A stretch of DNA of 64,000 nt, from NCBI GenBank assembly GCA_964035545.1, contig OZ037766.1, positions 19,704,767-19,768,766 of the forward strand. Direction: 5' to 3'. The stretch is from Bugula neritina. Taxonomy: Eukaryota > Animalia > Bryozoa. A program made the translations under genes and the position numbers. The notes beneath the pieces were generated by a model. The model had not been told where the DNA came from, ran no database searches, and worked only from the letters and a program-made list of their open reading frames with translations. Positions 1 to 64,000 of this stretch are shown in pieces (within the stretch, counting starts at the first letter, position 1; the number at the start of each line of letters is the position of its first letter).

Positions 1-570
1 TTATTTAGTTGCCTTGAAATTTGCCATTAAGCAATAGGTAATTAGACTAAATATTAAGCAATCAGGACTAATTAAAATAATCATTTGTATTATTTTTCAG
101 TTTCATGATACTTTGGATTATGTATGACATCATAAGAATATGCAGTTAAAAGCTGTTGCATATTTACACTCGTCATGTTCACTTTTTGTGAATACAGAGT
201 TTTAGTAATTGCTCTCAAATAAAAATAAGAACCATTAAACATTGCAAAATTTGAACTAAAGCACTTATTTTCCTTTCATCTTGGCATTGTTTATTTATTC
301 TTCATAGAAGTAATTGAAATGAAATTCTTACCGCGTCAACAGTTTGAGAGATGTGCCAAGCTGTGGCCTTTTTAGTAGCAAAGAAAAGTCATGATGGAAC
401 AAATGTTTTATATGAACAAAAGTCAACCTTGAATTCATGACTTAAACTAAGAACAACCAGTAAAACACTGTTTGCATATGGTATCTACAGAGCTGGGCCC
501 AAGTCACAGTAGCTCAAGTCAAATCATAATTTAAAACAAATTCAAGCCAAAAAATTATTTGATTCAATTT

Positions 571-1855
571 ATGGGTGGGGCTAGTTGAAACATAAATTGC
601 GTTTTTGAGCATAAGTTTTGAAGGAAGTTTTGGCCAATTCAAAAACCACCACCATGAAAGTCAGCCATATGTTGTTGTCTTTGTTCATTAAAACTAAATA
701 CATAGATATTTTACTCTCTGAGATGGAGCCAATTTTTTACCTGTAATTTTTTGGCACACTGCCATTTGTCTTATAATATAAATTGTTTTACCTATTTTGC
801 AAGTTGAAGAACAATTTATCAAAGATTAAACATAAAAATCATTAAAAAACGTCAGAATAAATTGGCATAAACAAATAACAGAAACTCTGGATGTGATCTG
901 TTATTGTGACCATCTAACATCTCAAAGATAAGCAATGCAGAAGACTCTTTAAAACCCAAGCAGCTGCAGCAAAGTGGTAGGAAGGCTTTAAAAAGTTGTT
1001 TTCTTGTAATTCATTCTTAAACAAATTGCAGTTCAGATGAAATAGGGTCGTCTCATATGACATCAGAAAATGCAAGGTATGCTTGAGCATAACCAACATT
1101 TTTTGAGGGCTGTTTGAAGGCTCTCAACAATGGCAAATGAGTTACATCACTGCCTTGCTTTACCATATTTATCGCTGTAGTTAAGCTTTCCTTATCTGTT
1201 CCCCTACTTGTTTTCAGCATGTAATTTTGCACCATTCTAGAAACATTTGCAGATAAATAGATTAATTGCATTGTTGACCTACAGTTTCATTTGTTCTAAG
1301 ACTAAATGTATGTTTGGATTTATATATTGCGTGAAGAAAAATTTTAATTGAGAAAATATAAACTTATAAATGTGAAAATTGGTGTGCCCAATTACAATGA
1401 ACATAGTGAAAATAATTAGCGGGACAAGTTGTACATACTCAGCTCGCCTCACTTGTTATGTGGTTCAACTAGCCCCACACTGTGACGCTACAAATTATTG
1501 CCGATGTCTGCTGTGAGTGAGATATCTCTGTAACTTTAATTTATTGCCCAGCTTTGAGATCAAGTTGACAATACATGCCTGAACTTACTAGACTGGTCTA
1601 CAAAAACTTGAGAAGGTATGCAATTTTTCATGAAAAAAGGAATTTTTAGTTTGATCATTTTTTATGAAAAAAAGGTGAAAAATACTCGATCACCTGAACA
1701 ATTCTGCTTTGATTTTATATATTTCCATATGTTTGTTAGTTCACCTAAAATGCTCTTAAGTAAGAGAGAAAAAAATGGTGCAATGATTTAAAGGAAAAAA
1801 TTTAGAGCATGTGGTTCAAATAGCCCTGTGATTCAACTATCCCCACCCTTCCCTA
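571..1855 (-). mobile_element. Decayed pogo/Tigger-like (Tc1-mariner superfamily) DNA transposon with remnant TIRs
   Basis: Inverted terminal motifs: GGGTGGGGCTAGTTGAA (573-589, +) and TTCAACTATCCCCACCCTTCCCTA (1832-1855), plus an internal copy TTCAACTAGCCCCAC near 1464. Minus-strand broken peptides MVQNYMLKTSRGTDKESLTTAINMVKQG (from 1235; psq-type HTH start) and AAAAWVLKSLLHCLSLRC (CENP-B-type HTH, 'AGxxW..F..RH.LSLR') resemble pogo transposases. Many stops and frameshifts. Confidence 0.65.
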
Positions 1856-4800
1856 TAACTTTTAAGTTTTTTATACTTTTTTTTGAAACATTTTATGTTT
1901 TATGTCTTCTTTTAACTGTATAATTGTCCCATGCAGTGCTGATTTTCAACCAGTCAGGAAGAATAGACATCTACTGGTTGGTGGGTTTTATAACCCTGGC
2001 ATACCTCTTGTGGGCAGGTTGCCTATGTTGGCTTTAAAACAATATCTCTCACAAACAGCATTGAGTTACTTTCATACTAGTGTGTTTGTGATCTATTTGT
2101 TTCATGTAGTCATTTGCTACACTATTATAATTTACCTTAGTATATGACTAAGGATTTCATATTAATTTTGTCTCTGCCAGCTTGTCAATTCAGCAAATCA
2201 ACTTGAGCCATTTTAAGTATTTAAGTCAGGAAGCTCACAAGTCAGGGTGTCTTGAACCTAACTTTACATGTTTTAGATTTTAATGTTGAGCAACTAGTTT
2301 TATATTTTGTAGCTGGCTTATGGTTCATAAAAATATGCAGTAACATTGAAAATATATTTTTTTTAGAGGCAGTATTAAGACGATTTTTGTAAAAATATCA
2401 GCAATAGTTTTAAATTACTTTCTTGAAGGCTTAAAGCTTGACATAAATTTAAAAACTTAATTTAGATAAAATTAAAATAAAAGAATTAAATAACGCAATA
2501 TGTTGTATTATAGTGCTTTACATTCAAATGTTGCAAACTGTTGAATACGGTTAAAATCGGCCTGCAATTAAGCATTAAGCTTAATTGCAACTAAAATATC
2601 GAAAATATTGTAGCCTACTAATTTCTGTCAATACAAATATGCTATTCCTGGCAAAAAGTTGCCGAGGTATTTACAAAGAAAGTAATAGATTGGTTTTCAA
2701 CTTTCAATTAGTTAGTGAAGGTTTGAGCATTATATTACTACTTATCATAATTCTAATGCTAATTCAAGTTAGCTAAGCACTGATGTTTTCAAAGTGCACT
2801 TATATTTGTACACTGAAACCTCTCATAGAAAACTACACTATATACTTGTGTATAATTATGGTGTAGTATCCACTCAGAATATATACCTATCTATCAGTAC
2901 CAAGCACTTCGTTGTAGCAGAGGGTAATGGGAAAATCAATTATGCAAATTTTATTTCAGTGTAAATAGATTATGAATAGCATAACTTAGATTTTGCAAGA
3001 AGTAAAAGCAATTACCCTTGAGCATATTCTTCAAGTTTTTATGACCTTGCACACAAGAGACTCTTAGCATAAAGGAATAAAAGTATTCACTGAGTTTTGT
3101 AAGAGCTCATTGAATGACTTTCAATACATGAAACTCTGCAGCAGAAACCATTTAATTTAGCAGCTGCTAAAGAGTTGCAAACTTCAGTAAATATTTAATG
3201 CATTGCATATTAATATACTCTAGTAATTACATAATAACTATAAAATAACAACAGCAAGTGACTGTTTTGATAATAAAAATGCTTAAAATACAGAACATTT
3301 CAGCTAAAAGTCTATCATATGTATATAAGAAATGGGCAGTTCAATTGGCAAGTTTTCAGAGGCAAAACTCTGCTGTTGAAAGCTTATTTCTGTTACCACA
3401 GTGTTTGATGTGTTAGATTATGTGGGTGGTATTATGTGCCTTCTTAGTCACAAGGTTACATTGAGTATATGGCAGCCATTTGTATAGTGACAGCATACCT
3501 GCTCATCAAATTCAAATTGAATCAGTACGTATAAACAACACTAAGGGGAAGCAAATCTAGACATTTAATACCTGCTATAATTTAGCACCTTCTTATTCTA
3601 TTCACACTTGTAATGCATTTGTGGCTGACATCAATAGAAATATAATAATAGGTGAGCAGTTCCACTACAAGAAATGACTTCTTTTCAAAATACTTTTGTC
3701 ATTTTTGCAAACTTATAAAATTTATGCCTTTGTGAAGATTAAGTTGAGAAAAACTGATATTCCATATATGCTATAATATACCCTATTAAAAGAGTCCCTC
3801 CAAGGGGGTCTCACACGGGAATCCAAAGTCAGCATGCTTTTCTCTGCCAGTTAATTACATAACAAAGTGCCTGCTCATTCTGTGAAATCAACCATGAGTC
3901 TTCCTATAATTTGATTCTTATTTTTGTTAACCTGTAAGTTAAAATTACACTGATAGTAAGAACATCACAGTTTTAATTAGTTCCAACTGAAGTCACTTAA
4001 ATAAATTATAATATTTGTTCATATCATCACTTTATACAACTCAGTCATGGCTGTTACACATGGAATAAGAGCTCCAAGAATAATTCCTCCAAATTTTGCA
4101 CGGTTTCCCAAGTTCTGCTATAATATTTGGCTTCAAAGAAATTCTGATCTGCTGTAAGTTGCTTTAAGTTACAAAATAGTTTGGCTTATATTCTACTTTT
4201 TTCATAAACGTACTGTATTTCTTTTTCTTCTCGGTCAAAAGCTTGCTTCAAAAAATATGGTTTAATGGTTTAGAAACTGCTTAATTTATTGATAAACTTT
4301 TTAGAACCAGCCTGGAGAGCATAAGATTATTTATGTAGAATATTAGTATTACTTATTTGAAATACTTTCGATCTTTTTACGGTACAACATTCTAAAAATA
4401 ATAATTGCAGTGCTAGGAAGTTGCATTCTTCTTGTCAAATTAGACTAGTGTTTGATAACTATATAAAGAGTTACATTACAATTTATTTATATTTAAAACT
4501 TTGATAATTATTGGTACGTCATCGTTTAAAACTGGTTTTATCTGGATGATAAAGTATCTAACTTTGAGTGTATGGTGTGCTGAAACATTTATTAATGCAA
4601 GCGGCGACAACTGAGAAACAGTCTTACCTTTCAATCAACCTAAATTTACAGTTTGAGCTCTTACGATTCTTAAACTGGTTACATATTGTTTGTCAAAACT
4701 GCTTTCTAGTACATGTTGGCTGAATGCCTTATATAACTGATAAGCTATATCATCTCAAAATAGTATTATACAAGTAGTTTCACCTATTTACTTAGTTACT

Positions 4801-6099
4801 TCCATTAAAATGAAGTATATAAAATAAATTACCTTTAATTAAAATGACTTGTAGACATACAATTTGCAGGTTTTGATATTACAACTTGGTTAAGTAGAAC
4901 AAACTTTTGCTGGTCCCATAATTCCATAATCGCGAAAAATAAATAAGACTTTAACAATAATAAACTGAAATAGATTTTAATTTTGCTTAAAGATGATGAG
5001 TTGCCCTTAGCACATGCCTATAACTTTTAAAAATAGCCTATTTGGTCCTTTCAGCTTAAATTTACTCAGACTGTTTAATTCTTCACGATTGCACATGTTA
5101 AAGTTAAGTAAATTTATCTGAAAAAGCACTACAATTTGAATACTATCTTACACAGTTTTCTGCAAATCATTTTTATTATTGTATTGCATTCATGTTAGAA
5201 TTATAAATAAAATGCCTTTAAAAAGATGTGACAGTCAGCATCTAAAGCATTGAATATCAAATACACTATATACTATATAGGCTATATATATGCTATTGAT
5301 CATACTATATTATAATATATATTGTTTTATATTCCGCACTTGCTCATTATGCTGTTTAATGCAAATATCATTGCTAGATAGTCTTCATAGTCTGATTGTA
5401 TAGAAAAATAAACTTATTTTAAGAATAGCTATGATCAGTAAAATTTAGAGGTTTTCAATTTTTACATTTAATCCTTTCTCCTTTGTCAAAAGGTACAGGT
5501 GTACCAAAAGGCTGTGCCATTCAGAATTTTATTAAATAAAATACATGTATATGCTAAATGTTTTATTTTACTTCAACTTTAGATATTTGATTGATAATGG
5601 TTTCTTATAAATTCAGTTAAATATGTTTTTGAAATCTTGAATTCCACTCTTGATATTATATTTATCAGTTTATTGCGTTATGATTTATATATTCATACAT
5701 ATAATTATACAGCGCCTAGCATTGCATGCTCTTTTAAATACATTAATACATTCTGTATCTGGATAATGCACTTACGGCTAAGAATGCCGTAGGTTTAACC
5801 ATGGCACTATGTAAGAAGGTATTATTTTGAAAAGGGCACTCAACTCAAGTCCTATAGGATCTTTATCTACAAATATAGAGAATGAAAAGGTTTTTAATCA
5901 TTAACTGTTGAAAGCTGTTCAGCAAATGAAATGTAAATAAGTGGAAAAATATGTTTGAATATGTTGGCATTCAACCACATGAAATGCATTATAAAATGCA
6001 ATAATTAGTATTGACACACTTAGGAGAAATCATGTTGATTACCTGAAATTTATTCAACTTAATTAGGAAAAAACTTACAAAAGAAAAGAAGAGAAAGGG

Positions 6100-6570
6100 C
6101 AGCAGGGCTCTGTGTAATTTGATCAACCGCTGTGTGCAGATCAAGTTGTGCTAGATCACTCTAAAAACTCGTGCAAGGGAACTATTTGAACTGTCACAAT
6201 TAATGACGTTGCTATTGATTAGGATTACCTACAGCTCACACAACTAGACTAGCCTGTATACTGCTGAATCAGCTAAGCCACAACATCTTTCGGACTGCAG
6301 CAGAAAACTGCTGACTTAGCACACTGTTTCACCTGCAAAGATATTGCTGAGGGCGTTAGACTCACCCTCACTTACTACTTATTGGCAATGAGAGACAGTG
6401 GAGAGCTCTCTGGTTATCTAAGTAGAACACGTGAACAATGCAACACCCAAGTTCAACCGTAGGATACATGATGCTCTCTGAATTGTCACTGCACAGACCT
6501 AAGAGAGGAGCTGGCTTTTATGATGTTAAAAATGGAGCACAGAAATTTTTTTGTCCTCGAGCTTCCAGCT
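6100..6570 (+). pseudogene. Possible degenerate RAG1-like/Transib-superfamily transposase fragment (NBD and start of DDBD)
   Basis: Frameshifted, collinear peptides: AKPQHLSDCSRK (6272), CKDIAEGVRLTLTYYLLAMRDSGE (6334), DAL*IVTAQT* (6470), FYDVKNGAQKFFCPRAS. The order resembles RAG1 RPRQHLLSLTRR ... TLFLLALRARNE ... CLAIRVNTFLS ... YRTVKAITGRQIFQP. Similarity judged by eye only. Confidence 0.3.
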
Positions 6571-8035
6571 TTTCTGCTTTATCATCACAAGTAATAAAAT
6601 TGGATAGTTTCTACAGAAGCTCCTCTGCTCTCCAGCTTTGGTATGTGCAAAACTTTTAGCTATCAAGTCTTTTGCTGGCTAGTTTGGAATCTCAGCAAAT
6701 AAATATTGTTGTAGAATGATTTTAAGAATATTTTGGTGTAAGTTTCAAAAGGAAAAGTATTATTTCTAATCTATATACACCTCCTAAACAGACTTGGTTG
6801 AAGGGAGGAGTTTTAGAAGTTGGCATACACTGGTGACTTTATAGACTTTCTGTATATCTCCAGATTTGTAGTGATTTATAGACATCAAACAGTGTGAATG
6901 AATATGAAAAGGCTCATGATTTACTGGGCATATGTAACTAAACCTGCCATAAACTGTGTTAAAAATGAAGTGTATGTTATGCTTGAACTTCTTATATATA
7001 GTTGAGGTTGTAGTGAATGCCTCCATCATAAGAAATTTTCTGCCTTTGGACTAAAACATGATATATTATAAATTTTTTGTTGTCCGAACAGCTCTATATT
7101 GAGAGTTGTCTACCATGCAGGTATAATTAATTCATGCACATTTGTCTAATACTTAAGATACTTTTGCCCTCTAACTTATTAAGATGCATCTTTTTATACA
7201 AAAGTGCTTTAGTAGTAAATGCACATGTATTTATAAAAGGTGACCTGCTTTTGATATAGTGTTGTCCTTGCAAATGATCTTCAAACATTTTTAAATCCTA
7301 AAGGATTGTGTTCATCAAATACTATACATGAATATGTTTTCAAATTATGTTGCAATAATATGTATATCATAATTATTTACTATATACTCCATGCAGAAAT
7401 CATTCAAGTGTTTGACTTTCTCTTTAATTTTTCTGCTTATTATATTGTAAACACTGACCATTATAAGGATAAAAGTTTCACCAGCTAGACTTTTAATCTT
7501 CTAGTGATAAATGAATATAAGCTGTTGAAATAAATTTACACAGAGAAATTGAATTGCATAGAAGCAGTTATATGATTAATTTACGGCAGGTTATTTGTAT
7601 TCAGTGTCAATGCACTTTTAATATCTTGGCGTAAAACTTACAAGCCATATATACACTCTGAGTCGAGTGTCAAAAGAGAAATGACCATTAGTAGGTGAGA
7701 ATACTGGCTAGTGTGTTGTCATGTTGCTGTAGCTGCTGCCGTTTGCATTTAAACTCCAATGTCTTGAATAAATACATTTAACGGATTTTGTGAGTAATCT
7801 CTAGAATGTTATATTTAAAAAACACATAGACTTTATTGATTTGAAGGTATATATAACTTTCCTAATAAATGGCCATCAACTTTTTCCGTACAGTCATAAC
7901 GGTTTACCTCGCTATTTTTGAGTGAACCTTTACAGCATTTAGCAGCCATGGATTACACTCTAGGGTATTATTAGATATCATGAATGTACAATTTTTAATT
8001 TAACTTTAAATCAACTGCTGTCTAAGATAGCAGAC

Positions 8036-8383
8036 ATGTCTGTGGAGATAAAACGTAAGAAACTGTTGAAAGATTTATCCAAGAATAGAGGAACTCAACT
8101 TATCGTGGACTTAAAGCCAAGGGGAGCAGACTATTTTCATGTGGTGACAGACAATCATCGGTGCAAAGCTAGAGATGGCAGATTCCCACCCTCACACCTA
8201 CCATTCAGGAGACCAAACACTGCATTGGTCAGTTATCAAGGCTCTAGAATCATTGGACACATTTATGGACTCAACACTCACATGGAAATTCTTATAAACA
8301 GAAAGCAACATCTTAAAACCAAAGCGGTTAAGATTGAAAAGAAAAGAGTTCAAACTAAATACTTAGCACCTATAAAAGAGTAA
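8036..8383 (+). CDS. Small basic uncharacterised protein (115 aa, single coding exon)
   Basis: ATG-to-TAA ORF, long for this AT-rich background, Lys/Arg-rich and protein-like in composition. Preceded by a possible acceptor (ctaag|atagcagacATG). No family recognised. Confidence 0.55.
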   Translation: MSVEIKRKKLLKDLSKNRGTQLIVDLKPRGADYFHVVTDNHRCKARDGRFPPSHLPFRRPNTALVSYQGSRIIGHIYGLNTHMEILINRKQHLKTKAVKIEKKRVQTKYLAPIKE

Positions 8384-8399
8384 GAGCTACTAAATAAGT

Positions 8400-8570
8400 A
8401 CTATTTAGTTAATTAGTTAGTGAGTTACAAACATACTGAGTTATTGATTTAGTGAATATTTGCTGCTTAACTGAGTTAATAAGATAATAGTTTACTGAAT
8501 TAGTGAGTTATTAAGTCATGGAGTTACTGAGTTATCTAGTTGGTGGGTTACCGAGTTGGTGACTTGGTAG
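8400..8570. repeat. Degenerate minisatellite of (ACT/AGT)GAGTTA-like units
   Basis: Repeated GAGTTA/CTGAGTTA/GTGAGTTA words directly downstream of the 8036 ORF stop. Confidence 0.55.
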
Positions 8571-11099
8571 AAAAAGGCAAATATAATACAGAATTGCAAA
8601 ACTCCTATGTACTTTACTCAGTGTGAAGCCTTTGATTTTTAATTTAAAGTTTGATTGTAGGTGTTTATAATAATAATTTTTTATATATTACAATCATTTC
8701 AAGTATTCAATTCTTACTTGGTGTCTTCTATAATGTAAAATTACTTATAAGACTATCTACTTTGATAAGCATGCAATGAGCATTAGTTTACTCTTCTGCT
8801 GACATTGTATGTAAGTTTGGTTTGCTTTACTATTCCACTATTGGTGTCTTGACCAATTCTTATTATGACCTAGTGTAAATAGGCATCAAACTTCAAAGCT
8901 GTTACATTTTCGCCTAAATAACAAAAAAGATAGTTAATATACTGGTTATTTTCAGGGCTAAGACTAGGGCCACACTACGCATGTTTCTGCATTTGGGCCA
9001 AATTTTTGAAAACTCGTCTTGGGAACAGCCTGCCACACACAATGCGTAGGTTGGGAGTGCAGAAAACCCGCCCTACGCTAAAGCCTCCTTGTGCAGTTAT
9101 TCTGGCACCTTGGGGATCTAAATTGAAAGTAACTTGATAATTAACCTACTTTTCTGACTTCGACTACCAATAGAATTGATTTACGCTGAGCACTTTGTAA
9201 ACAGTTTAAGCAATGCAATTATTGCATTGGAAATTACTTTAAATTCATAACCTATAACAGTTCTTCTGTATTGTTCAACCATTTGCACTGCTCATGCGCC
9301 CTTATTTTGAAATAGTAACCACATGTACATTGTGACTAATAGTGTAAAAACTATGGCTATAATTTAGATTGACAAATGCCGAATAGCAAGAAAAACAAAA
9401 TAGGATTCTTATGAGAATGAAGTTTAGATATGAAAGCACAATTAACTATTGAATATTTTGATTGCTGGAAATAGCATGATTTTAGCACCTGCAGAATTAG
9501 AAACTATCATAATAGAAGGCTATGCAAACATACTTACTTATGGCCATTTTACTCCTTGTTTGAACAATTATTAGTCTAAAATGAAATTTCATTGATCTGC
9601 CGACAGAGTGCATTAAGCAATGTGATTGAACTCAGCCATGCACAAAATCACAATTCTAGCACACAAAAGAGTCAAACCTTACTTGAAAGTTTACCTTGTT
9701 TATTTTCTCTATTGTACAAATTATATCAAAGTCATTGGATACATTTTAATCCCAAGGAGGTTTGGTTACATTGATTAAGTTATTGTTGATAGTTGAAAAT
9801 CTAGTCCAGCATTTACCAGTGACTTGTAAAGTTGCGTTTATCGGTGATGGCTAAAATTGAGTATAGCAGCCAAAGAAAAGTTGTGTCTTTGAGCTGTCCT
9901 TGGGTTTTTCAAATAAGAGTAAAGCCAGCCGAAGTTGCTGATTACAGCTTTCAACGTTCTAGAGTAAAGCCACCCATTGCTGAGTTTCCGTTTGATAAAA
10001 GGTAAAACAATTATTGATTGATTGGTGATTATTATTGTTAACATAACCTTTATTGAATCGAACAATATAGAGCTATGGATTTAGAAATGGCACGGCTACA
10101 ATAAGTAAGCACTGTGAAATTAATGCATAAACTACGGTAGCTTTTTATATCTGTGACATCTCTTGACACAGTTACTGTTAGTTACACAGTGTAGTAGCTA
10201 TAGCTGTAGCACTTAACATGTCATAGAGCAGCATAAGAAAGCATAGCTGTCAACTATGGGTAGTACTATTCGCTGTTTCAGGTCAGTTCTCTAACAACTA
10301 CTGCTCTATACACTTATAGAGTTAGCAGTCATATTTGCATTGTGTTGGTGTTGCTATTTGCTAACACTTATAGCTCATATCCAAATATTGTTATTTTGGC
10401 ACACAATGTGCACTGGGGAAAAGCAGTTTCTATTAATAGAAACAAGTGAAATGTTAAATGTTAAGCTGCTGCCTAAAGAAAAATCTAATTTCTTTCTGAA
10501 TAGTTATGCCTATAATTTAAAAAGCATGTAAGACAATAGTATTGTACATTGGCAGTGCTTTGTAAATATGAGTGTAAAAATATCTCCTACAAAGTATTGT
10601 ATTCGTATTCAGGTGTGAAGCTAATGATCAATGTGGCAAGCAGATTGACATTCAAATCTATTGATTTTATAGCATAAAATACATATAGGTGAAAAGGTTT
10701 ATGCAGATTGATCTGAATATATTTATTGTCAGCTGAGAAGTAGAGTGGACAGGGTTGAGACTATCACCTGCACCTACAATAGTTAGAGTCATGAGTAGAA
10801 ATTAGTTACATCATATATACTTTATTATTGTTCATTTAAACAGGTGGTGGGTAGTTTTAGTTATCAGGTGACTAGCATGTATTCTATCTTTCTTAAACTA
10901 TACCCAATAATACTGATTGCAATATCTAAATAAATTTATCTGAGCTGTATAAATTTACCTTTGTGCGCTTTAAAGTTATTTTTGCTATGCAACATTATAT
11001 GTTTATTCCTGGCTACAACTTTGCCAGTGAGTTTGGTGAGTATTTTTTCTACAATGTATGTTTTAATCAAAAATTCAACTTAGTGAATTTTGTTTGCAG

Positions 11100-14011
11100 C
11101 TCAAATCCTTCAACTGCCAAAAATTTTGTGAACGCCTCAGATTTGTACACTGAGGGGGACCACAGTCGACACACGTCGTCTTCATCTTCTACGTCAGTAG
11201 CATTAGAGAAAAAGCACATCAAATCTCCGCACATATCCCACCGGCAAAGAAATATAAAAAATGGTAACTGTATATGCATCTGTGCTTTTATTGCAAATTA
11301 ATTGCATTAATATTATATACTATAAGTCCATTTTTAACCTTATAAAATTCAATTGCACTAAACTTTCATACCTGTATTTAAATGCAGTGTCATGCAATAT
11401 CTTTGAAAAGTTCTACGAACAAAATTAAAGACCTGGAAAAGCATGTACAATTAGTAAAAATTTATTTTCAAAACTATTTACTCCATCTAAGTTATTTTAA
11501 AGTCACCTGATAAATATTTAATATTGTGCACGAAGGAAAACATTTTTTTTCAAAATTTGAGTTGTCTGTTGAAAGTCATGTGACCTTTGCAGGTGGAACT
11601 AAGCTACACGAAAGGTTTACAGAATCTGATTCCCTTCCCGTAGTTTGTACTGATGAGAACATAAGTGCCAACGTCCACATGTTGCCTATAAACGTCAGAC
11701 AGAATAGAAGTCATCAGCAGATTATGCAGCAGACATCAAACGTTGGTTCAATGTACTCTGGTAACCATAGAAACGGCTCTGGTAACTCGCCAAAGACACA
11801 ACATATAAACTCTCTGTCTATATCAGGTATGTACTGCAATATAACAATATGTGTTCTGCATTATTCCTGCTGCTTTCAGAACATTATACTGTAATACTAC
11901 ATAGCACTATAGTATAATGTTATATTACATATCCTTATATTATTGTAATATATCTTTTTAAAACATGTGATAATCAAATTTTGTAAATCAAAGTTTTATT
12001 AAAACATCATCACACTTTACTGGGAAGCACTCATTTCTTGTAACAATATGCATTTTTGTAATAAGTAAAAAGACCCAAATAACTGAGGTGTTGATCAAGC
12101 TGATATTGCACTTGTACTAGTAATAAGCAGACATTGCAAGCAATTGATCAATGGGCTGGAAAAGCCGTAGCAAACACCTGATCATACCAAGTGTCATACA
12201 AGCGAGCATGTAAAAAATAGCTCATAATTGACTTAATGCATAAAAATGCATAATATTGCATTTAATTATGAGACCTAACCCAAAGATTATCCTCAAGTAA
12301 TACAGTATTGTGGTAATAATTATTAGCATTATATGCCAAATGCTTTACATACAATACCAAACTTGGTGTATTTTCAATAATTGTCTAACACTTATTATAA
12401 CAACTTATGAAATTAGCAAGAATTGTGATCTAATAGAAGGAAATTATGATTGGGATTTTAGTGTTTGTTATAAAATATTTGGTCTAAGAGAGTTGAATCT
12501 TTTTCAAGAACTTCTACAGCAATGTTTTTACTTGATGTATGAGTAAACTAGATAGTATAGATTTATGTAATGTAGCTGCAACAACAATGATTTTGTTTTT
12601 ATGTAGGCTTTGACTACACAAATTATTGCTTTAAATTAATTAAAAACCTGCAACTCTGCATAAAAGAGTATTTGGTTACAGTTTTAAAGAACTTCAAAAT
12701 AAAATTGCCTATACTGCATTAGATAGTATACTATACACCTTAAAATAATTCACAGTTGTTGATCAATAAATAGAATATTAGACTATAAGAAATTACACCA
12801 CTGTGCAGTTGTAGAAATTGTAATATCAACAGGAACATGGTGTTAAGTAATACATTACATACCAGTCTATTAGTAGAGCAGTAAAGCAAGTAGATAATCT
12901 AAAAGTTGCAGAGTAAAATATCAAATGCTGTCTTTTAGGTATAAAACAAGATGGTGCCATTTCTTCTGGCTCAAAAAATGAAGGAGCTCAGCCAGATGAG
13001 AATGAGAGAGAACCTCTGAATGAGAGACTGGACAAAGTGAATAATAATGAGACTTCTGATAGGACAGGAAAGCTCAGCAGGGCTGACCAAACAGATAAAC
13101 TAGATAAAATAGATAAGTCCTATCTAAAGTCTGCTTCTCCACATTCCCTTAGCCTTGATATAACTGCTGTGTCTCAGTCACATCAACTACAGCCAGGTGC
13201 TGGTAACAACGGAATTCCTCAGTATATTCAACCTTTTAAGAGAAGACAAATCAAAACACACACAACATCTGCTGCAGGCAGATCTGCAAACAAGCCCAGG
13301 CTAGAACAAGGTAAGTGTTGTCTGTAATTAGACTTTCTGCATAAATCTGATTAGTCAAGTGTTAATTCTGAATTTACACCTAAATATTGTTGGAAAAAAG
13401 TTACTTAGTTGAGAAAAATTATTGATCAAAGACAAGTAATTTGCATACATGCCACATGGTGGCATTATGATAGGGTTAAGTAGGTGTTGAGGTGCTTTAT
13501 AGTGCTTTATTATAGTTTTTGCCATATTTTATATTATAATTATACAATTACTAAGATCTAGATTTACAAGCACTGTTTAATGAAGTTCAAATTTTATGTT
13601 CCTATTCCAATCAATTTCTTATTATTGAGAATATGATATGATTTAAAAATAAAGTGATTTATAACACCACAGTAGAGCCAACTTATTTCTGTGTGGCAGA
13701 CAACTCCAGCAACAAAATTTTACTGAAAGCAAGATTTCTCTCCATGTGGCCGAAGTTTTAGAGTTTAGTCTTTCAAATCCGATTTGCATAAAATTTTCAA
13801 CCTTTCTTTGGAACATCAATTTTATGTTTCTGTGCTTGTCTATACTCTATCAAATTATAAAATGTTTATTATAGAGCCAAAATACTCGGACCCAGTGGTT
13901 GGGTCTTCAATGTCCTTCCAGTCAAGGCTAGCAGAGCTGGCCTCTTTAGAAGCTGAAACAGTCAGGTGGGAAAGATTAAGAAAGTTGAAAAAGAAAGCTA
14001 AGGATGACTAA
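11100..14011 (+). CDS. Uncharacterised, largely disordered protein with conserved-looking C-terminal helix (5' exon(s) not located)
   Basis: Phase-consistent exons 11100-11263, 11593-11826, 12939-13310 and 13875-14011, all with AG/GT boundaries. Ser/Asn/Lys-rich body ending EPKYSDPVVGSSMSFQSRLAELASLEAETVRWERLRKLKKKAKDD*. Confidence 0.75.
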
Positions 14012-15325
14012 CCATTAATGCTGCCTCAACAGCAGAGTGCAGTTACTGACTAATTACCAAAATTGTTCTGTTGAACAGAGCACAAAATACCATAATTTGT
14101 TGAGATGCTACATTTTAAGTGTTGCATTCTAAATATTTGTGTTTTGTAAAAACTTAATTTCGGTGCCTGGTAAATTAAAATAGTAATAATTTATTAATAT
14201 GAAAATTATATTTTATAAATTGGTCTCTATTTTTATAAATCTAACTGCTGTGACAAGATGTTATTATTATTTCACTTTTTGAGTATTTGCTAAATATACT
14301 CTATTAGCCCTAAATGGTGTTTAAACAAAACTATTACAGTTGTCAGTTGTAAACAAATGCACGGCTATAATTTGATTATCATCATGAGAAACCAAACTTA
14401 ATTCCATGTTGTTGCCAGTTGTTACTGCATTAATGGTAATTGAACAGAGACAAGAGATCGTTCATACCGCACTGCTTTGACCATCAAAGGTTCTCAAAGA
14501 ATGTTAAAGGTGATAAATAACATAATATATAATGGTACAACATTTCTTATAGAATATTTTATCTGTATGATATTCAAAATAATGGATTTAATATAATTCA
14601 TGCTACATAAAGATGATTTAATAATTATATACATAGTGCAAATGAACATGCAATAATACTTGCATGCTAGTCATTGCTACCCTAATATAAAAAACAGTCA
14701 TCAAACCATTTTTGATAACTGTATGCATGCAGCATGTAGTTTATAAAATACATTCAGCATAGCAATTGCATGATTAGACATGCTAGTATGATATATGTGT
14801 CAATTAAAAAATATAGATATTTAGTACGACTTTATTTTAGGTAATTATTTAAAGATATGTTTTGATAACGTGTACAAAATTCCAATTGAAGTAATAGAAA
14901 TTGTATAAACAATAATTTGATATCTTTAGATTCTCATATTTAAAAACACCAAAAATATGTTGCATTTAAGGTAAAGAAAGGGTGGTTAAAATATATAGTT
15001 GTTTCTTCTATCTGCACATAAAGTTAATGTCTAAAATCTTGTAAAATTTTAAGCATGCAAACTACTCTGAAATATTGCCTATAATTTATAAAAATAATTT
15101 ATACAATAATTACGATACTTAAGTTCTAAAATAAATAACTTGAGTCTTGACTGTTGACACCTGTTTCTATAATTTGTTAACTATAAAAGTAGCTATAATT
15201 GTCTACTCTAAATAGAATTGTGCAACATGTTTAAAAAATGTCTTTTTGAAACTTCAAAATTACTCATAGCACCTTTAATTGGTGGTAGGCAGAATATGGA
15301 TAAGAAGTTTGTTCAGAGCTGTTGA

Positions 15326-18300
15326 TTATCTGCAACCACAGGTTTCCACAATCATATTGTCATAATTTTGCATAGTTATAATTCTGTCATCTTGATGGTA
15401 TAATATAGTCATTCTAGCAAGTTTATGAGGAACACAACATGGCGGTTTCACTTTCTCAGGATAATTATAGTTTGATACAGACTGTAGAACAGCATGATTG
15501 CTTGCTGCCAGGGAACTAGTTAGAGGAAATGGACATAAACCTTCACAGAAATTAACATTTAGTCCCTCAGGAGCAACGATCCACTTTGCCCATCCTAAAG
15601 CATGAAAGCTGATGTATAGTGGTTTGACTTTACAGTAATCAATATTTTGTTGATTGGCTGTTGAAAAGTAATTTTTATCATGTCTTCTGCGTAGCCTTCG
15701 CTTAGGATTTTTAGATTTTAATTCAGTTGTTAAAATTGTTTTGTGTTTTGGTTTCTTCCTGATAATTTCCTCTTCCATATTTACAGAGCTGTCTATAATA
15801 CTTCTCTGGCTTCTTAAAAGCAGGTCTGTACATTCTTCCATTGTCTGTAAGTTGTCTTCTCCTAAGAATTCTATGCATCTTTCTCTGTTCAACTGCTGCG
15901 TTCTGCTCTCTTCATTCAGGAAGTTCTTCACCATATAATCTATGTTTTTTCTGTGCTTCTTTTTGTGCTTATCTTTTTTTCGTTTGGCTGCAAACAAATC
16001 CAACGTATCCTTTCAGTAGTGAACATAATAGATTATTAATATTAGCAGAGAACTTTACCTGCTTTATTTGGAAAAATGACACGAGCTAAATCAAATTAAA
16101 GCTGCTAGTAAATGAGCTCTAGGTTTTTTTGCTAAAAGCTTCATTTAAATAACTATGGGCTGATGTTGCTACAAATTTTGCAAATAAGAAAGTGTTTTTT
16201 GTCACGAAAACTTTTAAGGTCACGATTCTCATTCACCAATAGCAAAATTAAAAAAACTTTTCGCTTCAATTTAACCAATAAAGTGATTAGCAAAAAATAT
16301 CAATGTTTGAACAAGCGATGCCATTAAGTTCTGTTACAATAAATTAAATTAATAATAAGGTAATACAGTGTGTAACTATACAACTAAAGTAACTTATTAT
16401 ACACTGACCAATTGACACTGTAAGAAAGTCTTTAAAATAGCGCTAGTTTTAGAATATGCTGTAGTCATAGTAAGACAACTCATGTTAAGTCAGATTATCA
16501 TTTGGAAGACATAATCTGTGTCAAGTACAAAGTCTAATTTCAAATCTCATTGACTTGCAGATCTATATTTTACCCAGTTAACAGTCTTGAAGTTTTCTAA
16601 TTCAAGAGGTTGTATATATTTAGGAGAAATTTATGAATAGTAATATACACATTTCACAATTTAAAATACTATAGTAAAGAAAATAATTTATGAACTTTTA
16701 CTTTTAGCTATATTGAATTTATGCTCGACTGATAATATCAAAATAAGATGGCTACCGTTACACAGTTTAGCTACTACTTTGCTACAAAAACCATCATAAC
16801 TCTCAAATGCTTGAATTATGGTTGGTTGCATAATTTGATTCAAGTATCTTTTATTCAACCAATAACAAATATGGTACGCAACGAGCAATGATTAAAATCA
16901 AATAAAGTTATTTCATATTATACCAAATTGCTTGAATAACGAAGGTTTGTAGCCAGTCATTTAAGATTTTCAAAATAAAATAATCAAGTGAGAAAGTCGA
17001 GTCAAATCAAGTCAAGGCGCTTTGAGTGTTTATTCAATGTGACATGGACTTTGTTTAAATGACCTAAATGCAGAGCTATGCTTTGAATGCACTAAATGAA
17101 TTTTCGGACTTGCAATTGCTTACTTTTATCTGTGTACACTGTGAAGACTGGTTGTTGAGTCTGTGGAGACTCTCCTCTCTGTATGAAGGTTACGTGAGTG
17201 CCGTTGACATGGTTAGTGAAGGAGTCAGTAGCGGTCAATAGCATACCTGCATGTAAATGTAACCTTATCTGTTATTACACATATGATTTATTATAACTTT
17301 GTTAGCATTGCAGTTGTAGAGCTACACATAACCTTAACAGGTGTTGTTCGTTTTTAGAGCTTTTTTAAATATCTGCACGATTTTCCAAAAATATAAAGAT
17401 GAATCACTTTACAATATAGCATATGACGTGATGCATATAAAACCGGAATGCAGTTTAAAAAACATGTTGCTTGCTTACATGATAGGCTGCAGTCTCAAAT
17501 CAGCAAAGAAAAAATTATAAATTGAAAAAATTTTCGCTCCAATACCGAAATATAAACTCAATACTTGTATAGTACATTAGCATAAAAAGTAAGATTTAGT
17601 TAGGTTGGAAATTCTTGACTAAACTTAGTAGGTGAGCATAGATGGCAAAGGCTTTTTATGTTCCTAACAGGCAAGACTCAAACTGATTGGCTTATACCCT
17701 CAATAAACTAAAATAAAATCAACTCAGATTCATTTAGTAAGAGCATTGATGGTAATTTGTTTTGAGCCCTATAATTTTGCAAACATGGTTTGCTTGTTTG
17801 AAGTTTCTACTTATTAGATACAACAATTATTCTATAAAATATAGACTTAACCAAACTATCTCTTTGCGCCTACATTAAGCATGTGAACAATATATATGCA
17901 TACTAATTTCAATACTCCATTATCATCACCATAAGTTTGTAATCACTACAGAAAGCCTCAATAACCTTTATTTTTATGAGAATATTTGGTCCAGTCTTTC
18001 ACTGCGTCTTTTAGTCCTGATTTAAACACAATCCACTGCCCGGTGTAAGCAGACACCTTCTGCCTCTCCAGTAAAACAACTCCCGGCCCAGGACCTCCAT
18101 CAGGGCCGTACAGACTTGACTCATCAATAATCTTGTACAGACTCAGCTACCAATTACAAATATGCTGGTCATAATAGTAATCAAAATAGAGAATAAATGT
18201 GTAAAAATTACATTTGTAAGAAGCAACATGTTGCAGAAAGTTGCAGCAAGAAAGCCCAGGGCTGCAGTCATTCTGATATCATTACAAAGAAGTAACATAA

Positions 18301-21117
18301 AGAGATTGTGATAATAGCATCAAATTTCCCACTTAATGTGTATACCAATTTTAGTGCACTGTACATTTATAGATGAACTTCTCTGTTTTATAATAATATT
18401 TAATATGAATAAATTAATCACTTGAACATGTATAATTACCACCATTTTATTATAATTAATTAAAGTTGTAGTTGTACGACATTTAGAAGCAGTACCGACT
18501 TTGTTGTGGACATAGCTTCTGAATTTTGGTTTCATTGCAACTTGCATTCTACATCGAGTATCCATCAATCACACTATGAATCACCCAATGACACAGGCTA
18601 TTGTAATATGAGTAAAGTTTATTAATAACACACAGCGTTCAATAGATGTAATCCTTACCGTAACAAAATGTGTTTTCAGTGTTTGTAGTATTGGTGCCCT
18701 CTTTTTATAAATATGAAAGTTTGCTTCAATGATGTCTTCTGATTCATTAACAGCTGTAAGATTGAACCAAAACTGCATACGTCTTTGGGTTTCTATAAAA
18801 TAATTATACCAGAAATTTATTTTTGCGGACTTAGCTAAGGACAAGACAAATGTGCAGCTGTGCTTAAGCTGGTTTGACCAATTTTCTTGTTTGACACTTG
18901 ATAAGAGCTCCAATCCTTCTAAGCATGTGGCCAATTAGGCAATATTTCAATTTTTATCTAATTAGAGTAGATTAATTTACATCTGGGATTCAAGCTATTT
19001 ACTTGGCACCGCCATCTTGTTGTCAGGGAGACAAAATAAAAGCTTTGTAAATAAGTTTATACAGAAACATCAATTTATTAGCAACAGTTGAAAGATAAAA
19101 AGCATTTGTGATTTCTGCAAATATACCCTTTTATGTAATCATTGTTATTTTATGTATGTTGATTTTCCATTAGAGTAATGACACATTCCATTAGCTTTTT
19201 TATCACAGTGCATATTGTAAATTTAAAATATTTATTTAGTTTCAAATATTGGAACCATTTTTATAAGAGAGTGCAGCTGCACAAATGGAAATCTTAATTG
19301 AATGCTATATTTTTGGTAACCTTTTTTCATAAAAATAACAAGCTAGTATGATTGTTAAACTCAGGGTATTATAGGCCTATTTATGACTCTATCATATTGC
19401 AGTGAGAAAATCATTGTTACACACCTACTTTATATTCCCTTTTCAACGTGTTTGCAGAGCTATCAGGTTTGTATTTATACGATTAATCAATCTTTGACCC
19501 ATTTTCACAAATGACACTAATCACGGAACTAACAATAGTTTGAACCTTAGAGACAACCGATTGCCAAGAGTTAAAATCTAATACTATGCAGTTTTTAAAA
19601 ATAAGACATCTGTCTTTTATGCAATGTTATTACAGTAATTATTATATCAAAATATACTTAAAATCCAAATAATAGTGATGAAACCTTTAAATTACAAGCT
19701 CTCTTATGAAAATTGAAGGATTTTGAAATAATGAAATATTAATTGTATTAATAGCTTGAATTATATCTCAGCAGTTTGAAACTATGTGTCAAGCAATAAA
19801 CTACAGTGAGAAGCTTCACCGCACTTTACTTCTACACACACACACGCACACACGCACACACGCGCACACGCGCACACGCGCACACGCGCACACACGCACA
19901 CACGCACACACGCACACACACACGCAAACGCACACGCACACACACGACAGACGCACACACACGCACATACAGATGCACACATAGACGCACACACAGACGC
20001 ACACATGCACACACGCACACAGATATATACACAAATAGTTGATTTGGAAATTCAACTAAGATTGTGGTTTGCAAGACTAAATAAACCTTTAAAACTCTAA
20101 AAAGCACCAAGGAGCCCTTGTTTACTCCCTACACCCAGCAAAGAACACTACATTGTACTCAGGTGTTAAAGGTGAAAGAATTTTTTACACCTGGCCAGAC
20201 ATGTGTGTTCACTGGTGTTATTTAGAATATAGCATGCTTAAATCTATAGAAAGCAGATTAATGTGAAAGATACAAACAATGCCAGTATTGCATTTAAGCT
20301 TTAGAAATATGTGGACACCATTTCATTATGTAATACTGGTTCTTTGACAAAGGAATTCTAATTGATCATCAAGTTTAATTACTTAGTGTGTTCTTTACAT
20401 TGCTAGCTTCTCAGTCTTTCTCAGTCTTTCTTGTAGTGCTTAAAATCTAGCCTAGTGTTTATTTACTACAATATAAGTAAAGTAATTGCTCAACAAATAA
20501 ATCATCTATGCCATTGCAGAAATGAAAGCCAATACACACCATATAATACAAACAACCTAAGAAGTGTCTTATAATCTACTCTGTATATAATGTTGTCAAC
20601 TCAAATTACACCAGCAAATAGACATAATATGCATCAACGGTTTGGTTTCTTTGAGTAAACTTCACTTGAATTTTCTTAAGTTGTTAACACAATTTTTGCA
20701 ATTTTTTTATAATTTTCACGTTGTACTACTAAATGATTGGGGTGAGCTATTAAATTACGCACATGCTAGCCGCTTACCATAATAATCTTCTAGTCCTCGG
20801 ATGAAATCGACTTCAAATGGTGCCGATCTCTTTTCTCTTCCTGTTGATTTGTCTGCTAATAAGCTGTATAATTTATCCATGACATATGGGATTTGTACAT
20901 CGGTGGATAGTTTTTTGGGTTCACCGGTTTGCAGGACGTATTGCAGCAGGTTCCTTTTATACACATCAACTTCTATGGCTGACACGCTGCTCTTCTCAAT
21001 ATCTGCGGAGTCATACTCTCCCAGAGCTTCATTTCCCCACTTATCGATTTTACTCAGCCGGGATGACACCCGATTTAAAAGTAGTAGAATGAGGAAAACA
21101 CATTGCACGAGTGTCAT
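15326..21117 (-). CDS. TGF-beta superfamily ligand, BMP subfamily (ADMP/BMP2-4-like, divergent)
   Basis: Exons 21117-20778 (signal peptide MTLVQCVFLILLLLNRVSS), 18792-18659, 18146-17966, 17246-17124, optional microexon 16085-16059, and 15987-15326; phases agree. Prodomain motifs PYVMDKLY, FWFNLT..EANFHIYK, GQWIVF..AVKDW and QPVFTVYTD. Furin site KRRLRRR. Mature 7-Cys knot CKVKPLYISFHALGWAKWIVAPEG..FCEGLCPFPL..NHAVLQ..CCVP..NYDNMIVETCGCR. Confidence 0.93.
19834..20032. repeat. Compound (CA)n/(CACG)n microsatellite in BMP intron 1
   Basis: Visible run cacacacgcacacacgcg...; it explains five spurious overlapping ORFs. Confidence 0.95.
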
Positions 21118-23879
21118 AGTGCTTGAGCAGCTATTTATCCTACCGTATGATAGCAGTAATTTTACACCGGAAAAAAGCAAGGTGCTATAATGTTTTAATT
21201 ACAATCTTACCTTATTGAAGGCATCAAAACAGGTAGTTTTATATCCTTGTTCAGTTAGTTTTCTAAACTAAAGTGTGGTTTATATACTATACCATCTGTT
21301 GTGAACGCTGTTCGATACTACGGAGCGATACCTTGCATTGAATGTTGTTGTGGGTATAAGAGAGCGGAGAAATAGCTGCCTTCTTGTGTAGGATATAGTT
21401 CCAGGTATGTTTAAAAAGAGCACCTGCTCACTGATATCTTCAATGCCTATTCAATCTTTTATGTTCAATTAAAACGATGCCTCTCATATATATGTATAAT
21501 TGTCACTGAGCTATTATATGTGCATGACCAATACCGTGCCTTGTTTACCTTAATGAGGCCTTGTTTGCCTTGGGTACTTAGTTTTCACATTAAATAATCA
21601 TAGTGTCTACTAAACTGCTTTGATAGTTTGGATCTATGCAGCTGATAGGTGCATGCTTACTGTCACATTTAAGAGTGCGATGTATGCAGGTGCTAGCTGG
21701 TATTCTACACCCTCATGTAGTTATCTTCACAACCATCTGGATGCCATAGATGTCATTGTTTCTTGATGGGTTTGGTAAAGTTATATCAAAGTGTCAGGAA
21801 AATGCTTTGCCGCCTCCACTGCTTTTGCACTTAGTACTAGGTCGCTAAAAGATTTAAAACACGCCTTATTTACCACTCAATTATTTTTGGATCAAAAACC
21901 TTAATTATAACACCTTGTAAAGAATAAAAAGTCATTAATCCATCACTTAAAATGTTTAGTGTTGATCAATGTCTTGGGCTATAAGGTTGGTATATTAGTG
22001 CAAACATTATGCAAATCTTTTCTTGCTTATTTAAAACTGCACTGTGTGACAGAAATGTGGCTAACCTCTGGCTAAGGTGTGAATCGATGGAAATAACTCT
22101 GCACCTGATTGTTTTCTGGCCAAGTTATAGTCTGGCATGCATAGCAATGTGCTAATTTTGCGGAAATGTTATATTTATAATATAGTATGTATATTATATA
22201 TTATATGTATAACTGAATTTGTGTAAACCAGCTGTTCTAGGACTTCTTCCTTTCTTAGCTTAGAAAGTTTTACAATTTCCAATGGTAAAAAATAATGTTT
22301 CTAGCAACGCATATTGGAAAGTTGACGCTGTTTAACAAGCCAGAGCACTCAAACTTATATATTTTGGAAGGGTTCCCACATTCATCATAACATATTCCAG
22401 ACTGTGGCAAGTTTTTTATCAATGGTCAAACAATAAATACTGTTTTAAGTGGAAATTTTATTTAAAACTATTGAATCTTAAAATTTTCATCGACAATTGG
22501 TGAAAAGTACTGCTTGTAGTAAAGGTGGTAAAATACTGATAACTGCAATAGGTCTATTCAAACTATCATCACATTTAGTCTAGATCTCAAGTGACAATAG
22601 CATGTTATAAGAACCCCTGAGTATGATCACAAGGAATCGAAGACATTAAACTAATTAGGCAATCTTAGAAATTTGCTTTCAAGGTTATAATATAATCTTG
22701 AATCTATTACTATCTTCAAACAACAAGATTCCTCATACGTAAGATTATTCAAGAGCAAGTAAAGTAACTGGTTTAAGATGATGTAATTACAGCTTATCTC
22801 AACTAAACATCATGGTTAATGCAGGTGGTAACAATAAACAACATTTCCTCTTTTTTGCCATTATAATACAACCATACAGGGCTGGTACCTGTAAATTGTG
22901 GAAAACATGGTTTTTATAGCTGCTCTGTGTGCTATGTAATGGATATTTGAACACCAATGAAGTTCTAACTGTACACAATCGAGCTTGAATGCTGTATACA
23001 TTGCACTCAAGTTTCTGTAAGTGATGTATGATATAGCATTCACAAGTTGAATGTTGGAGAAGTATAACTTAATTACTTTTGGTCATCAGATTTTCAAAAA
23101 CGATAGAAGTTCATTCTTTAATTAGTTTAAACTTCAATTATAGAACATATATTATACAATCTATAGTTTTACGTCAGCTTTTTGATAACAAGCCTGCATG
23201 TCCACCTAATTTGTACATGGCCTACCAAGTAAAGGAAACTGAACTGAGTCGTAAATGTACTTTAATCAATCGTAAACTAACAATGCTCACAACCTTGGTA
23301 ATAATGCATAGCATACCTGTCTGGTCTAATTTAATTTTTTTTCAAAGTAACTAGTTGTATGAGAAAGAAATTCTGCAATGTGGCCACAGAGCTGCTTTAG
23401 TATAAAGTAGATTATAAAACTGGTAAAAGTTGTGACTTAAGGTTATAACTTATAAATGACTTTAATAGACACTTTGAAATGTAAGACAATAGTTAAACAT
23501 AGCAATGTGTCTCCAAATAGATTATGTTGTTTTCAATACTGTATTCAAAGCACAGCTTTCTTACATAAGGAGGGATAACTCCATATCTACTAAAGGTGAT
23601 AACTTTTCAATGTATTTAACACTTAGGAGAAATGAACTAGTAGCTCTGTCTTCCGACGATTCTTATTTTACAGATTATATAAAAATATTTGCACCTACCC
23701 ACCTCCCTCCTCCAAATAAACAAGAGCTGGTTTGATCACCAGCCGATCAGTAATGAAATGGGACTGCATTGAAAAACATTGAGATTTCAGCATACACACT
23801 GATAGATTTATTAAGGCCAGGGGGCCTGATGTAATCGTTGCCAATCGTAAAGCAGAAACAATGAGAGCTGCTCGTAGAG

Positions 23880-26800
23880 CTAGAAGGTGAAAGAGAGAGA
23901 ATCACAGAGGATGACAAAGTACCAGGATATGTCACTATAACCCGTCAGTTCTACCGTAAATGGGACTCCAGGAACTACATACAAGACTGTGGATAGGATG
24001 GCACTACTTGGAGTATAGCTAAAAATAAATACACACTGACTTAACACACAGCCTTATTACTAGAATCAGCTCACATCTTGAGGGGAAAACCTATTCATCC
24101 CAACTAGTAAAGCTAAGTCTCTTGTAAAAAAATTACACCAGCAAAACACTACAATGCAAGCAAATAAACATAAAAATATACAATACAAGAGTATTGTGAG
24201 TCATAATAACATCTGGTTGACTTTCATTTTCGGACGTGAAGATTTTAATCTGTATGAAAAATGTTTCATGCACTGAATAAACCACAATAAAAAAAAAACT
24301 CACGGAAGTTTATAGTCGCTATCCCTGTGAGAAACCCCTGAAAGAAAGGGTTTTTGTTAGAACGGGCTAAGGACATGTTCAAATGAGGCACAGGAGCAAT
24401 TATGACTGGATGCTCTTCCTAACATCACCAATGGCCTTTGTCGGGTTTGAACCTCTGAATAAACCACAATACAAAGCTAAAATTACACTTACAAATCATG
24501 ATGGGCAATAAAAAATTTTATTCCACAAAAACTTTGGTAAAATTCAAATCTTTGCATGAATAAAAGTTTCTATTTTTATTAATTTGAGCCTAAATCAAAA
24601 TTTTAAATGCAACTTTTCTAAAAGTGAAAAAGTTGAATTTACCCTTATGAAATACAGTTGAATTTCAAAAACTTAAGCACACACCAGGGTTGAGGTCAAT
24701 TACATGTGAATGTAATTAATTACAATTACAATTACAATTACAATTACCCCAACCCTGGCACACACAAATCTAATAGTAGACTTGAAAAAGTTAATTATAG
24801 CAATCTAAGGAATAACCATCCAATTCTCTCAATTGCCAAAGTTTAAAGCTCATGGAAAAACTTTTGACTTTAAGACTGACTGTTATAATATTATATCCAC
24901 CTATATTTTATGAAAGCTTTTAATTGAAAATTAAAATAAATTTGTAAATTAAAATGCAAGCTAATACATTTTATTGATCATCTATAAATTTCTTGCGTTA
25001 CTTATATTTTTTGTAATCAATTGTTTTCTCGATGCTTGGCTTCAATTAAATTTATTTTATACTTTTCTATACTTTTTCATCACTACTTTAATATAGTATT
25101 TATAGTTGAGGACTTCATATTCCATAATGCGATATCCATGTAGATTATAAATTTGTCAGTTGTCAAATATACTTTTTGTGTAAAACGATCATACCATTAT
25201 TGCTTATAACCAGTGTATATTTCCTAAAATAACTATAAATAGAAGTGATAAAACTAACATATTGCGCTTTGCAAATAATTAGTAATTATAATATAATGTC
25301 ACTATTTCATAGATTTATCATTATTGCATCTTATACTTCAGAAGTTATAACTCACTGATGCTTTGTTTAACTTTGTTATGATGTGTTATAACATCTACTA
25401 AAATTTAAATAGGACTCATATACTTTTAAAAGCTATTGCAGTAATAATTAATCATCAATCTTAAAAAATTAATTATTAACTGACATCATTGTAATAATAA
25501 ATCACAATATTACAATCATAGAACCATTTAACTTGTAGGATATGAAAATGCGGAACTAGTGCTGTTTCATCAAGCCTAGTTATATCACTTAATTTGTTAG
25601 GCAAATTTTACAATGCATCTATTTCACTATTATATGTTCAGTCTACAGAAGCATGCAGTTTACAACAAAAAACCGATAATATAAGTTGACTGGTTAATGC
25701 AAATTTGACCTAGTTTCATCAGTACACAGGCGACACAGTTATAATGATAGCTTACAAGACTGCAAAGCTTTCTGGTATTTGGAAAAGAAATTTAACACTG
25801 TGTTTCATTGTAATACTGTTTTAGGACATGGACAGCTTTCTAATAAGGATGTGTTATTGTAAGAAAACTGAGAAGTGACAATATTAGTGAATGCACGGAA
25901 GCTGTCTTATGAAATGTATATATGGGGCAAAATTGTAACATATTGAACAGCAGTAAACTGATTTTGCTGATACAAGGTTTCCAGTGTAATTAGGAAAATA
26001 GGACATGTAACAATGATAGTAGTAATACCAGAAAAGTACTGTCGGAAAGATTAAAGTATTTTTTAAAAGCTATTAAGGAAACATATTAACACCAAAATTG
26101 TTAATGCAGGCAATTCTCAACAGTTTTGAGGGTTTGTTAATATTTCTATGTCTAATACAATATCCAATATATTTGCAAGAGCCCTGCATCTCAACTTAAT
26201 TTGAGTTTTTGGGTTATATTTCACAATGTCATAAAATACTTTCAACTGTTTATATGCATATTATAGAAGTTTTGTGGTTGGTTAATCGATTAAGGAAGGA
26301 CAACTCCAAAGTGTAATAGTCGATTACATTGAGTTAATAAAGTAAAATGTTTAAAATTGCTGCACTCAAAGTATATATCAGATGCATATATTTATTATAG
26401 TGCTCCCTCTATATCTTACTAAGCTGTGGGTCTGAAACCTGAATTCGTGACATAATAGAATACCATATTTAACTCTCGGATCTATTAAGTTTACAATTTT
26501 ATCCTTATACACATCACATGCATAAGCTACAAAACAGGGGTCCATGCCCTTCTTGTGCCTTATGGAATTTTGTAAAAAGTAGAACTGTGAAATATGGAAA
26601 GAGCATTGTAAATTTACAAATTATGTTTATGCATTTATTGATTTAATAACTCACGTAATGTTCTATTCTTTTCACCTGCATATTCACAATTAACCCCCTA
26701 GTGCACTTTGCTGCACCATACACCGTAACGTAAAACAGCAGCCATTTTTCCAAATATCCAAATTTCTTGTTAGGCGCTGCAGTACGTTAGGATCAAGCAC

Positions 26801-29800
26801 TGCTTGATTAAAAAAAGTTGTGGTGGGCTCCTATTGGACAGGAAGACATTCCCGTCAATTCATTGGATGGAAATGTCCAATAAAGTGTCATAGATCGTAC
26901 CCTATAGCGCACTTTGCGAACTTCAGCCCGGACACATTAAAAATGGCTGGTATTTTATGTTACAGCCTACAGTGCAGCAGAGTGTGTCTAGGAGGTATGA
27001 GTTGTCTTCCCACATACTGTCGCACTTGTTGATATAAATTTTAGAGTTGTTACATATTAGAAGCAAAACAGCAATAATTGGTAACAATAAGCTAGCTGAA
27101 ATGAAGCTAATACCACATGTAGTTTGCTTAAAAGTTTATTAGCTCATAAAATAAAATTAATACCACAATGTCATAAAACATACCGTAAAGAAATAACTTT
27201 ATGCTGCAATGCACTTAACACACTAGCCAAAATATTAATTTAATTATAATTGATATCCATATAAATATATTCTATATATAATTTGATTTTTTAACAAATA
27301 TCAAGAAAATCTGTGCACAATTTATAGACAAAGACGCAAAACATCTAAAACAAAACAACTTACTCTATTACTTTTTGATATTTTTTACAAATGATCTATT
27401 CTCATATAATTTAAATAAATGGCTATAACTTTCAACAACATTATTCACAGGGATTTGGGTACAAAAATATATTTTAGGCCAAAGGAGTTGTCCACACATA
27501 CTAACATATTTGATGTCTGAATAACAACCAATCGATTAGAATAATATGCCTGGGAGGACTATAACAAAATACATTGAGCAACTGTCTTCTTTAACAGCAG
27601 ATAATCATCAGAAATCATCAACTTATGACTTTCCTTTTCTGTTTTTCACAAATCCTCAATCCTTTATGCTAGCTAATCATAAGCACAACCTGTACTATCC
27701 AAAATAAAGTGGGTAACTCATAATTGGCATATTTCCTTCTAGAAGCAGATTATTCTGAGATTGTCCTGAAATCCTTCATCTCTCGAAACTTCTATAATTA
27801 ACTAAACACTAGCTAACTTTTATTTCTTGCCTTTGGACGTGATGAGGCAGAAAACTATAAACTAACTGTGCATTTGGATAGAACCATTTGCTTGAGATCA
27901 AAAGTGTAAGGGAAAGAATACTTAGTGCTGAATCACATCACGCAGTCTTGCTGACCAAACACTCCAATTTACTAACATAACCATTGTCAGTTTCAACATG
28001 CAGCCATCTTGGTTCTCTATCTTGTAAGTAGAACTTTATCCTCGACTGCTTAATTCCTTTATTTTTACATACAGGATGAGGAGCCTGCAACAACACATAG
28101 AGTACACAATGAAACATTATGAGTTCTATCAGATGGTACTTATGTCCTCCTTTACTAAACACTTATTAGTAATTGTAATTTAACATAAGTAAAGACAATT
28201 GGCGAATGATTCACAGTAAGCTCTAATAGACAATAGGAGGGTTTAAAGCTCAGGGTTGAAACAAAAACTATTTTGAGAGCTTTTCTATAGGAAGTTTGTT
28301 GTGCATCCAAATATTAATAATATATAAATTATATTAGAAAGAAACTCATTATACCTACTGATTAGTGATATAGTGAGTGAAACATCACTTACGTAGGCTG
28401 ATATTAAAACTTCTTCAATGCTGTGCAACTTGAGCATCTCTGAACACAGGGCTAATATGTCATTCGGTTCAGCTGTGTAGCTTCCACAGGGACAGTCTGG
28501 ACATAGGTTATTGTTGGTTTCTGGGTCAACACTGAAGCCTGTTGATGATATCTCAATACTCTCCAAAGGTGTTGCGTTATCTTTATAATCATCATTACCA
28601 TGGAACACTTTTACTCCGTCCACACTAAAACAACGGCTATGCTACATAAAATACAAGTTTATCAAAACTATAATGTGCAGAAATATAATCTAGAAGCTTC
28701 TACTCAAGTTTCCTATCCTACTCTTTTTGTTTTTGAGCAACAAATACTGCAACTGGTAATTATTTTATAATGTACACTGATGACATTAGAGCAAACATTT
28801 ATTTTCAGATCAAACAGTATTTTGTACATATTAAACAACATTTTACAGCAATCAGGCAGTTTAATTAAGTAACCAGTTGTTTACAAGGACTATTTCTACA
28901 ATGTTTATATAATTTACAAAAGTAAATTATTTAGTAATGAGCTGCAATGACATTCTGAAGAAACATTTGGCACATATTCCCATAGCTAAACTGTACACTC
29001 TCAGAGCAAACAAGTGATTTTATTCAACAAATAAAACCTTGAAGCTAAAGTGCTACTCGAAGTGTTCCAACTGCTGAACAATAATTTAAAAGCTTACAAT
29101 TTCCTAAAACTGAAATGCCTTGAACACATTAAAAACCTAATCAAAATACAGTTCAAAAAATTAAAATTATTATGTTTGGCAAGCAGTTCTCTCATAAATA
29201 ATTGTGCTATAAATTATATATCTCCTGCTTAAATTTTATTAATTGGTTTTTTCTACCTATTTTTGTCTTTTAGTCACAGTTTTGACATGCAGGATTTGCT
29301 ACCTTTACCATAACATTAGCTAGACAAATGACCAATATTGAGTGGGGGTTTAAACTAGCAATGCACTGCACTACTAAATATATTAATGGTCATTTTTGTA
29401 GATAATGAATGCTGCAGAAAGGAATACTTAAGTGTGTTAATTTTTTCTAAGTGTTTGGAAGTTGTCCGTACCTGATATTTTCACAGGTGTAGAGAACGTT
29501 CCCTAGCAGTTTCGAGACATAAGTAGCTTCACATGATACATTTCTACCATGCACAGGCAGCATTTTCGGGAAAGGCAACTCTAAAATAAGAAAATGACAA
29601 TAAAGCATATTCCTAAAGATATTGGTGCATGTATGACAAATATCTTTATCATGATGCACATCATATGATCGACAACAATACAATGTAGAAAAGAGGTATA
29701 TCAATAACTAAACAAATAGTATGGTGCTAGAAGGTTTAAATCTTTTCAGCCTATAACCCCAATTAGAGTAGCAATTTCCACTCATCAGCTACACTCCAAC

Positions 29801-32800
29801 TCTAGGAAAGAAAAGGCAAAAAGTGAGCTTACAAAGAACGCTTTCCACGCTAAAGGAAATACCTTCGCCCCTCAAGCCTGCAAAACACTATATAATAGAT
29901 ACTTAAATCTGTGCTTGCATTACAGATGAAAATAAACATATTGCAGCAAAGAACACTGGGTGAGTTAGTACTGTAAAAGTTCAAACACCCACAATTTTTA
30001 TCATAATGTAAAAAAATACAGTTGTCCCCAAACACTGTGACAATGAGTTATAGCAAAATTATTATAGGAGTGTTGCCAATACCAAGTTTGAAACTTAGCT
30101 GACCTTATTGCAGAAATAGCTTGCTTGCTTTACAAGCCAAATGAAGATCAAGAAGTATGTCACTAACAAGTATACAACATTTTAGCAGCCAAGAAAAACT
30201 AGCAATTTGGTACAAACTGATAATTTTCAAAGTAATAGTAATGGTGAAAGTGTTTATGCTAATTTCCAGAGTGCATTTCTGATAAAAAGTAGTGAGAAAG
30301 CAATGCATTTCCTGTAAACACTGAATAATACTGAGGGTTGCAAAACATCCTAGCCTTCCAACATTGTGGTTGTGATGAGTAAGAGAAAGCTGTTGTTGTT
30401 TAGCTATTTGCTTTACAGAAATACCACCAATATGACCTCTAATTAACTTTTGTAGCTAACTATTGGGGTAGTAAGCCGCATCCCTCTTTAATTCTATCAA
30501 ATTACCAAAAACCTATGCTATTGCCATAAATATTCATAAAATTCAGGCTAATCTGTTGTTCTCAGGAAATATGGCATCCAGAGGTGACTGTTTATCAGCC
30601 AGTTGACAAATAAGCTACCAATGATACACTGCAGTTTTCCTTATTCACTGTCACTAGCTGCAACTAAATCATTGAGCTAAAGACAGATTTAGGTGCCTAA
30701 TATTGGAGAGTCAAGTAGCAGCTGCAGATTTTGCAAAGCAAAAAAGATATCCAAGGCAAGCTTGGGACAATTAAAACAGGTTTATACTTTGCGTCATCAT
30801 TTTATACAACCATTAGCCTACCACCAAAATTCAATACATGTACATGTGGGAAAATTTTTGAAAAAGAGCAGTTAAAATCTTTTGACTGAAAAAGAGATAA
30901 GGAAGCCTACTACCAAGTATTCCTAACTTCTTTTGTACAATGAATCAAGGCAGTGCTTTATGTCATAATAGTAAGCAGTCTTTTAAATATTTGCAAGTTG
31001 CATTCCTTGTGGTAGTTAAAGCATTAATAAGTTATAGTAGCACAGGTTAAACTATGAACGGGAGTTGCTTTGCCCTGAACATATAATGCATAAGCATGCT
31101 ACTAATACTAGCAGAAGCAATGGTAAAGTTGCTATTAAATTCTAATGTATGGAAATGAATTGCAACAGTGGCAACTCTTTTTAGAGATTATGGGCAATGT
31201 TGGATGGATGTAGGTGTAGAGTCTGCAATGCTCGTAAAATTGGCCTGCACTAGGCTATAATAAACATGAGAAGTTGTCTTCCTGCAATTTAATGTCTTTA
31301 CATTCCAAATGCCAAACCAAAAATATAGACCCAAATAAGGTGTCACTCTACACCTGCATACCGGTATAGCTGGGACAGCATATAATTCAAACAATTTACA
31401 CCCCATGTGTCTTTTATACTTTTCTCTCATAACATAGTATTTGTAATTAACTGCAATTTAGTAATGTTTAAAAGCAAGCTTAGTTGTATACATCTATTTA
31501 TACCGCAAGCCTTATTTTCCTCAAAAATTAGCTGCTCTTTTTTTGATCTAACCAGTTTCTGCTTAGTATTCCAATCAATTTCTCTCTTGCATAAAACAAT
31601 ATCTAATTGTATCTACATTTAGTGCAAGTACAGTTAGCAGCTCAACTGGTTTGTATTACATTATATGCAATGTTTTTTATTTTACTCAACTTACTGTTCA
31701 ATACAGAATCTCCATGTATGGGCATGGAACAGTATGCTGATAGGAAGTGTTCAGCAAACTGGCACAACCACAGCAAGCCTAGTGTTTTAAAAGCAACACA
31801 CAGTATATATCTGGGTGAGTGGCCAGATGATTTCAGCCCAGAAAATTGCACAAAAGAGCAAAAATTAACGTTGTGCAATCTATGTCAAAGAATTTCAGAA
31901 GACAACATTTTTATTCAGTATGATTATAACAATTTCGTAATTCAACCATATTTTGTGGCTTGAATTGATAAGTGAAAAAGAGCTAAAATAGAGGAATTTT
32001 TCAAGAGTTGGGTAAATGTTGTTGCTTTAGTATGCAAGTTCATGCAGGAAGTGTGTGAATGAATGAACACATATTAAACTTATGGATGGGTAGTGCAGAT
32101 GCATATCCAATCAATAGAGCAGCTAGGCCAAGGCTCATCAAAAGTGATTGACCAGTAACAGTAAGATAATACTAGCTGTAAAGGTTATGTAAATGAAACA
32201 TTAAAACCTTATGTATTAAAGTACAACGACGTACTGCATGACAAAATTTGCCGCCCACGGCTAAGTTACAGCATCTAAACAGGTTATGACTGCGCATTAT
32301 TCCTTCCCCCACTAGTTAACTTCTCTCATTATACTGCTAGTGCTACATTTGGGAATTCTACTATCAAGATTCTGCAGAAAAACAAAACTTATTACCAGCA
32401 CTTTCTATGTTTTCAGTCATTACTGCAGCCCCTATATTAGTACTGTTTGTTTTCTTACTTGCAGTCACAACAGCAGTGTCTAGGCTGTGACTTCTCTTGA
32501 GAGCTGAACAACAAAAAACCACTTTAACCCGATAAACAAAATTCAGTGGTTATTTCTAAACCAAGCTCTTATACCCCTTCCTAAAGATCATGACTCCAGC
32601 TGCAAAGTTAGAGAGCCAAGGCTAAGTGGAAGGCTTGATTGAATTGCCACAAGCTCATTATGGTGGTAGACCATTAGAAATCCTCTTTCCCATAGGCACC
32701 AAAATGTTGTTTTTGTACTAGAAATTATTTTTGTCATGTGGGCTCTCAGCACTAAGCACTATTGTGGCCTGTATTTACAAAATTAACCGTGTGTGGTTAT

Positions 32801-35800
32801 TATTTGACATAATTTGGCCATATTTTTGCGTTTGCACTACATGGTTCCATGCTTTACCACATTTAGAGGCTAGAGTATACAAAATAATTTTTAAAAACAT
32901 ATTTTTTAATAAACAAACTATAAAGTGTGATTGTATATTTAATCCTACATTATATACAACTTTTCTTCTCTCATGTATTTAGAAAGTAAAGCTTGTATAT
33001 TGCATCTGTTGTGACAAGTACAAAAATACAGGAACCTCCTTTATGCCAGTAGCCTACAGCTATTTAGTTTTTGATGGTTAAGGCAATCATTTGTAGCCAC
33101 TAAAAATTAATTCTTTATCAGAAGCTATTGCCTGCATTTTACACATGAAAAAATTCCTTTTTCATAGTAGATTTATCGATGTATTTGAGTTTAACATTAA
33201 GTTTCTCATGAGTAAACTTGAAAAGTACACAGAATAACCTTTAGGGTCAAATGCATATAGTCAAGTTAGTTGTTGGTCAATAGAAACAAACAAAAAATAT
33301 TTCAATCAATTTTATCAATCAATTAATGAAAGCAGACAAATAAAAGTGTAATGAATTATTCAGTTAATAGTCCAGTTTGTTAGAGGACACAGATTTGTTA
33401 CCCCAACTCATATGGTCAGCTGATCCAATTCAACAGTTCAAATTACTATTAGCTACAGATTTGAAGAGGCATGTGATGAACTATTAGCAGTTGTATTTTC
33501 TTCACACATTTAATATTCCAACTCAATAATCAATACATAACACTCTACATAAATCAGCTGATTGGGTATGTTCCATACAAATGACAGTCAGCCAACAACA
33601 CAAGCATTATATGAAAGTTTTTTTCACTGAAAGCAACATGTGAAAATTGCTACCTGCGATTGTTAGAGATATCTCAATAGATTCTACCAGTGTAGAGCTG
33701 TACCCTAGTGAGTGTTGTTTGGCTTACTAACTGCTAGCTGATACAGTAAGACCTATGAGTGGTAGATACAAGGTCTTAGCAGTTCCAACAGGATATTGCA
33801 AATCAGGAAAATGTATTTTGGTTTTCATGATTTTTGATTACTCAGGTGGAAAAGGGGTTTCAGTGTTTGGAACTGACAAATTTCTTTAGTAGCAGCACTA
33901 TATATTTGGAATAATAGAACTACTAACCATACTTCCTAATCGGAAATATTACTTGAGCGTTAACATCAATTGAGATTCAAGCTTAACAATTTTCCTAAGA
34001 ATTTCTAAAAAAAACTGCTTCCACTACGAAGAAATGAAAATTTAGATTCAAACAATAGAAATAGAAAATAAACGTTTGGTTTATAAACTGGTGGCTAGAT
34101 TATGGTATGCCAACTTGTGCTTAAAATGAACTAGATACTAAATAAAAACATCCAATGAATGTGATTTTTAATATTTGCTGACAGACAAAATGTTAATAAT
34201 GGTGTGAGCATTCAGGTGATTTAAGAGTATTGAGTGAATCAGCACACACAGAATAGTCAGAAGCTTGTCTCTATAGTATCTGGTGTATAGAATGTCCAGT
34301 TTGTTTTTTGGAAACACATTTTGCTTTGCTATTTATCATAAATGCCACCTAATTAAGTCAGTGTTTTAGGCAAGATATGTCAAATCACTTGATTTACTAA
34401 TGATGAGATACAAAGCTAATCCAACCCTGTTTACATCATTACAGCTATCTGGAACTATGCAACCGCATCTACTTGTGAAATTGGTATTTAGAATGGCCAA
34501 AGCCATCACCAGGATTTTCATATATCTTATATGTTCACAAGTCACCAGCTGTGTGTGTGTGTGTAAAAATGGAGCTGTGGAGTGTAGCATAACAGCTTTC
34601 GATTACGTAGTTGATAATAAAAGTAGCCTAGTAGGGCTAGCATTGTTGGAAAGGCGGCCTTTGTAAATCAATAACAAAAGCCATAGCAGTCTTTGACCGT
34701 TATGCAAATGCATTCAACTTTGTTGAAGTAATTTCAAAGACATTGTGTTATTTAATATGCTTCGAAGTAAATGTTGAATACCTTTTTATTTTCACATATT
34801 ATGCTGAGCAGATGAGGTAACAAAACAACTTAAAATGTAACACTAGGCTAAGAAACTGTTCAACAAGGCATACTTGGCTGTTGTTGACATCCAACAAAGA
34901 AATATTTGATAATTATTGTATTGATACTCTTCGAATAGTCATCCCCAATCAAATTTTATCATGTTGATTATTTTTGCTGTACCTATTATAAATATCTTAT
35001 TTATTGGCAAAGCTGCTAAATGCTCTTCACTAGTGATCTGCCAGCTTATAACAAGTTTTGTCACCACGAAAAACGGTGTACCACCCAGATGACTGTGTAC
35101 TGACTCCCTATATCTAACCCCATTGACCAACAAATCTACTTTCAACATCGTGACCAGAGAACAGCTGGAAACTGCAGATCACTTTGTTTACCAGCTTCTT
35201 GGTTTGACTACAAGATCTGTGGTCTATGTGATGGACCTGAGTAAATCAGATCACCAATAATGTTTAGCCCTTTCACCACATCATTTTCTGATTGAATAAC
35301 TAAGCCTTTCCATATTATTTTCTTACTCTAACAAATACCTCTTGGTATTGTGAATGGTTAGAATGCACTAATACCTGGTTTCCAAATGACAAGTCATAAA
35401 TCCTAAGCCATTCTCAGCAGTTTTAAGCAGAGCAGAATAAAATGTTTTTTTTATTGTATGGATAAAATATTGGGTTTCGAAAATCAGGCAAGTGGTCTCA
35501 GTTGAGACCTACCCCTTATAAACTTTGGCTGATGGAAAACCAACTATTAGCACAATTCTGCATTTACTGGGTATTTTGTAGCAGTTTAGTTCACAATAGA
35601 CAGTTGTAATAATAACATAAAACATTTTAGCTTTCTGTGGGAGCAGCCATGGTCTAGGGTTTGAAGCGCTGACATTTTTGAAATTTTGAAGTCATGGATT
35701 TGAACCCCAGTAAAGGCCATTGGTGATGTTAGGAAGAGCATCTAGTCATAATTGCTCCTGTGCCCCACCTGAATAAGTTCTTAGCTCAATTTAATAGAAA

Positions 35801-38800
35801 AAAAACATTTTCTATGGGGGGGGGGTTTCTCACAGGATGGTGACTATAAACTTGCTGTGAGTGAGGTTTTTTGGCTTTCTGCCATAAGTGAATTTAAATG
35901 CTATAAGGCTTTGTATAACCACAAAAACATTGCATTAATTTTTAACAGAAAATAGTAAGTGTTATTGGTACAAGAATGCGTAACAGGTTCTTATTAACCA
36001 ACTGTTTAAAAAACATGTTGATAAAAAGTGAGGTGCAAATCTCAAACCATTTAGCATAACTGTAACATGTTTGTATAGATAAGAACAGTATTTGCTTAAT
36101 GCATGAACAATGCGTATTTTGGTCTAGATTGTACACCAATCATCAACTGATCTGGCAGCTATAACAACAAAACCTCCGTTCCAGCAGTAGCTTTCCATTT
36201 AAAGAAACAACTAATTTACAAGATTTGCATCTGGGTCAAAATCCATGATTACATGCAATAATAATTGATACAGTCACTTTGCTTCCAAGGTGCATACAGT
36301 AGAAGAGAACAGAGACAATCTCCACAGTTGATTTCTGTGGATGGCTCAACTCTGAACACTTGAAACAGTCTAAATGCCACAACCTCTTACAAATCAACAT
36401 GTCACCAGCTATAAATGGGCAGAAAAGTTACCCAATATTCATTAAATGCCAAAAATATTGTTATTCTCTGAGTTGCCCATTGGCAACCTGATAGCATATA
36501 ATGAATGCTATAACATAAAAACCAAGCCATTAATACATAATCTATGAATGGTAACAGCCTTGTGAAAATACTATTTTATCAACATGTATTGTGATGATAG
36601 TGATGACATTATTTAGGGCTGTGCTCTAATATTTTAACCAATTTGTGTAGCCAATATAACAGGCATTCATAGCTTCCACTTGCAACCACTGCAAGTTATA
36701 CTTAGATAATACACTGTACTAGTTAGCCAAACTGGCCATTAACACACTGCAGTTGCAGTGAGGGTTTATTAATAGAAGTATTATATAAAACAATGACTTC
36801 ACTCTAGCTACAGCTAGTAAGAATTTAAGATGTTGCATAATGCCGTCTGCAAAAAAGGGTCAATAACATATGCATGATTCTGTGTTAGTTGATGTTAGTT
36901 AATGCGCTGTATAAGCTCACATTATGAGGGATGGGGCTGTAGCAATTGATAGTATGAGTCTAAGCCCTATAAGGTGTTGAGTTCAGAAGCAAACAAAAGT
37001 TTAAAACTCTCAGGCGCTAATCAAAAAAGATTTAGCAAAATTTGCAAATATGTATAATTATAATTGAGAATAGAAAATCCACCTCTTTATACTAAAAACA
37101 TGCAGCATGCAGTAATTATTGGGAGTTCATTGTGTAATGATTCATAGGAATTTGGAAGAACATTATTTGAAAATTACTGCCCATGTGGCCTCCAGACCAA
37201 ACTAAATTTGACAGTGTGGCCCTCGCCATGGAATATTCTATTTCAGTGGCTCCAGTCTGAAAAGGTTGGACACCCCTGCAACTGCGTTACAAATGATTAG
37301 ATGTTTTAATCTAAAACTCAACTGCATACAAACTATTTCCTATAAGGTGATTGTACTTGCTGTAATATAATTATTGAAAGCTTGGTTGTAATATATTGGT
37401 TACCGTTTAAAACGCAAGGTCGCCTGGAGGATGGCAAAGATTCACTTGGTGGTGGTAAAGATCCTGATTGCTATAAGCTCTTGGCATTAAGGATAATAAT
37501 ATATTGTTGTTGCAAAAGTTTTTAACATCAAATTAATATTCTAAAGAATGTCAACACCTAGTCTTTCCTTCTTCCCATTTTTAATAAGTGGTAAACAACC
37601 TGCACATGTAGTGGCTTCATTAATAACACAGTGTCAAAGTGCAGGATGATGACAGTGTTACTTAGTTCCAATAACAAGTATGATGCATTCTACCTTGATC
37701 GACTTTTTTTGCTAAGGTGTGAATTCAACAGCTGCTTTGCAACCCACTTCCATAATAAGCTAGGATAGTGCCTTACTTAGAGATACATGATTAACACTCA
37801 AGGTTTGAATGTAGAGCTGAATAACCTCAGGGGTGATAAGATAGCAGAGCTTATTGTTACATAATATATTAGTGTGCAGTATCTCTCTAACCAGTCAACC
37901 CACCTAACTAGTTGATTCAGTAAAATTATTTTATAATTATAAATCCTTTACTATCATAGCCTAGTAGTAAGAACCTTGCAAGTTCTTTAACCTGTTTGGT
38001 CTTTGCATGCAATTTAAGTTTATAAAATCTATCGATTTTACTATAAAATACCTAACAAGAGAATTTAGTGTTCTATAAGTACTAACTATTATGTTGGCCA
38101 GGTTAGCATTGATGGGGCAAAAGCTCACACTAATGTAGTTTTACATGTACAAATAATATTCTTAAAACTGGTCGTGGTATTCAAGTCACATATTCGCAGA
38201 GATAGACAAGAAATACATAGAAAAGGGTGTTTGAACCCTAGAAGTTAGCTTAACTGTGTAGAGTGGGCCTTTAACCAATTCAACTACTAGATCAACCCTA
38301 AAGGAGAGGGGTGACTAGTGAACTAATTATCAAGTGTATAAAGTTACCAGGGGCACATTTACATTTAGGCTTACAACTTAAATTATGTAACAACGAATAA
38401 AAAATTCCCACACTATTCTCAACACTATACTACATAGGACTGAGTAACTGTGACCGTACCCTCTCAATACTATTTCTATTACTAATACCTTCCAGACATT
38501 GGGAAGCCAGCATTTTACTATGAAATACATATTTTCAAGTAAGAACAACCAGTAGGCATGCCGACTTTAAGCCTGATATTGATATTTTTTTAAAAATTTC
38601 ACTGCACCTGAGTTTGCTGTACCAATAGAAGATACAAACTTTTCTTCTAATAGTCAAGATGACATTGTTATTGTAACAAGAGTGTGGCTAGATAATATCT
38701 AAATGTTTCTTTGGATTCATCTTGCAGTGAGTATTATTGTATAACTTTTAGTCCAGGACATAAATACTTTTTCATTTATTGCCTATAATTATGTTAAACC

Positions 38801-39072
38801 TCCTTACTACAAGTATAAATGTACTCTCTTATTTTTTCTTATTCCTAATACTGAAATGCATTACTATCACAATTAATATTATAAGTATTTTACTATAAGT
38901 GCAAAGTATATGCCGATAGTATTATATTATATTGATAGAAAAGGCTGCCAATCACTTTCACACTATTACTTGAATGACATTCCATTATGGACAAGTCACT
39001 TTGAAACTGTCCTATAGTAGTTCCTATTTTCAGGTTTTAGGCAAAATCAGAGTTTTCCTACCAGCATGAAAC

Positions 39073-39114
<42 letters not shown>

Positions 39115-39256
39115 TCTCAGACACTGTGTAAGGAGAAATGTGATGCAAGTTGGAGTATTTTCACTTACCCATCATTGAATTTGATGTTACTGGACTGGGT
39201 TCAATTAGTCCTAGGAATACAAGTAGCAATACCTCCGTGCATTTCACCATTTTCAT
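23880..39256 (-). CDS. Uncharacterised secreted Cys-containing protein (multi-exon; last exon frame uncertain)
   Basis: Phase-consistent chain: 39256-39169 (MKMVKCTEVLLLVFLGLIEPSPVTSNSMM, donor GTAAGT), 37463-37404 (SLPPPSESLPSSRRPCVLN), 29877-29863 (15-nt microexon LRGE), 29580-29472 (LPFPKMLPVHGRNVSCEATY...), 28624-28393 (VDGVKVFHG...NLCPDCPCGSY...), and 28084-~27980 (APHPVCKNK...EPRWLHVE). The probable last exon starts at 24018, with its stop at 23975 or 23880 depending on phase. Confidence 0.6.
24290..24454 (-). mobile_element. 5'-truncated tRNA-derived SINE with 17-bp target-site duplication
   Basis: CTGAATAAACCACAATA is duplicated at 24273-24289 and 24455-24471. The minus strand starts at a B-box-like GGTTCAAACCC, shares the core GGCCATTGGTGATGTTAGGAAGAGCATC with the copies at 35.6 and 52.0 kb, and ends in poly(T). 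Confidence 0.88.
24685..24757. mobile_element. 73-bp hAT-type MITE
   Basis: TIRs CAGGGTTGAGGT.../...ACCCCAACCCTG. Perfect 8-bp TSD GCACACAC at 24677-24684 and 24758-24765. Interior (ACAATT)n. Confidence 0.88.
26694..26995. mobile_element. piggyBac-like MITE, copy 1
   Basis: TTAA followed by CCCCCTAGTGCACTTTGCTGCAC ... GTGCAGCAGAGTGTGTCTAGGAGG imperfect TIRs. Internal palindrome ATCAAGCACTGCTTGAT. Homologous to 47691-47941. Confidence 0.75.
35639..35871 (+). mobile_element. tRNA-derived SINE, near full-length copy
   Basis: A-box-like TGGTCTAGGG, B-box-like GATTTGAACCCC, shared core GGCCATTGGTGATGTTAGGAAGAGCATC, and 3' motif TTTCTCACAGGATGGTGACTATAAACTTGCTGTGAG followed by a T-rich tail. Confidence 0.82.
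37180..37278. mobile_element. hAT/Charlie-like transposon end fragment
   Basis: Ends in AAAAGGTTGGACACCCCTG (reverse complement CAGGGGTGTCCAACCTTTT, a typical hAT TIR), preceded by repeated GTGGCC subterminal motifs. Confidence 0.6.
39076..39114. repeat. (AGT)n microsatellite
   Basis: Perfect agtagtagt... run; it produces the poly-Ser ORF 39073-39261. Confidence 0.95.
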
Positions 39257-39739
39257 TTTAGCCAAAGAAGTGGAACTGCTTTGCGCAGTTTAGTTGCTGT
39301 TAGGCTTTACAGTATTGAGGTTGACTTCGATGGGCTAGATAAAGAGTATATGCTTATCTAGACTGTGCTGTTTAACTTTCTTACCACTCAACTACGCAAG
39401 CAAGAAATTGCCAATTATAAGTTATTTACAAAATGTTTGAATTGATTTCGCTTAGCCAATTTGCATACTCAAAAATCAATAGTAAGTATTATAATTATGT
39501 CATACCACCAGTAGTAGTAGCTGCTTCAGTATAGCCTTCTAGTTATTTCCTGTTGATTACCCTCACCATGAGCAGTTTTACTTTGTTGAAAATGCTTCAG
39601 ATTGATACTAAGGTAACTGAAACTTGGTTGCTCTGAAGAATGAATACAGTCTGGTGGGAGTGTAGGAATATGAATAACCTGTATAGCAGCATTTACAACT
39701 TGAACTACTGCCTGGCTAATCTGCTACTACAAAACGCAA

Positions 39740-40022
39740 TACAGTGACGTAATACGAAGCTGCTTATGCCTATCAAGTGTTAGTTCAGCTCCTTCACAGG
39801 TTATATAATCCTATACAATCTTCAGCACTAATCTCAAACAGCCCAGCTCCTAATAACTTACAGTAGTAATTTTTAACATCAGCGAGGCAACACGTGGTAT
39901 GACGTAGCATTATGACTGTATGTTGCGTGCTTCAGCCAATGAATATCCAGTTTGTTATCTGGTTCTATAGCAACCAATAACAAAAACTAAACGTTTACGG
40001 TGCCATAAAGTTAGCCAATCAC
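39740..40022 (-). promoter_or_regulatory. Candidate promoter: CRE-like TGACGT x2, E-box, RFX X-box-like motif and three CCAAT boxes
   Basis: TGACGT at ~39745 and ~39900, CACGTG at ~39892, GTTCTATAGCAAC at 39962-39974, and CCAAT at 39936, 39974 and 40015. Locally CpG-richer. Lies 0.5-0.75 kb upstream of the ATG at 39256. Confidence 0.5.
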
Positions 40023-42534
40023 GTTTAACAGTTATGACCGTCGCTATCAATTTCCCGTTATTCAAGTTCCGTATATTATTTTGGTGCACAGACAGCCACC
40101 TCTGCACTACTTGAATAGTGTTAGAACTATTGGTGGCAGTTTAGCCTCTGCTATAGTGTGTTATAGTTCACTAATACTGCAACAAAATATATTTACTTTC
40201 AAAACATATTGGCAAGATTGAGCCTCATATAGAAGCCTAGCCATGCAGTGCCCACAACTTCAGTATAGAGCTATCCACTTGACTACTAGTAACAGTTTAG
40301 TAACTTTATTTCTGTGACTTGGGATAAACCATAGTGGTTTTGCAAATCACAAACAAGAAGGAATACCTCGCTGTTGGACAACTTGTTATTCAGGATTTAG
40401 ACTCTAGCTACCAGGAGTTTTCAACTAAATGCTATATTTTACTTGTTCATAAGATCCTGCTTTAAGCGATAATTGAAGCAAATACTTTGAGAAAATCATC
40501 TGGAGTAAAGTATATAAAAACTGCCTTGATTTTGTGACATATGATACACTGTGTAGCCTACTCACTTTTTTTAAAGTTGCAAATACAGGACAAAATAAAG
40601 ATAATATTACAAAATTATCAGAGTTATAAACCTACTTTTGGATAAAGCATTAAGTAATAAACAATAATGTAACAATAATATGCAGGCCTAGCTGATTGCA
40701 TCTAAAACACATGTTTGCAGTATATTGTAGCACTAATAATTTATACATTAATTGGTAAAATGATGGGTCAAGGGTTCAGTATTATAGTTGACCCATTGTG
40801 AGAATATAGAATACAGAAAGAATGGCTGGTATATAATTTAATTCTTATTCAACTTCTTCAACCCATGGGTTTCCTTTCAACATTCAATCTGCTTGTCTAA
40901 ATATACACTTGAAAAACCTGCAGAAAAATCTTGTGGTGTTCGCCGCACTATTAAATCGATTTATGTCCTATCCTTACAAAAATATGTTTTACGCCAAACA
41001 CACTGAGAAATAATTTTTGGTAGCACAACAGAATTTATGTATAATAGCATCAAAGAACTAACCTGATCGTGGCAGGGTTTAGTGTTGTAATCAGCAACAT
41101 CTTATACTGGCAAAGCGGTTTTTGTCCTGAAGTTGTCATCTCTTCATGTAATGACTCGGAAAGAGCAAACATTTGATCCTCTTGACATAACTTGATGAAC
41201 ATAGTTGTTGTTGATTAAATATAGCATTTCAAGTTTGTGGAACAATTACTGCCTTCATGAAACTTGTGAAGTTTTTCACCAAAGTAAACTAAATTCTAAA
41301 TAAAACTAGGCAAAAATAATGTTATTTTAGCCTAAAATTCATGAGGAAGTTTCAGCAAAAGCATTATTTACCCTTGCCATGAAACGATTCCCTGGTACCC
41401 CCTATAATGTAATAATTTATTATGTTGGTTTTAACTTGGGGTACTGTTTTCTGCTTTCTATTACATTCTAATCTTGAGAAAACACAAATTATTAAATTAT
41501 AACCACTGTATAATACTGGTTATTGCTTGAGATACAACTTAAGATCAAGAAGAGCTGCAGGTATAGACTTCTTAGATCATTGAGATACTTTATAACGTTA
41601 TGTTTGTGAATCTGTATGGTACACAAAAACAATCAAAGGTTCTCTGCATTTAGCTGGGTTGATGATTATTGCTATATTATACACACAGAAAAAAATATTA
41701 GAAGGCTAATGTGCCCTTTGTAACAGGGAATTGTGATATTCTGTTTACACTGTACTCTAATAACAAATAAATGCATGTTGTTTTAGAGTACATCATGTAT
41801 GCTTACACTCAATGATAGAAGCTCAAATATGTCATAAATGACATTATTCCACTCTCAATGCCAACTTTATTCCAGAGTAACCAAAACAACTCTATAACTG
41901 AGTAGAGGCAGCTCTTAGCTCAAAACAAAAACAATATTGTAATATATGAAACTTTACTTAGTTTCTAATTTGGGTCAGAAGCTAAAATAATGTTCACTTA
42001 GTACAGGTGCTAATATATATTAGTATTAGGATTAATGTAGGAGTAACAAGTTTCAGCGTAACACACACATATACAGCAAAAACAATTTTTTGCAAATTAA
42101 ATCAGGCAAAAAATTGAAAAGCTTGAGGTTTAGTTTTGGTAAACAATTATTTTTATTTTATTACATTTGGTGTTTGTCTCTTTTGACAGCCTATACTGCT
42201 GCACAGTTTGTCATTTATTTTCAATGAATTTCATTACGTGCAGATACACCTTAAATAAAAAGTATCAGCTCAATAACCTAAATTATCTCATGGCTCTTTC
42301 TGCTTTTGTGATGGAGTCTTTCAAATTGATATGATATAACTTATATTCGCTGCGCAATATTTGAACAATATTACTGTAAACTTGACAGAAAACAACTAGA
42401 TTTTTGAATTATGTACAGTAGATGTGGGTTTTTTGTTGGTTATCCTTAGAAGATGACAGCTAGTATAACCTATATTATATGTTCTTATATTCTCAAAATG
42501 TAGGACCACATTGAACAGAATTTCATTTTACACA

Positions 42535-42711
42535 TATGTTTGTATGCGTGTATGAGTGTAAATGTATGTGGGTATGTATGTATATAATGTTTACATGTGT
42601 GTACGTGTTTAATATGTATGTGCCTATGTGTGTGGATGTGTGTATATGTGCGAATGCATATCATATGTATGTGTATAATATGTAGGATATATATATATAT
42701 ATGTGTGTGTG
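42535..42711. repeat. Degenerate (TG)/(TATG)/(TA) microsatellite
   Basis: Visible tgtatgtgtg and tatata runs. Confidence 0.8.
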
Positions 42712-43841
42712 GGAAAAAATCCGAAACAATTTATGATATCTATCTAGCCTTGCCAAATTACCAAATTATGGTAACCACAGATTTTTACTAAGATTTTCTT
42801 ATTTATTTATTTTCTTACTATATAAATATGTTGGCTTATTTGAGAAAGTTGTACACATAAATAACTGTTGGCATATGTCATTCCCAGAATTCAGAAATAT
42901 TTATTTGCATAATTATCAAAACCGATATATAGTTAGAATGGAGCCAAACTGAGTCACAGGTGGAGATAATGACAATATTCATCCGCTAACAATACCACAT
43001 ATTTATCAGGAAAAATCACACTTTTGTTGCTTACCTTTTATCTGAAAATCTAATCAAAGGGCTTAAACAATTCTTTTTAATATTTGAATCTAAAGATCTA
43101 GTGCAGCTTACCAAAAGCCTGGAGAATTCCCTAATATAGTTAATAAACAGGCTGATAAGAAAGAATGCTCTGTGACTCATTACAGGACAGGAGCTTCATA
43201 TTTCCTAGCAGTCATTATTAAATTCACACTATTTTTATAATTGGTAATAATTATTACTTGCAGAAGTTGTTGAATTTGCAAACTAATTATAATATCTAAA
43301 CAATTATTTATTACACAACACAAGAAAGGCAACTTTATATCATGCATGTGCATTTTACTTACAGTACATATTATATAAAAATATATTTATAAGATAGATC
43401 TGTTTTATATCTTACCTTGTGATTAGTTGTTTGAGGAAAATATAATTAATTGTATTACAGATTAGGTTTGCTTAAATCTTTAGAGGCATGAGACTACAAT
43501 GGTTATGCTATACTAGAATATTATTTTACATAATGTGTTAAGTTGGCAACATGCACACAGTATGTCAAGTGTTGGTATTTTAAACATGGTAGAAAATGTA
43601 TTGAATATGTTATTTGAAAATTAAAATTAAAAACCTTCATAACATGAATAAAACATTATGGCTATCTGATGCATTAAATTTGTTTTTATATAAACCTGTA
43701 TAATAGTTTGACCAATAATAAATACTAAAGAGAAAAATAAAAAACTTGATTAAAAAATTTAATTAATGAAACAAAAAAGGGTTGCAGTTTATCTTATTAA
43801 TCATATGCAACGCAGGACTTTTAATCGCCTGTGCAAGAGTT

Positions 43842-43872
43842 TCACAAATTCACAAATTCACAAATTCACAAA
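43842..43872. repeat. (CACAAATT)x~4 tandem repeat in the putative 3' UTR of the LRR gene
   Basis: cacaaattcacaaattcacaaattcacaaat. Confidence 0.85.
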
Positions 43873-43997
43873 TATTGTTATAAAATGAATATATTATTTA
43901 GCTTGAATATGGTTAGATAATTATGTTTCAAGAATAGATGGAAATAATTACAGCAATTACTTGAAGTCATCACTTGTAGCCAATATTACTAACTCCT

Positions 43998-46926
43998 TTA
44001 ACTAGATGATCTCATTACTTCATACTCTGCATTTGTCTCCTCATGGTTGCCTAGAGTCATGTATGTAGGTTGATTATCTGAAGAGTTGTCTTCTCTTACT
44101 TTCAGTGACTCATAATGTTCACCATCATTGTGTGCTTTCTGAATGTCTATGTAAGCTTCATCAATTGAAACCTTTAAAGGAAACAACAACTTTGGTCAAT
44201 TTTTTTTTCTATTAATATGACATAATAATACTTTTTGCTTTTTTTGTAACTTGGGTACCTAAGAAAAAAAGTTCTATCCACAGTCTCTATCAGAACAAAC
44301 TACATGAGTCAGAAAACTAGTAATTGATGAAATAAACAATAGCTTGTAACAAACAATAATTTTCACTCTCTTTCCTACAAGCATGGCACTCTCCTACTTC
44401 AATAATTTTGCTTTCAGCGGTTTACTAACATTTGCTATATGTTTACTATAACTTTGGGCTACTATATTTCCGTATACATCTGCCCAAAATCGTCCTATTT
44501 GCTTGAATTATCAATTATCTTTACTTGTTGAAACAATTTTTTTTGTACATGCATTATTCTTCTTATAACAACTTCATATGCAGTAGTCAATTTAAAACAT
44601 ATAATTCATATATACTCTGTACTTATAAGTTTAAATTTAAACAAAATATAAGCAAAAAAAATTTTGCTAAAAGACATGACATTATTGATTTGCTCTCACC
44701 TGTTCTTTCTTAGCTTGTTTTCTGAGTTCCTCGTTGATAGGTTGCAAATAGCCATCTGTATTTTCTCTGCTATTGCTATAGTCTGCAACGTCTGCTCTCG
44801 CTAGAAATTCTGGTTTAAGATAGCCATTTGGATCTTGATAAACAATAGAGGTATTTCTTGATGAACCAGGTGGGAGGGGCAACGAGCGGCCCTCCATGGA
44901 CTTTGGTCTGTAAAGGTCATTATACTCATAAATACTTATTATACTTATTCACTGTTTGTATTTGTATTTAAAGCTAATAAAACAAAGTAATTCCTACTAA
45001 GTTGTGTTTATACCTTCACGATTAAATCACATGGTCACGCACAACTATAATGTTTTCTTTTATCTTGTAAACTCTATTTTATCAAATCATGGAAAAGAAT
45101 ACATGACAGGTAATTGTCATATAAAACAATCAACAACTAATGTTTTATCAATACACTTTCTATAATACAAAAATAAGGCTAAACATTTATTTTCCCTACA
45201 TTTTTTATTTATGTAATAATGAGATAATTTGGTGGTGCAGTTATAAAAACATATTTTTATACTTGTCACTTCACCTTTGATCAGGTACAGAGTAATAATG
45301 GCCGCCAGTGTAATATTCATCTTCCTTTATTGATGGTCTCATATTAGGAGTTGTCACCTCATTTTTAATGTTCCTCCTTTTTATACAACAGACCACTACT
45401 ATGACAACTAAGACTGCGATGATCACCCCTGCACTGACCTACCAAAGAAGTTATAAGTTTGATATTGATATTTAGTGTAAGACCTGCAATGTATTGAATG
45501 AACATTGGATGAATCATTATAGAAAGAATGATTTTTATCAGACTAACCGCGACTGCTATAATGATGGTAGTTTGAGAAGAAGGAGAGGGAGGGTCAGCAG
45601 AAGTTGTCTGCACATTTGGTGGTCTTCCTTGTGTCGGTGGAGGTGCAGCTTTTGTTGGTTCAGTAGACTGTGATGACTCGAAGCTGAGTGTGTAATCCAT
45701 GGTAGAGCTGCTAGGCCATGTTGTCTCCGTTGTGCAGACTATAAAATGAAATAAAATAAAATACAGTAAAGTGAAATAAGTTAAAAGGTTTATTGTATTG
45801 TATTTTGATAGGTGATTTGTTATCATTAAATCAGGTTTACAAAATTCATTTGAACTATGAAGTTACTGCAAGTAGTAACTTTTATGTAAGAATATTAGTA
45901 ATATATGTAGGTTGTGCAGGAAATTTCATAAAGTGAAGCTACTAACTACTTGGATTGTAGAAGGCTTCACAATTGTCTAGGACTTTTGTATCATAATCTA
46001 TGGTTACGTTAGGGTTGTCTTGAATCCAATCTTTTAACCACGATATATCACAGTCGCAACTTGGGTCATTATTTCTCCACTCTAATATTGTGAGAGATGG
46101 CAAATTGTTTAACACTCGAGCATCTAAGGTAGCTATCTCATTGTCATTAATGTGAAGTATTGATAGGGAGGTGAGGTATCTAGCAAAAAGAAATAATTTA
46201 ATTTTAACAAACGAAAATACGCAACATCACTGCATGATAAAAGTTAACATAGTTGACATGTATGACTAACACGGGCTGTACTTTATTATGTAGATTAAAT
46301 GTTAAAAATGCAAAACAATAGCATATAATATTTACTTGACATCTTTTCGTTTAATAGACGTGATGGAATTCCGGCTTAAGTACAATCGTTCCAGATTTAG
46401 CAGGGAGCTTGACCTTAAAAACTCTAGATTTCCAATTCCACAACCAACAGCCTCTAGGTTTTTGAGATTTGTCTTCCCATCAAAAGTTTCATTTGCTATA
46501 CATGTCGGCGCACTTAAATCATTAAACGAAACATCTAGTTTCTATAAAAAAAACAGGATTGGCCAAGGTGAATATGTTGACCAATTTACAATGTACTTAG
46601 TTAATAAAACTGCAAAATATGCTAATTGGTAATCAATAGCTGTGTAACTGAGTTTAATAAGAATTAAAAATTAGAGATACTATCAATTAGAATTTAGAAG
46701 CTGCTGCTATAGATGACAACAGCAGATTTGTTGTGTTTGTACTAATGCAATAATTAAGACTATAGCCCTTCCGCATATTCCGAGTGCTGCATGCAACGAT
46801 AAATTAATGTAACGCAATTATGGCTCATAGCACTTGTTACTTGCACTGGCCAACAAAATTACATCCAAAATAATATAGTATTATAAACTAGTAGTTTATA
46901 AATGAAACGCTTTAAAGGTAAACTAC

Positions 46927-47008
<82 letters not shown>

Positions 47009-49153
47009 ACCTGAAGTCCTGACAGATGATCAATGTTGGCAACATCTATTAAAAAATCAAGGTCTGTAATACTGGTCTCCGTTATTCGCAATATTTGTAG
47101 ATTTTCCAAGAATTGGAAATGTGCAGCCGTAACACCAGAACTACTGAGACCAAAGTTATTGGAAATATCCAAAACTCTAAGAGATTGTAGAGACTTTTGC
47201 TGTAGAAATTTTGTGGAAAAGATGTCATTTGTGCTCAAATACAGTTCGGTGACTGTCACATCACTGCAAGGTAGAAGAATATTAGTTGTTATACGAGCAA
47301 ATGAGAAAATATGCGAGCAGATTATTCAGCAATAGACAGCTCTTATATTTAATGCTACTAAGTACATGTAGTTGATTCTCAACTTTCAATTTAAATTTGA
47401 AGTACACCTGCATGCATTGTTTCAACAGGTAACAAAAATATATAATGCAATAACTAGCAGTACTAAACTACAATGCCAAAATTTCAAAACTACTTGTATG
47501 ACAATATATTAATATTCTAAAGCATTTAAGTACAATAGTATATATGCAATAGTAAACAAGTTTGATTAAATAAGTAATTAAATTGCTATTACTATGGGTC
47601 TCTAGTGGTGAGCATAAAATGATGTGATGGAAATAGAAAATAAATTTGTAGCCTACATAAAATATGTCGTCTGCAGTCACATCTCACTAATCCCCTAGGC
47701 ACACTTTGCCACACCATAGACCGTAACGTAGAATATCAGCTATTTTTACAAATGTCCGAGCTTCCTGAACAACTTTTCGGTACGTTAAGATCAAGCACTG
47801 CTTGATTCAAACAAGTTGCGGCAGGTTCTTATTGTACAGAAAGATGTTCGAATCAATCATACCCAATAGCACACTTTGCAAACTTCAGCTCGACACATTA
47901 AAAATGGTTTACATACAGTGTGGCAAAGTGTGTTTAGGAGGTAAATCTTCACCTATTCTTTGCACTCAAATTGCATTTGCATGATGAAACAGACAATAAT
48001 GGATTACTAAATACTTATATAGGAAAATTGGTGATGTGTGTAAAATGGGATCACATTTCATACTATTGACATGAAGCTAAGCTAGGACATCTTTATTTAC
48101 TGCTTAATGCTAAAGCTAATAAAAACCCACTGGGTATCTGCAGTACAGTAGTCACTAGGTGAAGATATTTTGACTATAGTAATAGCGTTTATGAGATATT
48201 GAATGCTATAAACAAATCTTTTCACTGTCATACATATAGGGAATAGGATCTGTTATTCAACTGTAGCTATATTGAGTAGCCTAGACCTACGAACTATGAA
48301 TAAAGCAAACCAACAAACCTGAATGCAAGTAAAGGTATAGTGGAGATGTTGTTATGTGTCAGTGATAACTTAAATATCTTGGTGCCATTCGCAATATTAG
48401 GAAAACTGTTTACTCTACTATCACAATTAATAGTCCATCCTTTCTGAAGATCATTTTCATAAACGCACAAAGCACACGCCTGCAACATATTCTATAGATA
48501 AACGTAACAAAAACTTCCTCTTCATTTCTATAGAGTATAGATAATACATTTATTCATGCACACTAAGATTTAATGAAAAGGGAGGCAACAAACGTTGAGC
48601 ATGGGTATTACCTAAAACAATTCCGGCAAACATTGTGACAGCTACTAGAAAGTAGCATATATTCCCCACAAAGAGTTATGTACCAAACTATCAATAAAGG
48701 TAAACTATCTCACATTGCCTGGAACACAAATAAAACTTTTACATTTGGGCAAAGTCAGTCACATGACTAGTTTAACAGTTGAAGTGTATTTTATCTTCCC
48801 AAATTCAACTAAAAAAATTGTTTTTGATTATTTCCTTTTAGGCATTCTATTTAGAAGGCCTTCTTGCAGGTGCATGCATATAACATTCTCAGTTTAAATG
48901 TCCCCAAAGTCTAAAACAGCATAAAATGAATTTATTTTGTATAATTATTTGATTGCCTTGAAAAATAAACAGAAACTATGGTATCAATAATGCTAACTTT
49001 TAGATAGGTGATTTAATATGCCAAAGACTACTACTGTACCTCAGTTGAAGTAAATGGACATGCAAAAGAAAGTTTGAAACTTGTCAAGATCACAAGTGCC
49101 AATGACAGTATCTTTGTAGATAGCTCAGTCTTTGGGTAGCAAATATAAACCAT
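43998..49153 (-). CDS. Leucine-rich repeat type-I transmembrane receptor (LRRNT, ~9 LRR, LRRCT, S/T/P stalk, TM, tyrosine-rich tail; no TIR domain)
   Basis: Nine phase-consistent exons: 49153-49040 (signal KILSLALVILTSFKLSFA-CP), 48491-48319, 47263-47011, 46541-46336, 46179-~45947 (WRNNDPSCDCDISWLKDW LRRCT), 45738-45548 (mucin-like stalk), 45438-45275 (TM VSAGVIIAVLVVIVVVCC-IKRR), 44907-44700, and 44171-43998. LRR strands include LRVLDISNN, LQKLDVSFN, LERLYLSRN and LSILHINDN. Confidence 0.9.
46929..47005. repeat. (TA)n microsatellite next to the LRR exon 3 donor
   Basis: Long perfect tatata run starting about 5 nt inside the intron. Confidence 0.97.
47691..47941. mobile_element. piggyBac-like MITE, copy 2 (internally deleted), in LRR intron 2
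   Basis: CCCCTAGGCACACTTTGCCACAC ... GTGTGGCAAAGTGTGTTTAGGAGG. Shares CCGTAACGTA, ATCAAGCACTGCTTGAT and GACACATTAAAAATGG with copy 1. Confidence 0.75.
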
Positions 49154-49730
49154 CTTCGAGCACAAAATTTGCAGATTCAATTGGCTGAATAATAATAATA
49201 AGCATAAAATACTGTTATTACTAGTAGTGACAGTGGGAGATAGTTAAACAAGATTGCTCTAACAATTATTTGATATTGTCTGCTAGAGAACAATACCAAT
49301 CATTTGTGTAACTTGTTATTAGATTACAATTGGCCACCTGAGTCTTATAAATGACAATGCATCAACCTGTAAACCTGTAAAAACAGGGAAAACTGAAACG
49401 GTAAAATGTTCCTATTAGCCTGGCCAGTAGAACGTTGTGCTATCCAGGCCATATACAAGGTAAACCCAAAATTGGTTACTATAGGAAATCTTATATTTAA
49501 AAATTATCTGTACTTTGGCAGAAACCTCCAGTGCTAATTGTCTAACACAATTAGCAGTTTAATAAGCATGTGCTATGTGTTGTCAAGTACTATGAGTGTC
49601 GCAGCTTATAATGCTCAACTCTTAAATTTGACAAACTGTAAACATGCTTACAGTATCTCACAGAAATCTTTAAAAGTGTTGAAAGAGCATGCTACGTGTA
49701 ACAGGAATATATTTTATAGAAATATATAAG

Positions 49731-49790
49731 CTGTGCCCCATCTGAATAAGTCCTTAGCCGAATTTAACGAAACACTCCTTCTATCAGGCA
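49731..49790 (+). mobile_element. SINE internal fragment
   Basis: CTGTGCCCCATCTGAATAAGTCCTTAGCC matches the SINE body at ~35760 and ~52130. Confidence 0.6.
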
Positions 49791-51304
49791 GCGAAACTGG
49801 ATACAAGTGCAACAAAAAAGTATATAATATAGACTTGAAGAGAAACTATCTTGCATACTGATACATCATATAGCAACCTAGATTTTGCTTACTTTGTGAG
49901 TAGTAGCACAATTAAATTAGCAGTTATAAAACCAAACAAGGCAGAAATAATATCTTCCCTATATCATAATTGCTTGACACAAAGTGAGATATATATATTA
50001 CCACTAGTGAAGTATATAAGATAAATATTTGGTGTAAAAGTATTTTTAAATTTAAGTTTTAGCCAACTTATCCATTCATTTGTAAATGTTGCACCTGGTA
50101 AAATATAGTATACTGATCAAACCAGTTTATAAATAATATATAGCTATAACTTTAATGCAATTATAATGTTACCTGCAATTACCTTGAGGACTCTTTCGCA
50201 ATCTTACTAGCTAGTGCTAAGTCAATGACACAGCATTTATTAGAGCTATGAACTGTGAGAACACGCCCCAGTTAAATAGAAAGGCTTTGAATCATGACTA
50301 GTGATATTGATTTCATATCCATTGTGAATGATCACTCTATGTTATATCACAATAATGAATTGTCAATACTTTACACTAATGCCTATTCATTATTTACTCA
50401 ACAAGCAAAGCATTATTCCAGTTATAGGTATTAAATTGTATTACTCATATATCAACATACTTGCCTATTAACTAGTTCCATGCTCTCAGATTGCAATTAT
50501 GTCACCTCAGGTTGCAAGTATGCTGTATGAATAAGCAACAGTGACAGCTGCTGTATTTCATTTCTTTGTATTTATGTCTCTTAATTTGGTAAGCTATAAA
50601 GGCTGACAATGCTGATTTCCAAAGCCAGAAATTTTTCTTAGGACTTAGGACTAAAATATAATAGCATAATGACCACTGACACACTGTAAAAAATTGATCG
50701 CAATATTATTTTAAGATATTTACACATGCACAACCTTTTAAAGAAATCATAACCAATTAAAATGGCAATTTAAACAAATTATTTGATGATGGATTATGGA
50801 TTACATTGCTAGAACTTAAAAACTTAGTATTACACAACATGAAGCTCTAGTTTTATTAGACACATTATTACAAATTATGTACAAAACAATAAATCTAATA
50901 GTCATATTACAAACTGTAATCCAGAGTTTCTTGGGGGAAAATGAAAGGCTGTTTGACACTTGAATTACCTTAAAATAAACACATTTGGCTTTGTTATTGA
51001 CAAATATGCATGAAATGATGTATTAAGTTTATTCAGTTTTTATCGAAACGCTGCTTAAAAAAAAGAAAAAGACTATAATGCTTCATTGACCATTAATAGA
51101 CATTTGCAAATCAAAACACAGGAAATATTTAACATTTGAATAAATGGAAGGTACCTAATAATAATTTGAAGCCTAGGTTGGAATTACAGAAATTTAAGGG
51201 AGGGGGAGCTAGCTGAACACTATGGATTATGAGAGCCTAGACAAAGCTACATAATATGTCATCTTATTTATTCACCATAGGTAGCACAAAGATTTCCAGA
51301 TATG

Positions 51305-51400
51305 TAATGTGTGACTGTGCGACTGTGTGAGTGTGTGACTGCGTCAGTGTGTGAGTGTGTGAGTGTGTGAGTGTGTGAGTGCATGTGTGCGTGTGTGTGA
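51305..51400. repeat. (GTGTGA)/(GT) compound microsatellite
   Basis: gtgtgagtgtgtgagtgtgt... run. Confidence 0.85.
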
Positions 51401-52009
51401 TGACTTACTTAAATAATTTTAGCGTTCAATGAAAAAATGGACACATTTGATGGCCAGTATAAACTTAGAATAAATTTAAAAAATTTCATTATCTTTAACC
51501 TCAGTTATGTTGGCAGCGTTGTTAAATGTGAAAGCTCACTTATTTTTAAATGAGAGAGTTAGCCATGCATTATAAAAATTAATCACTCTAATCATCATAA
51601 ACTGAAGAAAATAACTGCAATATTTTTATTGACCCATTGCATATTGTCATTATTTTCTTTCGTTAGAATGAGGGCATTGTACTGTCATTTTATTGTTACC
51701 ATGTAGAACCTATATACAAAATAAATACAATTATTATATTTTATTTTGAATTTTTGTTAGATGACAAAATTTCTAAGAATTATGCGATCATAATATTTAG
51801 TTTAGAAAGTTGCACCTAAAGACAAAGAGACATAAGTAGCCTCTCTGCTCATCGAAATATAAATTCAAAATTTCTTATTAATGGTCTCTGTTTACAAGCT
51901 GACTTTACCTGCAAATCCAAGACTCTTCTAGTAAAGTTATTACGTTTTGGAATGCAATAATCAGTATAACAGAACATTATACTTTGTATAATAGATATGT
52001 ATCTTACGA

Positions 52010-52225
52010 GGGCAGCAGCCGTGCTCTAGGGGTTACCGTGTTTGGCTTAGTTAACACAAAGTCCTGGGTTAGAGCCCCAGTAAAGGCCATTAGTGATGTC
52101 AGGAAGAGCATCCAAACAAAATTGCTGCTGCGCCCCCATATAAATAAGTCCTTAGCCCACTTTAGAAAACCCTTTCTAGCAGCGTTTTTTTCACAGGGAT
52201 GGTAACTATAAGCTTGCGTGAGTAT
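52010..52225 (+). mobile_element. tRNA-derived SINE, full-length copy
   Basis: GGCAGCAGCCGTGCTCTAGGGGTT head (A-box-like), GGGTTAGAGCCCC (B-box-like), core GTGATGTCAGGAAGAGCATCC, and 3' TTTCACAGGGATGGTAACTATAAGCTTGCGTGAG; followed by (TAA)n. Confidence 0.82.
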
Positions 52226-52369
52226 ACGGCTTTAGTAAATAATAATAATAATACTATTATTATTATTATATGAACTTATGCCGTTAGAAGATGTAAAAAG
52301 ACGACAACTCCTTATAACACAAGACAACGGGGAGAAGCTTTAGTTCGCACACATGTGATTTTTAGGTTA

Positions 52370-53465
52370 CTAATGCTAATAGAGTATTAGTAATAGTTGG
52401 TAATCTGTTATCAGTGTAATGATAATGATTTATAATTATAACTGTGAATCTAAATGTCTTGTGGTGATATTATAACATATTATAATGATAAATCACAATG
52501 CTGTAAGTAGCGACAGTAACACTATTTTTAGTCTGTTTAAATTAATTTTTATTTTATTCTACTTACAGTTAGTGTTATTGTTAGTGAGTTACAGTTTCAG
52601 TTTGAGTTTGAGTTACACTTACACTTACTTTTAGTCCTGCTGTTACTGTTAGTGTTAGTGTTGAGTATAAATATATTTATTATTAATTAATATTTATTAT
52701 CAATCGCTATCAGTATCACTAACAGCAGGAATATCACTATCAATAATGTTTATCACATCATCAGTATCACTATCACTATGACTATCACTGGGACTATCAA
52801 TGGTTACATTTTGATTTACTAATTCTCATTAGTAATATTATGATTTATGATTATGAATATGATTATCATAACTATACCTAAGTGAGTATAAGTATCATTA
52901 TCATTATGGATTATATTTATGGTAATCATTATGATTATCATTATGATTATGATCATCACTCAATCTCTCCACTTCCAGTGATCTCAATCTTAGTAGTGAG
53001 ACGTACGTTTACTCCTAATTTCAGTCTTACTCTTACTCTTAGTCTAGACTCTAATGATTACATTTACTGTTAGTTTTGCTGATAGTGATCGTGATATTCA
53101 TACTCATACTCATAGTTATACTGATAGTCATAGTCATGCTCCTACTCAGTCTCATATTGATTGCATTTTGATTTTGGTTTACCTTAGTCAATAGTTGTAG
53201 TTTACGTTTTACTAGTAATTATCATTGTAAGTACTAGCAGTATTATTACCAGTCATTTTTTTTACTTTTTAGTATGACTAAGTATAATGCTGTGAGTATA
53301 GCTAAATCAAACTGGAGTAACTAGTAATTATTATTCTTATGAGAGTATTGTGACAAGTATCAGTATCTCTGTGTCAGTGTGCCTGAGGCGTGATCATGAA
53401 GTGGTGATGATGGTGAGGATGACAGGTTATCAATGTTAATTACAATGTTAATAGTATTATTATCA
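52370..53465. repeat. Low-complexity tract of decayed hexamer repeats upstream of the BACE gene
   Basis: Successive GTTAGT/TTTGAG, ATCACT, GATTAT, TCTTAC and TCATAC hexamer runs. Confidence 0.65.
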
Positions 53466-53806
53466 TAAAATTACCAGCCTAAATAACAAACAAATGTCAA
53501 TTTCATATTTTTCAAAAGCAAGACTGATAAATGCTGAGTTTTAAATAGAAAAAAATATTTAATGAGCAATAAATTTTTTTGTCAAAACCACAGTAAGCAA
53601 GTTAATCATAATGAAAAATTGTAGTTTGATGCATGAGTAACTTGTTACACATTATTGCAATTAAGATTTCCAGTTAGCAAGTTAGTAAGAACTTGCAAAA
53701 AACTTGATGGATTAGTTCTGACATTTAGAATAGTCTGATACAAGCACCTTATGTCCCAGGTTACTTATTACAGGGCCATGAAGAAGATGAGCTAGGAGTG
53801 AAAACA

Positions 53807-56800
53807 ATGATGCAATTGGTTCAAGATATATTACCACTTATGTGTTGTGTATTTATTTGCCACTCTGCTTCTGATGTATACCGGCTTCAGGGAAAACCAG
53901 CTGGTGGCTATTACATTGAGATAGAAATTGGTAATTTTTATCTGCATTTATAAAATTGGAATTACAAGATTAACAATAATGTTAGCATAGTAATTGTTGT
54001 CAAATGATAAAAATGAAACCAGTATGAAATTGGTACGCGTTATTTCAATAATGTACGGGTGCTTACAGGAATATTAATAAGTAGATTTTACCAAATCTAA
54101 TATTTATTGATTCAACTTTGACAGCTTTTCTAAAGCTAAATTTTAATATCATATACATTCACTAAATGCACTCCGTTTATAAAAGAACATAACCTTAAGA
54201 ACATTTGAAGTCTTGCATGTTTACTAACTACTTAATTATTCACAATCACATAAATTCATTTGCATATACCAAGTATATACCAATATGAATATAGTTTTTT
54301 CTAGTTAAATACAGTCAATTACTAATATACCTTATTCTGTTTTATAGCCAATTGTATAGTGAAACAATGCTAATTCAGACATTTTTGGGTGTATGTTAAT
54401 AAACTGTAGAATATTACAATTTATAAAAAAGATAAACCCCATTCTAAAATGAACTACTAATAGTTGAAAAGAAAAACATTATTTTTGCAGTATTACATCT
54501 GTATGTAATCCAGTTTATTCATCTGATTACTAGGAACACCACCACAGTTGTTTAATGTGTTACTCGACACTGGGAGTAGTAACTTTGCCATTGCCTCTTC
54601 TCACAACCCATTTCTGTCAACATACTTTGACTCTTCTAAGTCTACTAGTTTCACAACTTCAGGCCAAAGTATACAAGTCAATTACACCCAGGGACATTGG
54701 AAAGGCATTGTAGGTATGTCGTAATACTTGGTAACTTTGCTGCTTGAAACTAAAACTATGTATTTCAAGCTTCCAGTGTTGGCTACGTGAGTTTATATAT
54801 TTTTGTTGTACTTTGAATTGTGTGTTTTTATTTCATGACTGTCATAAAGGGAGCTTTCCAATATTACACATATAATTTAAATTTTGTTTTATCTTTAAAA
54901 TTGTTGTTGAAAACTTGGCAGTGCTCAGCTGTAGCAAATTGTAGCAATTTTCATAGCAAGTTTAGCAAGCAGTTATATCGAGTTTGTTTCGTATGAATGA
55001 GCTATTACAATATCCTATGCTGCATAATTTCTTTTTGTATTCTAACATGTAACCCTTCCACTCTCCAACAGGAAGTGATGTAATAAACTTTGCCGGAGGT
55101 AACCTTACAGCAGTTCGTGCTAGCATATCTCTCATACAGGAGAGTAGAGAGTTTTTTGAGAACGGATCTCAGTGGCAAGGCATCTTGGGCTTAGCTTACC
55201 AAAGTATAGCCATATCTCCTGATGGTTATCAGCCAACTCTGCTGTTAAACTCCCTGGCTCTCTCTGGCATGTTCTAATTTAGTTTTCTCTTGAGTATAAT
55301 TTTGTTAAATAAACGCAAAATTTTAGAATGGTTGAAAAACCCTAACTCAAATCATTGCTTGGCAACTCCGTAACAATTTGGTCTTGCTTTATTAATTTTT
55401 ATATTTTTTTATATTTTATGGTAGTCACAAAAGGTTCTCAACACAACTCATATATATAACGTTAGACATGTGTTTATAATTGTAAGATAGTGCAAAGACA
55501 TAAAGATAAGACAGTATAATAAATATATGTAATCATTTCTCCGATCAATTTTTTTGTTCTAAACATCGCTAACCTACTTTCCAAATCTGCTTTTGTGAAT
55601 TTTGAGAAACTAGTATTTTTATTCCTTAATAGGTCAAGTGCCCAATAGTTTCTCAATGCAATTATGTGGGCCAAGAGATGTTTCAGATAATGACGATGTA
55701 GCCACTGGAGGTAACTTTACTTTGGGAGATGTGGATCATACACAATATACAGGCAGTTTGTACTCAGTCTTAGTTGTAAAGGAGCGATATTACCAGCTTC
55801 TAATTACTGACATCAAGGTATTGCACTACTGACAATTTTGAACATTTGGCTGTTGCTAATATTATTTCGCTATTTCTAAAAGCAACATATATGAAAATAT
55901 GTGCATTTACTTGACAGTTTCCCTACTTTTTCAAACGTCAAGTTAAATTTCTATGCTAAAATATTATTGGGATGTGACAATGCTCTTGCGTTGTAATACT
56001 TTTTAAATTAATGCTGGCTTTATCTCTCTAATTTTGGTTTTTAGCAAAGTCTATTCAGCTCAAGTTCTTGTCTATTTGCCATTAGCTCAGTTTTAGCTTT
56101 TTAATATACTAGAGCTTTGTTTAATATTGGGTTATAACTAGTACAGTGCAATGTCTACTGAGAATTAGGAAGCTCAACTATTGAGTTACTAATTCTTATA
56201 GGTGGGGAATACTTCTCTTGGTGTTGAATGTACAGAGTTAAACAAGGATAAAACAATTCTTGATAGTGGCACAACTAACCTCAGACTCCCTACCAAAGTC
56301 TATTCTAAATTCATAGAAATGCTTAAACTAAAGGTAAGTTTTATTACAACTAAAGCTAGCTTTGGATTGGGAATTTAAATTAACTATTTAAAACAGGTGC
56401 TCATGTATAGAATTCCACAGAGTATAAACATTGTTGCTGTGCCCTGAGTTATACTTGTAATTTCCCAGTTCCTTTTACTACTAAATTGTGTAAATCATTA
56501 CTACTAGTACTGGTTGGGTTTAAACTATTTCTTCAATTAGTAATCTTGTTTATTGTAGCACTTTTGATTCATCACTTAACTAATGTATACATGTGTACGA
56601 TATGCTTGCATGTGTGTTTTGATTTATTATTATTTTATTATGTAGTATGCATGCACATAATATCCATATACACGCTCACGCACATATATTTTTTTTAATT
56701 GGGTCATTTTACTTAATTTAGTACACACTGGATATCTTCAATTTTTAGCTATTTTTCACAATTTAACTGCTAATGGACATGGGTTTTTTGGCCAAAACTA

Positions 56801-58623
56801 GTAAAACACCAATAAGTACACCTAAATAATCAAAGTTCTTTTTAATTTTGCTTCATTTCCCATGTTTTTTCCTAATTATTCAGCTACTTTTGGTTGCGGA
56901 CTGTTACGGTTTTTTCGTAACGGTCCGCACTTCTAATAAGCTAAATATATAAGAAAAAACATGGGAAATCAAGCAAAATTAAGAAGAACCTTAATTGTTT
57001 TGGTATATTTATTGGTGCTTTACTAGTTTTGGGCAAAAAGTCATGTTCATTACCAACTAAATTGTGAAAAATAGCTGAAAACCGAAGATATCCAGTGTGT
57101 ACTAAATTAAGTAAAATGATATAATTTATTTTAGTCAAACATTAGTAACTTGGGTGATGCATTTTGGTATGGGACAGACTTGGCTTGCTTCAATCATAGT
57201 AACGATGACAGCTCTTTCTACAATCAGTTTCCGGTGATAAATCTACACATACTTAGCACCGCCCAACAGGAAGTGGTTCTCTATGTTTCTCCCGTGCAGT
57301 ACCTTAGACCTGTACCCCCACTGACCTCTACAGATAAGGATTGCTATAAGGTGGCCGTCGCTAGCTCTTCTGCTGGAACAGTTATAGGTAAGTCTGAGAC
57401 AGGTACCTGCCATAACCAACCCCTCAGGGACTAACTAGTAACTAGCCATTCATATTTATTTACACTAATGCATAAAAATAATGCATCTAAAATACGGTTT
57501 AGAGAAAAACCAAATATTATTTTATTGTAATAAACTAGTTGGACATATAAGGTGGCAAGGATGTATGCCCTGTGTGTACAATAGTATGGCTAATCTAAGT
57601 GCAAGGTCTGAGAGTCCGCTACCAGTTGCTACCCCTGGCACTGAGGCTATGCCACATCATCTAGTGAGGGCTGTATTTTGAGCATTATACATCATTACAA
57701 CTCTCTAGTTGAGATAGAAAAGTATTCTGAAGTTGGGCCAACTGGTATTCAACCTACCTCTCAGTGCAGATGTTGTTGTGGATAATCGAAGGAATAAGTG
57801 TGAAAATCATGTGATGTAAGCTAACTGTTTTATAGAATTCAATATAGTGAACTATCTTATCCAAGGAAGAGCTACATAAATGCGTAGCTATACATTTGAT
57901 AGATGAGTAGGGTGTTGGGTTGTTTATTCAGGGACCAGAAGGTGTTGGGAAGAGTTTGTGAATATTATTCTAATGATTTGTTCTGAACGGCAACGGTTTT
58001 ATTTTGATATTTTAGACGATCATTGCCCCCTGTTTCAACACAATATTGTATTTTACCCTGTATATCAAATAGATATAAAGTAAAAATAGACCTATTTATA
58101 ATTAATTATTGATTTTCATCAGTCTATCTTTGGCATACTATAATTAAGATAGTTTTTAGTATATCTTTTTGTATTGATGTCATTATAACTGTTCAACATC
58201 TTGCAGATACATTTACCTCCCCTTCATCTTATCATAGAGTTATCAAGCTTTATATTTGTCTCGCTTGTTTTAGGTGCTGTTATCATGGAGGGCTATTTTG
58301 CTTACTTTGACCGGGAGAATGGATCAGTGCTTCTTGCTGAAACTACTTGTAGTCCAAGAATCCCTTCTGTTCAGCCCAGTGCAATAGTTGGGTATTTTCC
58401 CAGTTCTAACACTTCCAGTTGTATGTATGTTGCAAAACACAACAAGGTTTTACCTACTTACGCAATTGTACTAATAGTTGTAGTTTCTCTTATTCTTGTT
58501 GTACTACTTTCTCTTCTGATAATTAATTTAATATGCAAACTTAAGCACAGGAGGCGACGGAGAATGCAATCTGATACTAACTTCTATAACTTAGTAGACA
58601 ATAGTTTTGATACTGAATATTAA
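53807..58623 (+). CDS. BACE1: Beta-secretase (BACE/memapsin)-family membrane-anchored aspartic protease
   Basis: Exons 53807-53930, 54534-54713, 55072-55266, 55633-55817, 56202-56333, 57135-57387 and 58274-58623, all in phase. Motifs GYYIEIEIGTPPQ, catalytic DTGSSNFA and DSGTTNLRLP, flap YTQGHWKG, WQGILGLAY, FSMQLCG, QYLRPV and GTVIGAVIMEGY..FDR. All six BACE disulfide Cys are present, plus a C-terminal TM. The gene is probably co-orthologous to vertebrate BACE1 and BACE2. Confidence 0.93.
56704..57119. mobile_element. Foldback/MITE-like element with ~165-bp imperfect inverted arms and a central GC-rich hairpin, in BACE intron 5
   Basis: Left arm TCATTTTACTTAATTTAGTACACACTGGATATCTTC...TTTCCCATGTTTTTT mirrors right arm AAAAAACATGGGAAA...GAAGATATCCAGTGTGTACTAAATTAAGTAAAATGA. 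Centre GCGGACTGTTACG-gttttt-TCGTAACGGTCCGC. Confidence 0.85.
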
Positions 58624-60314
58624 ATTACTGCTTAGATGTAGTGATTGTCTTTGCTATAAGCTCATATAATTTACATGTTGGAGTTTTAGCTTGGGGTCGT
58701 CTCTTAAATTTAATAAAATTACAATCTATTTCATAGTATTTTTGCTAAGAGTATGTTATGCTTTCAATCAAATAATATGTTTTTTATTTTCTTGCTGAGT
58801 TTCCAATGTTCTATTTATTAGCTCTTTTATATGTAGTTTTATGACTTAGACAGCTTATTGCTGAATACTGAATCATCAATGTTTTTAGGGAGATACGTGC
58901 TTTGGTGCTTAACTTGGCAGAGCTGTATCTCAACACGGTTATTTGTTTTTATCATCTTTTTCCAATATTTGTTTAAATTACATGTTATTTATGGATATAC
59001 TTCTTTCTAGTCTTCTATCTTTCTTGCCATGCTACCAATGGGTTTTAACTTTGATAAGTCTTTTTTAATTATTGTGAGATGTTTGAATAAAAAGCAATCA
59101 GCGAGTTGTGTGCAGTTTCCAATATTAATCCGTTCACTGGCCACTCACCAGAACTGCTCTTTGAATTGTATCTTTTGAAGAAACTGGCTGATACGTAAGT
59201 AATATAGTATTATGTAATCTCAATATGAATTTTCTCTGCATTTCAATTTAAAAAGAGTAATAGCTTATTGATTTATTTCTCTGGCTTTCTTTTATGTAGA
59301 ATTTTCAATTAAAGTAAGGTTTAATGTATTTTGTCAAATCGATTCCAGGGAAGTGAAATGTTTTGATTAGTTTTGAGATTTTGTGATTTAAAGTTTTACT
59401 GCTTTCAGGTTCTGTTTGCAGTTGCTGCTCTTCACAGTTGGCAGGTAAAATTCTTTACTTCTGTTTTGTAAACTTGATTTTACTTTAAAATATCTCTCTT
59501 TCAAATAAATGAGTTTAGCACATTTTTACTACTACATTTGTTTAGGAATTATTTTCTTGTTAGTAGTTAAAGCTTTAGCATGCAAAATATTGTTTCTTTT
59601 ATTAATGTGCACTTTGAAACTTGTAGGTTTCTTCTTTTGCTGTATGAGTGAGCTTTCATTACATCTAACTAACCACAGTAAGTTACTAACCCACTTCTAC
59701 TTTTTTCTCACTTAGTTACACTGTCTTCTTTATTGTGATAATTGCTCTTATTCTCAGTCCGAGTTACTCATTAGCTAATATAGTGTAAATAGACACATGC
59801 ATTATTTATGATCAGTGTTTTTATCTTATTCTTAGCGTCGTATTTGTATCTTCAGTTTGACTGGTGCTGTGTTCTTCTGACCTCGTCACTACTTTATTCA
59901 GTGGTTGTTGCTAGTGTATGGCGTGTCTCTGGGTTGTTAACACTTCCGTTTCAATTCCATTCCAATCCAATAGTTGCGTACCTTGTTAATGCTTACCTGT
60001 CTACAATATAATGCATTATATGAAGTGAATGGTTACTTTATCACTTTCTACTTGTAGTTTAGAAAGCAAATTGAAGCTGTTTTAAGTTATCAATATTTCT
60101 GACACCTCTATATTTTGCATTCAAACCTGCACTAAAAACTTGAAGGTGCAATTTTTTACCCTCTTATTATCTATTGTATATAGAATTTTACCATTGTCTA
60201 TTATTTCTAAGTGATTGTTAAATTGTGTTTTTGTTTCAAATGGCCATTATAATTTCTGTGCAGTAAATATAATGTAACAGAAAGTTATCAATATTTTGTG
60301 TTTTGCATATAGGT

Positions 60315-63117
60315 ATGAATGTGATGTCAGCTCATATGTCGTTCACATTCTTGCTGACTTTCAGCTTGTGCTTTTCATTGGCTACAGCTGCTGATTTACC
60401 GCAGGTTAGTGATTTAACTTGATTATAAATAATGTTAATGCATTTCTAATTTTATAAATCACTTGCTTTTTAGGCTTTCTAGTTTTATTGTCAGCTAATG
60501 CAAGCAATCTTTATCTGTTGAAATATACATTTTTTGTTCACAGATTTGGAAAAAGTACTAGAATTATCTTACAAGAATAAAAAGTTATTTGCTTTTCTCA
60601 ATTGTTTGCCAGGCCTAGCAGGCTTGTAATATAATTCATGTGATACTTCAGATCAATATCCCCATACTTTTATTGTAAAACATTTTCATTTCACAGGAAT
60701 AAATGTTTGAGATAAATGAGTGTAAATATTTAAAGGATGAGGTTAGTAACATGTGAGCAACAAATAACTCAACATGAAGATCACACAATATTTTTCCTTT
60801 GCAGTTATGTGATAAAGATTTTTTACCTAACGCTACATAGAGTGGAAAATGCTGCACTTGTTATCAAAAGTGATGTTTTACACTTTGAAAGACGAGCTTT
60901 ACACCTAAGCACTTGCAATAATAATAATTTGTAGTTTGAGACAGTTAGATAATCCTGGTTAGATCTAATGAACTTCTGCAGTGCAAGATCAATATAAAAT
61001 CCTACATACATTTTCGATTTTAAATATGACCCAAACAAATTACGAGTGCTGTAAGTGGAAATGATAGTTTTGAATAATCATAGATTGCTAAAAATGTTAG
61101 TCTACCAAACTACAAAAATGCTTTTATGTTTCAAAATATGCTTTGAGCTTGATTTAGTGCTTGGTATCTTCTATGCGATGTGGTTTCCACTTGAAAGTGC
61201 AAAAAATTGATATCAAGCATTGCATTACAAAGTTTATCATGCTATAACATTATAACATTAAGTTTCAGAATAGCCATACCCTAAAGTACAATTTACTCAT
61301 TTATTTTTTTGTTTCAAACGATATTTTACAGTAGTGTGCATTTAATTGTTTTTTGTAGCTCAATGTTACTCTACCAGTGGATAAAGTAAAGTTTGGGATC
61401 ACTACTCACCCCCACAATATGACCTTTATGAAATATGGAGATGCCCTGACTACACTTGCTCAAGTAGTGTTTCCCCCTGGAGATACAAACAACATGACCT
61501 TTGAGGTAACATTTATAGTGTGAAACCAGGTGATAGTGTGAGTAAGAAACAGTCATGTCTAATGGAAACCTCATTCAGCTATAGTGCACTATCATAAGTC
61601 TTGGGCACAAATCTTAGAACAAGTCACCACCTTAATTTTATAATAGATTTTAATCTAGCAAATATTTTTCTTCAAGTGTTCAGGCTACGCTCATCTAGTT
61701 TTTTCTAAACAACTGTTGATGAATTGTTTGTTTGCCCTACTGTATAATTCTCTATTGGTTTTACTCTGTACTGCGTTCTGCTTAGGAAAATAGTTTTTCT
61801 TTTATAATTTATATTTGAGTGACCCATTTTTTAGCAAGTCGATAGCAAATTTGTAAATCTTTGTATGCATCACTACAGCTGATGTTTTATTGTGCAATTA
61901 TTTGTGCACTATAATCATGTCTGTGTTATAGATCTTTCTGTTTGGAGAGGAGCCTTTTGCAGTGGAGCTTGTAGATTTCCGAGTACTGTCAGTTGGGAGT
62001 TGCTTGACCATGTCAGCTGGGACAATGAAGGACATAAATGATGCAGTGATTAGGAAAACCCATACCAATGCAACATGTGTAAATATTTTTATTAGCTTTT
62101 CTGTATTGTACTGTCTCATTATTTATATATAGTCATTCATTTTAATACTTCACATTATATGCCATAGTTAAAGGGTTTTAATGAATGTATTTAGTAAATA
62201 AAAGTGAATAATTTTGTCACATTAAAAATTTTAGTTTTTAACTTCTTTCATTGCTGAAAAATAAAATAGGGATTTTCATTTCATCCTTCGATTTGGCATA
62301 GTAAAAGGTTGCATTTGTGTAAGGGCTGTATGATAGATTTTCAACATTGAGACATTTATACATAGATGTGAACACACTTTAATATTATTTACATTGACAT
62401 CACCATTATGCAAAAGCCTTTATGTCGACCTAAGCATGTATAAATCATGTCATCAGTTTAAGGGCTAAATCTTTAGAACTGTAAAATTGGTTAAACTAAT
62501 GCTGGGATAATTGCAAAATAGTTTTATTCACCCAACAAATAATGATGCAAATATCTTCTTCACAAAAGTGCAGATCACACCATGCAAGTACTGGTAAGCT
62601 AATATTTTAAAAGTTTGGAAAATTGGTAATTATATTTATGAAGCTCCTACAGCTAGATGCAATAGTAATTAAAGTTGATGTATTACAACTGTACCTAGAT
62701 AAGAAGGCTCTTATGCTGTGCCATCACCCATATTACTTGGTTAGTTATAGAATGCATCTATGACAATCTTTTCTATCTATGGCATATAGGATTGCCTCTA
62801 TTTTTTTTATAAAATGTGAAATCAACAGTATAATAAAGTGAAGTTTGTAGTAAAATTGCATGGTGTTGTTTTAATATTTCCATTATGTGATTAAAGTTTC
62901 CCAGTTCTTCAAATATGAAAATTTCTCAGATGCTGTTTTGTCTAACCTGCTAAAGATATTTTATTCAGTATGAAACTGCCTTCATGTTTCTTGGGAGCTC
63001 CACAAATGACGCAGCTTGCGTTGATGACCTGAACCTGGACGAAGTGTCTCTCACCTTTACATACAGTGTCTTGATGTCCAAGTCTGAATTCACCGGCTAC
63101 AATAACAGCAACTTTAG
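60315..63117 (+). CDS. Uncharacterised secreted/extracellular glycoprotein, 5' part (continues beyond window)
   Basis: Exons 60315-60404 (signal MSAHMSFTFLLTFSLCFSLATA-ADLPQ), 61359-61505, 61932-62078 and 62969-63117, all in frame with AG/GT boundaries. Several N-glycosylation sequons (NVT, NMT x2, NAT, NNS). No stop inside the window. None of these exons appears in the ORF track. Confidence 0.8.
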
Positions 63118-64000
63118 GTACTCTCTTTATTCTGTTAAATCTAGAACATAATCTAAGAGTGGTTGTTCTAGGTGGGTAGAGAAGTCTCTCTCTAATGAGA
63201 ATGAGCTGTATAGGTTCACTAAATAAAATTTAACTAATTGCAACTGATGAGCGGCATATGCTGGTCTTATCTGCCATTAATCTAGTTGCTATGGACAGCC
63301 TAAGGCTATGCTAAAATTTGCAACTTAAGGGATTTTCGTTTCATATATCATATAATGAATTTATTCATATTGGTTTAGACTTAAGAGTGTGACTAGTCAT
63401 GTTGTGTTCCTGAATGATTAAGGATTGTTAGCAAGAGAAAGTTTTAAGCTGCAAAGGCAAGATATAGGCAGTCCTGAGTTATATTGGCTTAGTTTTATGT
63501 TTCATGTATTTTTTAGCCTAGTTTGTGGGTCAGCATATATGAATTATGCTAGGATTTGGATTGTGGCTGAGACACTGGTTCTCCATTATGCTAATGAAAC
63601 ATACTCGGTATGTACAAATATATTCTGTGTAAAGGTACAGACATTATTCCACATTATTTAATGTTATGTAAGCATTTCAATACTGACGAGTGAGAGAGTG
63701 AGTTGGAAACTAGTTTCTGGAGTTTAGTTATCTTACAAAGGCAAAACTACATTACAATATTTAGTTGCAAATTAAGTGGAAGTCTAAAATTTGATAAAAT
63801 GAAGTAAAAGAATTAAATATGAAGCGCTCTTGAACTATGAGATTTTATTTTATAGTTTGATAGCGTCTGCACTGATTTGTTCAGACCTGTGTTTTAAATT
63901 ATACAGTTTTGACTTGTATAATCGGACGTTTTCAGATACATGTGTATTTTTTATTAGTAGGGTTGTACAATGATTTAGTTACTACTGGGAAAAATCTTAG

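Follow-up and report, generated by a model that had tools for sequence, protein, structure and literature searches.

A Small Leucine-Rich Repeat Receptor Gene of Bugula neritina with a Conserved, Tyrosine-Rich Cytoplasmic Tail

Introduction

The closest described system to the receptor reported here is BbLcLRR of amphioxus, a leucine-rich repeat (LRR) receptor in which tyrosines of the ITIM or ITIM-like type are phosphorylated by Lck and recruit SHIP1 and SHP1/2, with an inhibitory outcome (PMC8211107). BbLcLRR sets a precedent for an LRR receptor that signals through Src-family kinases and SH2 proteins and not through a TIR domain (PMC8211107). A second point of reference is Draper-I of Drosophila, whose ITAM-type tail is phosphorylated by Src42A and read by Shark (PMC4503800).

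Here, we describe an LRR receptor gene of the bryozoan Bugula neritina, located in a stretch of 64,000 nucleotides of contig OZ037766.1 (hereafter, the window). The initial annotation of this DNA had proposed a Toll-like receptor (TLR)-like ectodomain coupled to an ITAM-like phosphotyrosine tail, and had set this architecture against the usual TIR signalling of LRR immune receptors. A premise that LRR receptors lack phosphotyrosine tails is too strong, because BbLcLRR has ITIM-like tyrosines phosphorylated by Lck (PMC8211107).

Gene Structure and Transcription

The gene is encoded on the minus strand (49153..43998), and its nine exons, as read from the sequence, have canonical GT..AG borders and consistent phases. 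The predicted product of 566 amino acids is a type I membrane protein, in which a signal peptide, an LRRNT cap, eight LRRs, an LRRCT cap, a Ser/Thr/Pro stalk, one transmembrane (TM) helix, and a tail of 162 aa follow one another. The exons and their contents are listed below.

Exon 1, 49040..49153, minus strand: ATG at 49153; signal peptide; first Cys-Pro of the LRRNT cap; donor GT at 49039
Exon 2, 48319..48479, minus strand: remaining LRRNT cysteines (C40, C43, C57) and LRR1
Exon 3, 47011..47263, minus strand: LRR2-LRR4; Pfam LRR_4 (2e-6) and LRR_8 (6e-5); within the 1278-nt RNA contig
Exon 4, 46336..46541, minus strand: LRR5-LRR7; Pfam LRR_4 (1e-5); RNA joints 46179 to 46336 and 46543 to 47014
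Exon 5, 45950..46179, minus strand: LRR8 and LRRCT cap (C286, C288, C315); Pfam LRR_8 and a weak LRRCT_2
Exon 6, 45548..45738, minus strand: C323 of the LRRCT; Ser/Thr/Pro-rich stalk, aa 324-378; start of the TM helix at I380 (45565)
Exon 7, 45275..45438, minus strand: remainder of the TM helix to I404 (45382); KRR stop-transfer; EYY and HYYSVP (45315-45283)
Exon 8, 44700..44907, minus strand: RSLPLPP (44888-44868); YQDP, GYLKP, YSNS, and GYLQP (44840-44739)
Exon 9, 43998..44171, minus strand: YIDI-x9-YESL (44153-44103); YMTL-x9-YEVM (44063-44013); stop codon 44000-43998

The signal peptide of exon 1 can be read from the sequence as a hydrophobic core, ILSLALVILTSF (aa 15-26), and a cleavage-like site between SFA and C. 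Exon 7 gives a Pfam match to a TM_ErbB1-like TM-juxtamembrane segment (9e-6) and is bordered by RNA joints on both sides (44907 to 45275 and 45438 to 45548).

The initial annotation had made splicing of the tail exons to those of the LRRs a condition of its reading, and the RNA bears this out: A single spliced contig of 1278 nt from the sister lineage spans exons 8 to 3, and two further joints link exons 9 and 8 (44168 to 44697) and exons 3 and 2 (47263 to 48319). Exon 2 is additionally covered by an RNA contig of 163 nt (48319-48481), and at the other end of the gene the RNA contig continues beyond the stop codon into the 3' UTR. The spliced contigs of the sister lineage are ~95% identical to the gene, and intron bins are at zero depth. 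Over exon 1, the depth of the RNA run is ~50 across 48919-49312 and zero in the adjoining intron bins; this exon and its junction with exon 2 are based on the model and on RNA depth, with no RNA joint listed. No Rfam match was found in 43000-50000.

That the locus is a pseudogene, or that the model joins unrelated open frames by chance and does not describe a functional gene, is highly improbable. Such an explanation could draw on the exon 1-2 junction, which is not directly seen in RNA, and on the failure to find the full-length product in protein collections, but it has to contend with the spliced RNA (exons 3-8 in one contig, and the joints to exons 9 and 2). The genomic contig of the sister lineage (L016), moreover, retains all splice sites in exons 2-9 and the reading frame, its indels all being in frame, and dN/dS in both the LRRs and the tail lies far under 1. 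This is a real, expressed gene, and its structure, transcription, domain order, and motifs are established here.

A Generic Small LRR Ectodomain

Four cysteines are present in each cap as read from the sequence (C31, C40, C43, and C57 in the LRRNT; C286, C288, C315, and C323 in the LRRCT), and eight LRRs were counted in the ~215 aa between them. The single TM helix consists of 25 hydrophobic residues (I380-I404) and is followed by KRR. Pfam matched neither an FN3 or Ig domain nor a WSC domain in this gene, which has a single LRR block.

In a sequence search of the PDB, exon 5, encoding LRR8 and the LRRCT, showed the best matches to lamprey VLR (3e-9), FLRT3 (7e-8), and Slit2 (1e-7), and the matches to TLRs were the weakest (TLR8, 5e-4; TLR7, >0.1). 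Sequence similarity marks the ectodomain as a small capped LRR module of a generic kind, closest to these three proteins and of a similar size class, with ~6-10 repeats between Cys-rich caps. The likeness extends no further than the generic cap and the repeats and does not imply orthology; no named LRR adhesion protein was found to be an orthologue, the PDB matches being confined to the cap. VLRs are assembled somatically and are either GPI-anchored or secreted; Slit is also a secreted protein; and FLRT carries an FN3 domain and differs in its tail.

The initial description of the ectodomain as TLR-like was not specific. Toll-like receptors share with the Bugula protein an LRR ectodomain, a single TM helix, and type I topology, but their ectodomains are long, with about 19-25 LRRs, and they possess a TIR domain, whereas the Bugula gene encodes only eight capped LRRs, has an LRRCT exon nearer to those of VLR, FLRT3, and Slit2 than to that of TLR8, and has no TIR. 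True LRR-TM-TIR genes are present elsewhere in the B. neritina genome, with large single-exon ectodomains (ORFs of ~700 aa) and a TIR exon next to them, within 1 kb. These long TLR-like ORFs themselves show no TIR by Pfam, and it is the genome-wide TIR search that places the domain in the next exon. For the LRR gene described here, no exon has a Pfam match to TIR, nor does the part of contig C2 covered by the window, and all nine TIR matches of the genome lie elsewhere.

Tyrosine Motifs of the Cytoplasmic Tail

The tail (K405-S566) contains 12 tyrosines in 162 aa, or 7.4% compared with 2.4% in the ectodomain, a three-fold enrichment. All motifs listed in the initial annotation, including the 12 tyrosines, could be located in it: two tyrosine pairs, YIDI-x9-YESL (Y516/Y529) and YMTL-x9-YEVM (Y546/Y559); four YxxP sites, namely the similar GYLKP and GYLQP (Y469, Y493), YQDP (Y463), and YSVP (Y434); and YSNS (Y483) and RSLPLPP (R447-P453). 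The tail had also been described as free of enzymatic and TIR domains, in agreement with Pfam, which gave no domain match in the tail exons, be it TIR, kinase, or any other.

Significance of the motifs was estimated from 20,000 shuffles of the tail, with many motif types tried. Four YxxP sites occur in 0.35% of the shuffled tails (P = 0.003), two YxxΦ pairs in 1.4% (P = 0.014), and an RxxPxxP site in 4%; YxxΦ motifs number five against two expected (P = 0.03), and YxN and YxxM show no excess over chance. The tail motifs are thus real, and taken together they exceed chance moderately, the four YxxP sites appearing as the best-supported feature by this measure. Short tyrosine motifs predict weakly, and YxxΦ reads equally well as a clathrin-adaptor sorting signal.

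The pair YIDI-x9-YESL, annotated as ITAM-like, fits the relaxed pattern with a spacer of x6-12, a pattern that is found in 4% of shuffled tails (P ~0.04), but it is not a canonical ITAM: The tail contains no match to YxxL/I-x6-8-YxxL/I, and its sole YxxL/I pair has a spacer of 9. Matches to the ITIM or ITIM-like pattern (I/V/L/S)xYxx(I/V/L) number zero in the tail, and NPxY is likewise absent from it. We do not claim that the two YxxΦ pairs arose by duplication within the tail, as only 3 of ~20 aligned positions are identical by eye.

Conservation and Copy Number

Conservation was assessed against a single closely related sister lineage (dS 0.13-0.25), the only one in which an orthologue could be reached. 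All 12 tyrosines of the tail, the four YxxP sites, and RxxPxxP are kept in this orthologue, and in YIDI-x9-YESL both tyrosines and both hydrophobic residues at +3 are retained. The distal tail is under strong purifying selection, with a dN/dS of ~0.05 (4 nonsynonymous against 17 synonymous changes; binomial P = 7e-9); in exon 8, 1 of 69 aa is changed and the other nine substitutions are synonymous. The LRR ectodomain has a dN/dS of 0.18. The stalk and TM helix look unconstrained, with dN/dS above 1 (~1.5 in exon 6, where the sister lineage carries an in-frame insertion of 18 nt), and the substitution pattern of the tail differs from that of the stalk and TM helix (Fisher P = 9e-5). Identity of the introns between the lineages is just 88.8%. 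The strong constraint on the tail is evidence of function, not of phosphotyrosine signalling specifically.

Homology searches were run exon by exon. Among 1.84 billion representatives, the only relative of exon 8 was a fragment from the sister lineage (P0002), and word searches with exons 9 and 5 likewise retrieved only a sister-lineage fragment (P0001 for exon 9), full-length spliced relatives falling outside the searched lengths; metagenome contigs scanned with exon 8, in a collection that may lack records close to this genome, gave no match. P0003, P0004, and P0005 were rejected as relatives of exon 8, each having matched in 6-12 short stretches, and inspection of P0003 and P0005 revealed unrelated, repetitive proteins in which chance matches to short repeats had added up. 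None of these searches detected a relative of the Bugula tail beyond the species complex, and in this sense it is an orphan.

Within the B. neritina genome, tail exons 8 and 9 each occur once, and the LRRCT exon shares 39% identity with its best paralogue. A paralogue family and a diversifying, allorecognition-type ectodomain, both considered at the outset, were not found: The gene is single-copy in the genome search and its LRRs evolve under purifying selection, so that it resembles neither an immune nor an allorecognition receptor of the diversifying kind.

A single-copy, conserved gene is what would be expected of a housekeeping adhesion molecule, and the protein might act in adhesion or guidance, in a role like that of FLRT, LRRTM, Slitrk, or Capricious/Tartan, its tyrosines serving mainly as YxxΦ sorting and endocytosis signals or cytoskeletal contacts without a phosphotyrosine relay. 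We regard this as possible but somewhat unlikely. Among caps, those of VLR, FLRT3, Slit2, and LRRTM are nearest to the LRRCT exon, the excess of YxxΦ motifs would suit sorting signals, and other LRR-Ig-TM genes of the same genome likewise have tyrosine-bearing tails. However, we found no named adhesion family to which the protein is orthologous, it lacks FN3 and Ig domains, and the resemblance in the PDB is to a generic cap. The four YxxP sites and the acid-flanked tyrosines are, moreover, typical of kinase substrates rather than sorting signals, and 12 conserved tyrosines exceed what sorting needs.

Signalling Partners and Proposed Function

A locus encoding a Shark-type kinase with the order SH2-Ank-SH2-kinase was found in the genome (G000:C7, ~14.371-14.378 Mb), and at least seven SH2-plus-kinase loci were found as well. 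The presence of the Shark-type kinase bears on the possibility of an activating LRR immunoreceptor, in which YIDI-x9-YESL would function as an ITAM: A Src-family kinase would phosphorylate it, the tandem SH2 domains of Shark/Syk would bind it, and it would replace TIR signalling in the recognition of pathogens or nonself. In addition to the kinase gene, the fit to the relaxed ITAM, the acidic residues upstream of the pair, and the retention of its key positions in the sister lineage speak for such a role; the lack of an ITIM leaves a motif set of the activating type, and Src-ITAM-Shark signalling has a firm invertebrate precedent (PMC4503800). The spacer of 9 lies outside the canonical 6-8, however, and the relaxed pattern occurs in 4% of shuffled tails; the ectodomain is not TLR-like; and a single-copy gene with an ectodomain under purifying selection is unlike the expanded or diversifying families of immune receptors. 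Overall, we consider this role unlikely. Its more specific form, an activating lophotrochozoan LRR immunoreceptor with a noncanonical (x9) ITAM on an LRR ectodomain of VLR or Slit size, read by the Shark-type kinase, is slightly more doubtful still.

We favour instead a small type I receptor whose tail most likely acts as a multi-site phosphotyrosine docking scaffold, a reading to which we give about an even chance. The capped module of eight repeats would be the ligand-binding part, held on a mucin-like stalk, and the domain-free tail is probably disordered. Binding of a ligand or clustering of the LRRs might lead to phosphorylation of the acid-flanked tail tyrosines by a Src-family kinase, upon which the four phosphorylated YxxP sites would recruit SH2 proteins of the Crk/Nck/Abl type. 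A tandem-SH2 protein, for example the Shark-type kinase, may bind to the two YxxΦ-x9-YxxΦ pairs, and an SH3 domain could dock at the RxxPxxP site. Such a scaffold would act on the cytoskeleton, in adhesion, engulfment, or migration.

Comparison with Known Phosphotyrosine-Signalling Receptors

To our knowledge, the recognition biology of this colonial animal is almost unknown, and the LRR gene and the Shark-type kinase offer a compact, single-copy, and testable receptor-kinase pair. At present, the protein is an orphan receptor whose tail is constrained and whose signalling is a hypothesis at the level of motifs, and its value is that of a candidate for a binding or chimeric-receptor test. Should the tail signal through phosphotyrosine, it would be a lophotrochozoan addition to the very few LRR receptors that use Src and SH2 proteins as opposed to TIR; the one that we found in the literature is the inhibitory BbLcLRR of amphioxus (PMC8211107). 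If the x9 pair were indeed read as an ITAM, an LRR recognition fold would have been joined to the Src-ITAM-Syk pathway independently, outside the chordates.

BbLcLRR shares with the Bugula protein its invertebrate origin, type I topology, and an arrangement of LRRNT, few LRRs, LRRCT, TM helix, and a domain-free tail (PMC8211107). No sequence relationship between the two was found. The ectodomain of BbLcLRR has a WSC domain and its tail ITIM or ITIM-like tyrosines, whereas the Bugula protein has neither and its motifs are of the activating or adaptor type; the tyrosines of the BbLcLRR tail were shown by experiment to be the signalling element, whereas for the Bugula tail such a role is predicted from its sequence. 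Draper, in turn, combines an EMI/EGF ectodomain with an NPxY motif, whereas the Bugula protein, whose function is inferred, has an LRR ectodomain and no NPxY. Both Draper-I and the Bugula protein are invertebrate surface receptors without an enzymatic domain, and the genome of B. neritina has a kinase gene with the domain order of Shark.

Gene Model and Expression

The window is AT-rich and intron-bearing, with a G+C content of about 32%. A leucine-rich repeat (LRR) gene was modeled on its minus strand, from 49153 to 43998, from stop-free frames and splice signals; it has GT..AG at every border, consistent phases, and 566 codons in total.

Exons of the LRR gene (frames and splice signals)
49153-49040, minus, exon 1
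48479-48319, minus, exon 2
47263-47011, minus, exon 3
46541-46336, minus, exon 4
46179-45950, minus, exon 5
45738-45548, minus, exon 6
45438-45275, minus, exon 7
44907-44700, minus, exon 8
44171-43998, minus, exon 9

As read from the sequence, the protein has a signal-peptide-like start, followed by an LRRNT cap (four Cys, divided between exons 1 and 2), eight LRRs spanning exons 2-5 with matches to Pfam LRR_4 and LRR_8, an LRRCT cap (four Cys), a Ser/Thr/Pro stalk of 55 aa, a transmembrane (TM) helix of 25 aa divided between exons 6 and 7 and followed by KRR, and a cytoplasmic tail of 162 aa for which Pfam reports no domain. A pyrimidine-rich tract ending in CAG (49187-49193, minus strand) lies some 35 nt before the ATG and could be 5' UTR or a trans-splice acceptor.

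The initial annotation, which proposed a TLR-like ectodomain joined to an ITAM-like tail, was to fall if the tail exons were not spliced to the LRR exons. They are: one public RNA-Seq run, labeled "symbiont metagenome," contains contigs that match the exons at about 95% identity. One of these, 1278 nt long, carries exons 8-7-6-5-4-3 spliced together at the predicted borders, and the 9-8 and 3-2 joints are likewise present. Depth over the intron bins is zero, and the contig with exon 9 extends beyond the stop with no further joint. Exon 1 has RNA depth; the 1-2 joint is absent among the joints listed. The LRR gene is real and expressed, and the chance that it is an artefact is very slight.

Two introns hold repeats. 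Intron 2 carries a high-copy repeat (47540-47933), over which contig depth reaches 950-21,000 in each of the two runs; numerous loose contig ends lie at its borders, and it has no match in Rfam. In intron 3 an extended (AT)n microsatellite (46921-47010) stands right behind the exon 3 donor, where the contigs of both runs break.

Comparison with Toll-Like Receptors

The absence of a TIR domain from the tail was confirmed, as none of the nine TIR matches genome-wide lies in the window. The description of the ectodomain as TLR-like did not hold: in a PDB sequence search the exon encoding LRR8 and the LRRCT had its strongest matches in lamprey VLRs (3e-9), FLRT3 (7e-8), and Slit2 (1e-7), with TLR8 (5e-4) far behind, and exon 3 matched generic LRR proteins only. 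Three of the weak paralogue hits proved to be genuine TLR genes; in each, one long ORF encodes the LRR ectodomain, its LRRCT, and a TM helix, and a TIR match follows within 1 kb.

TLR-type genes in the same assembly
C3:6769185-6770160, plus (locus L009)
C3:5363125-5364056, minus (locus L011)
C2:16425857-16427010, minus (locus L014)

Because of these better matches, and because the genome's own TLR genes differ, the ectodomain is a generic small capped LRR module. A different LRR-Ig-TM gene (locus L010, 589-2061, minus strand; C2 near 16504577) also has a tail with several tyrosines, so among LRR proteins the one described here is not alone in having such a tail.

Tyrosine Motifs of the Tail

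The tail holds 12 Tyr (7.4%, vs. 2.4% in the ectodomain), and all motifs initially listed are present with the spacing reported, among them YIDI-x9-YESL and YMTL-x9-YEVM. Their significance was assessed with 20,000 shuffles of the tail.

Observed motifs and the shuffles reaching that number
Relaxed ITAM (x6-12): 1 observed, 4%
Two YxxΦ pairs: 2 observed, 1.4%
YxxP: 4 observed, 0.35%
RxxPxxP: 1 observed, 4%
YxN: 1 observed, at chance
YxxM: 1 observed, at chance

By these frequencies the best statistical support goes to the YxxP cluster rather than to the ITAM-like pair. The ITAM-like character of the tail thus stands for the relaxed pattern only, the motif scan finding no canonical ITAM (x6-8), and no ITIM, in the tail. 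That the protein is an ITAM immunoreceptor in the strict sense is improbable; that it serves adhesion, or that its tyrosines are sorting signals, is somewhat less so, if still unlikely. There is no support for hypervariability or for an immune function.

Copy Number and Selection

Searched against their own genome at E up to 10, exons 8 and 9 recover nothing but themselves, and paralogues of the LRR8-LRRCT exon reach 39% identity at most; this makes the gene single-copy, and the search for paralogues proposed initially yielded no family. When exon 8 was compared exhaustively with 1.84 billion cluster representatives, only a sister-lineage fragment and repeat noise came back, and neither word searches (exons 9 and 5) nor a metagenome scan turned up anything more. 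The tail is accordingly an orphan, in databases that cover spliced eukaryotic genes poorly.

The sole fragment matched by exon 9 in the word search (P0001, 66 aa) sits on a 4555-nt JGI metagenome contig, L016, alignable to window 48532-43863. Identity is 88.8% in introns and about 95% in exons, indicating genomic DNA of a sister lineage. Every splice site of exons 2-9 is kept, one donor now being GC; this is the exon 5 donor (45949-45948), where a sister-lineage RNA contig is still spliced. L016 further has an in-frame 18-nt insertion in the stalk and a 1-nt deletion three codons upstream of the stop, which gives a longer C-terminus.

Nei-Gojobori dN/dS, window gene vs. L016 (one close comparison)
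LRR region: 0.18 (14 of 284 aa differ)
Stalk: 1.5
TM helix: 2.4
Whole tail: 0.10
Distal 124 aa of tail: 0.05 (4 non-synonymous, 17 synonymous; binomial P 7e-9)

Having the lowest dN/dS, the tail is under tighter constraint than any other region (distal 124 aa vs. stalk plus TM helix, Fisher P 9e-5). The 14 ectodomain differences fall mostly off the LxxLxLxxN strand positions, in an alignment judged by eye. Conservation of the tyrosine motifs was upheld in this one sister lineage: all 12 Tyr are kept, and YSVP to YSEP and RSLPLPP to RLLPLPP leave the YxxP and RxxPxxP patterns intact. The low dN/dS strongly indicates a functional tail, albeit from one close comparison.

Other Features of the Window and Assembly

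An unrelated neighbor (15329-16003, minus strand) codes for a ligand of TGF-beta/BMP type, represented here by its C-terminal cystine knot (Pfam TGF_beta 1.9e-30), with upstream exons perhaps near 18581-21180. At 57150-58623 (plus strand) two open frames terminate with a TM helix followed by basic residues; the part ahead of the helix looks like the C-terminus of a membrane-anchored aspartic protease, a likeness that Pfam did not confirm for these frames. Dozens of places on small contigs of the assembly (e.g., C176:33222-33977, C33:18549-19265, and C66:415702-416457) match complete kinase domains, with numerous in-frame TAA/TAG codons in them; they look like a ciliate-code contaminant.

Proposed Signaling and Known Precedents

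With middling confidence, we regard the protein as a receptor for recognition or adhesion, encoded by a single-copy gene, whose tail, probably disordered, would serve as a docking scaffold with multiple phosphotyrosine sites. The YxxP sites suggest adaptors of the Crk/Nck/Abl type as partners, and the x9 Tyr pairs may form a Shark site. SH2 and tyrosine-kinase exon searches of the genome found an SH2 exon adjoining kinase exons at no fewer than seven loci. One locus is a Shark-type gene:

C7:14371400-14377600 (locus L017, 3439-9602), plus, SH2, three ankyrin-repeat exons, SH2, and kinase within 6 kb

The top PDB matches of its second SH2 are the ZAP-70 and Syk C-SH2 (7e-11), and SYK is the best consistent match of its kinase (about 1e-27). 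This SH2-Ank-SH2-kinase order is that of Shark, so Src-ITAM-Shark signaling as in Drosophila Draper (PMC4503800) would in principle be open to the animal. An LRR ectodomain wired to tail tyrosines already has a precedent in amphioxus BbLcLRR, which is ordered LRRNT, LRRs, WSC, LRRCT, and TM, and whose three ITIM-like tyrosines are phosphorylated by Lck and then recruit SHIP1 and SHP1/2 (PMC8211107). The two proteins have no sequence relationship; the Bugula protein is without WSC and ITIM, and its tail motifs are of activating and adaptor type, whereas those of BbLcLRR are ITIM-like.
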